Part shown: positions 1 to 64,000 of the stretch, one piece after another
Layout of the letters: each line of letters opens with the position of its first letter
How positions within the stretch are numbered: position 1 is the stretch's first letter
Assembly: GCA_021813325.1 (NCBI GenBank)
Contig: JAKALA010000003.1
Coordinates: 61,114-125,113 of the forward strand
Length of the DNA: 64,000 nt
Direction: 5' to 3'
From: a bacterium
GTDB taxonomy: Bacteria > Verrucomicrobiota > Verrucomicrobiia > Limisphaerales > UBA11358
Translations under genes and position numbers: made by a program
Notes under the pieces: generated by a model
The model's database searches: none
What the model was told of the DNA's origin: nothing
What the model saw: the letters and a program-made list of their open reading frames with translations, nothing else

Positions 1-2
1 CG

Positions 3-1595
3 CATGAAACCATGGCCGAGATGGGTGTGGATGGCTTGATCGCCGCGCCCCAAAAAATCGGCATGGAACACGTCGCCCACATGGGCGAAGAGGAATTCAC
101 CCGGTTTGCCGATTCCGCGGAGGCGCAGGCGCTCCGTTCGCGCATTCGCGATTTCAAAGGCGTTCCCTCCGCCGATTTGCCCAAATGTTTGCACGCGGAT
201 TTGCGGCCGTATCAAAAAGACGGTTTTGATTTTCTCGTGCATCTGGTGCAGGTCAAACTCGGCGGCATTCTGGCCGACGACATGGGCTTGGGCAAAACGC
301 TGCAAACCTTGACCTGGCTCGCCTGGCTCAAGGAGCGTCACACCAAGAACCCGAAACCTTCGCTGGTGATTTGTCCCGCGTCGGTGCTGCACAACTGGCA
401 GCGGGAAGCGGAGCGTTTCACCCCCGGCATGAAGGTGCTGGTGCTTGAAAGCGGCGCCGCGCGGCACAACCTGCGCAAACAGATTCCGCAGCATGATTTG
501 ATCGTCACCAACTACGCCCTGCTCCGGCGTGATTTGGAGGAGTTTCATAAATTTTCCTTCCGCGCGGTCATCCTTGATGAGGCGCAGTTCATCAAAAATC
601 CCGGCGCCCAGGTCACGCAATCCGTCAAACAATTGAAGTGCGAAAACAAACTCGCGTTGACGGGCACGCCGCTGGAGAACCGGCTGCTGGATTTGTGGAG
701 CATCGTTGATTTCATTCAACCCGGTTACCTCGGCAATCAGGAACATTTCCTCGAAACCTACGAACCCAAAGGCGGCGAAAACGCCGAAGCCGCCCAGCGC
801 ATCGCCCGCAAACGGCTGTCCGCCAAGCTGCGTCCGCTGCTGCTGCGCCGCTTGAAACGCCATGTGGCCAAGGATCTGCCGGATCGCATCGAACAGCGCC
901 GGGATTGTCCGCTGGGCGATGAACAGCGCAAACTGTATCTGGCGGAACTTCGCCGGAGCCGCGAAACCATCGAACAGGCCGTCGCGCAGCAAGGGCTCAA
1001 CAAGAGCAAGATGCACGTGCTGGCCGCGCTCACGCGGTTGCGCCAGATTTGCTGCCATCCGTCACTCGTCGGCAGCGACACGGCCTCGGGCAAAACCGAA
1101 ACCTTGTTTGAATTGCTCGATTCGCTCGTGGCCGAGGGTCAAAAGGTGCTCGTCTTCTCGCAGTTTGTGCAGATGCTGCAAATCCTCGAAAAGGAATGTC
1201 TCGCCCGCAACATTCGCACGCACATGCTCACCGGCCAGACCAAGGATCGCCAGTCGGTGGTCAACGAATTCCAAAAGGACCATGGCGCCAGCGTGTTCCT
1301 GCTCAGTTTGCGCGCCGCCGGCACGGGTTTGAACCTGACCAACGCCAGCTACGTGGTGCTTTACGATCCGTGGTGGAATCCAGCGGTGGAGGCGCAAGCC
1401 ATCGATCGCTCCCATCGCATTGGCCAGACGCAAACCGTGAACGCCTATCGTTTGATCGCGCCCGGCACCGTGGAGGAAAAGATTTGGGAACTACAGCAAA
1501 GCAAGGCGCAAACCATCTCCGACGTTCTCGGCGAAGAAGGCTTTGCCCGCAGCCTCACGGCGACGGATTTGGAATACCTGTTTTCGGAAGATTAA
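3..1595 (+). CDS. SNF2/SWI2-family helicase, C-terminal ~530 aa (5' end outside window)
   Basis: The frame is open to the window edge. Motifs: LADDMGLGKT (motif I), DEAQFIKN (motif II), LTGTPLENRLLDLWS (III), and helicase-C motifs LSLRAAGTGLNL and AIDRSHRIGQ. Confidence 0.9.
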   Translation, partial: HETMAEMGVDGLIAAPQKIGMEHVAHMGEEEFTRFADSAEAQALRSRIRDFKGVPSADLPKCLHADLRPYQKDGFDFLVHLVQVKLGGILADDMGLGKTLQTLTWLAWLKERHTKNPKPSLVICPASVLHNWQREAERFTPGMKVLVLESGAARHNLRKQIPQHDLIVTNYALLRRDLEEFHKFSFRAVILDEAQFIKNPGAQVTQSVKQLKCENKLALTGTPLENRLLDLWSIVDFIQPGYLGNQEHFLETYEPKGGENAEAAQRIARKRLSAKLRPLLLRRLKRHVAKDLPDRIEQRRDCPLGDEQRKLYLAELRRSRETIEQAVAQQGLNKSKMHVLAALTRLRQICCHPSLVGSDTASGKTETLFELLDSLVAEGQKVLVFSQFVQMLQILEKECLARNIRTHMLTGQTKDRQSVVNEFQKDHGASVFLLSLRAAGTGLNLTNASYVVLYDPWWNPAVEAQAIDRSHRIGQTQTVNAYRLIAPGTVEEKIWELQQSKAQTISDVLGEEGFARSLTATDLEYLFSED

Positions 1596-1865
1596 ATCGC
1601 GTTGCGAATCAATATTTTATGAATATTAAAGGCTGATTTTTAGGCTTGCTGCACACGATTTTGCACCCAAGTCCACGGTTTATCCCGCAGCGTTACACGA
1701 GTTCGCGCTCGAGGTCGGCCAGACGGGGGGCATGGCTGGGCTGTGGATTTCGGTTTCAAATGACAACACGGCTGCCAGGGTGGTTGTTTCTGCCGGTCGA
1801 GGAACCGTTACCCCTCAAATCCCAAGGTCCGTGTCAAGCTGCACCCGCCGGCGCGGAAATCCGCT

Positions 1866-3482
1866 TTATAAATTCAGCCCTTGATAATCCATGCCGACCA
1901 GGCAGACGTCGTCGTCGAATTCGCCGTTGACAGCAAAGTCGCGGATCACTTGCAGCAGCGCGTCGAAAAGCTCATTCGGCGGATGCGGTAACAGCGTTTG
2001 AATGTCGAGCATCAATCGCTCTTGGGAATATAATTCCTCATTTTCACCCTGCACTTCGTAAAGCCCGTCGGTGAACAGCATCAGAAAATCGCCGGGGGCA
2101 ATGGTCGCTTCGCTGGTCTGATAAGGCGGGTCGTCAAAGAGACCCAGCGCGGGTTGGCTGCGTCCGCTGTTGTTGGCCAGGGGTTCGATGCGATGGATGG
2201 CCCGGTGAATGACCAGCGGCTTCGGATGTCCGGCGTTGGCAAACCGCATCTTTCCCGTGCGGCAGTCCACCACCGCGTAAAACGCCGTAGTTAGCATCGG
2301 CGAGCCAGTATTCTTCAAAATGCTGCACAAGTCGTAGTTGAGCTTGCGCATGAAATTTCCTGGATCGCGGGCGACGGGCTTCAGCTCCTCGGACAAGGCC
2401 CGGATCATGGCCGTAACCAGCGCGGCCCGCACGCCGTGCCCGGTGACATCGCAAATAAAGACGCCGACTTCGGTGTCCGAGATGGCGGAGATGCTGAAAA
2501 AGTCGCCGCTGACGGATTCCGCCGGCTCATAGCGGTGCACGAATTGAAACGCGCTTTGCTCAATCGGAATCTGGGGCGGAAAGCTTGGGTATTGCTGCGG
2601 GAGCATGGTGAGCTGGATTTCCCGCGCGGTGCGTAAATTTTCCTGCATCAGGGCGTTTTTATTCCGGAGTTCTTCCCGGCTGCGGGACAGTTCCGCCGTG
2701 GCCCGCCGGATTTGTTCCTCGGCGTGCTTGCGCTCGGAAATGTCCTCGACCGTGCCCTCGTAGTAAAGGAGTTTGCCCTGGGCATCCCGCACGGCCCGGC
2801 AGTTCTCAGCGATCCAGATGATGCTGCCGTCCTTGCGATAAATCTTCGATTCAAACCCGCTCAAAACATCGTTTTGCTGCATGAGGCGGATGAACTCTTC
2901 GCGGCGGAGGGAGTCCACATACAGGCTGCCGGCAATGTCCTTGATGCTGGCCATCAGTTCCAGGGGCGATTCATAACCGTAAATCCGGGCGAGCGCGACA
3001 TTGGCCAGCAGATAATGCCCGGTGACGGTGGTGCGGAAGAGACCTTCCACGAGGTGGTCAAAAATGCCGTAATAATTTTCCTTTTCATCCAGCAGCGCCA
3101 GCCGCTCCTGTTGCCGCGCCAATGAACTCTGCAGGGCATGGCGCAAGGCCGGCGCATTGAGGCTTGGGCGGCTCAAATAATCCTGGGCGCCGCTGAAAAT
3201 CGCTTCGGCCATGTAGGATTCATCCTCCTGCGGCCCCACGGCAATGACCGGCAACCGCGGCGCCATGGTGGTCAGCGAGGTGATTTGAAACAGGGCGGCG
3301 GCGTTGGCCTGGGTGATTTCCAACAGGATGACGTGGAAAATATTGGTGGCCAGCATGGCTAGGGCGGCTTCGGACGTGGGTTCCAGCGTCACATCCACCC
3401 CGGCCCCCAACAAGTCGGAGAGGAGCCGCCCCAAACCTGGGTCGGCGCTGATGGCCAGAATTTTTTGCGGGGGGGTTTCCAT
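1866..3482 (-). CDS. Receiver-like + PAS + PP2C/SpoIIE serine phosphatase (RsbU-type)
   Basis: SpoIIE/PP2C motifs SGDFF, DVTGHGVRAALVTAM and FTDGLYE. There is a PAS-like middle segment and an N-terminal CheY-like segment. The ORF is open to 3617. ATG 3482 (METPPQKILAIS) is preferred and ATG 3521 is possible. Confidence 0.85.
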   Translation of the reverse strand: METPPQKILAISADPGLGRLLSDLLGAGVDVTLEPTSEAALAMLATNIFHVILLEITQANAAALFQITSLTTMAPRLPVIAVGPQEDESYMAEAIFSGAQDYLSRPSLNAPALRHALQSSLARQQERLALLDEKENYYGIFDHLVEGLFRTTVTGHYLLANVALARIYGYESPLELMASIKDIAGSLYVDSLRREEFIRLMQQNDVLSGFESKIYRKDGSIIWIAENCRAVRDAQGKLLYYEGTVEDISERKHAEEQIRRATAELSRSREELRNKNALMQENLRTAREIQLTMLPQQYPSFPPQIPIEQSAFQFVHRYEPAESVSGDFFSISAISDTEVGVFICDVTGHGVRAALVTAMIRALSEELKPVARDPGNFMRKLNYDLCSILKNTGSPMLTTAFYAVVDCRTGKMRFANAGHPKPLVIHRAIHRIEPLANNSGRSQPALGLFDDPPYQTSEATIAPGDFLMLFTDGLYEVQGENEELYSQERLMLDIQTLLPHPPNELFDALLQVIRDFAVNGEFDDDVCLVGMDYQGLNL

Positions 3483-3657
3483 GCCGGTAACCGTCCCGTG
3501 AAAATACCGTTTTCTGGCCATCCCGCAAGCGTGTTGCTCCGGTTCGCGAAAATCCCCCTTGGAAAAAATTGCCTTGCCAAACGCGGGGCGATGGATTTGA
3601 AATGGCAGCAACCACAAACCCCATTTGCCTCTGGCACCTACTATGTAAAACCGGCTT

Positions 3658-5757
3658 ATGAAAAACTACTCACCTGCGGAAATTCGCAACTTCGCCATCG
3701 TCGGTCATGCCTCGTCGGGAAAAACCATGTTGAGCGAGGCCATGCTGCGCTGTGCGGGAACGATCAACCGGATGGGCAAAATCGCCGACGGTTCGACGGT
3801 CTCGGACTACCACGTCAGCGAAAAGAACCGGCAGATTTCCGTGTCGGCCTCGTTGCTGCATCTGGAGTGGGCGGAAAAGAAATTCAACATCATCGACACG
3901 CCCGGCTATCTGGATTTCATTAGCGAAGGTTTGGGGGCGTTGCGCGTGGGCGATTTTGCGCTGGTGGTCATTGATGCGCGGGACGGGCTGGGGGTGGGCA
4001 CCGACCGGGTTTGGGATTATGCCCATAACTACGGCATTCCCAAAATGATCGTCATTAACGGCATCGACAAGGAGAATTCCCGGTTTGATGAGGTGCTGAA
4101 AACCACCCGGGACCATTTCGGCCGGCACGTTTTTCCCTTGAACATTCCGGTCAACGCAGGCCCCGGCTTCAACCAGGTGCTGGACGTGTTGCGCAATGAA
4201 GTGGCGACCTACGCCACCGATGCCTCGGGCAAATACTCCGAGGAGTCCGCCAAGGGAGTTTGGGCGGACAAAGTGAAGGAATTGCATCGCGAGCTGATCG
4301 AGCACATCGCTGAATCCGACGATGCGTTGATGGAGAAATTTTTTGCGCAAGGCACGCTGGCGGAGGAGGAGTTTCGCGCCGGCATACACGCAGCGGTGCA
4401 GAAAGAGTTGTTCATTCCTCTTTTCTGCACCTCGGCGGAAAACAACATTGGCGTCGCGCGGTTGATGGATTTTATCTCAAAATACGGCTCCTCTCCGGTG
4501 GATCGAAAAAGCGTTCCCGCCTTGGACGCCAATGACAATGCAACGGAGGTGCTGCTCAATAACAGTGAAACGGTGGCCTATGTGTTCAAAACCATGTCCG
4601 AGGCGCACTTCGGCGAACTGTCATTTTTCCGGGTGTATTCGGGGACCGTGCATAGCGGCATGGATTTGTTCAACAGCGACCGCAAGGTGACCGAGCGGGT
4701 GGGCCAGATATTTTTGTTGAACGGGCAAAATCGGGAGGGCGCTCCCGCGTTGGGGCCCGGCGACATCGGCGCCACCGTCAAGCTCAAGGACACGCACACC
4801 GGCAACACGCTTTGTTCCGCGAAACATCCGCTGACACTGCCCAAAGTGGTCTATCCCAAGCCCAACATTCACGCGGCATTGATCGCCAAAGTCAAAGGCG
4901 AGGAGGAAAAGATTGCTTCCGGACTCGCCGCCTTGCACGAGGAGGATCCCACGTTCCTCTACGTGGTGGATTCGGAATTGCACCAGACCATTCTTTCAGC
5001 CCAGGGCGAGTTGCATCTGGAAGTCATTGCCGACCGGCTGCGCCGCCGCCACAACGTGCATGTGGATCTGGAGGCGCCGCGTGTCAAATATCGTGAAACC
5101 ATCAAAGGCCGGGGCGAATCGAAATATCGCCACAAAAAACAAACCGGCGGCGCCGGGCAGTTTGCCGAAGTCTGGATGCGGATCGAACCCAAACCGAGAG
5201 ACTCGGGCGTGGAATTTACCCAGTCGCTGGTCGGGCAGAACGTGGACCGGAATTTCGTGCCGTCCGTGGAAAAGGGTGTGCAGCAGGTTTGCATCGAAGG
5301 CGTCATTGCCGGCTGCCGGGTGACGGACGTTAAGATCGATTTTTACGACGGCAAAATGCATCCGGTGGATTCCAAGGACATTGCCTTCCAGATCGCGGGA
5401 TATTTCGCCTTCAAAGAAGCCTTTAATGTCGCCAAACCCTGCCTGCTCGAACCCATCGAGACCGTCGAGATTCACATCCCGGAAGATTTCATGGGCAAAG
5501 TCATGGGCGACCTTTCCTCGCGCCGCGGGAAAATTCTCGGCATGGATACCGACGGCGCCTTCCAGGTCATCAAGGCACACGTGCCGACGGCGGAACTGTA
5601 TCATTATTCCAGCACGTTGCGCTCGTTGACGGGTGGCCGTGGCGTGCATACCGAGGAATTCAGTCACTACGAGGAAATGCCGCGGGATGCCGCTGAAAAG
5701 GTGGTGGCCGAAGCCGCCAAGCGGAAAGCCAATCATTCCAATCACGAACCGCACTGA
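3658..5757 (+). CDS. Elongation factor G paralog (stand-alone, not in a str operon context)
   Basis: G1 AIVGHASSGKT, G3 DTPGYLDF, and EF-G domains II-V recognisable through to the C-terminus. G4 reads NGID instead of NKxD. Confidence 0.9.
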   Translation: MKNYSPAEIRNFAIVGHASSGKTMLSEAMLRCAGTINRMGKIADGSTVSDYHVSEKNRQISVSASLLHLEWAEKKFNIIDTPGYLDFISEGLGALRVGDFALVVIDARDGLGVGTDRVWDYAHNYGIPKMIVINGIDKENSRFDEVLKTTRDHFGRHVFPLNIPVNAGPGFNQVLDVLRNEVATYATDASGKYSEESAKGVWADKVKELHRELIEHIAESDDALMEKFFAQGTLAEEEFRAGIHAAVQKELFIPLFCTSAENNIGVARLMDFISKYGSSPVDRKSVPALDANDNATEVLLNNSETVAYVFKTMSEAHFGELSFFRVYSGTVHSGMDLFNSDRKVTERVGQIFLLNGQNREGAPALGPGDIGATVKLKDTHTGNTLCSAKHPLTLPKVVYPKPNIHAALIAKVKGEEEKIASGLAALHEEDPTFLYVVDSELHQTILSAQGELHLEVIADRLRRRHNVHVDLEAPRVKYRETIKGRGESKYRHKKQTGGAGQFAEVWMRIEPKPRDSGVEFTQSLVGQNVDRNFVPSVEKGVQQVCIEGVIAGCRVTDVKIDFYDGKMHPVDSKDIAFQIAGYFAFKEAFNVAKPCLLEPIETVEIHIPEDFMGKVMGDLSSRRGKILGMDTDGAFQVIKAHVPTAELYHYSSTLRSLTGGRGVHTEEFSHYEEMPRDAAEKVVAEAAKRKANHSNHEPH

Positions 5758-5867
5758 GCCAATGCCATTGCGCAGACGTGCGGGTCAGCCCTGCACCGGT
5801 GCGGGAATGGGGCTTGTGAATGTGGCTTGAATCCGACCGCGAGACAGACAGAATCTTGCGGTCACGT

Positions 5868-6521
5868 ATGATTCCAAACGCAAAGACAGGTTCCAGTCGC
5901 TTTTCCACCTCGGTGTTTGTGTCGGTTGGCTTGACCGTGTTTCTGCTGACCTTCTTGAGCAGTGTCCTCATCACATTTGTGCTTCCTGAAAGTTATGAAA
6001 GCACGGCGCGCATCAAGGTGGATGCTGATAATCCGCCTTACGTTAACCTTGAGTTGCTGCAATCGCGCGTGGTTTTGGAGCCAGTTATTGCCACGTTGAA
6101 CCTAAACCAGGCCTGGGGCAAACGTTATTTAAAAGGCGAGCAACTCCAGACGGAAGAATCTTACAAGCTGCTGCAAAATCGCCTGAGTCTCGTCCCGATT
6201 CGCAATACGAAGCTGATCAATGTCTCGGTTACCAGTGAAGATCCGCGCGAGGCGGCGCTCATTGCCAACGCGGTGGCGGAGAACTACCAAGATTACTTCA
6301 AGCGTGCCACGGCGAACACAAATTTGGAGACTGCTGCCAATCTGACCGTGCAAATCATAGAGCGGGCTGAACCAAGCCAGGTGCCGTCACGTCCGCACAA
6401 GCCGGCTAACATGATTACCGGCGCTTTTTGCGGCTTGGTGTTGGGAGCTTGCGCCGGCGGGCTGTCCGCCTGGCTGGTTCCCAAATTTGGCCAACGGAGA
6501 GCCAGTGTCACGCCGGCCTGA
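5868..6521 (+). CDS. Wzz/GumC-like polysaccharide chain-length determinant domain protein (short form)
   Basis: An N-terminal TM helix is followed by LPESYESTARIKVD...LQSRVVLEPVI (Wzz-type N-domain) and a C-terminal TM helix. The start is ATG 5868 or 5820. Confidence 0.65.
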   Translation: MIPNAKTGSSRFSTSVFVSVGLTVFLLTFLSSVLITFVLPESYESTARIKVDADNPPYVNLELLQSRVVLEPVIATLNLNQAWGKRYLKGEQLQTEESYKLLQNRLSLVPIRNTKLINVSVTSEDPREAALIANAVAENYQDYFKRATANTNLETAANLTVQIIERAEPSQVPSRPHKPANMITGAFCGLVLGACAGGLSAWLVPKFGQRRASVTPA

Positions 6522-7101
6522 TCGGGCTGGCCGCGACTTTTGATTGCGCCGGCAAATCTCCACCGGAACGAACCGGCATAACTGTGATGAGCCGATGACC
6601 GCACACTTCAATTGAATCCTCTGATACCAATTCTTTGTGATAATCGCCACAATGTGATTGTAATTACGGATGGGAGATGAGATCAGCACGGCCTGGCACG
6701 AGCGCATCTGAAACTAACGGTAACCAGTCCAACGTGGCCGAACTAACCTGCTTTACCAGTTCCCGCTGCGGCTGCTCAACCGACCGTGGTGCCGTTCATA
6801 GGGCGGCGGCCATAGTTGCAACGCCGGGGCTAGTCTTGTCTCCTTTTGAAAACTACACGACACCTAAACCAAAAAACATTGCCACGACGGTAAATCCCTT
6901 TTATCTTTTTGGCGGATGACATATGTGTTCTCCGTTGCGGTTTGAATGCCTAAGTCCGTCTCGATCGGGCGGTCCAATGTTAACATTCCGTCCAGAATGT
7001 CGCATTTGGCTGTAGCATTTTTTAAGTTTATGGGGTCCAAAGACCCTTAGGGGTGGGTTGGACTCAAGAACGCCTTGTAAAATGACCTTAATTTAACGGT
7101 T

Positions 7102-7176
7102 GCGCGGTTAGCTCAGTGGTAGAGCACGTCCTTCACACGGACGGGGTCAGAGGTTCGAAACCTCTACCGCGCACCA
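7102..7176 (+). tRNA. tRNA-Val: tRNA-Val (anticodon CAC), CCA encoded
   Basis: Hand-folded cloverleaf: acceptor GCGCGGT/ACCGCGC, D arm GCTC-AGTGGTA-GAGC, anticodon arm CGTCC-TTCACAC-GGACG, variable GGGTC, T arm AGAGG-TTCGAAA-CCTCT, discriminator A, CCA. Confidence 0.95.
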
Positions 7177-7560
7177 CTCCACCAGTTTGACTGGTGCCCG
7201 CAACAGTGACCACGGCTTAACGCAGGAACCACGGGCTTTTTTGTAGTCGAGGATAAGCTTCAAGCCAAACATTTTTTGAGCGAGAACCCGCTTCTCTTGA
7301 AGTGAACCCATTTCAGCGATTTTCCCCGCGTTTTTAGCGGTTAAAATCCATTCTGTGAATGGTTCGAGCCAATCGGCTCGGCCTGTCAAAAGCGCGGGGC
7401 TTTGCTCCTCCAAAGATTTCTTCTGGCTCATTGCTTTGGGCTTCTCCGCCACGAACGCCTCACGGTTGTTGGCGCCGGTTTGAAACTGGGGTAAATTCGC
7501 CGATCTGAAAATGCGGTGATTTGGAGGGGATGCGGACATGAACAGGGCGGCCCAACCCAT
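7147..7560 (-). pseudogene. Possible C-terminal fragment of a large serine recombinase. Its last 10 codons are antisense to the tRNA-Val 3' end
   Basis: WLEPFTEWILTAKNAGKIAEMGSLQEKRVLAQKMFGLKLILDYKKARG...KPWSLL resembles, from memory, the C-terminal tails of recombinase-family proteins. No catalytic N-domain is present. The fragment overlaps the tRNA at 7147-7176. Confidence 0.4.
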
Positions 7561-7599
7561 GTTGGCTAGGCGAGCCGCCGGTGCGGAGGGAAGTTGGAC

Positions 7600-7779
7600 T
7601 TACGGGGTTTCGATCTGGTCTTTCATGCGATAACTCTTGCCTTCCAAGATCACGGTTTCGGTGTGATGCAGGAGCCGGTCCAGCACGGCGCTGGTGAGAG
7701 TTCTGTCGTTGTTGAAGATTTTAGGCCAATGTTTATAGGGCTGGTTGGTGATGAGCAGGATCGGACCTTGTTCGTAATC
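7600..7779 (-). pseudogene. IS21-family IstB helper ATPase, C-terminal 59-codon fragment
   Basis: My own translation of the minus strand gives DYEQGPILLITNQPYKHWPKIFNNDRTLTSAVLDRLLHHTETVILEGKSYRMKDQIETP*. This matches the conserved IstB C-terminus (...TTN..F.EW..VF.D....A.LDRL.HH......G.SYR.K). No N-terminal part is present. Confidence 0.75.
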
Positions 7780-8046
7780 GTCGGGATGCCATCTTGATTC
7801 AAGAACAAATGGTCAACCGACCATCGGTTTGAGCCATCCATCCTTTCCCGAGGCAAGTTCCGCTTCACGTTTGACCAGCAACCAGCGCCGAGGTCGCGCG
7901 CTGTCCATTTGGTCGCCCGCCAGAAAATTCGGATATTTCGCCAGTAATTCCTGCAACAAATTTTCCGAATCGTAAGGCTGTTCATCCATCCGAATGCGCT
8001 GGTCATTGTCTTTTACGAGAAATATTCCAGGGTTCGTGCTTTTGAT
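7780..8046 (-). pseudogene. N-terminal fragment of a conserved nuclease-like protein (tentatively NucS/PD-(D/E)XK-like), frameshifted and truncated by the IstB fragment
   Basis: Frame A reads GIFLVKDNDQRIRMDEQPYDSENLLQELLAKYPNFLAGDQMDSARPRRWLLVKREAELASGKDG. After a 1-nt shift near 7840, frame B reads SNRWSVDHLFLNQDGIPT. Homology stops abruptly at the IstB junction (~7780). The family assignment is from memory only. Confidence 0.5.
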
Positions 8047-8076
8047 CTGTGTTTGTCTTTGTCCATCTGCGGCTTA
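8044..8076 (-). repeat. Orphan copy of the CACRRAT-triplet terminal repeat (family A), overlapping the deoR-family stop codon
   Basis: The minus strand reads TAAGCCGCAGATGGACAAAGACAAACACAGATC. Compare TTAACCACAGATGGGCACAGATGAAACACGGATG at 8883. Confidence 0.7.
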
Positions 8077-8859
8077 AATTTGATTACCATTCGCCTGAGG
8101 TGCAGGCGCAACCACCACTTCCACGCCGTGCGCGCGCAATCCGTTCACCAGCTCCGCCGGCGCCTGGCTGTCGGTGACGACGGTATCAATCATGTCCAAC
8201 CCGCATAACGGCGAGACGGATTGCCGGCCAAACTTCGTGTGATCGAGGCAGAAAATGATTTTCTGCGCGGCCTTGAGCATCGCCCGCTGGATGTCAATCA
8301 GCAGCGCGTGCGAATTGGTGATGCCTTCCAGCGTGATGCCGCCGGCGCTCATGATGGCCACGTCCGCGCGCATTTTGGAAAACGCCTCGACCGTCATCGT
8401 CCCGACCAGCACGCCGAGCCGCGGATAAATCACGCCGCCAGCGAGAATCACTTCCACTTTGTTTGCGGAGGCGTAAAGGTTGGCCACCGGCAGCGAATTC
8501 GTCACGATCTGCGGCGCTTTTTCTTCGAGATGCCGCGCGACGTGAAAGACCGTCGTGCCGGCGTCGAGAATGACGCTTTGATTGGCGCCGATGAGTTCGG
8601 CGCACGCCTTGCCGATCAGTTCCTTTTCCGAAAGCTGCTGGGTGTCGCGTTTGGAAAACGCAAATTCATCCGATTTCGGCTGGACGATGCGTGCGCCGCC
8701 GTGGGTGCGCCGCAAATTGCCCGTTGCTTCCAGCACCGACAAATCGCGCCGCACGGTGGAGACCGACGCCTCGACGTGCTCGGAAAGCTCATCCAGCGAC
8801 GCGAATTCCACGCGTTGAAGATATTCTTCAATGCGGTGTTTGCGTTCTTCGGCGGTCAT
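8074..8859 (-). CDS. DeoR-family transcriptional regulator (HTH + sugar-phosphate-binding domain), presumed BMC-locus regulator
   Basis: N-terminal DeoR HTH (ASLDELSEHVEASVSTVRRDLSVLEATGNLRRTHGGA) and a C-terminal DeoR sensor domain. A DeoR regulator is a standard component of PVM-type BMC loci. Confidence 0.9.
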   Translation of the reverse strand: MTAEERKHRIEEYLQRVEFASLDELSEHVEASVSTVRRDLSVLEATGNLRRTHGGARIVQPKSDEFAFSKRDTQQLSEKELIGKACAELIGANQSVILDAGTTVFHVARHLEEKAPQIVTNSLPVANLYASANKVEVILAGGVIYPRLGVLVGTMTVEAFSKMRADVAIMSAGGITLEGITNSHALLIDIQRAMLKAAQKIIFCLDHTKFGRQSVSPLCGLDMIDTVVTDSQAPAELVNGLRAHGVEVVVAPAPQANGNQI

Positions 8860-8922
8860 GGGTTCGGTTCAAAAAATTATTTTTAACCACAGATGGGCAC
8901 AGATGAAACACGGATGAAAAAT

Positions 8923-9294
8923 TCAACTGCCTTTCGGAATGCCAAAAACTTTATTGTGCGCTTCTTGTTTTAGCCATTCAACCAAAAGAGAAAAAGTCCA
9001 CGACACGCCTGGTTTTAGAAAAGTATCTTTTGCTTTTTTCCAAATTGTATCATTTCGAGCGGCATCAAGAAAATCATGGCCAGCCCAAGTAAGTCTATAA
9101 ATTGTTGCTTCACTGGGAATCAAGTTCGTTGTTGTTACATCTCCTTCGACTAAACCATTATCTTTCATTAGCGCGATTTGATATGCTTCATCAGGCGTTG
9201 AGGCCTTAAATAGTTCATGGGGTTCGCCATTTTCAAAATTACGGGACTCGGCATCAATCAGTATCTGCCGAATTAAATCCATGTCGCGTTTCAT
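8923..9294 (-). CDS. DUF2513-family small protein (winged-helix-like)
   Basis: The N-terminus MKRDMDLIRQILIDAE matches the DUF2513 hallmark as I recall it. The composition is ordinary and AT-rich. It lies 33 nt downstream of the 348-aa gene. Confidence 0.7.
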   Translation of the reverse strand: MKRDMDLIRQILIDAESRNFENGEPHELFKASTPDEAYQIALMKDNGLVEGDVTTTNLIPSEATIYRLTWAGHDFLDAARNDTIWKKAKDTFLKPGVSWTFSLLVEWLKQEAHNKVFGIPKGS

Positions 9295-9327
9295 TTCAGA
9301 AATATGTGTTGAATGATTAAAGATCTA

Positions 9328-10374
9328 TCAATTCAAAACCTTTTGAATTTCATTTTGATACTCCAGCAAACGCTTTATAGCCAACTGAGAAATACCATAA
9401 ACAATCACGCAATCTATTCCCTCGTGGAGTTTCAAAATTGCCGATAAGCGCATATTGAAATAAAAAATTGATAACTGGTCGTCTGGCAATTCCGTTAAAA
9501 TCTTTTGTTGGTTATATTTTTCAGCGAAATCATAAATCTGTTTTTCTGAAAGTCCCAACCCGTCGTGATTTCTAGTAAAATACATTGCGGCGTTATTGCG
9601 ATTTTGTCTATCTATCACTGATGCGTATTGCGCTGACATATTGCCCAACCGCTTGGTGATTGATCCAAAGACTTCCGCTTCAATTCTCTGATAGCTTTCT
9701 TTTCCAAAAGCACATTTTTTAATCATTACGGCAGCAATGGCTACGTTGGCGTAATAGGCGACAACTTCATTCAACAGCAACTCGTATTTATTGCTTTGCA
9801 ACTTTAAGCTGGCAGCGTTTTCCGCCATCGCAGCAAGCTCACCAGAAGAAGCAACGGCGAATTGTAGAATTGAATTTGCCAATTCAAAAAACGGAATTCC
9901 ATCATTGCTATTTTGCGCTAAATCTCTCTCAATTTTTTCACGAGTTGCGTTTTGAAGTTGTTTCAACCGCTTAACATCGGGGTCGTTGCCATCGGGATCG
10001 AATAATGGCAATTCCTGTTTGTAATCCGGCCTTAAACCTTCGGCTAAATATTTTTCCACCTCATATTGAAGATGCTGCTCTAAATGGCCGGGCATCATCT
10101 CATAAACCTTCAAAAATTTTAACACGATACAATTGTCAAATAATGCTGGAATGTGTTCACCTCGCTGCGCAGCGGCTTGGTGAAAAGCCGTTGTGACGAG
10201 CGTGTATATTTCCATGATTTTTTGATCCGTTGTCTTTGCTGTCGGAGCACAACCATATTGCGCGGCAAATCTGCGATAGCCTTTGACGATGAGTTTGCCG
10301 CTGACTTCTCGAATCTCATCCAACATTGTGCGCGGCTTTGGCTGTGTCCCAAATAAACTTTTTAGAAAGCTCAT
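9328..10374 (-). CDS. Hypothetical 348-aa protein, no domain recognised (predicted all-alpha by eye)
   Basis: A long clean ORF with non-biased composition in the AT-rich islet. The ATG lies 54 nt inside the right terminal repeat. I could not identify any catalytic motif. Confidence 0.75.
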   Translation of the reverse strand: MSFLKSLFGTQPKPRTMLDEIREVSGKLIVKGYRRFAAQYGCAPTAKTTDQKIMEIYTLVTTAFHQAAAQRGEHIPALFDNCIVLKFLKVYEMMPGHLEQHLQYEVEKYLAEGLRPDYKQELPLFDPDGNDPDVKRLKQLQNATREKIERDLAQNSNDGIPFFELANSILQFAVASSGELAAMAENAASLKLQSNKYELLLNEVVAYYANVAIAAVMIKKCAFGKESYQRIEAEVFGSITKRLGNMSAQYASVIDRQNRNNAAMYFTRNHDGLGLSEKQIYDFAEKYNQQKILTELPDDQLSIFYFNMRLSAILKLHEGIDCVIVYGISQLAIKRLLEYQNEIQKVLN

Positions 10375-10454
10375 AGGCTTTATTTAATTTTTTCCCTTTG
10401 GTTAATCTCGTTTCATCTGTGGTTCAAATTTTCTTTCGCTGTTCGCGTGTGTGC

Positions 10455-10680
10455 GCAATTCCAATCCCAACGGGATTGCATCGTTCAGCCCAGGGTTGGC
10501 CGCGCAGCGGACTACCCTGGGTCAACCATTCAAAATATTTTCAACCCCAACGGGGTTGCGTCGCCGCTCTCCACCAACGGCCACAACCCTTTCCGGGTTG
10601 TTTTTTACTGGGCCGCGAACCCAGGGTAGCTCGTTCCTCGCAACCCTAGGCTGAAGGACGGAATCCCGTTGGGGTTCCAC
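10455..10680. repeat. Cluster of REP-like palindromic units
   Basis: Palindromes AATCCCaacGGGATT (10463-10477), CCCAGGGT...ACCCTGGG (10489-10521), AACCCCaacGGGGTT (10543-10557), ACAACCCtttccGGGTTGT (10583-10601) and an imperfect one, GAATCCCgttGGGGTTC (10660-10676). The overlapping ORFs on both strands are translation artefacts. Confidence 0.8.
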
Positions 10681-10693
10681 AAAATGCACTGCG

Positions 10694-10781
10694 TTTGACG
10701 GCATTTGACATCAGTTTTGCATGACTTTGATAGAGTTTGGAAGATTTTGCAATAAAAATGTTGACCTGTTCCTAAAATTTG
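10694..10781 (+). promoter_or_regulatory. Helically phased TTTG(A/C) repeats upstream of pduL (candidate operator array or curved promoter DNA)
   Basis: TTTG starts at 10694, 10704, 10716, 10726, 10736, 10746 and 10778 (spacings of 10, 12, 10, 10, 10 and 32 nt). TTGACA/TTGACC and TTTGCA hexamers recur. Confidence 0.4.
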
Positions 10782-10799
10782 TCAAAGTGGTGCAAACTT

Positions 10800-11477
10800 A
10801 TGGCTGTTGCAGCACCTGCACCTCATCGTGCCGTCGTCGAACATCTGGTTCGGCAGGCGGTTTATGCGCGTCTCGGCAAGCCGTTGCCGCGCGTTGCCAG
10901 CGGACAAAGTCCGCTCGTCGTCAACGTCAGCGCGCGTCACTGCCATCTCACGCCGGAAGCGGTGGAAACCCTTTTTGGTAAGGGCGCGAAGCTCAATGTC
11001 CACAAGTGGCTTTACATGGACGGCCAGTTCGCCGCGAAAGAAACCGTCACGCTCATCGGACCGCGCAGCCGCGTGATTTCCAATCTCCGCATTCTCGGCC
11101 CGTGCCGCAATCTCAACCAAGTCGAGCTGGCTTACACCGACGCCGTCGCTCTCGGTTTTGAGATTCCGTTGCGCAGTTCCGGCGACATCAAGGACACGCC
11201 GGGTGCGATGTTGATGGGGCCGGCGGGATTTTTTGAATTGCCGGTCGGCGTCATCCGCGCCAAGCGTCACGTGCATATGCACCCGAACGACGCGGAATTT
11301 TACGGCGTGAAAGCCGGCGACCACATGAAGCTGAAGATCGGCGGGCCTTGCGCCATCACGCTGGATGAATTGCTGGTGCGCGTCGATCCGAGTTTCAAAT
11401 TAGAAGTGCATATTGATACGGACGAAGGTAATGCGTGTAATTTGCAGCCTGATACGCCGGTAGAACTGATTAAATAA
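10800..11477 (+). CDS. pduL: PduL-type phosphotransacylase (BMC-associated)
   Basis: Two PduL repeats with His motifs (VNVSARHCHLT and AKRHVHMHPNDA). There is an N-terminal amphipathic helix, RAVVEHLVRQAVYARL. The ORF track starts at TTG 10779, but ATG 10800 is preferred. Confidence 0.9.
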   Translation: MAVAAPAPHRAVVEHLVRQAVYARLGKPLPRVASGQSPLVVNVSARHCHLTPEAVETLFGKGAKLNVHKWLYMDGQFAAKETVTLIGPRSRVISNLRILGPCRNLNQVELAYTDAVALGFEIPLRSSGDIKDTPGAMLMGPAGFFELPVGVIRAKRHVHMHPNDAEFYGVKAGDHMKLKIGGPCAITLDELLVRVDPSFKLEVHIDTDEGNACNLQPDTPVELIK

Positions 11478-11625
11478 GACGAACCACGAATGGACACGAA
11501 TCAACACGAATTATTTTTGACCGCGAAATACACAAAATATGCGAACGTGAGTTTGCTTTCGCGTGGTTCGTGTATTTCGCGGTTAAAGGATTTGTGTTCA
11601 TTAGTATTTATTCGTGGTTAAAAAT
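11478..11625. repeat. Family-A inverted-repeat element (148 bp) with an internal 14-bp perfect stem
   Basis: Left GACGAACCACGAATGGACACGAATCAACACGAAT. The right end on the minus strand reads TTTAACCACGAATAAATACTAATGAACACAA. Internal stem: ACCGCGAAATACAC (11520-11533) pairs with GTGTATTTCGCGGT (11570-11583). Confidence 0.8.
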
Positions 11626-11660
11626 TTTCTTCAATACTTAACAAACAACCAAAACTAAAT

Positions 11661-11945
11661 ATGAGCGAAGCAATAGGAATGATTGAAACCAAAGGCTACG
11701 TTGGCAGCGTGGAAGCCAGCGACGCCATGGTCAAAGCAGCCAACGTCATGTTGGTTAAAACCGTCCCCATCGGCGGCGGATTGATCACCGTCATCGCCCA
11801 GGGCGACATCGGCAGCATCAAGGCCGCCGTGGACGCCGGAGCCAAAGCCGCCGCGAAAGTCGGTGAACTCGTCAGTTCTCACGTCATCGCCCGGCCGCAC
11901 GAGGAGCTGCTCGAAGCCTTCATTGGCGCCGGCGTAAAAAAATAA
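11661..11945 (+). CDS. BMC-H shell protein (PduA/EutM-like hexamer)
   Basis: MSEAIGMIETKGYVGSVEASDAMVKAANV... is the canonical Pfam00936-type sequence. Confidence 0.95.
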   Translation: MSEAIGMIETKGYVGSVEASDAMVKAANVMLVKTVPIGGGLITVIAQGDIGSIKAAVDAGAKAAAKVGELVSSHVIARPHEELLEAFIGAGVKK

Positions 11946-11978
11946 TCCAACATCAACCAAATTTAACCTCTCACAAAT

Positions 11979-12257
11979 ATGTCAAAGCAAGCCGTTGGAA
12001 TGATCGAATGTAAAGGCTTCTGCGCCGCCGTGGAAGCCGCTGACGCCGCCCTGAAATCGGCAAACGTCCATATTTCCGGTTGGGAAAAAGTCGGCAGCGG
12101 TTACGTCACGGTGTTTTTCAAGGGCGACGTCGCTGCCGTAAAAGCGGCTACCGATTCCGGCGCCGCCGCCGCCGCCCAGGTGGGTGCCGTGGTCTCGGTG
12201 CAGGTAATTCCGCGTCCACATGAAGATTTGAGCGGGCTTGGAAAGTGGCTCGAATGA
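11979..12257 (+). CDS. BMC-H shell protein (second paralog)
   Basis: [26 protein letters not shown]... is a BMC-domain sequence. Confidence 0.95.
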
Positions 12258-12259
12258 TT

Positions 12260-12328
12260 TTCAATTTCCAATCGCCACATGCCAATTGAACAAACAGTTC
12301 GCGCGGCTTTGGAAAATTGGAAATTGAA
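12260..12328 (+). promoter_or_regulatory. Intercistronic stem-loop (13-bp perfect stem) between BMC-H2 and ackA
   Basis: TTCAATTTCCAAT (12260-12272) pairs with ATTGGAAATTGAA (12316-12328). It starts 3 nt after the BMC-H2 stop codon. Confidence 0.5.
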
Positions 12329-12343
12329 TCTTGAAAATTGGCA

Positions 12344-13657
12344 ATGAAGATCCTTGTCGCCAACATCGGCAGCACGTCGCTCAAGTGGCGTTTGTATGAA
12401 TTCGCCGCCAGCGTAGCTGCGACGCCCCGTCGCAGTGAGGTGGGCGCGACGCCCTCGTCGCGTGTTTCCGGCGTCGAGGCGACGCCTGCCCCCTGTTGCG
12501 ACGAGGCGTCGCAGCCACGCCTTTTGCACAAAGGCGGTTTTGAGCGCGTCACCGATTATCCCAAGGCGATTGAAGATTGCCTCACCGAGTTAAAAAAGGC
12601 CAACGTCATCGCCAGCGAAAGCGAATTGAGCGCCGTCGGCTTCAAAACCGTCATCGCCAAAAACGTCACTGGTTGCGTGCATATCGATGAGCGTGTGCTG
12701 CAGGCCATGACGGATTTCAACGGTCTGGCGCCCGCACATAATCCTCCCTATATCACCGGCATCAAACTCTTCGCTCAAAGGATGCCGGGGGTGCCGCTCA
12801 TCGCCCTATTTGAAACGGCGTTTCATCAATTCGCTCCGGAAGCATCGCAACGCTATGCGGTGCCGCAGGCATGGTTGGATATTGGCATCCGCCGGTGGGG
12901 ATTCCACGGCGCGAGCCACAAGTTCATCGCCGAACGTTCGGCAGAATTGCTCTGCCGACCGGATGTGGCCGAACATGCGCGACAACTTTACGTCAGCAAT
13001 GACAAAAGCTTCCAGCCAGCGGATTTGGGATGCGGGGGCAGGCCAACCGCAGCCCTGCGTGTGATTTCCTGCCATCTCGGCGGCAGTTCAAGTGTAACGG
13101 GCATATTGAATGGCGCGTCCATAGGCACCAGCATGGGCCTGAGTCCGCAATCTGGTTTGCCGCAAAATAATCGCGTGGGCGATCTCGACGCCGAGGCTCT
13201 GCCCTACGCGGTGAAGATGCTCGGCATTAGCGTGGAAGAAGCCCAACGCCAGCTTACCAAGGAAGGTGGATTGAAAGGTTTGAGCGGCTTGTCCAACGAC
13301 ATTCGTGATATCGGCGAGGCCGCCGCCAAAGGTGACGTCAAAGCAAAACTGGCTCTGGATGCTTTCGTGGCCAGCACGCGGCACTGGATCGGCAGTTTCT
13401 TTCTGCAATTGAATGGCGTGGACGCCATTGTCTTCACGGCTGGAATTGGTGAAAACCGCGCCGATTTGCGCGCCGCCATCTGCGCCAATCTGGAAAACCT
13501 CGGCATCAAGTTGGATGCGGAGAAAAACGCCGCCACCAAGGCGAATGAAGCTGTGATCAGCGCGGCGGATTCGCTGGTAAAGATTTTTGTCATTCCCACC
13601 AACGAGGAACTCGTCGTGGCGCGGGAAACCAAACGGTTTTTGGAAGCGAATAAGTAG
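12344..13657 (+). CDS. ackA: Acetate/propionate-family kinase
   Basis: MKILVANIGSTSLKW, APAHNPPY, FETAFHQ, WGFHGASH, CHLGGSSS, FTAGIGEN and IPTNEELV are canonical AckA motifs. The ORF track starts at TTG 12338, but ATG 12344 is preferred. Confidence 0.92.
   Translation: MKILVANIGSTSLKWRLYEFAASVAATPRRSEVGATPSSRVSGVEATPAPCCDEASQPRLLHKGGFERVTDYPKAIEDCLTELKKANVIASESELSAVGFKTVIAKNVTGCVHIDERVLQAMTDFNGLAPAHNPPYITGIKLFAQRMPGVPLIALFETAFHQFAPEASQRYAVPQAWLDIGIRRWGFHGASHKFIAERSAELLCRPDVAEHARQLYVSNDKSFQPADLGCGGRPTAALRVISCHLGGSSSVTGILNGASIGTSMGLSPQSGLPQNNRVGDLDAEALPYAVKMLGISVEEAQRQLTKEGGLKGLSGLSNDIRDIGEAAAKGDVKAKLALDAFVASTRHWIGSFFLQLNGVDAIVFTAGIGENRADLRAAICANLENLGIKLDAEKNAATKANEAVISAADSLVKIFVIPTNEELVVARETKRFLEANK
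12415..12517 (+). repeat. Three GC-rich palindromes plus a fourth GCGACGCC unit, embedded in frame inside ackA
   Basis: CTGCGACGccCCGTCGCAG (12417-12435), GCGACGccctCGTCGC (12446-12461), GAGGCGACGCC (12476-12486) and TGCGACGaggCGTCGCA (12496-12512). Translated, they give ...ATPRRSEVGATPSSRVSGVEATPAPCCDEASQ. Confidence 0.8.
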
Positions 13658-13816
13658 CCACAGATGAACACAGGTAAACATAGATTAAAAATTGGTGGAA
13701 CGAGGCACCTCACCCCGACCCTCTCCCCATTTTGCCCTGCAAAACGCGGAGAGGGAGAAACACTCCCAGCGGCTTTGCAAAATCCGTGTCCATCTGTGTT
13801 TATCCGTGGTTGAAAC
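13655..13816. repeat. Family-A inverted-repeat element (162 bp) starting on the ackA stop codon
   Basis: Left TAGCCACAGATGAACACAGGTAAACATAGAT. The right end on the minus strand reads TTCAACCACGGATAAACACAGATGGACACGGAT. Inner stem: CCCTCTCC (13719-13726) pairs with GGAGAGGG (13748-13755). Confidence 0.8.
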
Positions 13817-13853
13817 AATTTTTTAACAACAATTAACCAACAACTATAAAATT

Positions 13854-14135
13854 ATGCCTCAAGCCATTGGAATGATTGAAACGCGCGGACTCGTCGCCCT
13901 CGTCGAGGGGACGGACGCCATGCTCAAGGCCGCCAACGTCGAACTCGTCGGCCCGATGACCCAGGTCGGCAACGCGCTCGTGACGGCGTGCGTTGTAGGC
14001 GATGTCGCCGCCGTCAAGGCCGCGACCGATGCCGGCGCCCAGGCCATCAAAGCCATCAAAGGCGAACTGGTCAGCGTCCACGTCATCGCCCGTCCGCACA
14101 ATGATGTGGAAGCGGTGTTGCCGAAGAAGAAGTAA
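13854..14135 (+). CDS. BMC-H shell protein (third paralog)
   Basis: [29 protein letters not shown]... is a BMC-domain sequence. Confidence 0.95.
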
Positions 14136-14140
14136 GCGTA

Positions 14141-14209
14141 GCGGCGTCTCGGCAGAGCGCCGCCATCCGCTTCAAAAAAATTTATTGCGGCGCTCTGCCG
14201 AGACGCCGC
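14141..14209 (+). promoter_or_regulatory. 23-bp perfect-stem palindrome between BMC-H3 and the first BMC-P gene
   Basis: GCGGCGTCTCGGCAGAGCGCCGC (14141-14163) is the exact reverse complement of GCGGCGCTCTGCCGAGACGCCGC (14187-14209). The loop is 23 nt and A/T-rich. Confidence 0.7.
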
Positions 14210-14224
14210 CACCAAAACAAAGCC

Positions 14225-14536
14225 ATGTTTTTAGCCAAAGTTGAAGGCACACTGGTTGCCACCAAAAAAGACCCGTCCATGAGCGGGCGCAAGCTCTTGC
14301 TGGTGCGTCCGCAGCTCGTGGACGAAAAGGATCCGACGAAGTTTCGCCCGGGGACGAACACCATCGTGGCCGTGGATAGCGTCGGCTGCGGCGAAGGCGA
14401 GATGGTTCTCTTCTGCCAGGGCAGCAGCGCGCGGCTGGCCGGCGGCATGAAGGAAGCCCCGGTGGATGCGGTCATCATCGGCATTGTGGACAGCGTGGAC
14501 GTGTTTGGAAAACAAATCTTCAGCGCGAAAAGTTGA
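14225..14536 (+). CDS. BMC-P vertex protein (EutN/CcmL family)
   Basis: MFLAKVEGTLVATKKDPSMSGRKLLLV...AVDSVGCGEGEMV is a Pfam03319-type sequence. Confidence 0.9.
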   Translation: MFLAKVEGTLVATKKDPSMSGRKLLLVRPQLVDEKDPTKFRPGTNTIVAVDSVGCGEGEMVLFCQGSSARLAGGMKEAPVDAVIIGIVDSVDVFGKQIFSAKS

Positions 14537-14778
14537 ACCCCGAATCAACACGAATGGACGCAAATCCTGAAAACAAATTGCTGTTGAAGGAAGAAGTCTA
14601 TCAGATCGTGGGTTCGGCAATTGATCGAGTCACCGACGCAGAACGTGGCCAGATTTTGAATTATTTGCGAATCACGAAACTTCGGGTAGGCGTGATTCTA
14701 AATTTTAAAAAACCCGAAATTGGAATGGGAACGTATTGTTCTCTGATTAGTGTGAATTTGTGTTCATTAGTGGTTTAA
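14534..14778 (+). pseudogene. Decayed GxxExxY (PD-(D/E)XK-type) gene inside a family-A inverted-repeat element
   Basis: KLLLKEEVYQIVGSAIDRV is joined directly to TDAERGQILNYLRITKLRVGVILNFK, so the central ~85 aa including the GxxExxY core are missing. After the A6 run at ~14705-14712, the canonical C-terminus NPKLEWERIVL* is read in the +2 frame (stop 14744-14746). Terminal repeats lie at 14534-14566 and 14745-14778. Confidence 0.7.
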
Positions 14779-14782
14779 AATT

Positions 14783-16291
14783 ATGAGCGCCGTAAATGAA
14801 ACCATAATCCGTGACGTGGTGGCCGAGGTCCTTGGCAAACTTGGCGCCACGTCCACTGTCACTTCAGCGGCGGCTCCCGCATCGGCTCCGGCATCAAAAA
14901 ATGATTCGTGCGGTTGCGGCACCAAAAAGGCGTCTAGCACAAACACTGCATTGCGCGGCAAGTTTGGCGTGTTTGCCACGGCGGACGAAGCCTGCGAAGC
15001 GGCGCAGGAAGCGTTTTTGCAATTGAAGGCAAAAGGCGTTGAAGCCCGGCGCAAAATTGAAAGCATCGTCAAGAGTTTGGCCGAAAAGAATGCCGAGCAA
15101 TGGGGCAAGATTGAATTTGAAGAAACCAAGATCGGCCGGCTTGACCACAAGATCGCCAAGCTCGGCCTGATCAAGTTGGTGCCCGGCGTGGATTGGCTGC
15201 GCCCGGACGCACGCAGCGGCGACCACGGCATCACGTTGGAAGAATACACCCCTTTCGGTGTGGTTGGCGCGATTACGCCCAGCACGCATTCTATTCCCAC
15301 GCTCAGCGGCAACATCGTGAACATCTGCGCGGCGGGCAATGCCGTTGTCTTTAACGCGCATCCCAGCGCTGCCAAATGCGCCGCCGTCGCAGTGCGGGCC
15401 TACAACGAAGCCATTTATCGCGAGATAGGCATTGAAAACATCGCGTGCATCATTGAGAAGCCCACGCTGGATTCTTTCAACGCGCTGTGCAAAAACGAAT
15501 TCACCCGCCTGCTGCTCGTCACCGGCGGACCGATGGTAGTAAAAGCCGCGATGCAAACCGGCAAACGCGCCATTTGCGCCGGCCCCGGCAATCCGCCAGT
15601 GCTCGTTGACGACACCTGCTGCCTCACTCGCGCGGCCCAAAGCATCATCTCCGGCGCTGCGTTCGACAACAACCTGCTTTGCATTGGCGAAAAACAAGTG
15701 TTCGTGCTCGACCACATTGCCGACAAGCTGATGCAGAAGATGTCGGAAAACGGCGCGGTGAAGCTCAACTCTGCCCAGTTGGACAAGTTGACCAAGGCGG
15801 CCTTCACCATCACGCCCGGCCAAGGTGGCGGCTGCGCCCGCGCCCACACCAACAAGGATTTCATCGGCAAAGACGCTTCGGTGCTGGCGCAGGCGGCAGG
15901 GATCAACATTCCTTCCGGCACGCAATTGCTCTTCGGCGAAACCGACGCCATGCATCCGTTTGTGCAGGAAGAGCAGATGATGCCGATGCTGCCCATCGTG
16001 CGCGTAAAGAGTGTCGAGGAAGGCATCGCGCTGTCGCTGCAATCGGAACACAACTACAAGCACACCGCGATCATCCATTCGCATGATGTGGAAAACATCA
16101 CCGCGATGGCCCGCGCGCTGGACACCACGTTGTTCGTGAAGAATGGACCGTCCCCCGCCGGCCTCGGTCTCGGCGGCGAAGGTTACCTGAGCTTCTCGAT
16201 CGCCACGCCCACCGGCGAAGGCATCACCAATCCCCGCACATTCACGCGCGTCCGCCGCTGCGTGATGGTGGATAATCTGAGAATTTATTGA
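14783..16291 (+). CDS. CoA-acylating aldehyde dehydrogenase (PduP/EutE-like) with an N-terminal encapsulation-peptide-like helix
   Basis: Aldehyde dehydrogenase fold with a catalytic Cys context (NNLLCIGEKQ). N-terminal amphipathic helix ETIIRDVVAEVLGKL is followed by an Ala/Ser/Pro linker. Confidence 0.9.
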   Translation: MSAVNETIIRDVVAEVLGKLGATSTVTSAAAPASAPASKNDSCGCGTKKASSTNTALRGKFGVFATADEACEAAQEAFLQLKAKGVEARRKIESIVKSLAEKNAEQWGKIEFEETKIGRLDHKIAKLGLIKLVPGVDWLRPDARSGDHGITLEEYTPFGVVGAITPSTHSIPTLSGNIVNICAAGNAVVFNAHPSAAKCAAVAVRAYNEAIYREIGIENIACIIEKPTLDSFNALCKNEFTRLLLVTGGPMVVKAAMQTGKRAICAGPGNPPVLVDDTCCLTRAAQSIISGAAFDNNLLCIGEKQVFVLDHIADKLMQKMSENGAVKLNSAQLDKLTKAAFTITPGQGGGCARAHTNKDFIGKDASVLAQAAGINIPSGTQLLFGETDAMHPFVQEEQMMPMLPIVRVKSVEEGIALSLQSEHNYKHTAIIHSHDVENITAMARALDTTLFVKNGPSPAGLGLGGEGYLSFSIATPTGEGITNPRTFTRVRRCVMVDNLRIY

Positions 16292-16294
16292 GCC

Positions 16295-16573
16295 ATGCAA
16301 CTCGCGCGCGTCGAAGGCAACATCGTGGCGACCCGGAAACATCCGAGCTACGACGCGTGGCGCTTGGTGATCTGCCAACCCATTAGCAATGACGGACAGC
16401 CGGAAGGGGCGCCAATCATTGCCATTGATTCGCACGGCGCCGGCATGCATCAGGCCGTGGTCATCTCGTCGGACGGCAAGGCCGCCCGCAAAGCGGTGGG
16501 TGTGGACAAAAGCCCGGTTCGCTGGCTGATCACCGGCATCGTGGATGAACACGAGCCGGGCAAAAGAATTTAA
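16295..16573 (+). CDS. BMC-P vertex protein (EutN/CcmL family), second paralog
   Basis: MQLARVEGNIVATRKHPSYDAWRLVICQP...AIDSHGAGMHQAVV. Confidence 0.9.
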   Translation: MQLARVEGNIVATRKHPSYDAWRLVICQPISNDGQPEGAPIIAIDSHGAGMHQAVVISSDGKAARKAVGVDKSPVRWLITGIVDEHEPGKRI

Positions 16574-16879
16574 ATGAAACTGGGAACCGTCATTGGTCGT
16601 GTGACTTTGAGCCGCGGCGAACCCTCGCTGACCGGCGGACGTTTCCTCGTCGTCAGCCCGTTTAGCCGCGAGCAATACGCCAAAGGGCTGGATGCCGGAG
16701 CCGACATGGGCAAGGACCCGAGTCTGGTCGTGTATGACGATTTGGGCGGCGGCGTGGGCGATGTGATCGGCTACGAGGAAGGCGCCGAAGCCGCGCAACC
16801 GTTGCCACAGCCAACACCGATTGACGCCATTAATTGCGCCTTGGTGGACGAGATGTTTTACCGCCCGTGGAAGGGCTAA
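16574..16879 (+). CDS. BMC-P vertex protein (EutN/CcmL family), third paralog
   Basis: MKLGTVIGRVTLSRGEPSLTGGRFLVVSP... The start abuts the previous stop (TAAATG). Confidence 0.85.
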   Translation: MKLGTVIGRVTLSRGEPSLTGGRFLVVSPFSREQYAKGLDAGADMGKDPSLVVYDDLGGGVGDVIGYEEGAEAAQPLPQPTPIDAINCALVDEMFYRPWKG

Positions 16880-16965
16880 TCGGGAGATGGAAGTTAGAAG
16901 CTGGAAGACGGGGAAGACGAAACCCCAACTCCCAACTTTCATCTGCCAACTGCTAAAATAAATTT

Positions 16966-18027
16966 ATGAGCCGACTTATCAGTGCCCGTGACATTCAGGA
17001 AATGATCCGCAACGGCGGCGTCAGCATCCCTGACGACGCCATTCTCACGCCGTCTGCGCGCGAAGCGTTGCAGGATTATGAGATGAATGGAAAACGAGCC
17101 ATTGTGACCACCGTAGCCGCCTCTGTGTCCAAAGCGGTAAACGAAACCATTTCCCCACCGAGCAAAAAATTGAATTCCAAGTCGCCAAAACATGAGTTGG
17201 AAGCCTTTTTCAATTCGCCTTATGCGCAAGCTTTGAAAGAACAGATTTGCGCCATGGGCAAGCGGCTCTGGACACGTGAATACGTGGACGGCAACGGCGG
17301 CAACATGGCCATCCGGGTGGGCGAAGACATTGCTATTTGCACGCCTACCCTTGTCAGCAAAGGTTCGCTTCAACCATCAGACATGTGCCTGGTGGATTTC
17401 GATGGCAACCAACTCCTCGGCACCAAGAAGCGCACCAGCGAAATCTTAATGCACTTGCAGATGATGAAGAAACAGCCGCAGGCCGTCGCCACCTGCCATT
17501 GTCATCCACCCTACGCCACGGCATTCGCCATCGTCGGCGAAGCGCCGCCCACCTGCATGCTGCCGGAATACGAGGTGTTTTGTTCTGTTGGCGTGGCCCC
17601 GTATCGCACGCCTGGTTCGCCGGACATGGGCAAACTCGTCGCCGATTTGACGGATCAATACAACACCATCCTCATGGCCAATCACGGTGTCGTGACCTGG
17701 AGCCACAACAACATTGAGGAAGCCTACTGGCGCATGGAAATCATCGAAGCCTATTGCCGCACGATTGTCGTGGCCGGACAATTGGGCAAGCCGATTAACA
17801 CGTTCACCGGGCCGCAGATGAAGGAAATTCTGAACATCAAACAAAGCCTCGGCTTTGTAGATCCTCGCCATGGTCTGAAAGAATGCGAGCTTTGCGACAG
17901 CGGCGACTGGCGTCCGGGCGCGACCTGTCAGGTGCCGCAAAACGCCGAACCAACCATCGGACTTGACCCCGAGGCGGAAGCGGCCGTGAAAGCCATCACC
18001 GACCAGATTCTGGCGCAATGGAATTAA
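16966..18027 (+). CDS. Class II (metal-dependent) aldolase, fuculose/rhamnulose-1-phosphate aldolase-like, with N- and C-terminal extensions
   Basis: Class II aldolase/adducin core (GNMAIRVG, TCHCHPPYATAF, MANHGVVTW). There is a ~110-aa N-terminal extension and a C-terminal amphipathic helix, EAAVKAITDQILAQW. Confidence 0.88.
   Translation: MSRLISARDIQEMIRNGGVSIPDDAILTPSAREALQDYEMNGKRAIVTTVAASVSKAVNETISPPSKKLNSKSPKHELEAFFNSPYAQALKEQICAMGKRLWTREYVDGNGGNMAIRVGEDIAICTPTLVSKGSLQPSDMCLVDFDGNQLLGTKKRTSEILMHLQMMKKQPQAVATCHCHPPYATAFAIVGEAPPTCMLPEYEVFCSVGVAPYRTPGSPDMGKLVADLTDQYNTILMANHGVVTWSHNNIEEAYWRMEIIEAYCRTIVVAGQLGKPINTFTGPQMKEILNIKQSLGFVDPRHGLKECELCDSGDWRPGATCQVPQNAEPTIGLDPEAEAAVKAITDQILAQWN
17983..18023 (+). 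repeat. 41-bp direct repeat, copy 1 (last 13 codons of the aldolase gene)
   Basis: GCCGTGAAAGCCATCACCGACCAGATTCTGGCGCAATGGAA is identical to 18891-18931. Confidence 0.95.
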
Positions 18028-18756
18028 TCATTTTGGCAAAACTGACGGAGGTGGATAATATGAGTTTGAGTCAGCAGAGAAATTCCCCGGGTGTTCTGCC
18101 GTGTAAATTTTAAGACTTGCTTGTAAAATTTTCACATTAAATTCACAGGTTCGCTTTTGAAAACTCGGTGCATCCGGTCCCACGGGGATGTGTGGATAAA
18201 GCACCTCCGAATGATCCTGAATTAGTTCAAAGCAGACTTGGGCTTCCAGCCTTAAAAATTTATTTGTGCTAGTAAGACATTTGTTTAACAAAGGCGCTCC
18301 TATTGGCCCCATCCGCGCAACCACATAAAGCACTTGCGGGTCAGGCGGATTTTCATCAAGCATTTTTTCCAGCGCAGGTAATGCTCCCGCCGCTTCCGAT
18401 CCCAACGCATCCAATGCGGCCAAAGCTTCAAATCTGGAACATGCGGGACGGGGGGATGGAGCATCATTGGTGGCTTGGTTTTCCCTCCAGGCATTTCTTT
18501 CTTTGAGGAATAGTTCATTGCGCGCCTCACTCAGATAATCAATCAGCAGCGGCAGCGAATTCGTGCCAATCTGACGGATCGCGTCGGCAGTAATTGAAAA
18601 TTGTTGAGGGGTTGGATTCTCCGAATCAAAATCCCGCAGCCATTCAGTCACACTACGGTTTTGAAACTTCGGCTCCTCCGCCATCGCCTGATGAGTCATC
18701 AATATTCCCGCAGTGAAAACGCACAGCACCAGCCGCGGTATAACGCCTGTTTTCAT
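18028..18756 (-). CDS. Secreted HEAT/ARM-like repeat protein (inside the low-GC insertion)
   Basis: A signal-peptide-like N-terminus (MKTGVIPRLVLCVFTAGILMTHQAMA) and HEAT-like helices (AIRQIGTNSLPLLIDYL, ALDALGSEAAGALPALEKML). One hand-counted 60-nt sample gave 45% GC. Confidence 0.7.
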   Translation of the reverse strand: MKTGVIPRLVLCVFTAGILMTHQAMAEEPKFQNRSVTEWLRDFDSENPTPQQFSITADAIRQIGTNSLPLLIDYLSEARNELFLKERNAWRENQATNDAPSPRPACSRFEALAALDALGSEAAGALPALEKMLDENPPDPQVLYVVARMGPIGAPLLNKCLTSTNKFLRLEAQVCFELIQDHSEVLYPHIPVGPDAPSFQKRTCEFNVKILQASLKIYTAEHPGNFSADSNSYYPPPSVLPK

Positions 18757-18890
18757 ATGCTATGAAGTAATTATTCGAGCTGTGAGATTCTTTCTTGATC
18801 ACTTCGAATGTCGAGTATTTTCCAATGGAGCAAACTAGCACACATTTATGAAATCAAGAAAAGTCAACAACCCTCACTGGTTCAGCCGCC

Positions 18891-18931
18891 GCCGTGAAAG
18901 CCATCACCGACCAGATTCTGGCGCAATGGAA
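18891..18931 (+). repeat. 41-bp direct repeat, copy 2 (orphan aldolase 3' end, ...AAVKAITDQILAQWK*)
   Basis: Identical 41-mer. It is followed by GTAA (Lys-stop), whereas copy 1 is followed by TTAA (Asn-stop). No start codon exists upstream in frame (TGA at 18849-18851). Confidence 0.95.
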
Positions 18932-18941
18932 GTAAATTCTG

Positions 18942-20075
18942 CTATTTGCGAATAAAAATGTCGCCGTCCCCGCTCGGGATGGTGAATTCAGTTCCAACTC
19001 GTCCCGTGGCACGACTTCGCTGCGGCGAGGCAAGTTGAACGTTTACCGGAACACCACCGGGCGGATTGTAGATCACCACACCATTGGTAAAACCTCTTTC
19101 CCAGGCCCCGTCAACGCGTTTCACGCCAGGCTTCAGTGGCAGCCCAAGACCCTTATCCCAAAACGCATACCAGTCATGGAGATGATCCGCCGTGGGCAGA
19201 TCATTGGGATCGGAGAAAAGACAGCAACCATCGGATTGAGTCAGCGCCAGGGTGGTCACCGAGCGCATCAAGACGAAATCGTTGCGCGACTGGTGAAACC
19301 ACGTTTCCACGCAATTGATTCGCGGCGAGCGAAGATGTGTTTCCGCCCAACGGAGTGTGTCAGAAATCCGGCTCCAATCCTCAGGCGTCGCGCTGCGATA
19401 GCATTCCATAAACAAGCCGTTGACATATTCAGCCGTCTGCGGAATTTCCCGGTCATTCGCGTTGACCAAAATCAACGCGTCACCGCCGATCGCCTCACGA
19501 ACACGCCGGATCAGGCTAACTCGTGAAGCATCGTCGTTCCACCAGTCCAGCATCACGCCATCAAAAACGCCCGTATCCATAACCGCCTTGGCCCGGTGGA
19601 CCACCTGCGACTGCCAATCCTCCTGGGCCACATCAAGCAACCGATAGCCGCCTTCGGCCCAGCCCATGATAAACGCACCGGCGCCATCGCGTTTCCACCA
19701 GGGTGCGTTTTCGGGAATAAAACCCTTCGGTGCATCGCGGTAACGAACCTCCGCCAGCAGAACCATGTGCGGATTTTTCGCCAGCAACTTTGTTCGATGC
19801 TCGCGAGCCGCCGCCACGCTGGCGGCAGTGAACTTAAACGCCGTGCCTTCAAACGGCTCTTCGGAACGCAAACCCAATTGCGAAGGATGCACAAAGGCAA
19901 GATCATGGCGGGCGAGCATGTCGGCTTCGCTTTGTCCGGGCAGCGGCTTGGCCCCGTTCCAAGCTTGAAAAACGGAGGGATAATCGCGCGCGGCAATGCG
20001 TTCCGATGCTGGCAGTTCCGCCGGCACGGCCGAGAGGGTCGCAAGACTTATGAAACATAGAATTCGCAGGAGCAT
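18942..20075 (-). CDS. Secreted TIM-barrel glycoside-hydrolase-like protein (GH114/GHL-like, tentative)
   Basis: Signal peptide MLLRILCFISLATLSAVPA. The segment GVFDGVMLDWWNDD and its overall pattern resemble putative glycosyl-hydrolase-like families. The ORF is open to 20123, but ATG 20075 is preferred. Confidence 0.6.
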   Translation of the reverse strand: MLLRILCFISLATLSAVPAELPASERIAARDYPSVFQAWNGAKPLPGQSEADMLARHDLAFVHPSQLGLRSEEPFEGTAFKFTAASVAAAREHRTKLLAKNPHMVLLAEVRYRDAPKGFIPENAPWWKRDGAGAFIMGWAEGGYRLLDVAQEDWQSQVVHRAKAVMDTGVFDGVMLDWWNDDASRVSLIRRVREAIGGDALILVNANDREIPQTAEYVNGLFMECYRSATPEDWSRISDTLRWAETHLRSPRINCVETWFHQSRNDFVLMRSVTTLALTQSDGCCLFSDPNDLPTADHLHDWYAFWDKGLGLPLKPGVKRVDGAWERGFTNGVVIYNPPGGVPVNVQLASPQRSRATGRVGTEFTIPSGDGDIFIRK

Positions 20076-20189
20076 GGCGGCGTGTGCGTTCGTAACATAG
20101 CCAATTACTTGGAACATCGGCAATCCGGTTTCATGCGCGGATTGCCGAAACTATTTTGTCCGGCCCGGCGGCTTTGCTACGCTTCCGCC

Positions 20190-21236
20190 ATGCGAATTCT
20201 TGTTGGGATTTTCAGTTTGGCGCTGGCGTTAGCCGTTTCCGGCGCGGAGATCCGTTTTAATTTTGGCGATCTGCCGGCAGGCTCCACGCCCACTAATTTT
20301 CTGCCGGTGCTCAAAGGCAGCGGTCAGCCGGCGGCGTGGAAAATCGTCACCGATAAATTCACGTCGCAACTGGCGCCCTTGGCCGGCAGCACGCCGAACT
20401 ATGTCACCCATGGCGTGCTGGCCCAGACCAGCCAGGACATGACCGACGAGCATTTCCCGATGCTGCTCTATACCGGCCAACGCTTCCGTGACTTTAAATT
20501 TACCACGCGGTTTAAAATTGTGAGCGGGATTGCCGAGCAAATGGCCGGCGTGGTATTCCGCTATCAAAATTCATCCAATTACTATGTCGTCCGCGCCAGC
20601 GCCTTGGGGAAAAACGTGCGGTTTTACAAGGTGGTGAACGATCTCCGCTCCGATCCCATTGGACCGGAAATTCCGGTGACGACCGGCCACTGGCACACTC
20701 TCGCCGTAAAGTGCGATGGCACGCAGATCACCCTTTGGTATGACGACAAACCCGTGATGAATCCGCTCGGTGATAATTCTTTGAACATGGGCTTGCTCGG
20801 CTTTATCACCAAATCCGACGCGGTGGCTTATTTCACCGACGCGCAGGTGGAATATACGCCCATCATTTCAGGGGCGCAGTCCCTGGTAAACTCCATCCTT
20901 GAAAAACAAACGCGCCTGCTGGGTTTGCGGATTTATCTGGCTGACACCAACGGCGCGACCCGCGTGGTGGCCAGCAAAGATCCCACGAAACTCGGCATGG
21001 CGGGCACCGAAGCCGAGAGCAAGGCCATCCAAAGTGGAGCCGTATTTTTCGGCCGCGATCAGGGCGACGATCTGGTCACTCTGCCGCTGCACGATCACAA
21101 TGGCGATTACATTGCGGCCGTGCGGCTGCGCCTGAAATCATTTTTTGGCGAAACCCAGGAGAATGCGCTTTCCCGCGCGCGGCAAATTGTAAAGGCCATG
21201 CAACAGCAGGTGGTCTCGTCCGACGATTTGCAGTAA
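20190..21236 (+). CDS. Secreted protein with a DUF1080/LamG-like (concanavalin-type) domain plus a C-terminal sensor-like domain
   Basis: Signal peptide MRILVGIFSLALALAVSGA. The segment FRDFKFTTRFKIVSG...AGVVFRYQNSSNYYVVRAS...GHWHTLAVKCDGTQITLWYDDKPV is typical of DUF1080-like lectin folds. Confidence 0.65.
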   Translation: MRILVGIFSLALALAVSGAEIRFNFGDLPAGSTPTNFLPVLKGSGQPAAWKIVTDKFTSQLAPLAGSTPNYVTHGVLAQTSQDMTDEHFPMLLYTGQRFRDFKFTTRFKIVSGIAEQMAGVVFRYQNSSNYYVVRASALGKNVRFYKVVNDLRSDPIGPEIPVTTGHWHTLAVKCDGTQITLWYDDKPVMNPLGDNSLNMGLLGFITKSDAVAYFTDAQVEYTPIISGAQSLVNSILEKQTRLLGLRIYLADTNGATRVVASKDPTKLGMAGTEAESKAIQSGAVFFGRDQGDDLVTLPLHDHNGDYIAAVRLRLKSFFGETQENALSRARQIVKAMQQQVVSSDDLQ

Positions 21237-21297
21237 CCGATCCGGTATTCGCGTTTCAACGTCCATGAACTGAGCCACGAACACAGAAACCGTCGGC

Positions 21298-21334
21298 GAA
21301 CCTGCGACCTAAGCCGGCGTCCGGTCGCAGGTTC
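21298..21334 (+). repeat. REP-like hairpin (12-bp perfect stem) downstream of the 20190-21236 gene
   Basis: GAACCTGCGACC (21298-21309) pairs with GGTCGCAGGTTC (21323-21334). It is followed by GGCGTCGCGCC, the same GCGACGCC motif family seen at 12415-12517. Confidence 0.6.
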
Positions 21335-21595
21335 GGCGTCGCGCCGGTCTCTAACTTCCAACGGCAACCGCCAAATCCAAGACGTGTCTCCAGCGGACTG
21401 GATCAAAAGCCAGCAACAACTGCCAGCGTTATCGTAACTTTCAGAGCAGCCATGCTCTGGTATCTACGAAGACCCCGGAATCATTCCGTCAAGAAGGTCG
21501 CCGGTGTGACGCTTGCGTTCAAATTATCAGCGAAGATTGGGATTCATCGCGGCGGACGTCAAAGGAATGGGGCAGCCGGGTTGGCGGCTCACCGC

Positions 21596-24214
21596 TTAAT
21601 TCTTCCCGGCTTCCAACGCCGCTTTTTTCTTCTCCAGCGTCTCCTTGAGCGGCGGCAGCAGCAATTCCATGCGCGAGATGAAGTTTGTCGGGCAATTGCC
21701 GTTCGCCGACAGCAACGGCAGCGCCAGCAGGCCGGCCCGTTTCACATACGATGCGTCGCCCGGGCCGTGGCCATCGCCGGCATAGCCCAGTTCAAACGCA
21801 TCGAGATAATGGTTACGGGCCTCGGCCAACAGGGCCGGGCGCGCGGCGGACGGCGCATTTTCAGCCATTTTTTCCAACACCCGTCCCCACCCCACATCCG
21901 CCCGGCAGCGCAGATTGATGCTGGCTATATCCGACTGCACCACCTGGGCAAACGCATTGGTCGCCGCATCCAAAGCCCCCAATTGAAGATTGCAATCGCC
22001 CAATTCGCTGGCGGCGAGCGCGCCGAGATCGTTCGTGGCGTTGGCCAGGCATAGCTGCGTAAAGATGTTCGTGGCCGCCTCGAAATTCATAAACGGACGG
22101 TTCGTATCCGGTGAATCCATCTTCATCAGCACACTGCCATAGGCAAACTTCACCTCGGTCTTCAGTGTTTCGGGACAGTTGGTGTCGTTGACCAGTTTCA
22201 ACAGGTAATTCGCGGCGTCCGTATAACCCTGGCGGGCGGCGGCGGCGCGCCCGGCCATCAGTTGGGCCGGATAAAACAAATCCGACTTTTGCCAGGCCGG
22301 CGTCTGAAAGATCAGCTCATAATTTTTCTCCGCATCCACAAAGCTGGTCGTGTTGGTGGCGCCCTGTCGGTAATAATAGTCCGCCACCCACCACTGGGCC
22401 AGAGGGGCGAGATCATTCGTGGGAAACCGCGTGACAAAGTTGGTGAACTGCATGAACGCGTTCGATTCGTTGCCCGCCTGGTAATTCACCCAGGCCAGCG
22501 CGTATCTGACCTTGGGTTGCAAGTCGTTGGTGGGAAAGCGGGCCAGCCAGGCGTCATAGCAGGCGATTGTATCGGCCCATTTTTGCTCGTGCTCCAGAAT
22601 GCGCGCCTGCTCCAGTTGCACCTGCGGCAGCAACGGCGAATCCGGGAATATGGTCGCGAATTCCTCAAAAATCTTCAGCGCGTTGGTCTCATCCCCCCAA
22701 TCCGAAAACCCCTCCGCCAACAGCAACAAACCGTCGTCCCGCAGTTGGCTGTCCGCATAATCCTTCAGCATCCGCTCCATGGCTTCGTTCGCGCCGACGG
22801 CATTGGTCATGCGGATGTTGGACCGTAAAATCTGATACCAAGCCCGGTCGCCCAACGACTGCGCCACCAGCGGCGTGGTTCCGAACTGAGTCAACAGGGC
22901 ATGATAACTCTTCTGCGCCGCCTCAAATTGTCCCAGGACAAAAAACGCATCGCCCGTTTTGAACATGGCCACCGCCCGATCCTCCGACACCGGCAGCAAG
23001 CGCACCGCCGCCTGAAAATCCGCCAGGCTCTCGTTGGTCTGCCCGGCCAGCCAAAAATACCAGCCCCGATCCAAATGCGCCTTGCCGGCTTGCGGACTGT
23101 TGGTGTTCGCATTCAACAATTGATCAAAATGCTTCCGCGCGTCCGCCAGTTGATTGGTGGCAGACGGGTCGGCCACAAACTCTTTGAGTTCCAATTCGCC
23201 CAGCGTGACCTGGGCCAGATCCGCCGCCGGCGAATTGCTGTATTGCGCCACGTAAGCGCCCAACTGATCGATGGCAACGTTGAATTGTTTTTCTTCAATG
23301 GCCGCCTGGGCGATCCGCAACAGGGCTTCGCGCTGCCAGTCCACCGGCGCGGAATTGGTCAAATTTTCCGCCCACGCCGCGCCCGCTTCCTGCCAGCGAC
23401 CGAGGTGTTCCAGCACGGTGCCGCGCCAGGCCACACTGTCCGCCAATTTTTCCGGGTCATTCAACGCTCTGGCCAGCGGCAGCAGATTGCTCGCGGTGGT
23501 CAATGCCGCATCGAAATCCTTCGCCCCCACCTGCGCCCGGCAAACCAAGTTCGCCCGGCGCCAGGCCAAGTCCATGGGCAACCGCTCCGGCTTCACCAGA
23601 TTTAAGGTCGCCAGCGCCGCCGCGTAGTCGGATAGCGCCAGCTCGGCTTCGGCCAAAGTCAGCCGTCCGCTCACCACCAACCCGCTCGCCGCATCCACCG
23701 CCGCCGCATGGGCGAACACGCCATTGGTGGCGCCCAGCAATTCGGTGATTTGCGGCCAGGCGGCGCTGCGCTCAAAGGCCGAGGCCGCCTCCACCACGGC
23801 GGCGAGCCTTAGTGGCGAATCGGTAAACTGAGCAACGAGATTCGTGAACGTGGCGGCGGCATGATCGTAGTCTCCCTGCCCAAACTGCGCTTCGCCCAAC
23901 CAATAGGCGTAATCGTCGGCCAACGCTCCAAGATGCTCATGCGGCCCGGACAGGGTGGCTATCGCCGCGGTAAATTTGCCTTGTTTGCATTGCGCCTGCG
24001 CCATGGCCAGCACGGCGTCAGCAATTTTTTCCGACTTGGGATATTTTTGGATGAACTGGGCGTATTCCGTTTCCGCCCGATCCCAGATGCCGTCCTGCAA
24101 CCAACGCGTGGCTGAAGCAAAGGCGCGCTCCTCACGGGCCGAGGCCGCCATGATCCGGCCACTGCCCAAAACGAGCAGGCACACAATCAGCAGCCATCGA
24201 GAGCGGAACAGCAT
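21596..24214 (-). CDS. Secreted tetratricopeptide-repeat (TPR) protein, 872 aa
   Basis: A signal peptide is followed by many TPR-like helix pairs (Ala/Leu/Tyr-rich A..Y..A...G.. periodicity). Confidence 0.8.
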   Translation of the reverse strand: MLFRSRWLLIVCLLVLGSGRIMAASAREERAFASATRWLQDGIWDRAETEYAQFIQKYPKSEKIADAVLAMAQAQCKQGKFTAAIATLSGPHEHLGALADDYAYWLGEAQFGQGDYDHAAATFTNLVAQFTDSPLRLAAVVEAASAFERSAAWPQITELLGATNGVFAHAAAVDAASGLVVSGRLTLAEAELALSDYAAALATLNLVKPERLPMDLAWRRANLVCRAQVGAKDFDAALTTASNLLPLARALNDPEKLADSVAWRGTVLEHLGRWQEAGAAWAENLTNSAPVDWQREALLRIAQAAIEEKQFNVAIDQLGAYVAQYSNSPAADLAQVTLGELELKEFVADPSATNQLADARKHFDQLLNANTNSPQAGKAHLDRGWYFWLAGQTNESLADFQAAVRLLPVSEDRAVAMFKTGDAFFVLGQFEAAQKSYHALLTQFGTTPLVAQSLGDRAWYQILRSNIRMTNAVGANEAMERMLKDYADSQLRDDGLLLLAEGFSDWGDETNALKIFEEFATIFPDSPLLPQVQLEQARILEHEQKWADTIACYDAWLARFPTNDLQPKVRYALAWVNYQAGNESNAFMQFTNFVTRFPTNDLAPLAQWWVADYYYRQGATNTTSFVDAEKNYELIFQTPAWQKSDLFYPAQLMAGRAAAARQGYTDAANYLLKLVNDTNCPETLKTEVKFAYGSVLMKMDSPDTNRPFMNFEAATNIFTQLCLANATNDLGALAASELGDCNLQLGALDAATNAFAQVVQSDIASINLRCRADVGWGRVLEKMAENAPSAARPALLAEARNHYLDAFELGYAGDGHGPGDASYVKRAGLLALPLLSANGNCPTNFISRMELLLPPLKETLEKKKAALEAGKN

Positions 24215-24291
24215 GACAAGAATCTAAACGACGCCCCGCATGGACAAAAGCGCAAATCAGCCATGAAAAACCGGCACCAGCGGAAACTGAA

Positions 24292-27258
24292 TCACGCCAG
24301 CACGCCCTTCAAATACTGCCCCGTAAAACTCGCGGAACAACCAACGATCTTCTCCGGCGGTCCTTCCGCCACAATGCGACCGCCGCGCGAACCGCCTTCC
24401 GGCCCCAGATCGATAATCCAATCCGCCGTTTTGATGACATCCAGATTGTGCTCGATGATGACCAGCGTGTTGCCCGAATCGCGGAGCTTGAAAAGCACTT
24501 CCAGCAGTTTCGCCACGTCGTGAAAATGCAGGCCCGTCGTAGGCTCATCCAAAATATACAGCGTCTGGCCGGTCGCCTTGCGCGCCAGTTCCGTCGCCAG
24601 CTTGACGCGTTGCGCTTCGCCGCCGCTCAAGGTGGTGGCCTGTTGTCCAAGACGAATATAGCCCAGGCCCACTTGCGCAAGCGTTTCCAACGGAGCGGAA
24701 ATTTTCGGCACCGACCGGAAGAAATCCACGCCTTCATCCACGGTCATGTCCAAGACGTCCGCAATGTTTTTGCCCTTGAACGCGATCTCCAATGTTTCGC
24801 GATTGTAACGCTTGCCGTTGCAGGCTTCGCATGTCACGTAAACCGGCGGCAGAAAATTCATCTCGATTTTCAAAATGCCGTCGCCTTCGCATTTTTCACA
24901 ACGACCGCCCTTCACATTGAAACTGAATCGTCCCGGCTCGTAACCGCGAACCTTCGCCGCCGGCAACCGGGCAAACAGATCGCGAATCTGATTGAACATG
25001 CCCGTGTAAGTCGCGGGATTGCTGCGCGGCGTGCGGCCAATCGGCGATTGGTCAATCACAATGACCTTGTCCAAACCCTCGAATCCCTTGAGCGCCTTGT
25101 GCTCCCCCGGACGCTCTTTGGAACCGTAAAATTTTCGGAAAAGAGCGCGGCGCAATATGTCGTCCACGAACGTGGATTTGCCGGAACCACTGACACCGGT
25201 GACGCACGTCAACGTGCCCAGCGGAATGCGCGCATCGATGTTTTGCAGGTTGTTTTCCCGGGCCCCGATGATTTCCAGCCAGCCCTTGGCTTCGCTGGGT
25301 GGCGTGCGTTTCTTCGGAACGGGAATGTTTAATTCGCCCGTCAGATACTGGCCGGTCAGGGAATGCTTTGCGGCCAAAATTTCCGGCAAAGTTCCCGCCG
25401 CCACGAGTTCACCGCCATGCACGCCCGCGCCGGGGCCAAGGTCCAAAATGTAATCCGCCGCGCGAATGGTGTCGGCGTCATGCTCCACCACGAGCACCGT
25501 ATTCCCCAAATCGCGCAGACCCTTGAGCGTGGCGAGCAGCCGGTCGTTGTCGCGCTGATGCAGGCCAATGCTGGGTTCATCCAGCACATACAAAACGCCC
25601 ACCAGCGCCGCGCCGATTTGCGTGGCGAGCCGGATGCGCTGGGCTTCGCCGCCGGACAGTGTTCCGCTCTCGCGATCCAAAGTGAGATAGCCGAGGCCGA
25701 CGTTTTTGAGAAAACCCAGACGCGCGCGGATTTCCTTGATGACCTCGGCGGCGATCTTTTGCTGAAACTCCGTCAGCTTGAGATTGGCAAAAAATTCATC
25801 CGCCTTTTCGACTGACAAAGCACAAACATCCATGATCGACAGGCCGGGAATTCTCAGCGTTTTGGCCTTGGGATTTTGCGGTTTGAATTGCGAGGAATAC
25901 GCCGTGTCGCCCAGCGTCACGGCCAGGATTTCCGGTTTCAGGCGACGGCCTTTGCAAGCGTCGCAAAACTGCGGACTCATGTAAGCTTTGAGCCGGTTGC
26001 GGATGAATTCGCTTTTGCTGTCCGTGGCCAGACGTTCCAGGTTGGGCCGCACCCCTTCGAACGGGCGCGTGATGGAACTCACTTTGCCAGCGCGCCAAAA
26101 TTTGAATTCAATGTCGCGCTCGCCCGAACCGTTCAGCAAAACTTGTTTGAATTCCTCAGGCAAATCTTTGTAGGGCGTCTCGGTGCTGACGTTGAAATGC
26201 GCGGCCACGCTTCGCAACATGGCCTTGTAATAAATGATGAGGCGTTTGCCCGCGCGGCGCCACGGCTGAATGGCGCCGTCCAGCGGCAGTTCCGGGTCAG
26301 GAATGACGAGCGCCTCGTCAAAAACCATTTTCTGGCCCAGCCCATGACATACCGGACAGGCGCCGGACGGAGCGTTAAAGGAGAAATGTTTTGGCGTGGG
26401 CGGATCGTAACTTTTGCCCGTGGCGGGCGAACACATCTTGTTCGAGTGCAGCGTTTCAATCCAGTCAGCGGCTGCTGGATTGCTGCCGTTTTGAGGCCGG
26501 CTCACCGGAACGCTGGCTCCGCCTTCCGGTAATTGGTGCAACGCAAACATGACGCCATCGCCCAAGCGCAATGCCGTTTCCGTGGAATCGCCCAAGCGGA
26601 CGCGGATTTTCTCGTCCATCACCAGGCGATCCACAATCACCTCGATGTTGTGGTATTTCTTTTTGTCGAGCTTGATGCGGGCAAGGTTGTCGCCCAACTC
26701 CATCATTTCGCCATCCACCCGCACCCGCACAAAGCCTTCCCGCGCGAGGCGTTCGAAGACATCACGAAACTCGCCCTTTTGCCGGCGCACCACGGGCGCC
26801 AGCAGCATGACTTTCGTCTTCGGCGGCAAGGCGAAAATTTTATCCACAATCTCGCTGGTGCTCTGGGTCGAGATGGACACACCGGTTTCAGGGCAATGGC
26901 CCTGGCCGATGTGCGCGTAAAGCAGACGCAGGTAATCGTATATCTCCGTAGTGGTGGCAATGATGGAGCGCGGACTGCTGCCGGAACTGCGCTGTTCAAT
27001 GGCAATGGCGGGGGAAAGGCCCTCGATGAAATCCACGTCCGGCTTCTGCAACTGATCCAAAAACTGGCGGGCGTAGGCCGAAAGCGATTCGACGTATTTG
27101 CGCTGGCCTTCGGCGTATATGGTGTCAAATGCGAGCGATGATTTGCCGCTGCCGCTCAGCCCCGTGACGACGACCAATTTGTCGCGCGGAATCTGGAGCG
27201 AGAGGTTTTTCAGGTTGTGCTCGCGCGCGCCTCCGATCTTGATGAACTCTTTGCTCAT
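24292..27258 (-). CDS. uvrA: Excinuclease ABC subunit A
   Basis: [62 protein letters not shown], two ABC ATPase modules and zinc-finger Cys clusters. The ORF is open to 27387, but ATG 27258 (MSKEFIKI) is preferred. Confidence 0.97.
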
Positions 27259-27449
27259 GTTGCGAATTTCACTTGGCACCGAAAGGTGGAAACTACGCCA
27301 AGACGCGCAGAAAGCAAATCCCGAGTTGGCAGAAATTGCAGTTAAACCTGGATTCCGCAATTGAAACGCAAGCGTCACGCGGAGCACCTTCTTGATAGTG
27401 TAATTACAGCGGCAGGTTCATAAATGCCGCAGGCATTATGCTGCGGCGT

Positions 27450-27766
27450 TTATGCTGCGGCTTGAACTTGCAGCGGACGGCGGGTTTTGCCCCAGACAGC
27501 GGGGACGACTTCGGGGATTTGGCGATTGGTCGGATTCGGCAGGCGCGTGAGGATTTCAGGGAGATACGCGTAAGGGTGAGGCCGCGCCGGCGGCAGCTTT
27601 CGATGATGGTGTAGATGATGGCGCTGCGCTGGCCAGCGTCGGCATCCCCGAAAAACAGCCAATTCTTTTTGCCAATAGCCGTGGGGCGAATGGCGTTCTC
27701 GACCAGATTATGCCGTGTCCTGGATTTGCGGCTATAAAATCGCATCGGGTCGGGGACCATGGCCAA
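27450..27766 (-). pseudogene. IS66-family transposase, C-terminal ~100-aa fragment with a frameshift
   Basis: HNLVENAIRPTAIGKKNWLFFGDADAGQRSAIIYTIIESCRRRGL appears in one frame. It continues as PYAYLPEILTRLPNPTNRQIPEVVPAVWGK in another frame (ORF 27450-27662). No N-terminal DDE region is present. Confidence 0.8.
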
Positions 27767-28165
27767 GTCTTGATCCCTGATCCACTAAATTACCTCAACC
27801 TGAAAACCGCAGTTGGGATAAATCGCGAACTACGCGATATACTCAAAAATTAAGCGCCCATTATAGTTTGCCCCGGCAAAATCTATTTACCCAACCGGTG
27901 AACGGCCCCACTTCTCCTTCCGCATGTTTGTCTTTCGCGGTTTCAATTGCGCAGATTCGGCTTAAAGCCCGGAGGTATCCGTTTTTATTGCGGCAGACCA
28001 TGTGCGGATGAGGGAGATTTCACGGTAAAAGACGGCTTTCCTCCGGGAGATAATCCTTATGGACGACTATCTGGTCCGGCGCGGTTGATATAATCTCTGC
28101 TCCGAATTTAAAGGCCCATAAATACTGTGGCGGCGCGTTTTGTTCGTTCCGGGCAAATGTTGTAT

Positions 28166-29029
28166 ATGTTCAAAATATCGATTGGCTCATTGGCTCTTGG
28201 TTTGGTGCTTGGCGCAATCCTCGCTCCGGTTTTCCCGACGCAGGCTGAAACCGTATTGTTCGCGGACACCTTCAATCGTGCCGACAGCCGGAATGTTGAC
28301 GCCACCTTGACGGGTATTACGGATAACACGGGAGAAGGTTTTGCTGGTGACGATGTTTATACGCATGCTTTCATTGACCCCAATAATGCCCCGCCGGCCT
28401 ATGGCGTGCAGGATGGCAGCGCCGGCAATGGCGGTGGAGCGCAAATCAGCGGTAATACCCTCCAGTTGGCGGTGGGCGCAGGCACCTCGGACGCTTTCAT
28501 TAATCACAATTTTACCAATGCGAGCATCCTGGCGAGCGGCGGATTCAGCGTGTCCGTTGACATTACGACCGTGAATCAGAGCAGCACTGGCCAAGGCGGG
28601 AGCTTTGCGGTCGGCATGTCACTGGCGGAGGCTCAAAGTTGCGAGGACGCCTACAGCGGCGCTCACCGCTATCAATCGGCATTCGCCAACGCGATTGGTG
28701 ATTCTGTTCCGATGCAGATCGTCTCTGACTTTTGGGTGGCTCTGCGCGCCGACGGGGCGCTGGTGTGGGGTGGGGCACCTGGCACCATCATCACGGGCGT
28801 CACCGGCCTTTCCAAAACCGGCACGATCAAGGTGGATTTTTTCTGCTCTGGCTTCAACTCAGGCAGCCTCGTTAATTACGAGATGTTCTACAATGGCGCT
28901 TCGAAAGGAACCGGTTCTTTCACCTGGAGCGGCCCCGGCGAAAATTACCTCGGCCTCGACGCGCGCGACAACACGGCCGTTGGGTTCGACAAGGCACCGC
29001 GCCGTGGAGCAGCCTGCCGGCGGAAGTGA
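28166..29029 (+). CDS. Secreted protein consisting of one copy of an uncharacterised LamG-like module. It ends at an in-frame TGA that separates it from the sulfatase remnant
   Basis: Signal peptide MFKISIGSLALGLVLGAILAPVFPTQA. Motifs FADTFNRADS, GNTLQLAVG, HNFTNASILASGGFSVSVDIT, FAVGMS, DFWV, FCSGFNSGS and GENYLGLDAR are shared with two other proteins in the window. Confidence 0.7.
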   Translation: MFKISIGSLALGLVLGAILAPVFPTQAETVLFADTFNRADSRNVDATLTGITDNTGEGFAGDDVYTHAFIDPNNAPPAYGVQDGSAGNGGGAQISGNTLQLAVGAGTSDAFINHNFTNASILASGGFSVSVDITTVNQSSTGQGGSFAVGMSLAEAQSCEDAYSGAHRYQSAFANAIGDSVPMQIVSDFWVALRADGALVWGGAPGTIITGVTGLSKTGTIKVDFFCSGFNSGSLVNYEMFYNGASKGTGSFTWSGPGENYLGLDARDNTAVGFDKAPRRGAACRRK

Positions 29030-29083
29030 TTCAACCTTGGAGCGCACTGTCGTCCAACCGCCAGTGCGGATCTGGCCCGGCGC

Positions 29084-31048
29084 ATGGCCGTCTATGCCGC
29101 CATGGTTCAAAAGATGGATGAAAACATCGGGCGCGTGGTGAAACGGCTGAAGGATGTGGGGCAATTGGACAACACGCTGATTTTTGCCCTGTCGGACAAC
29201 GGCGGAAATTACGAAGGCGGTGTGCTGGGGCAGACCGGTGGCACGCCCAATGCCCAGCCGGTGACCGGGTCGGCTTTGGAAAGCATGGGCCTGAGCGGTC
29301 AGCCGGTCATTTATTTGGGCGGCGGCTGGGCGCATGTCAGCAATACGCCGTTCCGCTTGTATAAACACTTCAACCACGGCGGCGGCAATCGCACGCCGTT
29401 CATCGTGCACTGGCCGCAGGGACTCACCCGCACCAATCAATGGGACGATCAAGTGGGGCATCTGATTGACATCATGGCCACCATTGTTGACGTCACCGGG
29501 GTCAGCTATCCCACCCAGTTCGACAATCATGTGGTGCTGCCGCTGGAAGGCCAGAGTTTGAAGGCTGTGTTCACCGCCAGCAATGATGTGCCGCGCACCC
29601 TGGGTTTCGAGCATGAGAGCAACCGCGCGTGGATTAGCGGAAATTGGAAGTTTGTGACCAAAAACTTTGATCTGGTCACGGGCACTTCCCCCGCGGATGA
29701 ACTGGAACTTTACGATCTCAGCAAGGATGGATCAGAGATGACCAATCTCGCATCTGCCCAGCCCGTTCTCTTGAACCAAATGGTTACTAACTGGAATGCT
29801 TGGGCAACCCGCGTGGGCTTGCCCGCCAGCCGGCTGGTTTCGCTTGATGCCAGCCAATCGGCATTGCTCCCGGCCACCAATGCCGGCGACTTGTTTGTGG
29901 ATACGTTTACCCGGTCAAACAGCACGGATGCCGATGCGAGTGCGGAAGGAATGTGGGGATCGCGCGTGCCGCCGCTGGGCGCCAGTGCCACCTACTACGA
30001 GGGTTACGAAGGTAGCGGTTCGGCTACCTCCATCGAAGTCGCCAACAACTGCCTCAAGATGGCGGTGGGCTGCGGCATGAGCGAAAATGGCATCATGCAT
30101 AATTTCGTCGGACAGGACATCGCGGATGCGGGAGGATTCAGCGTCGAATTGAACGTGCAGGCCATCAATAGCGACATTTCGGACGCGGCCAACCGCTATG
30201 TCGGCTTCGGCGTCGGGCTGTCCCAGACGGAGGCCGCCGCCGGTGGAGATGTCAGCGATACCACCGGAATTCTTTTCCGGGGCAAGACCGCCAATACGGC
30301 CAATCTTGGTGTGTCGGATTTCTTCGTGGAGCTGGACATCGAAGGCAATGTGAAGGTGTGGAGCAACGGCACGCTGCTGGACACGGTTTCGGTTGGTCAA
30401 AATTACGGAACGCTCACCGCCAGTTTTGCGTGCTCCGGATTTACCACCAACGATACTGTCACCGTCACCGTCTTCTTCAATGGCCAGCCGGTGGACATCA
30501 ACCCGGCGGATGCCAATTCCATGAGCCGGACCTTCAAATGGGATCACAACAACAGCAACTACATCGGTCTGAGCGCCCGCGCTTCGAACTACACGCAGAT
30601 GGACAATCTGGCCATTCGCAAGCTGCCATTGGCCAGCGGCCTGGTCATCGACTACGCCTTGCAACACGGGCTTGCCGGGGCCGATGCCGCGCCCGGCGCG
30701 GATCCGGATGGCGACGGCATCAACAACTTTGGCGAATGGGCTTTTGGCGGTGATCCGGTGGCCCAGGATCCCCTGATCGCCAGCCTCCGAGGCGCCTTGA
30801 TTTCGCCCACCCGCGATTTCCAGTTTGATTACCAGCGCTTGATTAATGCGGCCAGCTATCGCGTGCAATACCGCTGTTTCGTGTCGGAAGATTTGAACAC
30901 TTGGACCGAAACCGCGCCCGTTGAAATCAATGCGTCCACGAATGAGGACAGTCCGGATTACGAAATCGTGACCATCCAGTTGCCGGCCGCCGCCATCGCG
31001 GGCAAAGACCGGCTGTTCCTCCGCGTGCTGGCCGAACCGGCGAACTGA
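29084..31048 (+). CDS. 5'-truncated sulfatase (C-terminal subdomain only) fused to a LamG-like module and a Ca-binding-like C-terminal domain. Probably a gene remnant
   Basis: It starts in mid-sulfatase (MAVYAAMVQKMDENIGRVV...LIFALSDNGG). There is no signal peptide and no N-terminal catalytic Cys/Ser-x-P-x-R region. The LamG-like module spans 29888-30622. DPDGDGINNFGEWAFGGDP is a thrombospondin-type-3-like motif. Confidence 0.6.
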   Translation: MAVYAAMVQKMDENIGRVVKRLKDVGQLDNTLIFALSDNGGNYEGGVLGQTGGTPNAQPVTGSALESMGLSGQPVIYLGGGWAHVSNTPFRLYKHFNHGGGNRTPFIVHWPQGLTRTNQWDDQVGHLIDIMATIVDVTGVSYPTQFDNHVVLPLEGQSLKAVFTASNDVPRTLGFEHESNRAWISGNWKFVTKNFDLVTGTSPADELELYDLSKDGSEMTNLASAQPVLLNQMVTNWNAWATRVGLPASRLVSLDASQSALLPATNAGDLFVDTFTRSNSTDADASAEGMWGSRVPPLGASATYYEGYEGSGSATSIEVANNCLKMAVGCGMSENGIMHNFVGQDIADAGGFSVELNVQAINSDISDAANRYVGFGVGLSQTEAAAGGDVSDTTGILFRGKTANTANLGVSDFFVELDIEGNVKVWSNGTLLDTVSVGQNYGTLTASFACSGFTTNDTVTVTVFFNGQPVDINPADANSMSRTFKWDHNNSNYIGLSARASNYTQMDNLAIRKLPLASGLVIDYALQHGLAGADAAPGADPDGDGINNFGEWAFGGDPVAQDPLIASLRGALISPTRDFQFDYQRLINAASYRVQYRCFVSEDLNTWTETAPVEINASTNEDSPDYEIVTIQLPAAAIAGKDRLFLRVLAEPAN

Positions 31049-31237
31049 ACTCTGCCGTGAAACAGGCGTCGCGCCTGTCTGTAGCGCTTCAAAATCCGGC
31101 CGGCGAATGGGGCGATGCCTGGCCTGCTTCAACGCCGCCCGGGAAGTTGTTTTGTGAAATTAGGGACCGGCGCGATGCCTGGCCCACAACCGTCTTGCAC
31201 CGCCATTCAACGGACCGGTTGCGACCGCAGGCCGATT

Positions 31238-34200
31238 TCAAATCGGCGGGAGGTGAAAAGAAACCACGGTTCCCTGGCCGGGCGCGCTTTTGATTTCTGT
31301 GCGGCCGCCCTCGTTTTCCAGGCGTTGTTTCATGTTCCCCAGGCCGTTGCCGCGCCGGCCAGACGCGGCGCTGGTTGCGAAGCCGCGTCCGTTGTCCTCA
31401 ACGCAAATGACCACGCCGGTTGCGGGCGCTTCGACCCGCAGCCGGACTTCCGTGGCGCCGGAATGGCGGGCGACATTGTTGGTGGCTGCTTTGAAGGCCA
31501 AAAACAGATGGTGCCGCAATTCCGCCGAGAGCGGCGGCGCCGGTAGTTCCTTGGGAATGTCCAACCGGCAGCGGATGCCGGTGGGCCGAAAAAATTCTTC
31601 GGCGAAGTGTCCCAGATAATTGACCAGTTCGAGCAGGGAATCGTTCTTCGGGTTCACGGCCCAGACGATTTCATCGAGCGCGGTGACCATTTCCCGGGCG
31701 CGGTCCCGCACCTGCTGGATGATTTCGCGAGATTCGGAGGGCGGCGTTTGGTCGCGATTGGCGAGGGCGCTGAGCAGACCGATCTGCGTGAGGCTGGTGC
31801 CCAGTTCATCGTGCAGATCCCGGGCGATGCGGGTGCGTTCGCGTTCCATTTCGCGCTGGCGTTGGACAATTTCCAGTTTGCGCCGGTAGCGCCGTCTTTG
31901 CGCCAGGGCCACGACGAGACCCAAGGCCGTGAGCGCCGCGGTGATGAGGCCGGCTTTGAACCACCAGGTTTCCCAGAAGTGCGGCAGGATGGTGAAGGCC
32001 AGCGTGTCGCCGGCTTCGTTCCAGACTCCTTCATTGTTGCACGCCATGACATGGAACCGGTAGGCGCCCGGCAGCAACGGGCCGTAGCCAATGAACCGCT
32101 GGCCGCCGATGCTGTGCCAATCCGCGTCCACACCGTCCAGTTTGACGCGGAAACGGACGCCGTCCGGCGCGGCAAAATTCAGGCCGGTGAAGCGAAATTG
32201 CACATAATGCCGGCCCGGCTCGATCTGAATCTGAGTTGATGGCGCAGGGACGGAAGCGCCGCCGGATCGAATCGGCAGGGCGCCGGGTTTGCCGTTGATC
32301 AGCATTTCTTCGATGATGACCCTCGGCGGCACACGGTTGGGAGTCAGGTTAAGGGGGTTCACGCTGACCACGCCGTTCGCGGTGGTGAACCAAAGTTGCC
32401 CGTCTGGCGCCCGCCAGCAGGAAGGTTGAAAACCGCTGGAGCATTCCAGGGAAGGCAAGCCGTCGTAGCGGCCATACTCGCGGCAGGACACCCGTTTTTC
32501 CCGGCCGGCGGCGACCGCCGCCAAGTCGGCCTTGTTCGCCCGGAAAATACCGGCGTAGGTGCCCGCCCAGAGATAACCGTCGTGGCTGTCCAGCAGTTGC
32601 GAAATATTATTGTCGGGGAGCCGGTTGTCGGTGGTGCAGCGCGTGAATTTCCCGTCGTGAAAGCGCAACAGTCCGCCGCCCAAAGTTCCCACCCAGACCA
32701 CGCCGTTGGCATCGGGGAGCAAGGCGGAGATCCGCGCGGAAGGCCAGCCGGCCGGCGGCGTGAAACAGGTGAAATGGCCCCCGTCATACTTCCAGAGGTC
32801 TCCCGGTCCGGTGCCGATCCAAAGCCCGCCGGTCTCATCTTCCGCGAGGGCGCCAACCGCTTGGTTGTCCACAAAGCCGGCGGCGGCGCCGAGCTGTTTG
32901 AAAACGCCATTCGTGCGCAGAAACAAATCCACCAAACTGCCCACCCATAATTGATCGTGCCGGTCGGAATACAAAACCCGCACGGACCGGCCAAATTGTT
33001 CCGCTGTGGGAACAGGGATGGTCTGTCCGGCGTCCAGCCGCATCATGCCGTGATTGAGGCTGCCCACCCACAACCCGCCTGTTTGATCGGGAACCACGGT
33101 GATGCTTTCGATCGGAGCGCCGTCTGCCCGGGGAATTTCCACCTGGGCGAACTTCCCACCTTGCAGCGAAGCCAGCCCGCCGGCGAGCGTGCCGGCCCAA
33201 ACTTTCCCCCCGGTGTCAACGCAAACGGAACGCACCACTTTCCCGGGCAATCCTTCCTCCTCGCCATACACGCGGAAAATGCTTTCGCGGATGCGGGCAA
33301 TGCCGCCTCCGGCTGTGCCAACCCAGACATCGCCTTCGCTGTCTTGAAACCAGCAGGTGATGAATTCGCTCGGCAGGCCGTCGGTTTTGGTCAGGTGATA
33401 CGCCGCCCCCTTTGCCGTTACATGCCACAAGCCGTTGCCGGAGCTGATCAGCCAGGCATTGCCCTGGGCGTCGCCGTAAAGTTGAAATTGGGATGGATTC
33501 AGGGGGTAGCCCACTGGCCGGTGCCACGGCTGGGCTTCGGCCACCCACTGGCCGTTCAGGCATTTGCGCAGGTGGTCTTGTTCGAGCACCCAGAGGCCGC
33601 CGTCGCCGCTGAACGCCATGGCGCAAATGGAGGTGGGCGGAGGACCGTTGGTCGGGGTGCAATCTTCAAAGGCATTTCCGTTCCAGCGCTCCACATGCCG
33701 GCGGGTCGTCATCCACAGTTGGCGCCGGGCGTCCAATGCCACGTCCACCACCACGGTGCCGGTCTGGCCGGGAAACCGGATCTGGCGCTCAAATTTATGG
33801 TCTTGATATTTGGCCAGGTGGCGGGCCTGAGTGACAAACCAGACCACGCCATTTTCATCTTCTACGAACGATTCGATTTGCGGTTGCACCTTGGGATGCG
33901 GATCCAGCAAGGTCCAGCCATTGGTGTCCTGGTCCAAGTTGAGCTGGGCCAGATAGGGAAATTCGCCGGCGAACAAGACGAGGTTGGATCGACAGCTCAA
34001 CACGCTTTCGGCGCGCAGCCGGGGCCGGCTGCGCGGCTGGCGGTAAAGATGAAACCCTCCCTCTTGCCAGGCGGCGATGGATTCGTTGCCCATGATGACC
34101 CAGAGCCGGCCGGCGGCATCCACGCTCAAGTGTTCCACCTGGACATCTTTCAGCGCCGGCGTGTTTTGCTGGTTGAAAACCACAAAACGCACGCCGTCAA

Positions 34201-34435
34201 ACCGGGCCAGGCCGCCGTAGCGGGTGCCAATCCAAAGATATCCATCCGGCGTTTGCGCGATGCTGGAAACCCAGTTTTGCGGGAGGCCGTTGTCAGTTTG
34301 CCAGGTGTGAATCAGGTATTTCTGGCCGGAATTCGTTTGGGCCCGGACGCTGGAGCCGGCCAGCAATGCGCAAAAACTGAAAACGAGCAGGCGGACAAAC
34401 TGGCGGTGGGTGAGCACGGTGGGACAATTAGCCAT
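31238..34435 (-). CDS. Sensor histidine kinase with a periplasmic two-component-regulator beta-propeller and Y_Y_Y-like domains (HisKA_3/NarX-type transmitter)
   Basis: Repeated propeller blades (LWIGT, LWVGT, VWVGT, LWAGT...), a TM helix, H-box RIARDLHDELG and HATPase motifs ATNNVARHS and DNGRGF. Confidence 0.9.
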   Translation of the reverse strand: MANCPTVLTHRQFVRLLVFSFCALLAGSSVRAQTNSGQKYLIHTWQTDNGLPQNWVSSIAQTPDGYLWIGTRYGGLARFDGVRFVVFNQQNTPALKDVQVEHLSVDAAGRLWVIMGNESIAAWQEGGFHLYRQPRSRPRLRAESVLSCRSNLVLFAGEFPYLAQLNLDQDTNGWTLLDPHPKVQPQIESFVEDENGVVWFVTQARHLAKYQDHKFERQIRFPGQTGTVVVDVALDARRQLWMTTRRHVERWNGNAFEDCTPTNGPPPTSICAMAFSGDGGLWVLEQDHLRKCLNGQWVAEAQPWHRPVGYPLNPSQFQLYGDAQGNAWLISSGNGLWHVTAKGAAYHLTKTDGLPSEFITCWFQDSEGDVWVGTAGGGIARIRESIFRVYGEEEGLPGKVVRSVCVDTGGKVWAGTLAGGLASLQGGKFAQVEIPRADGAPIESITVVPDQTGGLWVGSLNHGMMRLDAGQTIPVPTAEQFGRSVRVLYSDRHDQLWVGSLVDLFLRTNGVFKQLGAAAGFVDNQAVGALAEDETGGLWIGTGPGDLWKYDGGHFTCFTPPAGWPSARISALLPDANGVVWVGTLGGGLLRFHDGKFTRCTTDNRLPDNNISQLLDSHDGYLWAGTYAGIFRANKADLAAVAAGREKRVSCREYGRYDGLPSLECSSGFQPSCWRAPDGQLWFTTANGVVSVNPLNLTPNRVPPRVIIEEMLINGKPGALPIRSGGASVPAPSTQIQIEPGRHYVQFRFTGLNFAAPDGVRFRVKLDGVDADWHSIGGQRFIGYGPLLPGAYRFHVMACNNEGVWNEAGDTLAFTILPHFWETWWFKAGLITAALTALGLVVALAQRRRYRRKLEIVQRQREMERERTRIARDLHDELGTSLTQIGLLSALANRDQTPPSESREIIQQVRDRAREMVTALDEIVWAVNPKNDSLLELVNYLGHFAEEFFRPTGIRCRLDIPKELPAPPLSAELRHHLFLAFKAATNNVARHSGATEVRLRVEAPATGVVICVEDNGRGFATSAASGRRGNGLGNMKQRLENEGGRTEIKSAPGQGTVVSFHLPPI

Positions 34436-34652
34436 TTTCAGGATTCAGTGCAATGCGTCTTTTGCATTCTGTTTTTTGACCGGGAAAAATTACCGGTGTC
34501 GCCATGCGCGGCGAGGAAATCGGAACCAGGGATGGCTCATCGCTTTGGACGATTGTTTAAAGTGACGGCTGTTTTAGACTCGTAACAACCCTTTTTTGAA
34601 GCGATTGCCATAACCAATCGCCGTAATTAGAACCCTCAAATCCATCAAGCAA

Positions 34653-37600
34653 ATGAGTGTAAGAACAATTCGCCAATTGGGAATACTGGCCGTAGCCGTG
34701 ACGACTTTGGGCGTGGCTTCCCACGTTCAAGCGCAAACCATCCTTTTCTCGGACACCTTTGACCGCGCGAACAGTCTGGTCATCGACGCCACCACCAACG
34801 GCATGAGCGGGCTGGCCGCGCCGATGACCTACTGGGAGTCGGACATGCCGATCCTGGCCAATGATACCTACACTCAGATCAGCGGCAATGCGCTGGACAT
34901 GGCGGTCGGGCCAAATGCCAGCGTGGTGGGCCTCACATCGTATAATTTCACCAACAGCGCCATCTTGGGCGATGGCGGCTTCAGCATTTCAATGGACATC
35001 ACCGATGTGGGAACCTCCATTGATCAAGATCGCTGGTGCGGTTTCGGGATCGGGTTGTCCTACAATGCCATCACCAACTTGAACCTCGATTACAACTCCA
35101 ACAATGGTCCGCGCGGAAAGTGGGATCGCACGCAAACCGGAGTGGCCGACTTTTTTGTGGGTTGGACGCCGAACGTGGACACCGTCGGCTCGGTACAGAT
35201 CTTCACGAGCGGCACCCAGGCGGGAGAGCAGATCCCGCTGACCGGCCTGGGCGGGGCTTCAGGCGGAACCCTCAGGGCCAATTTTTATCCCGCCGACTTC
35301 AATTCCGGTTCGACCGTGGCCGTTGATATTTATTTCAACAACACCTTGATCGCCTCCCGAAATTTCTCCTGGCATCACACGGGTGAAAACTACATTTCTT
35401 TGAGCTGCCGTCAGAATGGCAACGGCATGGTGGTGGATAATTTCCTGATTCAAACCATCACCGTGACCAACGCGCATCCGCAGCTCGTCTGGGTGGGTGA
35501 TGGCAGCGCCAACCAGTGGAACACGAGCAGCCTGAACTGGAGCAACCTGGTTTCGGGCGCGTTGATCAGTTATGCCGACGGCGACAGCGTGACCTTCAAT
35601 GACCTGAGTGCCAACACCACCGTAAACATCCCAGGGACGCTCAATCCGGGAACCGTCACGGTAAACAACAGCACGAAAGATTACACGTTCAGCGGCGGCA
35701 GCCTCGCCGGCACCAACGGCCTGACCAAATCCAGCGCCGGCACCCTGACGCTCAATCAAAACAACACCTTCTCCGGCGGCATCTTGTTGAGCGGCGGCCG
35801 GCTCCGGTTGGGAAATGACGCCGCGCTGGGCAGCGGCCTGCTGACGCTCGGCGGCGGCACCATTACCTCGGACGGTGCGACCGCGCGCACGGTGACCAAC
35901 TCACTGCAGGTGTCCGGCGCCAGCGGCATCGGCGACCTCACGGACAAAGGCGTGCTCACGTTTACCGCCCCGGTGGATTTCACCGGAGCCGGGCGCACGC
36001 TGACGGTCAACAGCGGCGCGATTTTCGCCGGCGGGGCGACCAATGGCCGGGTGGGGATCAAGCAAGGTTCCGGCACCCTGACCATCAAGGGCGCGGCGAA
36101 TTTCAACGGCGCGGCGGACGTGATGGATGGCACCGTGATTTATGACGGCGCGACGGTGACCAATTCCGACCGGTTGATTGCGGATGCCGGCGCGGTCAAT
36201 GGCATCGCGCGGCTGGTCATCACCAACGGCTCCATCGTGACCATCAACACCACCCTGGGCAACCTGCGTTCCGGACGCGTGGCTTCGACCGGCTCGAACT
36301 ATGTGGATCTGGCCGGACTTTATCTGTTGCCCAATGCCGCTGCCGGCAGCGGGAATGCCACGCTGGAACAGGATGCGGCGTATTCGGAAATGACGTTCTG
36401 GCCGGGCGGCGATTTCACCGCAAACAGCGTGACCAATTTCGGCGGGGCGCCGACGGGATCGACCGTGTTCAACTTCAACGGCGGCATTTTGCGGGCGCGG
36501 AGCGACAACCCGCATTTCATGGAGGGGCTTACGTCTGCCTATGTGAAATCCGGCGGCGCGAGGATTGATGACTCGGGTTACGCCATCACAATCAATCAAC
36601 CTTTGTTGGATGGTGGGGGCGGAGGCGGCTTGACCAAATTGGGCGCGGGCACGCTGACCCTCAGCGGTAACTATGGTTTCAGCACCTACACCGGTCCGAC
36701 CGTCGTGAGCAATGGCACTCTGGTGATCAGCACGCTCTCCTTTGGCGGCGGCGGCGCGCTGGTCGTGGCGGACGCGGGCAACCTGGAAATCTCCGATTAC
36801 AGCAGTTCCCTGTCGTCACCCTCGCTGACCTTGGGCGCCAGCGGCGGAGCCTGCGTCACTTTCCATTACCCTTACGGCAACGGCTATGTGCCGCTGCTGA
36901 CGGTAGGCAACTTGACCGTCAATGGCCCAGCATACATTAACATCAGCGGCACCGGGTTTACGCCGGGCCAGTTCCCGCTGATGCAATTCACCAGTGCCAC
37001 CGGCCTGGCCAACATTCAACTGGGAACCGTGCCGCCCGGCGTGACGGCTTCGTTGGTGAAAAATGCCAACTCCATCGATCTCTTAATCACGTCCGTGGTC
37101 AACTCGTTTACCTGGAGCGGCGCCGTGAACAACAATTGGGATACCACGACGCGCAATTGGCTGGATCCCTACGCTTACACCGCGACCAATTACAGTCAGA
37201 CCGGGGATGCGGGCGACGCGGTGACCTTCGACGATACCGCGGCGTTGACGTCCGTGAATCTCACCATGGCCGTGGCGCCGGTTTCTCTGACGTTCAACAA
37301 CAGTTCCTACAACTACACTTTCACCGGCGCGGGCAAAATCACCGGCGTCGGCAAACTGATCCAGAATGGATTTGCCTCCGTGACGCTGGGAACGGTTAAC
37401 GATTACAGCGGCGGAACGGCCTTGAATGCCGGCAACCTGTATGTCGGCGCGGACCAAGCGCTGGGAAGCGGTGAAGTGACCCTTAACTTCGGCACCCTGG
37501 CCAGCGACAGTGTCACGGCCCGAACGCTGTCCAATTCCATTGTCGTGAACGCCGACAGCGGCGTGGTGCTGGGCGACCCGGTAAAAACCGGCACGCTCAA

Positions 37601-40556
37601 TCTGGCCGGCACACTGGACTTGGGCGCCAGCGGCACCCGCACCTTGCAGTTGAACAGCGACGTGGCCATCGCCAGCGCTGGCGTGCTGAATAATGGCGGT
37701 TTCACCAAGAAGACCGGCCCCGGCCGCCTGATCGTCCAGGGCCAGGTCCACCAGTCGGCGCTGGTCAATCAGCAGCAGGGCGACGTGATCATCGATGGCG
37801 GCTGGCTGGAGAGCGGTGACGGCTGGCGCATGCAGGACTTGATCCCCGGCACGGCCCTGCGGTTTGCCCTCACCAACGGCGGCTTGCTCACCTTGACCAA
37901 GGATACCGCCAACTTCAAGGTGGGCTTGGCGGCCGGCGACTTCACGGCCACCAACATTTTGGATGTCGCCGGAACGCTCTCGCTGTATTCCGGCTCCGGC
38001 AATGGACGCGTGGATTTGGGGGCGGATTCGGCCAAGGATGTTCTGATCCTGCGCGCGGGCGGTTTGGTGAGCTGCCGCCGCATCACCAGCACCTCTCCCG
38101 GCATTACGGAAGTGGATCTGGATGGCGGCACGTTGAAGCCCATCGCAGACGACGCGGCCTTCATGCAAGGGCTTACCAATGTCTATGTGCTGAATGGCGG
38201 CGTGACGGTGGATACCACCAACTTCAACATCACCATCGCCCAGTCGCTCCAAGCCAACGGAACCGGCGGCCTGACCAAAGCGGGCAGCGGCACGCTGACC
38301 TTGAGCGGCACCAACACCTACACGGGACCGACGGCGGTGAACGGCGGTCGGTTGGTGCTGACCCCGGCTCACGCGGCCACTGGCGGCCTCACCGTGGCCA
38401 GCAATGCCACGTGTGCCTTCGCTTCGACCACGCCGGGAATAACGGTGAATATTGCCAGCGTCACGGCGGCAAACGGAGCGGCCCTGGAAGCGCAATTCAG
38501 CGGTCTCTCGGGCAATCCGACGGTGCCCGCAGCCTCCGTCGCGAGTCTGATTCTGAACGGCACGGTGGTGGTGAACGTGACGGCGGGCGGCATTTCCGCC
38601 GGGCAGGTCCCGCTCATCGGCTATGGTTCGCTCAGTGGTCCGGGCAGCTTGGTGGTGGGCCAACTGCCGCAAGGAATCGTGGGCACCATTGTCACCAACA
38701 CGGCAGCCAAGACCATTGACCTGGTCGTCAGTTCCGCGGCGCCTCTGGTTTGGAAAGGGTCGGTGAGTGGAAGCTGGGATCTGACGAGCACCAACTGGAG
38801 TTTGTCGGGTTCCCCCGCGCTTTATGGCCAGAGCGACAACGTGCGATTCGACGACACCGCCAGCACGGCCTTTGTGACCCTGGCCACGGCATTGACGCCC
38901 GGGAGCGTCACGGTCAGCAACTCGGCTCTGCCTTACCGGTTTGGATATACCGGAGCCGGCGCTCTTGGTGGCAGCATGAGCCTGCTTAAACAGGGCACGA
39001 ACACTCTGACGCTTAGTGCGCCCAATACCTTTCTAGGTGACGTCAGCGTCGAGGCCGGCACTTTGATCGCCGGAAATGCAACGGCGCTTGGCTCTGACAG
39101 CGGCGTCACTACCGTGGCCAATGGGGCGACCATTGACATCGGCGGTCAGAACCTCGGCACGGAACACATCATTGTCGGCGGTGCCGGCGTGGGCGGATCC
39201 GGTGCGCTCATCAGCAGTGGGGGCGACCAGAACGACGCGCTTCGCAACGTGACCTTGACTGGTGATGCCGTGATTGGCGGTGCGTCCACGATCGGATTGC
39301 GCACGGGCGCCGACAGCGATCTTGGCTTGGCGGCGAATGGTCACAAGCTGACCAAGATCGGAACGGGCAGCCTCAACCTGAACGGCGGCAAAACGGTGGC
39401 CGGTCTGGTGAACACCTGGTTCACGGACATCGGCGACATCAATATTCAACAGGGAACGCTGTCGTTCCAGCGCCGGGCGGCTCTGGGCAATCCCACCAAT
39501 ACCATCACGGTCATGGCGGGCGCGGCCCTGGATTTGTTCAGCGTGAACAATGATCTGCCCGGGCCGACGAATTCGATCGTCCTGAATAACGCCGCGTTGG
39601 AGGGCACGGGCGTGCTCGGTGACACGAATATCCTGGGCGGCAAAATCACGGTCAACGGTCCCAGCAACAACGTCAACGTCGTGCAGTGGGTTGGGACGAC
39701 GGGGCCGACCTTGCTGTATCTCAACGGTCCGATTGCCGGGGCGGGTGGAATCCGTTTTGACGGTTCACCGAACAACGGCGTGATTCAACTGGCCAATACC
39801 AACACCTACTCGGGCGACACCGAAGTCTCCCAGGGCACGTTGCGACTGACGGCGAGCGGCGCTCTTTCGGGAACGCCCCACATCATAATTGACTCGAACG
39901 CCACTTTGGATGTTTTGCTCGTCTCGCCATTCACTTTGGGAGCGGGGCAGACGCTGGCCGGATCGGGCACGGTGCAGGGCAGTGTGACGACCGCTGGCGG
40001 TATCGCCCCCGGAACTTTCCTAGGCACGCTGACGGTGAATGGCGATCTGACCTTCTCCGGCAATCTCGCGATTGATATTGATAAATCCCAGGCCCAATCC
40101 AATGACATCATTGCCGTCAGCGGCAGCGTGGTGAACTCCGGTTCCGGCACGGTGAACGTCGCCAATCTTGGCGCTGGTTCGCTGGCGGTGGGCGACCGGT
40201 TTGTGCTGTTTCCCGGCAAAACCGTCGCGGGCGGGAATGCGCTGAACATCACCGGCGCTTCCGCGACGTGGACCAACAAACTGGCGTTCGATGGCAGCAT
40301 CGAAGTGCTGACGGTTGGTTCAATTGCCACCAATCCGACGAACCTCACGTTCAGCGCCAGTGGCGGCAGCCTGAACCTCTCGTGGCCGGCAGACCATCTG
40401 GGCTGGCACTTGGAGGTGCAGACCAATTCGATTAGCGCGGGCCTGTGGCCCGGCGGTTGGGTCACCGTGCCGGGTTCCGATGCGGTCACGAGCAAGAGCA
40501 TTCCGATTGACCCGGCGAATCCCACGGTGTTCTACCGTCTGGTTTCTCCGCAATAA
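34653..40556 (+). CDS. Giant secreted autotransporter-associated beta-strand repeat (PATR) protein, with an N-terminal LamG-like module and a C-terminal beta-sandwich ending FYRL
   Basis: Signal peptide ...GVASHVQAQ. The LamG-like module spans 34737-35456. There are many PATR units (GTLTLSGNNTYTGPT.V..GTLV-type). The C-terminus is LNLSWPADHLGWHLEVQ...TVFYRLVSPQ. Confidence 0.9.
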   Translation: MSVRTIRQLGILAVAVTTLGVASHVQAQTILFSDTFDRANSLVIDATTNGMSGLAAPMTYWESDMPILANDTYTQISGNALDMAVGPNASVVGLTSYNFTNSAILGDGGFSISMDITDVGTSIDQDRWCGFGIGLSYNAITNLNLDYNSNNGPRGKWDRTQTGVADFFVGWTPNVDTVGSVQIFTSGTQAGEQIPLTGLGGASGGTLRANFYPADFNSGSTVAVDIYFNNTLIASRNFSWHHTGENYISLSCRQNGNGMVVDNFLIQTITVTNAHPQLVWVGDGSANQWNTSSLNWSNLVSGALISYADGDSVTFNDLSANTTVNIPGTLNPGTVTVNNSTKDYTFSGGSLAGTNGLTKSSAGTLTLNQNNTFSGGILLSGGRLRLGNDAALGSGLLTLGGGTITSDGATARTVTNSLQVSGASGIGDLTDKGVLTFTAPVDFTGAGRTLTVNSGAIFAGGATNGRVGIKQGSGTLTIKGAANFNGAADVMDGTVIYDGATVTNSDRLIADAGAVNGIARLVITNGSIVTINTTLGNLRSGRVASTGSNYVDLAGLYLLPNAAAGSGNATLEQDAAYSEMTFWPGGDFTANSVTNFGGAPTGSTVFNFNGGILRARSDNPHFMEGLTSAYVKSGGARIDDSGYAITINQPLLDGGGGGGLTKLGAGTLTLSGNYGFSTYTGPTVVSNGTLVISTLSFGGGGALVVADAGNLEISDYSSSLSSPSLTLGASGGACVTFHYPYGNGYVPLLTVGNLTVNGPAYINISGTGFTPGQFPLMQFTSATGLANIQLGTVPPGVTASLVKNANSIDLLITSVVNSFTWSGAVNNNWDTTTRNWLDPYAYTATNYSQTGDAGDAVTFDDTAALTSVNLTMAVAPVSLTFNNSSYNYTFTGAGKITGVGKLIQNGFASVTLGTVNDYSGGTALNAGNLYVGADQALGSGEVTLNFGTLASDSVTARTLSNSIVVNADSGVVLGDPVKTGTLNLAGTLDLGASGTRTLQLNSDVAIASAGVLNNGGFTKKTGPGRLIVQGQVHQSALVNQQQGDVIIDGGWLESGDGWRMQDLIPGTALRFALTNGGLLTLTKDTANFKVGLAAGDFTATNILDVAGTLSLYSGSGNGRVDLGADSAKDVLILRAGGLVSCRRITSTSPGITEVDLDGGTLKPIADDAAFMQGLTNVYVLNGGVTVDTTNFNITIAQSLQANGTGGLTKAGSGTLTLSGTNTYTGPTAVNGGRLVLTPAHAATGGLTVASNATCAFASTTPGITVNIASVTAANGAALEAQFSGLSGNPTVPAASVASLILNGTVVVNVTAGGISAGQVPLIGYGSLSGPGSLVVGQLPQGIVGTIVTNTAAKTIDLVVSSAAPLVWKGSVSGSWDLTSTNWSLSGSPALYGQSDNVRFDDTASTAFVTLATALTPGSVTVSNSALPYRFGYTGAGALGGSMSLLKQGTNTLTLSAPNTFLGDVSVEAGTLIAGNATALGSDSGVTTVANGATIDIGGQNLGTEHIIVGGAGVGGSGALISSGGDQNDALRNVTLTGDAVIGGASTIGLRTGADSDLGLAANGHKLTKIGTGSLNLNGGKTVAGLVNTWFTDIGDINIQQGTLSFQRRAALGNPTNTITVMAGAALDLFSVNNDLPGPTNSIVLNNAALEGTGVLGDTNILGGKITVNGPSNNVNVVQWVGTTGPTLLYLNGPIAGAGGIRFDGSPNNGVIQLANTNTYSGDTEVSQGTLRLTASGALSGTPHIIIDSNATLDVLLVSPFTLGAGQTLAGSGTVQGSVTTAGGIAPGTFLGTLTVNGDLTFSGNLAIDIDKSQAQSNDIIAVSGSVVNSGSGTVNVANLGAGSLAVGDRFVLFPGKTVAGGNALNITGASATWTNKLAFDGSIEVLTVGSIATNPTNLTFSASGGSLNLSWPADHLGWHLEVQTNSISAGLWPGGWVTVPGSDAVTSKSIPIDPANPTVFYRLVSPQ

Positions 40557-40585
40557 CGGGCTGAGGTTAATCTGTCCGTTTCACC

Positions 40586-40612
40586 GGAGCGCAGTCGATT
40601 AGGCTGCGCTCC
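40586..40612. terminator. Stem-loop between the convergent giant gene and the RR gene (9-bp perfect stem)
   Basis: GGAGCGCAG tcgattagg CTGCGCTCC, followed by GTGTCGTTTGT. Confidence 0.55.
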
Positions 40613-40758
40613 GTGTCGTTTGTAACGCCGATTGCTGGCTGAAAACCTCAGGATGGAGAAACACTAATCACACACCGAATTTGACCCTGGGCCAAACCAA
40701 CTCGTGAGTGCCGCCTTGGGAGTGAATTGACTGAATGGCCGGGCTGGCCGGCTTCGAC

Positions 40759-41379
40759 TTACTTCAGGAATTTGACCACGGCCTCGGTGCGAGAGCGAAC
40801 GTGGAGCTTTTCGTAGATGTGGCGCAGATGCGTGCGGACGGTGGGCACGCCGATGTTCATTTTGTCGGCAATTTCCTTGTTGGCGAATCCTTTGGAGAGA
40901 AAGGAGAGAATTTCATTTTCCCGATCCGTGAGCGCCACGGCTTCACTGCTCTGCGCCGGTTCGTGGAACGAAAGCACCACTCTTCGAGCAATCTGGCTGC
41001 TCATCGGGGCACCCCCTTCGCGCGCGTCCCTGATGGCGGTCAGCACTTCGTCCGGTTCGGCCCGCTTCAGCAAATAACCATTGGCGCCGGCTTTGAGGGC
41101 GCGGAAAATGTGCTCACTATCCTCATAGACCGTCAGCACGATGATTGGAGTGTCCGGCAGCAGTTCCTTGAGCCGGCGGATGCAGTCAACGCCGGACATT
41201 TGCGGCAGATTCAAATCCATGAGGACCACGGCGGGCTTTTGGCGGGGCAGTTCCACCAACGCCTCCTCGCCCGTGGCGCACTCGGCGACACAGCGAAATC
41301 CACGCGTTTCGCTGATGATCCGGGCCAGTGTCTTTCGCAACACGGCGTCATCTTCCACGATGCCAACATTGGTGATCAT
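40759..41379 (-). CDS. NarL/LuxR-family response regulator
   Basis: Receiver domain (IVEDD...VVLMDLNLPQMSG...K) plus a LuxR HTH (LTDRENEILSFLSKGFANKEIADKMNIGVPTVRTHLRHIYEKL). Confidence 0.93.
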   Translation of the reverse strand: MITNVGIVEDDAVLRKTLARIISETRGFRCVAECATGEEALVELPRQKPAVVLMDLNLPQMSGVDCIRRLKELLPDTPIIVLTVYEDSEHIFRALKAGANGYLLKRAEPDEVLTAIRDAREGGAPMSSQIARRVVLSFHEPAQSSEAVALTDRENEILSFLSKGFANKEIADKMNIGVPTVRTHLRHIYEKLHVRSRTEAVVKFLK

Positions 41380-41614
41380 TTCCGCCCGAATTTAACGGGT
41401 TTTTGGGCGGTTCGGCCAACAAAAAAGCCCGTATTGGGCGAATGTTTTTGAATTCAATGGCGTCCAGGCAGAGGCCGGTTTTCCCGCCCCGTCCCGCCTT
41501 TCCTCGAAGGTGCTGGGTTCATTCGTGCGAACACGCCACTAATCATTGGCGTGTCCGCTGTTTTAGTGGTTTAATCCGCTCGACAAACTGGTTGCCAGGA
41601 TAAGTTTAATTACC

Positions 41615-42664
41615 GTGAAATTTTTTTATTTACTGTCGGTCTTTGTTTGGACTCTGATGTCAAACGGGTTTACTGGCGAGGCGGCCTCGTTGCAGTTGCC
41701 GGAGATGCCCTTGCACGATCCCTTCATGCTCGCGTATCAACCGACGCATACTTATTACCTCTACACCGCCAATCACGGGCGGTTGAGCGGCACCGAAGGC
41801 GTCGGGACGATGGTTTACAAATCGCCGGACCTTTTACATTGGACCGCGCCAAAAGCGGTGTTTTTGGTGCCGACCAATGCCATTGCACAGAAAGGCGGCT
41901 GGGCGCCGGAGGTGCATGAATATCGCGGTCGCTTTTATCTTTTCACGACTTTGCATGACGAGAGTAAATTGCTGGAACCGCAACCGAAGTTCTGGCATCA
42001 GACTTATCTGCGCGGAACGTTCGCGGCGGTGAGTGATTCGCCGGATGGTCCGTTCCACCTGCTCGATCCGCAGCATCCGGTGCCGCCGGCGGATTTCATG
42101 ACGCTGGATGGCACGCTTTACGTGGACCCCGCCGGGCAGCCTTGGATGGTCTATGCCCATGAATGGCTGCAGAAAATTGACGGCACCATGGAGGCTGTGC
42201 CGCTGAAGTTGGATTTGTCGTCGGCTTCCGGTCCGCCCATTCATTTGTTCAAAGGTTCGGACGCGCCGTGGCTGAATGCCGCCATTCATCCGGATGCGGG
42301 CCAGTTGAGTTATGTCACCGATGGACCGGAACTTTACCAGACACGTGATGGTCATTTGCTCATGCTCTGGTCCAGCTACGAAAATGGCTCTTACGTTCAG
42401 ACGGTGGCGCGGTCCGCGAGTGGAAAACTGGCCGGGCCTTGGCAACAACTGGCGCCGTTGGTCAAGGGCGACTCCGGTCACGGCATGTTGTTTCGCACGT
42501 TTGACGGACAGTTGATGCTGATCTTGCATCGGCCTTTCAACAATGCGCGCGGCAAACTTTATGAAACGGCGGACCGGGGGGATCATCTGGAAGTCCTTCG
42601 CGAACGGACGGATTTGGATGCTCCGCCAAGCACTCACCTGCCCGAATCCAAGCAAGCCAACTGA
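41615..42664 (+). CDS. Glycoside hydrolase family 43 protein (GTG start)
   Basis: A signal peptide, LHDPFM (catalytic-base context) and WAPEVHEYRGRFYLFTT, in a five-bladed-propeller pattern. Confidence 0.8.
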   Translation: MKFFYLLSVFVWTLMSNGFTGEAASLQLPEMPLHDPFMLAYQPTHTYYLYTANHGRLSGTEGVGTMVYKSPDLLHWTAPKAVFLVPTNAIAQKGGWAPEVHEYRGRFYLFTTLHDESKLLEPQPKFWHQTYLRGTFAAVSDSPDGPFHLLDPQHPVPPADFMTLDGTLYVDPAGQPWMVYAHEWLQKIDGTMEAVPLKLDLSSASGPPIHLFKGSDAPWLNAAIHPDAGQLSYVTDGPELYQTRDGHLLMLWSSYENGSYVQTVARSASGKLAGPWQQLAPLVKGDSGHGMLFRTFDGQLMLILHRPFNNARGKLYETADRGDHLEVLRERTDLDAPPSTHLPESKQAN

Positions 42665-42822
42665 AAACCAGGAAAACGGTTTAGCCACGCTGGCCGACTC
42701 TTCAGCCATGAAAGGCGGAATCTAAAGCGTTCACTTTATCCATTACGTTCCAAGTGATCGAACGATTAACCGAGAGTTCTCGCCCCGGGCACGGGGGCGC
42801 CAAGCGAGTTTTCACGACGAAC

Positions 42823-43044
42823 TTATTTCAAGCGCCAGGTGATCCGCCCCTTGTTCAAATCGTAGGGTGACATTTCCATTTTCACGCGATCTCCGGCAGT
42901 GAGTCGCACCCAACGTTTGCGCATTTTGCCGCAAATGGTGGCCAGCACCAAATGCTTGTTGTCCAGTTCAACCCGATACATGGTGCCGGGCAGCACCGTG
43001 GTAATCCGGCCTTCGACTTCGATATGGCTTTCTTTTTCGGTCAT
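42823..43044 (-). CDS. infA: Translation initiation factor IF-1
   Basis: IEVEGRITTVLPGTMYRVELDNKHLVLATICGKMRKRWVRLTAGDRVKMEMSPYDLNKGRITWR is the canonical S1-like IF-1 sequence. Confidence 0.97.
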   Translation of the reverse strand: MTEKESHIEVEGRITTVLPGTMYRVELDNKHLVLATICGKMRKRWVRLTAGDRVKMEMSPYDLNKGRITWRLK

Positions 43045-43063
43045 AAGTTAAGGGCGGAAAAGA

Positions 43064-43100
43064 AGACGGCGGCGTCCGGTTTGCCCGAACCCCGCCGTCT
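43064..43100 (-). terminator. Rho-independent-type terminator after the RRM protein gene
   Basis: On the minus strand, AGACGGCGG ... CCGCCGTCT (9-bp stem) is followed by TCTTTTCC. Confidence 0.6.
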
Positions 43101-43123
43101 GGATTTCCGTGCAAAGGATCGGA

Positions 43124-43426
43124 TCAATAACGGTTGCGTCCGCCACCGAACTCACGACGACCGCCGGCCGGGCGTTCTTCGCGCGGGCGGGCGACATTGA
43201 CGGTGATGGCGCGTCCGCCGAAGTTCTGGCCGTTGAGGCCGGCGATGGCGGCTTGCGCTTCTTCGGCGGTGGCCATGGTGACAAAACCGAAGCCGCGCGG
43301 GCGGTTGGTCATGCGGTCCATCATCAAATTGGCTTCGGTGACCGTGCCATACGCCGCAAAGGCGTCTTGGAGATCGTTTTCGGTGGTTTGGAACGAAAGG
43401 TTGCCAACGAATAATTTATTGCTCAT
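43124..43426 (-). CDS. RNA-binding protein with an RRM domain and a Gly/Arg tail
   Basis: RNP2 KLFVGNLSF, RNP1 RGFGFVTM and a C-terminal RGG-like tail. Confidence 0.95.
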   Translation of the reverse strand: MSNKLFVGNLSFQTTENDLQDAFAAYGTVTEANLMMDRMTNRPRGFGFVTMATAEEAQAAIAGLNGQNFGGRAITVNVARPREERPAGGRREFGGGRNRY

Positions 43427-43538
43427 GTGATTATTTACTGTCCTAGACTGAACTGACTTTACCGAGACTGTTTCCGGAAATCGGATTTCAAATCATCACT
43501 GAAGCAAGTTCACCTGAATGATTTACCATGCCTGAAAG

Positions 43539-43796
43539 CTAGAATGATCTACTAGACCTTTCAATACTGGCAAGCATCGCCTGAATAGCAATCTTTAAAC
43601 TGGATTTTTTTGTGGTGAAATCTTCCCCATCGATAACCGGATTGGGGGGCGGGCTGTAGGGATATCCAGGTTTCAACCTGAAAGTAAAACGCCGGACCGC
43701 CGAAAGATTATCTGCAATTCCAATCGGATGCGCCTTGCTCTCGCCTTCGCCGCAACTTACGATGGCAGCGATTTCGTAGGACTTTCCAGCCGGCAT
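43539..43796 (-). CDS. Hypothetical small protein (85 aa)
   Basis: The ORF has ordinary composition in a lower-GC stretch. No homology was recognised. Confidence 0.35.
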   Translation of the reverse strand: MPAGKSYEIAAIVSCGEGESKAHPIGIADNLSAVRRFTFRLKPGYPYSPPPNPVIDGEDFTTKKSSLKIAIQAMLASIERSSRSF

Positions 43797-43879
43797 GACG
43801 TTTCATTGCCTTGACTTGTCTGCCCTGATCGCGACTTGCGAGAACCTCATTTGAGGATGAAAATCAGCGGCAGACCATT

Positions 43880-45328
43880 ATGTTGCATCCCAGAATTATT
43901 CAAGGCGGCATGGGCGCCGGCGTTTCGAATTGGCGATTGGCCAAGGCGGTGGCGCTGGCCGGACAGCTCGGCGTGGTTTCCGGCACGGCCTTGGGTTCCA
44001 TCCTGGCGCGGCGCTTGCAGACCGGCGATCCCGGCGGCCACATGCGACAGGCGATGGAAGCCTTTCCCATTCCAGGCGTGGCGCAAAAGGTGTTGGCCGA
44101 CTATTTCATTCCCGGCGGCAAAAAGCCGGATGCACCCTTTAAATTGGCCCCTTTGCCCAGTTTGAATCCCCGCCCCGAATGCGTGGCCCTGACCGTGCTG
44201 GCCAATTTCGCGGAGGTTCACCTCGCCAAAGCAGGGCATCAAGGCCTGATCGGCATCAATTATCTTGAGAAGATCCAGCTTCCCACCCTGCCCTCGCTTT
44301 TTGGCGCCATGCTGGCCGGCGTGGATTATGTGCTGATGGGAGCCGGCATCCCGCGGGCGATTCCGGGGGTGTTGGACAAACTGGCCCAGGGCGAACAGGT
44401 CCAACTGAAAATGGATGTGGTGGATGCCGGGCCGGGCGAAGAATTTCATTCCGTTTTTGATCCGGCAATGTTTTGTGGCGGCACGGCGCCCAAGCTGAAA
44501 CGTCCGGCATTCATCGGCATCGTCGCTTCCGCCACGCTGGCCATGACGCTGGCCCGCAAATCCACCGGCCGCGTGGATGGTTTGGTGGTCGAAGGCGAAA
44601 CAGCCGGCGGACACAATGCCCCGCCCCGAGGGGCAGCGCAGCTCAATGAGGCGGGCGAACCCATTTATGGTCCGCGCGATGTGCCGGATCTGGCAAAAAT
44701 TCGCGAGTTGGGCCTGCCGTTCTGGCTGGCGGGTTCCTATGGCCAGCCGGGCAAATTGGACGAGGCCATGCGGCTGGGCGCGTCAGGCATTCAAGTCGGC
44801 ACGGCGTTTGCCTTTTGCGAGGAGTCCGGCATCAGCCCGGATCTCAAGCACCAGGTCATCCAACTCAGCCGCGCCCGGCAGGCCAAGGTTTTCACCGATC
44901 CTTTCGCTTCGCCGACGGGGTTTCCGTTCAAGGTGCTGCAATTGTCCGGCACCCAGTCGGATGCCGGCGCCGGCGAACAGCGGATGCGTCTGTGCGATCT
45001 TGGCTTTCTTCGGCACGCGTATCGCACCCCGGATGGCCGCCTCGGTTACCGGTGTCCGGCCGAACCGGTGGAAGATTATGTCCGCAAAGGCGGTTTGCTG
45101 GCCGAGGCCAAAGGGCGGCTGTGCGTCTGCAACGGGCTGGTGGCCACCATTGGCATGGCGCAACCGCGGGGTGGCGGAACTCATGAATTGCCGCTGATCA
45201 CCGCCGGGAATGATGTGGCCAATGTCGCCGATTTTCTGGCGCCCGGACGGGAAACCTATTCGGCGGCCGAGGTGGTGAGCCGGTTGCTGACAGCGAACCC
45301 TCAGACCTCCGATGCGCATCCTCATTGA
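43880..45328 (+). CDS. Nitronate monooxygenase / 2-nitropropane dioxygenase-like FMN oxidoreductase
   Basis: IIQGGMGAGVSNWRLAKAVALAGQLGVVSG, ...VVEGETAGGHN and ...GASGIQVGTAF form an NMO/IMPDH-like TIM-barrel pattern. Confidence 0.8.
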   Translation: MLHPRIIQGGMGAGVSNWRLAKAVALAGQLGVVSGTALGSILARRLQTGDPGGHMRQAMEAFPIPGVAQKVLADYFIPGGKKPDAPFKLAPLPSLNPRPECVALTVLANFAEVHLAKAGHQGLIGINYLEKIQLPTLPSLFGAMLAGVDYVLMGAGIPRAIPGVLDKLAQGEQVQLKMDVVDAGPGEEFHSVFDPAMFCGGTAPKLKRPAFIGIVASATLAMTLARKSTGRVDGLVVEGETAGGHNAPPRGAAQLNEAGEPIYGPRDVPDLAKIRELGLPFWLAGSYGQPGKLDEAMRLGASGIQVGTAFAFCEESGISPDLKHQVIQLSRARQAKVFTDPFASPTGFPFKVLQLSGTQSDAGAGEQRMRLCDLGFLRHAYRTPDGRLGYRCPAEPVEDYVRKGGLLAEAKGRLCVCNGLVATIGMAQPRGGGTHELPLITAGNDVANVADFLAPGRETYSAAEVVSRLLTANPQTSDAHPH

Positions 45329-45512
45329 AAATGGCCCGCCCCATGAACTGTTGACCGTCGCTGGCTCGTGGTCCAACGATCCGCTGGAAGGCAAGGTGTT
45401 TACGTCCATCATCGGCGCGTTGAAGGCGGCCAGCCATGCGGGCATCGAGCGCTTCAACCTCGTCTTCATCGGCGCGCAGGCGAAGCCCTTTTTGAAATTG
45501 AATTACCGTTGA
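45312..45512 (+). CDS. Possible small protein (66 aa) overlapping the NMO gene end by 17 nt
   Basis: MRILIENGPPHELLTVAGSW... has non-biased composition. The overlapping start suggests coupling. No homology was recognised. Confidence 0.35.
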   Translation: MRILIENGPPHELLTVAGSWSNDPLEGKVFTSIIGALKAASHAGIERFNLVFIGAQAKPFLKLNYR

Positions 45513-45551
45513 AAAACCGGGCCGGCGGATTAGTGAGGCCATCCCGCCGGC

Positions 45552-46526
45552 TTACAATCCCCGGACGCCGACCATCCGCTGGCTTTCCACACACCAGATT
45601 TTCAGCCGCAAACAACGGAGGACTTCCAGCGGATGCAGCGAGGTCGTCTTTACCGCGCGCAGCTCGGGAATGGCGCGGTAAACCTCGGGCAGCCGGTAAA
45701 ACGGGATGCGGTGGTTCAAGTGATGGATGTGGTGATAGCCGATGTTGCCGGTAAACCAGGCCATGAGAAAATTGGTTTTCAGGAAACTGGAGGATTCCAA
45801 GGCCGCCCCTTCATAGGTCCACCCGGCTTTGTCCTTGAAGACGACCCCGGGGAAATTGTGCTGCGCGTAGAACAGATAGGTGCCCATGGCGGAGGCGATA
45901 AACAGCGGCAGGATCAAGGCCAGAAGCATCGTCAGCCAGCCAAACAAGCCGGTGATCCCCGCGATCAGGCCGCCGTGCAGCAACAGGGCGAGCACGCAAT
46001 CCGGATGTTTGCGGGGCGAGCGGAGCGCCGGCAGAATGGTCATGCCCAGCAGAAACACGAAAAAGTAGCCAAACAGAATGGTCAGCGGATGGCGGGTAAA
46101 CAGATACCGAAACCGCTCCCTCCCCGTGGACTTGCAGAACTGCTCCTTGGTCATCACGGGATATGACCCGATGTGCGAGCCGAACAATTTGGAGTTGTGG
46201 GCGTGGTGATGATCATGGGAGCTGCGCCAAATGCTGCTCGGACACAACACCAGGATGCCGAAGCTTCTCATATAAACATCGGCCAGCCGCGACTTGGAGA
46301 GGATGGCCCGATGCTGCTGGTCGTGATAAATGACAAACAGCCGCACAATCAGCAACCCGGCCAAGCCGCTGCAACCCGCGCGCACGGGCATCGGCAGTTC
46401 AAAAAACGCCCCCGCCATCGCCGCCAGCAACAGGAACGAGGTGGACAGGATGCACCACCAGCTTCTGGCGGCGGCGTCACCGACAAAGGCTTTGGTGCGG
46501 GAATACAGGCTTTGCGTCTCCATCAT
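45552..46526 (-). CDS. Membrane fatty-acid desaturase family protein
   Basis: Three His boxes (HDQQH, HDHHHAH, HHIHHLN) and multiple TM helices. Confidence 0.88.
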   Translation of the reverse strand: MMETQSLYSRTKAFVGDAAARSWWCILSTSFLLLAAMAGAFFELPMPVRAGCSGLAGLLIVRLFVIYHDQQHRAILSKSRLADVYMRSFGILVLCPSSIWRSSHDHHHAHNSKLFGSHIGSYPVMTKEQFCKSTGRERFRYLFTRHPLTILFGYFFVFLLGMTILPALRSPRKHPDCVLALLLHGGLIAGITGLFGWLTMLLALILPLFIASAMGTYLFYAQHNFPGVVFKDKAGWTYEGAALESSSFLKTNFLMAWFTGNIGYHHIHHLNHRIPFYRLPEVYRAIPELRAVKTTSLHPLEVLRCLRLKIWCVESQRMVGVRGL

Positions 46527-46759
46527 GTCAGATATTTAATGCTCATTATAAATAATTCCCATGCCTAAAAGCACGTCAAAATCCGGTTTATTTTCGGCCT
46601 GGGAATGACGGAAAGGCGCGACGCGGTGCCGGCTCAATGGGATGCTGGGGGGCGGCGGCCGGGACGGCTGGGACTTCCAACATGCCGGGGCCGGCCAAAA
46701 GCTTCAACCGCATGGGCATCACGGTTTTCCGAAGTGGAAGCGCCCGTTCGCGAAACGCC

Positions 46760-47752
46760 TCACTTGTCCACCCGTTGCGGCGTGGAAGTGGGGCCGTCCG
46801 AAGTAATCTTCGTGCCGTTGAAAAAAATCCGCTCGATCCGGGGATAACGCGCTTTGAAGGCCGGATCCCAACCGTGGTAAACAATCCAATCTTTCCCCGC
46901 GCGATCCACGAACATGGCGTGATGCCCGGGGCCTTTCACTTGATCCGTGCTTTGAAGAATATTGTCGGGTTGTTCCACATAGGGACCAGTGACCGAATCC
47001 GCAACGGCATAACGCACATGATACGTGGCATCCATCCAGTTACCGCAACTGTAGGTGAGAAAATATTTGCCGTCGTGAATTTGCAGCCAGGGACCTTCCT
47101 GCCAGGTGTGATGCGTGATCAGCGGGATGGGTTTTCCAGCCGACTGCCGGGGCGTGAGCATCCGATCCATGTAAATTTGTCCGGCGGTCAAACCATCGGC
47201 GTTGCCGTGCTCAATCGTGTAGAGCAGGTAAAGCGCGCCGTCGCGGTCGATGAACGGATGGCCGTCAATGGAGGCGTGCCGGATCACAACCCCGACATTT
47301 TCATACGGACCTTCAATGTTTTTGGCCACCGCCAGCCCGACCCGGTTGCCGGCATTGGCGGGCGACAGTTCCGGCGAAGCCGTGTAGTAAAGATGATAAA
47401 GCCCGCCGATCTTCACGATTTCCGGCGCCCAAAAATGTTTAAAATTCCAATCGGTCCGACTGCCGTTGGTGACGGCGCCGCGCACAAATTCCCAATTGCT
47501 TAAATTCTTGGAGCGGTAGATCGGCAAAAATCGTCCGTCATCCGCCTTGCCGGTGGCGATCAGATAATAATAATCGCCATCAAGCACCATGCACGGATCG
47601 GCAAGATAGCGCGGGATGATGGGGTTGGTATACATCAACCCCGCCGCCGCGTTGTTTCCGGCCCCCGCCACATCGGCGACGGCACCGCTCGTGGCGGCCA
47701 AACAAGTCGCCGCCAAGGCGAGCAAACAATTCAGGTGAAAATAAACTTTCAT
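46760..47752 (-). CDS. Glycoside hydrolase family 43 protein
   Basis: Signal peptide MKVYFHLNCLLALAATCLA, YTNPIIPRYLADPCMV and WAPEIVKIGGLYHLYYT. The ORF is open to 47791, but ATG 47752 is preferred. Confidence 0.85.
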   Translation of the reverse strand: MKVYFHLNCLLALAATCLAATSGAVADVAGAGNNAAAGLMYTNPIIPRYLADPCMVLDGDYYYLIATGKADDGRFLPIYRSKNLSNWEFVRGAVTNGSRTDWNFKHFWAPEIVKIGGLYHLYYTASPELSPANAGNRVGLAVAKNIEGPYENVGVVIRHASIDGHPFIDRDGALYLLYTIEHGNADGLTAGQIYMDRMLTPRQSAGKPIPLITHHTWQEGPWLQIHDGKYFLTYSCGNWMDATYHVRYAVADSVTGPYVEQPDNILQSTDQVKGPGHHAMFVDRAGKDWIVYHGWDPAFKARYPRIERIFFNGTKITSDGPTSTPQRVDK

Positions 47753-47840
47753 GGTGCTGGGCCGGCAGATTCGAATAATCCTGCCGGGCAAGCAAGCAAA
47801 TCAGAATACAGTTTTCATCGCCGCAAAGGCGCTGCGGGGA

Positions 47841-50810
47841 TCAGTGAGCCGCCGGGGTGGAGCCGGTTCGCAAACTTGAGGGCGTAATGTTCCAGCCGGA
47901 AAAATCCACTTGCGGCGTGACCTGCGCGGGCAGGCCGTCAATGTGAATGACCCGGGATTCGCCTGGCAGGAGTGAAATGTAATTGTCCTCGTAATAAACC
48001 GGCAACACGCGCCGTCCCGTTTTCGCATCGCGCAATGTCAGGCGGATGGCCAGCGCGGGAATCGCCAATGAATTGGAAACGGTCACGGCCACGGTGCCCG
48101 TGGGCACCATTTGCAAATCGCCTTTTAATTCCACCGATTTCAAATCGCCGAGCGCCTGCAACTGATTGGGCTGCGGCGCTTCCCAGTAAAAATTTTCGGA
48201 CAGCAAATCGCCGTTGGCCCGCGTCAATTCCAACTTGACCAGCGAAACGCCGTTTGTTGGCAGCGTAAGCTTGTCGATCACGGCGCAGGCATCGGTCGGC
48301 ACGTTCGTTTGGGTGATTTGCTGGAAAAGCTCCTTGCCTTGCAAGTCAAACACCCGGGCGCGGGCGGTGATGGACGACAGCTCCGTCGCATGGTGGTTGA
48401 CCACGCTGATTTCATCGGTTACCGGATTGAGCTGAATGTGGATCGGTTCGGCGGCCTTCTTGGCGCCGAAGTAAGAGCCATTGGGATCGTAATCCCAGCT
48501 GTAAAATTGCCACACCACGCTGGGCCACGAAGGATGACTCATCCACACGAGCACACCGCTGCAATCGCGCCAGAGCCGGCTGTTGAAGCCTTCATAGATG
48601 GCCCGGTAGGTTTCGTAATTCACCATCTGCGCCTTGCGGCACAAGTCGTCCAGATTTTGCACTTCACCATAACGCTCGGTGAGTTGCTTCATCAGCGCGT
48701 CGCGGCTGCCCGCGCCTTTGCTGTGGAAATCGTGGTAGGCCCAGACATCGCCCGGCGGCCATAAATCTTCCGGCGCCATCATGGTGCGCATGACTTCGGC
48801 GGAGGGAATGGAGCTGGCTCCGAGCTCGGTGCTGAAGCCGTGATTGAGTTCAGTGAAATATTTATCCAGCGATTCGTTGGACCACGGCCCGCTGGAACGC
48901 AGGTTCACCAGGCGCGAATTGGGCTGATAATACCGCGTGCCGTCCAGTTCCTGAATCAGCCGTTGATCGCCTTCATTGATGTCCTCGGGCGGGATGCCTT
49001 CGTTCTGCGCGCACCACAAAGCGATGCAGGGATGGTTGCGATAGCGCTTCACAGTATCCGCCACATTTTGGAGGAATAACTGGTGATCCGCCGGCATGTA
49101 ATTCCAGGTCTCGGTGCCGATCCAGAAATCGTTCCAAACCAGAAGCCCGTATTCGTCGCACAAGTCGTAAAAAGCTTCGGACGTGCTCTGGCCGCTCCAG
49201 TTGCGGATCATGGTAAGATGCGCATCGCGATGCAGGCGAACGTAAGGTTCCAGGCGCTCGCGCGAAATGCGTTTGAGCGCGTCATCCATGCCCCAATTTC
49301 CGCCGAGGCACTCAATCCGCTGGCCGTTCACTTTGATGATCAGAAACGGTCCCATGGCCGGATCGTTCACCACTTTGAGGGCCGGGGATTTTTCCTGGCC
49401 CGGATTCACCGCCACCGTGATGACGTTGTAATGATGCGGATCCCAGCCAATGTCCTTGCGGTTGACATTGATGACCGGGTTCGGGTCCGCCGCTGCCAGC
49501 GTGGGGCGAAACTCGACGCGCTTGGTGGAGGCGTCGGGCATTTTTACCGCCAATTCGTAACTCAATTCGCGGATGCCAAATGGCGTTGAAGCGGTGTCGA
49601 AAATTTTTTTCTGTTCATCGAGAAATGCGAGTCGCAAATGGTAAAGTTCCGGTTTGCCATAGCCGTTGGGCCACCAGAGGCGGGGCTGATGCACCACCAG
49701 TTGCGGAAATTGTTCCGGAGTGAAGCGAACGGTTTTTGTTTCGCCCGCCTGTAATTCCACGGGTTGTTCAAGCTGCACGCCTTCGAAGCTGGCTTGGAGC
49801 ACACCGTTTTGAGGCGTATCGGTGAGATTGCGGGCGGAGACGGCGATGGAGACATCCGCCTTGGAAGTGTCGGGCAAGGGCAATTTGGTCATCACCTGCG
49901 GATCGGCCAGCGTGACCGGTCCGCTCGCGTGGAGCACGACATCCTGCCACAAGCCGGTGCAGCGATCGCGTATGGCCGGAATCCAATCCCAGCCTTCCGT
50001 GCAAATGAACGTGGGACCGTCCAGACACAGCGTGCCGCCGTTGTCGCCGGGACCGAACTTCACCGATTGTTCCGTGGGCCGGCCGGGATCGGGCGGAGGC
50101 GCCATGAGCACGGCCAGCACGTTCGTTGCGGAAGGTTTCAACCAGGGCGTGGCATCGAATTCGCCGCGAATGAAAGCGCCGGTGATGTGGCCCAGATAGT
50201 GGCCGTTGAGCCAGACCTCGGCGTAATAATTAATGCCTTTAAATTCCAGCCGGACCTGGCGACCAGACCATTGGGCCGGCAGAGTGAATTCGGTGCGATA
50301 CCAATAATCCTGCCGGCAGAGGCTCTCGGGAATTTTGAGATTGTTCAGTCCAAAATATGGATCAGGATAAACGCCCTGATCCACAAGTGTGCCCAACACG
50401 GTGCCGGGAACCGTGGCGTCATACCAGCCTTTGGCATTCACGCCTGGTTGCGACAGTGTCTGACCATCAAGCGAGATTTTCGGGGCTTCGATCAATTTCC
50501 AGCCGGCGTTGAGCACCAAGTCACTGCCGTGCCACGTGGGTTTGTCCTTGGCCGGCTGGGGCGGACGGTTTGCGGTTTCCGTGGCGGACGCGCGGGAGAC
50601 GGGAAATTCATCCGCCGGTTGCACGGCTACCCCCCGGGCGCCGACTTTTTCCGTCGGATGCAACACCGGCTGGGGCCGCGCCTCACCGGGCACTTCGGCC
50701 TGCCCGTTGAGTGCGGGAAACGTGGCGACGGCGGCAAACAGCCAACAAAGCAATCCGCTTTTAAAGCGTTTGCTCCAGCGAGGGAAATCTGAAAATAGCG
50801 GCATATTCAA
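47841..50810 (-). CDS. Glycoside hydrolase family 2 protein (beta-mannosidase / exo-glucosaminidase-like)
   Basis: GH2 sugar-binding N-domain (YAEVWLNGHYLGH) and a TIM barrel with WCAQNEG (acid/base NE context). Length 989 aa. Confidence 0.85.
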   Translation of the reverse strand: MNMPLFSDFPRWSKRFKSGLLCWLFAAVATFPALNGQAEVPGEARPQPVLHPTEKVGARGVAVQPADEFPVSRASATETANRPPQPAKDKPTWHGSDLVLNAGWKLIEAPKISLDGQTLSQPGVNAKGWYDATVPGTVLGTLVDQGVYPDPYFGLNNLKIPESLCRQDYWYRTEFTLPAQWSGRQVRLEFKGINYYAEVWLNGHYLGHITGAFIRGEFDATPWLKPSATNVLAVLMAPPPDPGRPTEQSVKFGPGDNGGTLCLDGPTFICTEGWDWIPAIRDRCTGLWQDVVLHASGPVTLADPQVMTKLPLPDTSKADVSIAVSARNLTDTPQNGVLQASFEGVQLEQPVELQAGETKTVRFTPEQFPQLVVHQPRLWWPNGYGKPELYHLRLAFLDEQKKIFDTASTPFGIRELSYELAVKMPDASTKRVEFRPTLAAADPNPVINVNRKDIGWDPHHYNVITVAVNPGQEKSPALKVVNDPAMGPFLIIKVNGQRIECLGGNWGMDDALKRISRERLEPYVRLHRDAHLTMIRNWSGQSTSEAFYDLCDEYGLLVWNDFWIGTETWNYMPADHQLFLQNVADTVKRYRNHPCIALWCAQNEGIPPEDINEGDQRLIQELDGTRYYQPNSRLVNLRSSGPWSNESLDKYFTELNHGFSTELGASSIPSAEVMRTMMAPEDLWPPGDVWAYHDFHSKGAGSRDALMKQLTERYGEVQNLDDLCRKAQMVNYETYRAIYEGFNSRLWRDCSGVLVWMSHPSWPSVVWQFYSWDYDPNGSYFGAKKAAEPIHIQLNPVTDEISVVNHHATELSSITARARVFDLQGKELFQQITQTNVPTDACAVIDKLTLPTNGVSLVKLELTRANGDLLSENFYWEAPQPNQLQALGDLKSVELKGDLQMVPTGTVAVTVSNSLAIPALAIRLTLRDAKTGRRVLPVYYEDNYISLLPGESRVIHIDGLPAQVTPQVDFSGWNITPSSLRTGSTPAAH

Positions 50811-50931
50811 TTCAACGTGACGGTAAACTGGGCTGGATCATTTTCGCCAAAATCGCCGGCTACCGCCATCCCCCAAAAGGCGTAATCTCAAAAATTATGG
50901 CCTTCGGCTGGAGGGTCCGGTTTAGGCTTTA

Positions 50932-51573
50932 TCACGCGGGCGAACCGCTCTTCAAATATTTGGAAACCGCCTCCGTGCGGGATTTGACGCGGAGCTTCTC
51001 GTAAACATGCCCCAGATGTGAGCGCACCGTTTCAAAGCTGATTCCCAGCCGGGCCGCGATGTCGCGGTTGGTCAACCCCTCGGAAAGCAGGGCGAGAATT
51101 TCACTTTCGCGATGCGACAGGCCGTGTTCCTCGCGCACGTTGCCAGCGGTGGCGGAAGTGCGGAACGATTGCACCACAAGCCGGGCGATTTCACTGCTCA
51201 TCGGCGCGCCGCCGGAACACACCTCCGTGATGGCGTCCAAAATCTGTTGCGGCCTGGCGCGTTTGAGCAAATATCCCTTGGCGCCCGCTTTCAACGCTTT
51301 GAAAATTTCTTCCGGGTCTTTGTAAACCGTGAGGATGAGCACATGCAAATCCGGCAGTTTTTCCAGCAACCGCTCGGTGGCGGTGACGCCGGATTCACCC
51401 GCCAGATGAAGATCCATCAACACCACTTCCGGCCGCAGCCGCGGAATGACCGTCATGGATTCCTTGGCGGTGGCGCAGGCGCACACACAACGCAAGCCGG
51501 GCGCCGCTTCGATCATTTCCTGCAACGATTGGCGCACGGTGGCGTTGTCTTCAACCAGTCCTACGGTGATCAT
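50932..51573 (-). CDS. NarL/LuxR-family response regulator
   Basis: MITVGLVEDN...VVLMDLHLAGESG plus a LuxR HTH (LSHRESEILALLSEGLTNRDIAARLGISFETVRSHLGHVYEKL). The ATG overlaps the kinase stop (ATGA at 51570-51573). Confidence 0.93.
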   Translation of the reverse strand: MITVGLVEDNATVRQSLQEMIEAAPGLRCVCACATAKESMTVIPRLRPEVVLMDLHLAGESGVTATERLLEKLPDLHVLILTVYKDPEEIFKALKAGAKGYLLKRARPQQILDAITEVCSGGAPMSSEIARLVVQSFRTSATAGNVREEHGLSHRESEILALLSEGLTNRDIAARLGISFETVRSHLGHVYEKLRVKSRTEAVSKYLKSGSPA

Positions 51574-54500
51574 AAGCACATGTTTGCGGATTTGCCTGCG
51601 CCGGGCAACGGCAGCGACAAACAGATTTTTGTGCCCAGGCCCGGGCCGGAGTCGATTGCGCAATGCCCGCCGATGCTTTCCAGACGGCTCTGCAAATTGA
51701 CAAGTCCGTTGCGGTCGTTTGGACGGCTCAAATCAAAGCCCTGGCCGTCATCCTCCACGGAAATTTGCAGTGTCTGATCGGTGACGAGCAAGCCGAGTTC
51801 CACGCGGGTGGCTTTGGCGTGGCGCACCACATTGGTAAGCGCTTCCTTGGTGGCGAGAAACAGGTTGTGTCGCAACTCGGTGTTCAATGGAATTGTGGGA
51901 ATGTCCGGTTGAAACGCCTGACGACAGGCAATGCCCGCTTCGCCAAGAAATTCCTGGGCAAAGCTGCCGAGGTAAGCCGCGAAATGTGGCAGCAAATCTT
52001 TTCGCGGGTTCACCAGCCAGACAATCGTGTCCAATGCCCGGACCATGTCACGCGATTTTTGGGCGATCACATTGAATCGCTCCTTCGATCTCTCGGGCGC
52101 CAGCGTGGCTCCGGCTCCGGCATCGGCCACCATGGAAATTTCCGTGACACTGGAGCCGAGTTCATCATGCAAATCGCGGGCGATGCGGGAACGCTCGCTT
52201 TCAATGGCGTTTTTAAATTCCGACGCCTGCCGGGCCTGAATTTCAATTCTGAGTTGTTCCGTGCGTTCATCCACTTGGCGATGGAGCACGGCGATCCACA
52301 AAAGCGACAGCGCGAGTATGCCTGTCAGCACCAGCACGAGCATGAGCACCCGTTTCAACGTCCACCACGGCGGGAAGGTGATCACCTGGATGTCAGCGGG
52401 GGAGTTCAGGAGCAGTTCAAATCCATCGACGTTTCGGCCATTAAGGATGCTTCCACCCTGGCCGGCCATTACGCCGGTTAACTCCAGATGACTGCCGATT
52501 GGAATGGCGAGTTGACCGGCGAATTTGCGGTCGCAATGCGCCCGGAAAAATCGTGATCCGGTCTGCAAGGTGAGAATCGCGTCGGATTCCAGGCTCAAGT
52601 TCGCCAGCTTCCCGGACAGCCGAACCAGAGTGGAATCAAATTCGGGCGGGACGATGGTTTGGGTGTCCAGAGCGCGGGGCTTGGGCAATGGCGCGTGGCC
52701 GGTTGTGCGGAGGAGCGCGTCATGCAACACGGGAGAAATGCCGCCCAGATCGGGATAGCCCACCACTTCAACCAGGTCGCCCAGACTGACCGGCTGGTTG
52801 GTGCGCAGGCTGAAGCGCAAGCCGTTGGTTCCGTCCATGAGAAAATATTGGCCGTTCCCGACATGCACGATCTGGCCCGCAATTTTGACCGGTTGAAAAG
52901 CGCGGGCATTCGCGTCATACAGCAGCAACTGCCGGACCCGCTTGGCCTGCACCGAAAAAGGATCTTCCGGAGCGGGATGGTCCAGGCTGATGGACGCGTT
53001 GTGGATTTGCACTTCGGAGACTTCGAAAAAATGCGTCACCTCATCCTTGACCGCCCAGAGACAGCCGCGAATACGGATGACAGCGCCCTGATAGCGGGAC
53101 AGGTAGCTTTCATCCGCATCCGGCAAATTGACTTTGATTCGGCCGTTGTGGGTGAGCAGCACGATGGTTTTTTGCTGGATGGAAATGACCGCACCTTCGA
53201 TTTCCACATACTCTGTGTCGAGGGTGCCATTCTTGAGTTGATCGCCGCTGGCATGGATGGGTTCAGGCATGATCCCCAATCCGAGACGCTCGGCTCCATG
53301 GCACAAAACCATCGGCGAAAAACGCGCGGTGGTTTGGCCGGTGACCTTCCACAATTCGCCCACGCGCTTCTGATGCGAATATTCGGTCGGCATGGTGTCC
53401 ACGAAAACGCTGCCGCTGGCGTCTTGAATCACCACGGCATTCTGTTCGCTCCAAGTAACCACGCCAGTGATGTTGACCGGATAACCGCGAACGGCGTCCT
53501 CGCGACTGAGCCGTTTGATCTGGGCCACCGCAGTCAACACCGGCAGGCCATTGGTTTCGCCCGCAGCCGTCGCAGACAGACGCCAGACGCCGCACTGGAG
53601 CAACGGCGCGTCTCCGTTGCGACTGGCCACCGCCAATACATCGAGGTTTGTTTCCAATGGCGGCGGCGTTGTTTGACCAAAGCGAATCCACGTCGCGCCC
53701 GTGGCATCTTCGAGCCGGGCCAATCCCTTGGCATGGAGTGCCGTGATTTTTCCGGAAACATGCACCAGACCTCCGCCCGCGTGGTTGGTGATGGCGGCAC
53801 TGGCAACGGGCGTCGCCGCCATTGACTTCCACACTTCCGGCGAAATTTCCAGCACCTCGATGCCATCATTACCCGGCACCGAAAGCCGTCCCGGCACCAG
53901 TTTGTTGTCCAAGGTGTCGGCGCCTTGGCAAACGCCCGTCAGACGAACTCGGGCATCATTCAAAAGCGACGCGGGCAGTTCCAGTCCGCCCCAGACCTCG
54001 GCTTCAATGTTTCCCGTGCCGGAATGAATCTGAAGCAGCGGCCGGCCGGATTGGCCACGTCCGCAAAAAGTAACCGTGCCCTCAATTTGCGCCCAAATGG
54101 ATGAATCCGTTGCCGGCAAAATCTGTCCCAAGGTCAGCGTGCGGGGCGGGGGGGCGGCGGACCCATCCTCGATTTCAAAATGGTCCGGTTGCACCAACAA
54201 ATCGCCGGCATTGATGGGGTCCAGGTAGAAACTGTTGGAGCCGTCGCGAGGAATCTTGATGAAGCCGGTGAATTCCATGGCGAAGTTACGAAGGCGGGTT
54301 CTCAAGTTGAGATCGAAATTGGCAGTCAGCCCGGATTTGGCCGGTTTAAGCAGCGTCAAGTCCGGCAACGTCTCTCCGGTGGTTTCAAAAACCCGATAAT
54401 TGATTCCCGGCAGCCAGTTGGTGCGATGGGTGGCGGCGTCCGCTTCCGCATGAAACAAAGCTGAAGCCGGCAATCGCTGGCGAACCGCGCCGGATGGCGC

Positions 54501-55004
54501 GTAGTAAATCCCAAGATCTGTCAGATTGTTCGGATTAAAACAAGTGACCGTGAAGGGATAATAACCGGCGGTCAGGTTCAGCGTGACGGTTTTTCCGTTC
54601 ATGCCGCAGGCTGGTCCCACGCAAAGCTGCTCTCCGCCAAGGGACAGGGTGGCAACGTATTTGTCGGCGATAAATTTTCCGGTCAGGCGGACCTGCTGGC
54701 CGGGTTTGGCATTCTCCGGGAAAGGCTCACATTCCAGCAGGGCCGCTGCGGAGGCATCTTGCAGCACGATCAATTTTGTGCCGGCATTGGCGTAACCGAT
54801 GGTGCCGCGCAATTTCAGCGGCCGGTCGTTGGTTTGCCCCTCCCGGGCGAGTTGCTGCAATTGGAGCAGATTCAACTCATCATTGGCCGCGTTGGCCCGG
54901 CCCTTTACGGTCATCACCAGCATCAAAAATCCCATGGCCAACAAAAACGCTGCCGGCAACCGGGACCGGTGGTTTGACGACAGGATGGGCATGGCCAAAA
55001 ACAT
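51570..55004 (-). CDS. Sensor histidine kinase (HisKA_3 + HATPase) with a ~850-aa extracytoplasmic region, possibly including a PA14-like domain
   Basis: H-box RIARDLHDELG and N/G boxes EALTNVVRHAKA and DDGQGF. One TM helix precedes the transmitter. GYYPFTVTCFNPNN...GIYYAPSG suggests PA14, tentatively. Confidence 0.88.
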   Translation of the reverse strand: MFLAMPILSSNHRSRLPAAFLLAMGFLMLVMTVKGRANAANDELNLLQLQQLAREGQTNDRPLKLRGTIGYANAGTKLIVLQDASAAALLECEPFPENAKPGQQVRLTGKFIADKYVATLSLGGEQLCVGPACGMNGKTVTLNLTAGYYPFTVTCFNPNNLTDLGIYYAPSGAVRQRLPASALFHAEADAATHRTNWLPGINYRVFETTGETLPDLTLLKPAKSGLTANFDLNLRTRLRNFAMEFTGFIKIPRDGSNSFYLDPINAGDLLVQPDHFEIEDGSAAPPPRTLTLGQILPATDSSIWAQIEGTVTFCGRGQSGRPLLQIHSGTGNIEAEVWGGLELPASLLNDARVRLTGVCQGADTLDNKLVPGRLSVPGNDGIEVLEISPEVWKSMAATPVASAAITNHAGGGLVHVSGKITALHAKGLARLEDATGATWIRFGQTTPPPLETNLDVLAVASRNGDAPLLQCGVWRLSATAAGETNGLPVLTAVAQIKRLSREDAVRGYPVNITGVVTWSEQNAVVIQDASGSVFVDTMPTEYSHQKRVGELWKVTGQTTARFSPMVLCHGAERLGLGIMPEPIHASGDQLKNGTLDTEYVEIEGAVISIQQKTIVLLTHNGRIKVNLPDADESYLSRYQGAVIRIRGCLWAVKDEVTHFFEVSEVQIHNASISLDHPAPEDPFSVQAKRVRQLLLYDANARAFQPVKIAGQIVHVGNGQYFLMDGTNGLRFSLRTNQPVSLGDLVEVVGYPDLGGISPVLHDALLRTTGHAPLPKPRALDTQTIVPPEFDSTLVRLSGKLANLSLESDAILTLQTGSRFFRAHCDRKFAGQLAIPIGSHLELTGVMAGQGGSILNGRNVDGFELLLNSPADIQVITFPPWWTLKRVLMLVLVLTGILALSLLWIAVLHRQVDERTEQLRIEIQARQASEFKNAIESERSRIARDLHDELGSSVTEISMVADAGAGATLAPERSKERFNVIAQKSRDMVRALDTIVWLVNPRKDLLPHFAAYLGSFAQEFLGEAGIACRQAFQPDIPTIPLNTELRHNLFLATKEALTNVVRHAKATRVELGLLVTDQTLQISVEDDGQGFDLSRPNDRNGLVNLQSRLESIGGHCAIDSGPGLGTKICLSLPLPGAGKSANMCL

Positions 55005-55199
55005 AAATTTAAAAGCAAGATGGCACCAACCAAATCAATCGGGGTGGAACACGCCAAACGGCGCTCCTCTTGGGAAAGGAGCGCCGTCGCGGTCAGTGTT
55101 CCTCATCTTAAGCCGGAGGGGCGGCTTTTCCATTGATGCACCATGCCTGTTTGGAAATATTAACCTGCTGCCGCGCAGCTTCACGCGGGCACCGCTGCG

Positions 55200-57146
55200 T
55201 CACTGAATGGTGATGGGTGAACTGGTGCCGGAAGTGAGGTTGGTGCTGGTGGTGTCCGCGGCACCGACCGTCCAACTGCCCGGGGTGCCGAAATAGATTT
55301 CGACCGTGGCGGTGCCGTTGACCAGCGAGGGCGTGGCCGGGGTGGTGAAGTAGGCCCCGGGATCACCGGTGGTCACATTAAGGGCATCGGTGCTGCTGAC
55401 CATATGGAAGGTGGCATCCACCGCGTTGATGGTGGCCACCACCGGCGTAAAGGCGGCCACGGGCGCGGGCACGCCCACCTTGCCGGTCACCGTGTTCGGC
55501 GCATTCGTCTCGCCGGGCAGCAACACCTGCAATTGCGTCGCCGACCGCTTGATGAGACTGAAAAATACGGGATTCGCCCCGGTGGGATAAGTGTCGCCGG
55601 CCCCGCCCGGCACGAGCACGCGATTTCCGGAAGTCGTGCTCACGATGGGCGATGGGGTTAAATCAGTCCATAGAGGTGAGGCCAGATTGGTGCTGACCGA
55701 CAAGGTGAATCCTGAATCCGGCAGTGTCCAGTTCACCCAATACGTATCGTTGGAATGCACGAGCACTTGATCGTTGGCGTAGGCTGGCGCCCCCCAGTTG
55801 GTAGTGTCCAGCGAAGTCTGGCTGCTCCAAACGGTGTCCAGTGGTGAAGCCGAAGTCACGCCGCTGATTTTAAATTCGGAGTAGGTGGAGGATTGTCCGG
55901 CATTCGCGTCCGCATTTTGCTGATTGCCCATATAAACGCTCAACGGATTGGAGAAGTAGGTCTGGACGGCGATGTCATCCGGGAAATTGCCGGAGGCGCT
56001 GAGAGGCGTGCCGCCATCCAGCGGAACGTAATTGATGGTGACGTTGGTGTCATTGAGGAAGGTCACACTCCACGTTCCCAGTGGACTGGGCGCGGTCAGG
56101 GAGACCAGCGTGTTGGCGCCGAACTGGGAATTGCCGGTCGGCTGATTGGTCTTGTATTGAAAATTAGCGGTGGCGGTGCCGTCGGCGTTGCCATACATGG
56201 AAAGCTGGGCCACGTTGGCCGCATCGTAGTCCACTCCGGGATCGCCATACTGGCCATTTTGCACGAGGAAGATCACATCCTGAATCGGATGGTTGGTGTC
56301 CGGATAGGCGACGATCGTTTTGGAGTAGGTCACCGGGGTGGATCCTTGCCCAACCCACGAATAATTGCGCGCGCTGTTGGCCACATCAAACGCCATGCGA
56401 ATGCCGCGGGTGTAAGTGCCGCCAAGGCCGCCACACACAATCATCAGGCCCGGGGGGGAAGTGTTGCGGGTGAGCGCCAGTGTGGGCGGCGGCGGCGGGG
56501 TGTTGTTCCCTCCGAAAATGACGTTGTCCAGCCAGAAGCTGGTGCTGGCCAGATTGCCGCCGGTGCGGCTTTGCTGGATCTTGACGTAATAACCGATGAC
56601 GGCGCTCAACTTGGGATTGCTGGCCGCGTTGATGGGCAGGCTGACGTGAATCCAGCCGTTGCCGTTGGTGATGGCGGACGTGTAGATGCCGAGGGAAGTG
56701 GAGGGCCAGCCGTCGGACTGCGGAATGCAGCCGATTTCAATCGCCCCGTAGCTGTTGGCGCCGTCGGTGCCGCAGTTCGGATCGAACCTGATGTCGAAGG
56801 AAACGTTGGTGTAATGGTTGAGATTCAGCGTGGCGCTGCCGCTGAACCAGCGCGCCACCATGACTTGATCGCCGGACGCATTGGGCCAGGTGATGTTCCA
56901 CAACGCCGAACCGGAGCCGGGCGTGTTGTTGGTGAGCGTCGTGGTGGCATTTTGGGTGTCCCATACGATGGAAGGATAAGCGCTGCCCCAACCCTGATTG
57001 ACCAGGCTGCTCGTGGTGTCGGTGTCGAACTGGTCGGCCGCATAATTGGGGTAAGGTTGAGCCTGACTGACCAGCACGGTGGCGCCCCAGAGAAAACTGG
57101 TGACAGCCAGAACGGACCAGCGGCGTTTGAGTGGGTTGAATTTCAT
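55200..57146 (-). CDS. Secreted protein with an N-terminal CBM-like beta-sandwich module (shared with the divergent GH5 gene)
   Basis: Signal peptide ...LVSQAQ. The module motifs DQFDTD, WGSAYPSIVWD, NVSFDIRF, GAIEIGCIPQSDGWPST and FWLDNVIFGG are paralogous to residues ~25-200 of 57499-59994. Confidence 0.75.
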   Translation of the reverse strand: MKFNPLKRRWSVLAVTSFLWGATVLVSQAQPYPNYAADQFDTDTTSSLVNQGWGSAYPSIVWDTQNATTTLTNNTPGSGSALWNITWPNASGDQVMVARWFSGSATLNLNHYTNVSFDIRFDPNCGTDGANSYGAIEIGCIPQSDGWPSTSLGIYTSAITNGNGWIHVSLPINAASNPKLSAVIGYYVKIQQSRTGGNLASTSFWLDNVIFGGNNTPPPPPTLALTRNTSPPGLMIVCGGLGGTYTRGIRMAFDVANSARNYSWVGQGSTPVTYSKTIVAYPDTNHPIQDVIFLVQNGQYGDPGVDYDAANVAQLSMYGNADGTATANFQYKTNQPTGNSQFGANTLVSLTAPSPLGTWSVTFLNDTNVTINYVPLDGGTPLSASGNFPDDIAVQTYFSNPLSVYMGNQQNADANAGQSSTYSEFKISGVTSASPLDTVWSSQTSLDTTNWGAPAYANDQVLVHSNDTYWVNWTLPDSGFTLSVSTNLASPLWTDLTPSPIVSTTSGNRVLVPGGAGDTYPTGANPVFFSLIKRSATQLQVLLPGETNAPNTVTGKVGVPAPVAAFTPVVATINAVDATFHMVSSTDALNVTTGDPGAYFTTPATPSLVNGTATVEIYFGTPGSWTVGAADTTSTNLTSGTSSPITIQ

Positions 57147-57498
57147 GTCGATGATCGGGTTTGAGGTTGATTTGGATGGGGTGGCGATGCGCGTCTATTC
57201 ATGGGGGGCATCCGCCAGGGGGAACCTGGCGGACGGATCGGAAGAAATGCTTCGGCATGAAACAGGTGCCGGCAGCCGGACCAAACGTGGCAGCAATTTT
57301 GATCCGGCTTCGCTGGACCATACCAGTGAGCGCAGCGGATTTCTGTGGATCATGCAACGACCTTAGCAGCCGCCGAAATTTACGGTATCCCCCGAACGGC
57401 GTAATTTCATGGCCGTCATCCGGCGGCCCAAACTCGCGAACCAGGATTACGCGCTTTGAGGGATGGCCGAACGGTTGCAGACATTGTAGCGTTGGGCC

Positions 57499-59994
57499 AT
57501 GCCACGCAAAGCCAGACTTCTCCTCCTGCCGGCGCTCCTGTGGGCGGGAGCCGCTGCCGCCGGCGCTTCCAGTTTTGTGGTGGATCGGTTTGATGCCGAC
57601 ACCACGGCGAACTACGTCGATCAGCGCTGGGGCACCGCCCAGCCAGCCATCACTTGGGACAACGCGAATGATGCCAGCACCAATCACACCTCGGGTTCGG
57701 CGCGGTGGCAGATTTCCTGGCCCACCACCAATGATCAAATCGAGGCGACCCGCGCCTTGGACAACGGCACGGTGCTGGATTTAAACCAATACGCGAACGC
57801 AAGCTTCGATCTGCGCTTCGCGGCGAATTCCGCCACGGACGGGGCTGGCCGTTTTGGCGCGCTGGAAATGGATGCCGTGCCGCAGAGCGACGGCTGGCCT
57901 TCCACGGCTTTGGGCAGCTTCACCGCATCCGCAGCGGGCGGAACAAATTGGGTTCACGTGCAATTGCCCTTGAATGTTTCCGGCCAGTCGAAGTTGACGG
58001 CGGTCACCGGCATCGGGCTTAAACTCCAGCAGGCCCGCACCGGGTCCAATCTCAACGGGACGACCACCTTCTGGATCGACAATCTGGTTTTTGATGGCCT
58101 GCCCGCGCCGGGTGAATTCGCCGCGCCGCAATTGGTTCAATTGAATGCAGCCCGGACGTGGCAGCGGTTGGAGTTTGCCGTCACCAATGTTCCCACCGGC
58201 GCCAATCCCTTTGATCCGGAGAGCATCCGGCTGGATGCCACGTTCACTCTGCCATCGGGCAAGACGCAGTCAGCGCCGGCGTTCTGGTATCAGGACTACA
58301 CGCGCAGTCTGTCTGGCGGCACCGAGCTGGACGCGGAAAATGGTCCGCCGCAGTGGCGCTTGCGCATGACCCCTTCGGAGCCGGGCGATTATTCGCTTTC
58401 CCTGACGATCCGCACCAACGGATGGCTGATGGCGACGGTCGCCACCAATTTTAATGTGGTTTCCAATATCGCTCCCGCGCGATTTGGCTATGTCAGCGTG
58501 GCGCCGGGGAAGCAGTATTTTCAAACTGGAGACGGACGCGCTTTACCGTTGATCGGGGAGAATGTCGCGTGGCCCAACAGCCGGAAGACTTACGATTACG
58601 ACAATTATTTCAGTGCCATGCGCGTCGCTGGCGAAAATTTTGTCCGCGTCTGGATGTGTCCCTGGAGTTTCGGCATTGAAGACGCGCCCGGCACGTTGAC
58701 GAATTATTCCTTGCTGCCGGCCTGGCAGTTGGACCATGTGTTGCAACAGGCCGAGGCCAATGGAATTTATCTGCAACTCACGCTCATGTATCACGGCATG
58801 TTTGAGGTGAAGCCGGACTACTGGGGCGGCGGCAATTACTGGCCGCAAAATCCCTACAACGCCACCAACGGCGGCCCGTGCGTGAATCAAATGGCGTTCT
58901 TCACCAACTCGACGGCGATCGTTACCTATCAAAAACGGCTGCGCTATCTGATTGGCCGCTACGGTTACAGCCAGAATTTGTTCGCGTGGGAATTGTTCAA
59001 TGAAATCGACAACGAATACGCGTATCTGAACCCCACCGCTGTGGCCAACTGGCATGGCGTATTGGCCAACTGGCTCCATCTCAACGACAGCAATCGCCAT
59101 CTGGTCACCACGAGTTTGACCTCGGCTAAGTCGCATCCGGAAATGTGGAACGTGTCCACGCTCGATTTTTCCTCGGAGCACGCTTACACGATGTCGGCTT
59201 CGCCGTTGAGCGTTGCCGGCGATGCGCGATATTTTCAGCAAACCTTTGGCAAGCCCGTTGTCATTGGTGAGTTCGGCACGGACTGGCGCGGTTGGAATTA
59301 CAACAACAGCGATCCTTACCTGCGGGGTTACCGCCAGGGTTTGTGGGCTGGCGCGCTGGGCGGTTCCGCCGGCAGTTCCATGGCCTGGTGGTGGGATCAC
59401 TTTCCGGATTACTCGGCGTATTCGACCATGAACCAAATTCTCGGCCAAACCGACTGGGGAAAAGGCGCGTGGGCCAGCATCGGTTTTCAATCCAGCCCCA
59501 CAGTTGACGCCATCGGCATCAAAGGCGTGTTGCAATCGCTAATATACGTGGTGGCGGCCGACGCCGATTTCCCGGGCGGCGCGACCAATAGCGCTCTGCC
59601 ATTGCAACATGCGCAAGCTGTCACGCTCAACAACTGGCCCGACGGCCATTATTTCGCCCGCTGGTATGACCCGGCCACGGGAAGCAATTGGGGCACGGCC
59701 CAGGCTGTGGCCAACCAGGGCGCGCTGACGCTGTCGTTGCCGGATTTTACCGTCGATGTTGCCGGAGTGATCTACGCGGCGCCCACATTGACGGCGTCCA
59801 ATTTGAACTCCCAGGGCGCGTTTGAATTCAAGCTCAACGCGGGTGCGGGCGGCATTTATACCATTGAAAAATCATCAGACCTTGAGCACTGGAGTTCGTG
59901 GCTGACCTTGACAAACAGCCAGGGAAACACCTTGGTGTCCGATGCCGAGTTGACCAGTTCAACGGCTTTTTACCGGGTCCGTCAGCAAAATTAA
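57499..59994 (+). CDS. CBM-like module + GH5-type (beta/alpha)8 glycoside hydrolase + C-terminal beta-sandwich ending FYRV
   Basis: FAWELFNEID (acid/base NE) and KPVVIGEFG (nucleophile context). The N-terminal module has DRFDAD, WGTAQPAITWD, NASFDLRF, GALEMDAVPQSDGWPST and FWIDNLVFDG. Confidence 0.85.
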   Translation: MPRKARLLLLPALLWAGAAAAGASSFVVDRFDADTTANYVDQRWGTAQPAITWDNANDASTNHTSGSARWQISWPTTNDQIEATRALDNGTVLDLNQYANASFDLRFAANSATDGAGRFGALEMDAVPQSDGWPSTALGSFTASAAGGTNWVHVQLPLNVSGQSKLTAVTGIGLKLQQARTGSNLNGTTTFWIDNLVFDGLPAPGEFAAPQLVQLNAARTWQRLEFAVTNVPTGANPFDPESIRLDATFTLPSGKTQSAPAFWYQDYTRSLSGGTELDAENGPPQWRLRMTPSEPGDYSLSLTIRTNGWLMATVATNFNVVSNIAPARFGYVSVAPGKQYFQTGDGRALPLIGENVAWPNSRKTYDYDNYFSAMRVAGENFVRVWMCPWSFGIEDAPGTLTNYSLLPAWQLDHVLQQAEANGIYLQLTLMYHGMFEVKPDYWGGGNYWPQNPYNATNGGPCVNQMAFFTNSTAIVTYQKRLRYLIGRYGYSQNLFAWELFNEIDNEYAYLNPTAVANWHGVLANWLHLNDSNRHLVTTSLTSAKSHPEMWNVSTLDFSSEHAYTMSASPLSVAGDARYFQQTFGKPVVIGEFGTDWRGWNYNNSDPYLRGYRQGLWAGALGGSAGSSMAWWWDHFPDYSAYSTMNQILGQTDWGKGAWASIGFQSSPTVDAIGIKGVLQSLIYVVAADADFPGGATNSALPLQHAQAVTLNNWPDGHYFARWYDPATGSNWGTAQAVANQGALTLSLPDFTVDVAGVIYAAPTLTASNLNSQGAFEFKLNAGAGGIYTIEKSSDLEHWSSWLTLTNSQGNTLVSDAELTSSTAFYRVRQQN

Positions 59995-60029
59995 GCCGAT
60001 TTGAACCGGGTTTCGGTGCAAGCGGTAAT

Positions 60030-61412
60030 TCACCAGACATAGGTGCCGACCGAGCCGCCGTCGAGGACTGCGGCGAAAGCCTGGTCGTGAAAGCGCACCG
60101 CAAACGTTTGGCGTTGCGGGCTGTGATTGGCCACGATCAACACCATGCCCGCAGGCGTTTTGAACGCCACGTTGGGCAATGAATCCGGCAGGTTGGAGGC
60201 CACGCGGACGGAGCCTGGCCGGACAAATTTGGAGGCATGGGCCACGACATAATATGCGAGGTTGCGTGTGACTTTGTTGCCATCGATGGTGATCGCTCCC
60301 TGACAAATGCCGCAGCCGCCGTCGCGGGTGTGCGGTTCGTTGTTCGGATCCGCCGCGAGGTTCCACAGCAGCACGTTGCGCGACCAGTTGCGCGGCGCGC
60401 CCACGATCAGCCGGCTCACCGGCCCGGCGATGTCGATGCCCGGATGATGGCCGCGTTCAATGGTCATTTGCTCGGTGAAATATAAATTTTTCCCCGGAAA
60501 TGCATCATGCACCTGGCTCATGGCCTCGATTTTCCCGGCGTATAGATGAAATCCGGAGCCGTCCACATAGCGCGCGGCTTCCGGATCGCGCAAAATCGAA
60601 ATCGGATATTCGGGCACGTCGCAGTTGTGGTCCCAGAGAATGATTTTGGTGTCGAGATGTTGGGCGGCCAACGCCGGCCCCAGGTTTTCCTTGATGAACC
60701 GGGCTTCCTCCGCCGCTGACATTTGCATGCTGGGAGTATTGCCGTCGTTGAAAGGCTCGTTCTGAATGGTGATGGCGTCGATGTGAATGCCTTCCTGCTG
60801 CATGCCTTGAAGGTATTTTACGAAATAACGCGCATAGACGTCGTAACACTCGGGCTTGAGCCGTCCGCTCTTGACCTTGCCATTGGTTTTCATCCAGTTG
60901 GGGGCCGTCCACGGAGAACCGAGAATCTTGATTTGCGGGTTGATGGCCATAATTTGTTTGAGCACCGGGATGACGTCGCCTTGATCGGGTCCCAAACTGA
61001 AACGTTTCAATTCGGGATCGCTCTGGCTAGGTTCCACGTCGTCGTAGGTATAGACGAAACTGTTCAAATCGGATGCGCCAATGCTGACCCGCAGATAGCT
61101 GATGCCAATATCGCCGTCGCCCGTGCCAAACAACTCCTGTAGCAAGGCCGCGCGCTTGGCCGGTTCCATGCGAATAATGTGCATGGCGCTCCCGCCGGTC
61201 AGCGCAAAACCAAAACCGTCCATCGTTTGGAATGTTTGCTTGTCATCCACAGTAATGACGGACTCCAAGCTGGTGTTGGTGGTAAAGATCAGTTTATCCG
61301 GCTGAAGAGCAAATAGCGCGGACCGGTCGCTTTTCGTGAGCCAGAGTTGGGCGCTGGTTTCGGCGGCGGACAGCGGCAGGGAGGCCAAAAGAAGCAGGAG
61401 GAGGAATTTCAT
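60030..61412 (-). CDS. Glycoside hydrolase family 30 protein
   Basis: DGFGFALTGGSA, ISYLRVSIGASD, GSPWTAPNWMK and AITIQNEP (acid/base) with YFTEQ. The signal peptide is MKFLLLLLLASLPLSA. The ORF is open to 61457, but ATG 61412 is preferred. Confidence 0.88.
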   Translation of the reverse strand: MKFLLLLLLASLPLSAAETSAQLWLTKSDRSALFALQPDKLIFTTNTSLESVITVDDKQTFQTMDGFGFALTGGSAMHIIRMEPAKRAALLQELFGTGDGDIGISYLRVSIGASDLNSFVYTYDDVEPSQSDPELKRFSLGPDQGDVIPVLKQIMAINPQIKILGSPWTAPNWMKTNGKVKSGRLKPECYDVYARYFVKYLQGMQQEGIHIDAITIQNEPFNDGNTPSMQMSAAEEARFIKENLGPALAAQHLDTKIILWDHNCDVPEYPISILRDPEAARYVDGSGFHLYAGKIEAMSQVHDAFPGKNLYFTEQMTIERGHHPGIDIAGPVSRLIVGAPRNWSRNVLLWNLAADPNNEPHTRDGGCGICQGAITIDGNKVTRNLAYYVVAHASKFVRPGSVRVASNLPDSLPNVAFKTPAGMVLIVANHSPQRQTFAVRFHDQAFAAVLDGGSVGTYVW

Positions 61413-61457
61413 GGGATTCAATGAGCGCAGGATGACAAATTTCCCGGTGGTGGTCAT

Positions 61458-62573
61458 TTAAATTGATTGAGACGCCAAGAGCATTAATGGCTTTGCCATC
61501 GCGTCAATAGTTTTCGGTTCGGATTGCGGTGCCTCGCCCATCGGCAACGCCACGGCGCTGAAGGCGCAAATTGCGAGCAGCGAGGCGAAGGTTAAGCCGG
61601 CCTTGCGCGGCGCGCGGAAATCCACCAATCGCTCAATGCGCTGCCGCAACGCACTGCGCGATTCCATGATTCCAACCAAACCGAGACTCAACAACGGACG
61701 GCGAAACGCCAGTTTCGCCACTGCCAGCAGCGCCGGCGCGTAGCCATCCGCCTCGTCGCGCAAGGCCAGCATCACCGCGTCGTCCACCGCTTCTTCACGC
61801 AGGCGGCGGATGCGCGCATTGGCCAGCCAGAGCAGCGGATGCCACCAATAAACGATCTGAATCAAGGCTCGCGCGCAGTTCACCCAAACATCACCGCGGC
61901 GCAGATGAAACAACTCATGCAGCAACACGGCGCGAAGCTGTTCACTCGAAAGTTTCTCCGCCAATTCGCGCGGCAGCAGTATGACTGGACGAAACAAACC
62001 GCAAACCGCCGGTGACATCCGGCCCTCGACCATTTTGAGCCGGACAGGTGAACGCCACTTGGCAAAAGTTTGAGCGGCGGCCAGCGCGCCCGAATCGGTT
62101 TCCACCGGCTTTGCCTTCCACACCATCCGGGCCACCTGCCACCAGCGAACGGTCATCCACAGCAGCAACATTGCGCTCACCGTTGAAGCCGTCAGCAACA
62201 GCCAGCCGGTTCGTTCCAATCGGGGCGGCGGTGGCGGAGGCAATGGAACACTTGAAACTTCAAAGTCGGCTGGCGGCAGGGTTTCACCATAGCTGACGGA
62301 GTATTGTTTCAAAACCGGCTGAGGAGCGACCTCTTTGGCGGGTATCAGCCACCATGCGGCGCCGGTGGACAAAGCGAGCGTTGGCGGCAGGAGCAATTTT
62401 GCCAGCACGACTAGCCAAAGGGCGTAACGCCCGGCCGCCCGGATTTCTTTGGCCAGCAAAAAATCCAGGCAGAAGACGATGATCATGAGCCGGCTGGATT
62501 GCCACAAAACCGGCCAGCCAACACGCAGCAGTCGTTCGCCCGCTCCGTTCAAGTTTTCAATGATGGTATTCAT
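61458..62573 (-). CDS. BlaR1/MecR1-like M56-family membrane metalloprotease (signal transducer)
   Basis: Multi-TM N-terminus and the zinc motif HELFHLRRGD (HExxH). It is positioned directly after a BlaI-family gene. Confidence 0.88.
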   Translation of the reverse strand: MNTIIENLNGAGERLLRVGWPVLWQSSRLMIIVFCLDFLLAKEIRAAGRYALWLVVLAKLLLPPTLALSTGAAWWLIPAKEVAPQPVLKQYSVSYGETLPPADFEVSSVPLPPPPPPRLERTGWLLLTASTVSAMLLLWMTVRWWQVARMVWKAKPVETDSGALAAAQTFAKWRSPVRLKMVEGRMSPAVCGLFRPVILLPRELAEKLSSEQLRAVLLHELFHLRRGDVWVNCARALIQIVYWWHPLLWLANARIRRLREEAVDDAVMLALRDEADGYAPALLAVAKLAFRRPLLSLGLVGIMESRSALRQRIERLVDFRAPRKAGLTFASLLAICAFSAVALPMGEAPQSEPKTIDAMAKPLMLLASQSI

Positions 62574-62594
62574 GGTTTCCCGTTCCGATTCCGA

Positions 62595-62984
62595 TTACTT
62601 TTTGACCGATTTCTTTTTGGCTTTGATGAGTGATTCCAGCCCGGCCAGCTCTGCTTCATTCAGATCGTTGTTGTCCAACAGGCACTGAACCATGGGCGTG
62701 AGCGCGCCATTGAAAGCATGCTTGAGCGCGTAAACCAGTTCGCTGCGCTGGGCCTCATTGCGCGTCACGGCAGAACTGTAAATGGTCAGCTTGCCTTCCT
62801 TTTTGGCCTTGAGCGCACCCTTGGCCGCCATGCGATCCATGAGGGTGCGCACGGTGGAATAATGCCAGCCGGTGGATTTAAAAAGTTTTTCCTGAATGGC
62901 CGGCGCCGTGCAGGGCTCGGAATCCCAAACGGTTTTGATAATGGACCATTCCGCCTCGGTCAGTTCGATGGATTGCGTGGTCAT
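62595..62984 (-). CDS. BlaI/MecI/CopY-family transcriptional repressor
   Basis: LTEAEWSIIKTVWDSEPCTAPAIQEKL...WHYSTVRTLMDRMAAKGAL is a Penicillinase_R winged helix. Confidence 0.92.
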   Translation of the reverse strand: MTTQSIELTEAEWSIIKTVWDSEPCTAPAIQEKLFKSTGWHYSTVRTLMDRMAAKGALKAKKEGKLTIYSSAVTRNEAQRSELVYALKHAFNGALTPMVQCLLDNNDLNEAELAGLESLIKAKKKSVKK

Positions 62985-62996
62985 GGAGCGACTATC

Positions 62997-63041
62997 TCTA
63001 CAAATGTAAAGATAATCAAGCGCATTCTCTACAATTGTAGA
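62997..63041 (-). promoter_or_regulatory. Two BlaI/MecI-type TACA-N2-TGTA operator-like dyads upstream of the BlaI-family gene
   Basis: TACAAATGTA (62999-63008) and the 14-bp perfect palindrome TCTACAATTGTAGA (63028-63041). The dyad centres are 31 bp apart, and both are preceded by TCTC. Confidence 0.6.
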
Positions 63042-63052
63042 TTTTACCGTGA

Positions 63053-64000
63053 TCAGTTGCCGTCTTCCGAGAGCGGCTGCGGAGGAATGCTCTTTCCATT
63101 TGGCGGGTGGTCGGCATCGGAACGCACCCGGTTGCCTGAAGAGTCAACCAGAGTGGCTGTGACGAAAATCATCAATTCCTTGCTGTTCTGATTCGCTTGG
63201 CGGGAAGTTTCTTTCCCTCCAAGGGCATTATTTTCCGGCAAAACGCCAATCACAGCCGTTTGTCCGTCCCAAATATTTAGTTTGATCGGTCTCTGGCCAA
63301 TGGGAAACCTTGGCGAATTTTCCGGCAGAACATTTTTTGGCCCAACCTTCGTCCGAACCACCGTTGCATTGGTTGTTGCGTGGCTATCTACATACTGAAG
63401 TAATGAAGGAATAAGCGTCAAATTAATCGTGTAGTTATCTGACAACACTTTCGGCAGCACATCCAGGATCGGCCCTGTTTCCACAAGCTCGTGCGCCGGT
63501 TCAGGCCAAATCTGAGCTGGACCAGAGATTGCCCCCAGCTTGGTATCATTTGAATCAAGGTTTCGAATAGATGTGGCCCGCATTTGCGTCTGCCTTCCGC
63601 TTGATGTCGTGGTTTCCGGTTCAGCCAAAAAGTTTACTCCCTTGCCCATCTCCAAAGCGCGCATAACCGTCTTAAAATTCTCCGCATTGAGAATCCCGAT
63701 CATGGCACCCAAAGAAGCAAGATTAGTGACTCTTCGATCAAGCCTCTGGATCTGGCTAAAACCTGCCAACATTTCTTTTGGCACCTCCACAAACCGTGCC
63801 TTGATGTGAACAGCCGCGCTCCCGTCTTTTTGATATTCAAAAACAGCTTTTTCTATTATTTCCAAATCAGCCTCCGTAGCCCTGACATAAATTCTGCCAA
63901 CCCGGTCGTTATAAAAAATGGATTTACCCGGAGGGGATTCAAAGTTCACGCCTAGCCCGGTGAGATCCCTTTTCAGCGCCATGGTAACAGACGAAGACGT
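63053..64000 (-). CDS. Secretin-like (type II/III secretion system protein family) gene. The 5' end probably lies beyond the window
   Basis: IKARFVEVPKE..., LEMGKGVNFLAEPETTTSSGRQTQMRA and IWDGQTAVIGVLPEN...LMIFVTATLVD follow the degenerate secretin C-domain pattern. The frame stays open from Met 63982 to the window edge. Confidence 0.6.
   Translation of the reverse strand, partial: TSSSVTMALKRDLTGLGVNFESPPGKSIFYNDRVGRIYVRATEADLEIIEKAVFEYQKDGSAAVHIKARFVEVPKEMLAGFSQIQRLDRRVTNLASLGAMIGILNAENFKTVMRALEMGKGVNFLAEPETTTSSGRQTQMRATSIRNLDSNDTKLGAISGPAQIWPEPAHELVETGPILDVLPKVLSDNYTINLTLIPSLLQYVDSHATTNATVVRTKVGPKNVLPENSPRFPIGQRPIKLNIWDGQTAVIGVLPENNALGGKETSRQANQNSKELMIFVTATLVDSSGNRVRSDADHPPNGKSIPPQPLSEDGN

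Follow-up and report, generated by a model that had tools for sequence, protein, structure and literature searches.

Phased heptamer repeats in a BMC locus bound very small insertion elements of a widespread and apparently undescribed family

The window, a 64-kb stretch of verrucomicrobial DNA, carries nine copies of a repeat of ~30-32 nt between positions 8045 and 14778, and no motif copies were found in the remainder of the window. Each of these motifs is a terminal inverted repeat (TIR) belonging to a widespread family of insertion elements of very small size. In its canonical form, the unit of ~470 bp consists of a TIR, one GxxExxY gene (~125 aa, with an ATG that usually lies within the TIR) and an inverted TIR. 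In the BMC locus of the window, only derivatives are present: a GxxExxY pseudogene element, two gene-less doublets, an element with foreign cargo and a lone end. The family is apparently undescribed; a sequence-only reading that had drawn attention to the repeats knew of no precedent, and a published description of such a system was not found in the literature either. With a probability of about 0.62, these are GxxExxY insertion elements whose ends are mobilized by the GxxExxY nuclease, the DNA between the ends being moved in trans.

In the motif consensus, AACCAC-RRAT precedes two ACAC-RRAT units at a phase of 10 nt, and each TIR of ~32 nt contains three C-R-C-N-N-A-T heptamers, one helical turn apart. 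A scan with AACCRCNNATNNACRCNNATNNACRCNNAT, allowing 0-3 mismatches, matched seven window copies, i.e., 8045-8074(-), 11482-11511(+), 11590-11619(-), 13656-13685(+), 13782-13811(-), 14536-14565(+), and 14746-14775(-), and the same scan on 2.2 Mb of shuffled sequence yielded 0 matches. With a looser two-heptamer scan, 9 of the 11 window matches fell in 8.8-14.8 kb (~1 expected), and a further count gave 18 vs. 6.3 expected, a number reached in 0 of 100 shuffles. Every copy sits where it had been reported before, and the four inward-facing pairs indeed span 1548, 148, 162, and 245 nt. The stop codons of DeoR (8074-8076), PduL (11475-11477), AckA (TAG, 13655-13657), and EutN (TGA, 14534-14536) had also been placed correctly. 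The features are as follows.

8045..8076, minus strand: lone, partly decayed terminal repeat with 3-4 motif mismatches
8885..8915, plus strand: left TIR of the cargo element, AACCACAGATGGGCACAGATGAAACACGGAT, second spacing 11 nt, otherwise a good copy
8923..9294, minus strand: cargo gene 2, DUF2513 protein of 123 aa (Pfam PF10711, E=1.1e-23)
9328..10374, minus strand: cargo gene 1, 348-aa all-helical protein, start 21 nt from the right repeat
10395..10424, minus strand: decayed right TIR of the cargo element, AACCACAGATGAAACGAGATTAACCAAAGG on the minus strand
11478..11625, no strand assigned: gene-less palindromic doublet, repeats 11482-11511(+) and 11590-11619(-)
13655..13816, no strand assigned: gene-less doublet, repeats 13656-13685(+) and 13782-13811(-)
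14534..14778, plus strand: decayed GxxExxY element, repeats 14536-14565(+) and 14746-14775(-)

The outer end of the lone repeat abuts the DeoR stop codon, and its inner edge is a synteny break relative to relatives, in which RnfC-like and BMC-T genes follow DeoR; neither was found in the window. Positions 8041-8895 are collinear (86%) with positions 5210-6064 of the related locus L314, where the region contains an intact GxxExxY gene bounded by a perfect repeat. The truncated nuclease-like gene that had been proposed at 8046-7780 is not supported, as it gave no GxxExxY signal (hmmsearch --max, tblastn) and no Pfam or NCBIfam match. The junction at 8885..8915 is occupied in L314 too; L312/L313 have no insertion here, with a DeoR-PduL spacer of 87 nt. 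At the other end of this element, the first unit of the right TIR is intact and the remainder is degenerate. The enclosed cassette was rightly described as low in GC (0.36-0.43 vs. 0.56-0.62 in its neighbors). Its DUF2513 gene (GC ~0.38) stops 8 nt from the left repeat. The 348-aa protein has no match in Pfam, NCBIfam or PADLOC, and its AlphaFold model (pLDDT 84) has no fold match in the PDB. Homologues of this protein with 70% and 57% identity interrupt unrelated operons and have decayed motif copies on their flanks.

The doublet at 11478..11625 lies directly 3' of the PduL stop codon and contains a nested palindrome; its arms have 0 and 1-2 motif mismatches, and it folds into a 148-nt hairpin (-68.3 kcal/mol, z=-9.6). 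In the doublet at 13655..13816, the first base of the element helps to form the AckA stop codon. Similarly, the EutN stop codon is supplied by the end of the element at 14534..14778. The latter carries a GxxExxY pseudogene that has lost ~70 aa internally and has a 1-nt frameshift, after which the native stop codon (TGA, 14744-14746) is reached; its recognition as a GxxExxY remnant is borne out by matches to Pfam PDDEXK_3 (E=1.4e-6) and TIGR04256 (E=2.7e-7). Since no intact GxxExxY nuclease gene is present within the 64 kb, the window copies are non-autonomous, as had been suggested.

The elements in the window are insertions relative to the orthologous BMC loci of relatives, most of which show empty sites with spacers of 8-87 nt, in line with the earlier idea of inserted mobile-type DNA. 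Overall, L310, L312, L315, and L316 have empty sites, as does L317 for the most part. The site next to PduL (11478..11625) is empty in L310, L312, L315, L316, and L317, with spacers of 37-48 nt, and filled in L314 and L328. The site next to AckA (13655..13816) is empty in L310, L312, L314, L315, L316, and L317. L328 has the same inner sequence as the window at this site but in inverted orientation, and L329 has another inner sequence with CACGAAT heptamers. At the 14534..14778 site, the spacer between EutN and Aldh is only 8-12 nt in L310, L312, L314, L315, and L316, and L317 contains a compact doublet without a gene. A doublet at the DeoR stop codon in L312 is of an unusual TIR type that matches the GxxExxY gene of the L312 genome itself. 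At occupied sites, the inner sequence turns over and inverts, which fits the cassette-type exchange envisaged before.

The contigs with exact motif matches have been assigned to more than 12 phyla, and 101 IMG/VR stretches contain such matches as well. Because of this distribution and because the orthologous sites are mostly empty, the repeats are not regulatory DNA of the BMC locus. A role as non-mobile host elements, either DeoR-family operators of the BMC locus or hairpins kept as terminators, mRNA stabilizers or RNase III sites, might be suspected, as the BMC locus contains all nine copies, by the DeoR gene and between genes of one operon, direct repeats phased at 10 nt look like operator arrays, and the doublets form very stable hairpins. 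However, such a role is already contradicted as the primary explanation by the empty orthologous sites. Furthermore, the repeats occur in unrelated contexts, including phage-like contigs, and bracket GxxExxY genes; compensatory pairing between the arms does not go beyond the common consensus, no Rfam family matched, and terminator-like sites are not enriched. This explanation is, therefore, scarcely credible, but the repeats may have a secondary influence on transcripts.

Family-wide, gene-less palindromic doublets are far commoner than gene-bearing units: in 42 of 49 adjacent inward-facing pairs, the distance is ≤300 nt. The variable TIR positions show agreement within a locus (0.75) and none between loci (0.55), and the heptamer variant is specific to each genome. 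None of 154 pairs showed a target-site duplication, and a sparse sample revealed no genome with near-identical copies at separate sites. An outer end frequently overlaps the host stop codon and provides a new stop in its place. Among 497 ends, ~22% lie ≤10 nt from the stop codon of a long ORF, and a TAA overlapping the repeat gives rise to a sharp peak. The proposed targeting of stop codons does not follow from this, as selection on tolerated insertions, aided by the stop-forming end of the element itself, could equally explain the peak.

GxxExxY (PF13366/TIGR04256) is a PD-(D/E)XK nuclease family of 12,811 clusters at 50% identity. In loci selected by the motif, it was the sole recurrent family of neighboring ORFs, and all seven complete GxxExxY genes, on seven contigs of various taxa, were bracketed by inward-facing repeats. 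When 80 GxxExxY loci were ascertained by protein alone, the motif was present upstream in 52/74, downstream in 49/71, and on both sides in 41/65, and most of the remaining loci had variant phased heptamers, e.g., with CGC, with NN=CG/TG, or CACAGAG. A motif-blind test of flanking inverted 20-mers gave at least 15 matches for 81% of the GxxExxY genes vs. 9% of 302 control ORFs, and at least 17 matches for 68% vs. 1%. Distant members in isolates of Treponema, Gemmatirosa, and Bernardetia are flanked alike. The median element measures 469 nt. Of 62 genes, 30 begin with an ATG located 12 or 22 nt into the TIR, and in most genes 0-16 nt separate the stop codon from the opposite TIR. As the upstream gene is co-oriented in 41 of 61 cases, GxxExxY is probably expressed by read-through from its neighbor. 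The nuclease motifs E35, P73-D74, D84-x-K86, and Q98xxxY102 are conserved, but the predicted structure reached a pLDDT of 38 only, and no solved structure of a relative was found.

Other cargo between such ends comprises the 348-aa protein (three contexts), PIN and HSDR_N. Cargo does differ between pairs, with the 348-aa gene recurring elsewhere between the same kind of ends, and the start of the cargo ORF adjoins or falls inside a repeat and reads away from it, as was noted before. These unrelated cargo types, with the other cargo genes typical of toxin/defense modules, together with the re-use of sites and the absence of target-site duplications, would suit repeats that are recombination sites of a separate site-specific recombinase or host pathway, with GxxExxY as the commonest passenger, e.g., a toxin or defense nuclease. 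This is distinctly unlikely. No integrase or recombinase lies beside the elements in the window or the fetched loci, the sole integrase seen belongs to an island without the motif, and an unlinked enzyme would need the same distribution over more than 12 phyla. PADLOC defense models do not include GxxExxY, and near-universal bracketing with a start codon inside the repeat is what a cognate gene, unlike a passenger, would be expected to show. GxxExxY had initially been taken for one cargo among several; being near-universally bracketed across phyla, it is, instead, the candidate for the trans-acting nuclease that was to be sought.

In the favored mechanism, a GxxExxY dimer or higher oligomer would, judging from the sequences, bind the phased heptamers at both ends and cut at the element ends, after which host repair or recombination would complete excision, insertion or copying. 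Because the ends alone would be recognized, gene-less doublets and any DNA between two ends could be moved or exchanged in trans, by analogy with MITEs and mobile insertion cassettes of IS elements and with REPINs of RAYT transposases. PD-(D/E)XK enzymes hydrolyze DNA but are not known to carry out strand transfer by themselves, and the joining step is, therefore, unaccounted for. Also counting against this mechanism are the 348-aa, PIN, and HSDR_N cargo, which shows that ends can exist without GxxExxY, and the lack of an intact GxxExxY gene in the window.

Alternatively, GxxExxY may be a homing-type endonuclease that cuts empty gene-less doublets, its natural symmetric target of twice three heptamers. 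Repair on a gene-bearing template, with the 30-nt repeats as homology, would then copy the gene or other DNA in either orientation, and the doublets would be landing pads rather than derivatives, spread by another route. The gene always lies exactly between the halves of a palindrome that is contiguous elsewhere, target-site duplications are absent, inner sequences are inverted or unrelated at one orthologous site, variants are homogenized within genomes as expected from gene conversion, and fused two-domain GxxExxY proteins suggest a dimer on a symmetric site. Nevertheless, homing is rather unlikely, as it leaves the arrival of doublets at new stop-adjacent sites unexplained and 30 nt is near the minimum homology for RecA-type repair. 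Moreover, within a genome the arms of a given element resemble each other no more closely than they do those of other elements, so that no special left-right relationship is visible.

Elements with ends mobilized by GxxExxY resemble several known systems. Like REP/REPINs with their RAYTs, they comprise a small nuclease-type gene bracketed by inverted copies of a repeat that is otherwise dispersed, mostly as gene-less inverted intergenic doublets just after stop codons, with lineage-specific variants and without target-site duplication. However, GxxExxY is a PD-(D/E)XK protein, whereas RAYT is an HUH/Y1 IS200-like transposase. Each repeat unit, unlike REP, is non-palindromic, lacks the GTAG/CGTC tag and consists of three direct heptamers at a 10-nt phase. 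RAYTs are single-copy, whereas GxxExxY appeared to recur within single assemblies (per-genome copies uncounted), and the present ends enclose additional cargo genes. With MITEs and MICs (IS231/MIC231), the family shares TIRs that bound nothing (MITE) or passenger genes (MIC), presumably mobilized in trans by the protein of a full-length element. Multiple subterminal protein-binding repeats are found at the ends of Tn7 and Mu. In contrast to IS-derived MITEs and MICs, the present elements have no DDE, serine or tyrosine transposase and no target-site duplication, and the sole product of the ~470-bp full-length element is the ~125-aa nuclease.

[quoted passage not shown] Its four helix bundle family (S23p, TIGR02436/PF05635) differs from GxxExxY in fold and in repeat sequence, and classic IVSs are located within rRNA, from which RNase III excises them at the RNA level. 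The architecture of an inverted-repeat-bounded wedge gene is the same; in L317, the same BMC operon has an S23p-type gene wedged in it, with phased GTTAGAA repeats forming inverted arrays on either side. Homing endonuclease genes, free-standing or intron-borne (including PD-(D/E)XK I-Ssp6803I), are likewise small nuclease genes inserted precisely into or between conserved genes, with presence/absence polymorphism among relatives and probable expression by read-through, but they have no long inverted-repeat bounds, do not leave behind abundant gene-less repeats, and spread between alleles, not to many sites per genome. Integron gene cassettes are similarly compact and promoter-less, their cargo varies, and content is exchanged at a fixed site; however, a cassette has one attC site, whereas the present elements have two inverted ends, no intI or attI, and a site unrelated in sequence and structure. 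Unlike the present family, the Correia elements (CREE) of Neisseria duplicate a TA target, are limited to a single genus and lack an associated gene; like it, they are short, TIR-bounded intergenic palindromes that can alter transcript ends and gene termini.

Between positions 8045 and 14,778, the window reads as it had been described from the sequence alone. The genes for DeoR, PduL, three BMC-H proteins, AckA, EutN and aldehyde dehydrogenase (Aldh) are as had been stated, and a ~30-nt repeat recurs between them, all copies being intergenic. It delimits the following units, in which a doublet is an inward-facing inverted pair without a gene and GxxExxY is the PF13366/TIGR04256 family of PD-(D/E)XK nucleases:

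8045-8076: lone repeat at the stop codon of the DeoR gene
8885-10424: cargo element with two genes
11478-11625: doublet after the PduL gene
13655-13816: doublet after the AckA gene
14534-14778: element with a GxxExxY remnant, after the EutN gene

The three heptamers of the proposed motif are present, but they are phased 10 nt apart (AACCAC-RRAT, nnA-CAC-RRAT, nnA-CAC-RRAT) instead of being contiguous, which is why a contiguous pattern without spacers gave 0 matches. Seven copies in the window fit the 30-nt pattern with 0-3 mismatches, whereas an identical scan of 2.2 Mb of shuffled sequence gave none. The copy at 8885-8915 has one spacing of 11 nt, and the one at 10395-10424 is decayed. A looser, two-heptamer scan placed 9 of its 11 window matches within 8.8-14.8 kb, where ~1 was expected, and a separate count gave 18 matches in the window against 6.3 expected. 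The sequence logo of 378 distinct copies depicts a sharply bounded unit, consisting of three direct 10-nt units and devoid of an internal palindrome or tag. Its invariant positions are A-A-C-C-A-C..A-T..A-C-A-C..A-T..A-C-A-C..A-T; the central dinucleotide varies (AG, GG or GA), and the 3 nt outside the unit are only weakly T-rich.

Neighbouring copies mostly face inward at distances of 2-240 nt, forming palindromic doublets, and 42 of the 49 adjacent inward pairs are at most 300 nt apart. The window doublets fold as long hairpins (-68 kcal/mol, z=-9.6, and -52 kcal/mol, z=-3.9). Nevertheless, sequence rather than pairing is conserved, and each lineage has its own variant. At variable positions, the arms of one element agree no more often than those from separate elements of a locus (0.75 in both cases), as compared with 0.55 for arms from different loci, and a test for arm-to-arm compensation was negative. 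In 154 pairs, the complementarity of the paired ends reaches just 2 nt past the 30-mer, and no direct repeat of 2-5 nt is enriched at any offset; these elements lack a target-site duplication. A search for near-identical doublets at different sites, which would be a sign of recent transposition, turned up nothing but orthologous copies and a single local tandem pair.

Exact matches to the 30-nt pattern lie in 101 stretches of IMG/VR contigs; for species-representative genomes, the matches listed already cover more than 120 stretches. Record titles of the matches listed name Verrucomicrobiota, Planctomycetota, Acidobacteriota, several proteobacterial classes, Cyanobacteria, Bacteroidota, Chloroflexota, Nitrospirota, Nitrospinota, Methylomirabilota, Hydrogenedentota, Kiritimatiellia, Lentisphaerota and others. 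These exact matches in IMG/VR contigs and in many phyla rule out that the repeat is regulatory DNA specific to this locus. In four phage-like IMG/VR contigs (L060, L077, L092 and L097), doublets are located directly 5' of a large ORF of 789-817 aa, which, from its size and sequence, is guessed to encode a tail tape-measure protein. The repeats may, therefore, travel from host to host with viruses.

GCA_027452485.1, GCA_027452465.1 and several runs show the arrangement of the window unchanged; samples with this strain include SRR13300764, SRR13241953 and ERZ272368xx. Orthologous BMC loci of relatives, designated by L numbers, were fetched via AckA homologues. In the AckA tree, the window pairs with L328, and L329 joins them, whilst a second group comprises L317, L310, the pair L314 and L312, and the pair L315 and L316. 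Empty sites were looked for in these relatives and do exist: repeats are absent from L310, L315 and L316, and most sites are empty in L312 and L317. The spacers of empty loci measure 37-48 nt between PduL and BMC-H, ~40-60 nt between AckA and BMC-H, 8-12 nt between EutN and Aldh and 87 nt between DeoR and PduL. Such empty orthologous sites contradict a role of the repeats as host operators or terminators. Likewise, an operator array for the DeoR-family regulator is at odds with positions that are not conserved across the orthologous loci. Promoter and terminator scans revealed no enrichment, and Rfam searches, at gathering thresholds and at E≤1, returned only tRNA and spurious miRNA-type matches on an unrelated hairpin.

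The filled sites differ in content among relatives, and their inner sequences are replaced and inverted. The site after PduL is occupied in the window, L328 and L314, and in L312 it contains the 6-nt sequence TATCCG, which may be a scar. The site after AckA is occupied in the window, L328 and L329; L328 has the inner sequence of the window in inverted orientation, and L329 has a different inner sequence together with CACGAAT heptamers. After EutN, the GxxExxY remnant of the window stands against a compact, gene-less doublet in L317, where the EutN ORF reads into the repeat and ends at its ATGA. At the DeoR stop codon, the window contains a lone repeat, L314 an intact GxxExxY element plus a doublet, and L312 a doublet of its own variant, the type that also brackets its GxxExxY gene 10 kb away. 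Synteny with the relatives is lost at 8045, where the lone repeat has its inner edge. All six relatives whose locus continues downstream of DeoR have RnfC-like and tandem-BMC genes 3' of DeoR, which are absent from the whole window. In their place, the window contains:

7102-7173: tRNA
7174-8045: ORFs without a family match

The lone repeat marks a rearrangement or deletion breakpoint.

At several filled sites, the element end helps to form the host stop codon (TAG|CCAC, T|AACCAC or TTGA|ACC). Of the stop-codon-proximal targeting that had been proposed, the proximity stands. Among 497 outer ends, 111 are located between -12 and +10 nt from the stop codon of a long ORF, and in 30 the TAA overlaps the first two repeat bases exactly. 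Thus, the adjacency is real and enriched, but it concerns a minority of the ends, and targeting is inseparable from selection.

The gene that belongs to the repeat appears to be GxxExxY. When loci were selected by the motif and screened for ORFs with a start a short way into a repeat and pointing away from it, GxxExxY was the only family that recurred across unrelated loci, and all complete GxxExxY genes in these loci were bracketed by inward-facing repeats. To remove the ascertainment bias, 80 metagenomic GxxExxY loci were picked by protein similarity alone. With at most 5 mismatches out of 24, the motif was present upstream in 52 of 74, downstream in 49 of 71 and on both sides in 41 of 65, and most of the apparent negatives have variant phased heptamers (CGC for CAC, a central CG or TG, or the GACACGAAT type). 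In a motif-blind test, inverted flanking 20-mers with at least 15 matches were found at 81% of the GxxExxY genes and 9% of 302 control ORFs; with at least 17 matches, these figures were 68 and 1%. Distant members (27-35% identity) encoded by replicons of Treponema saccharophilum, Gemmatirosa kalamazoonensis and a Bernardetia sp., all cultured, are flanked likewise. Proteins of the family from cultured strains include WP_040842287.1 (T. saccharophilum pTS1) and WP_338790993.1 (Bernardetia sp.), as well as paralogues in Gemmata and Planctopirus. Thus bracketed, the family is near-universally associated with the repeats, in lineage-specific variants; close relatives share heptamer variants, and a comparison of protein clades with variants gave no deep clade-specific pattern. 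Among viral contigs with GxxExxY, a single locus was confirmed, which has no repeats.

Measured between its outer ends, the GxxExxY element has a median length of 469 nt. The upstream repeat contains the ATG, at a depth of 12 or 22 nt, in 30 of 62 genes, which explains N termini of the MNTDEHG type, and the stop codon is usually located 0-16 nt ahead of the downstream repeat. The upstream neighbour is co-oriented in 41 of 61 cases. The proteins retain E, PD, (D/E)xK and QxxxY residues, a set that, in PD-(D/E)XK nucleases, is the mark of an active RecB/Cas4-like nuclease core. Several members (P0362, P0387, P0392, P0406 and others) are two-domain fusions of 250-290 aa. These fused tandem pairs belong to a family of 12,811 clusters at 50% identity, and fusions of full domains are consistent with a single-domain protein that would work as a dimer. 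The family has no solved structure; a PDB sequence search with its profile gave no match at E≤10, and an AlphaFold model, for which only closely related sequences served as input, was unusable (pLDDT 38). A survey of PD-(D/E)XK proteins lists the function of GxxExxY as unknown (PMC3424549).

The GxxExxY remnant that had been noticed in the window was confirmed as ORF 14533-14778, with a Pfam score of 29.1 bits (cut-off 22; E=1.4e-6). Its TIGR04256 score of 30.9 bits falls short of the 35-bit cut-off, as the match is confined to the C-terminal third. The ORF has an internal deletion of ~70 residues (~25-90 of intact members) and a frameshifted 3' end, so that the TGA at 14744-14746 is its native stop codon. 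Lacking an intact catalytic core (the GxxExxY glutamate, PD and (D/E)xK), it is a pseudogene. In contrast, the truncated nuclease-like gene that had been placed at 8046-7780 found no support: no GxxExxY remnant is present in 7174-8090.

Cargo does differ between copies, as had been claimed. The element at 8885-10424 is a low-GC segment with a DUF2513 gene and a gene for an all-helical 348-aa protein without family assignment, for which a fold search against the PDB gave no match below E=0.3. Homologues of the latter occur alone between sugar kinase and aldolase genes (L318-L320) or adjoining CTP synthase (L321), in both cases between or behind decayed copies of the window motif; a more distant homologue resides in an integrase island without the motif. 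Elsewhere, an HSDR_N-like and a DUF3368 protein (L106) or a PIN protein (L267) are encoded between paired repeats, and at the cassette site of the window, the orthologous repeats of L314 flank a different insert, of ~400 nt. These differing genes and inserts make the cargo variation real. PADLOC gave no match for GxxExxY or for either cargo protein of the window.

The most far-reaching interpretation, to which we assign a rough probability of 0.45, is that GxxExxY is the mobilizing nuclease, either a transposase or a repeat-targeted homing enzyme, of an unrecognized class of minimal DNA elements. As a joint reading, it holds that elements of ~470 bp, present in contigs assigned to more than 12 phyla, are recognized via three helically phased heptamers per end, integrate at or over stop codons, supplying a new stop and duplicating no target, generate abundant gene-less palindromes and are able to swap or carry other genes. 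In the mechanism we favor, GxxExxY, which probably forms a dimer or higher oligomer, would bind the three heptamers on one helix face at each end and then cut at the ends; host repair would complete the movement, and gene-less doublets and cargo units would be moved in trans. A closely related alternative is homing: the nuclease would cleave doublets that lack a gene, and repair would copy it into these. Homing would account particularly well for inversion, cargo exchange and homogenization, and presence/absence polymorphism at precise sites in conserved DNA, as sought for homing endonucleases, was found at sites S1-S5 of the BMC locus. Less likely is a cassette system that depends on an unlinked recombinase: the bracketing of GxxExxY is too regular and too close, and no gene for such an enzyme was found next to the elements in the BMC stretch or in the fetched loci.

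Further repeats are also present in these loci. An in-frame insertion of 41 aa in AckA (12411-12520, within ackA at 12344-13657) is a GC-rich imperfect palindrome of the CGTCGCA type with 43-nt arms that are 74% complementary. It is shorter (32-33 aa) at the same position in L328 and L329, and the AckA orthologues of the other clade (six loci; 395-409 aa) lack it; a repeat element appears to be tolerated within the coding sequence. In the DeoR-PduL spacer, a second, unrelated repeat family (AATCCCAACGGGATTGCATCG...; 10459-10680) adjoins the decayed right end of the cargo element and has 36-nt inverted arms (86% complementary) plus an internal direct repeat. A GC-rich hairpin between BMC-H and EutN (14138-14212; 29-nt arms, 93% complementary) has a related palindrome at the same place in L314, and yielded only spurious plant miRNA models, far under threshold, in Rfam. 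The core of the doublet at 11478-11625 (11516-11587) is itself an inverted pair with 30-nt arms (83% complementary) and resembles the CGC variant of the motif (GACCGCGAAATACAC...), which suggests that one doublet is nested within another. In L316, furthermore, a unit that contains CGTCGCAA(C/G) occurs more than 10 times and fills the DeoR-PduL spacer (6250-6560), and the Aldh-EutN spacer (11415-11490) has a hairpin of AACAAAGG-type phased repeats. Several distinct families of intergenic repeats are present in these lineages.

The association with the repeat would give GxxExxY a concrete candidate role and a defined candidate DNA substrate. If the joint reading is true, a function is provided for ~12,800 protein clusters, and an element type with only a PD-(D/E)XK protein joins the known classes of transposons. 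If the nuclease does mobilize the ends, its enzymatic route to transposition, or to repeat-directed homing, would be new, and the elements would be among the smallest of the autonomous type known. For annotation, the repeats create spurious small ORFs (e.g., with MNTDEHG... N termini), change the C termini and stop codons of host genes and flag rearrangement breakpoints. Gene calls in Verrucomicrobiota, Planctomycetota, Acidobacteriota and other groups would, therefore, benefit from their recognition.

The literature searched in full text, of which the coverage is incomplete so that an earlier account is possible, describes neither the repeat nor its link to GxxExxY. The chance is substantial that this family of repeats, with its cognate nuclease gene, constitutes a new class of elements. 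It works most like the REP/REPIN-RAYT and IS/MITE/MIC families but fails the defining tests of each. Like IS-derived MITEs, the doublets (148 and 162 nt, with arms of ~30 nt) are short, bounded by inverted repeats and without a transposase gene. Unlike MITEs, they show no target-site duplication (154 pairs) and have no parent IS with a DDE, HUH, Ser or Tyr transposase, GxxExxY being the only recurrent enclosed gene. Dispersed extragenic inverted doublets are shared with REP/REPIN-RAYT systems, and the geometry of the flanked gene is analogous. However, the REP unit is an imperfect palindrome, short and headed by GTAG or CGTC, whereas three direct units are found here, and the flanked gene is PF13366 and not an IS200-like HUH/Y1 transposase. 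Integrons combine an intI integrase and attI with cassettes that have one attC each, in contrast to the two inverted ends per unit seen here, and no integrase was found in the gene calls of the BMC stretch that the window has in common with L303-L309 or beside the elements in L310-L317. A further comparison is offered by genes for four-helix-bundle (23S rRNA IVS) proteins, of which the IVS of Coxiella is considered a selfish element (PMC4990558). One such gene (23S_rRNA_IVP/TIGR02436) is located between the Aldh and EutN genes of the orthologous BMC operon in L317 (11496-11905), bracketed by inverted arrays of phased GTTAGAA-type repeats. Both the protein and the repeat differ from those described here, but the architecture of a wedge gene between inverted phased repeats is the same, an analogy that hints at a broader class of wedge elements.
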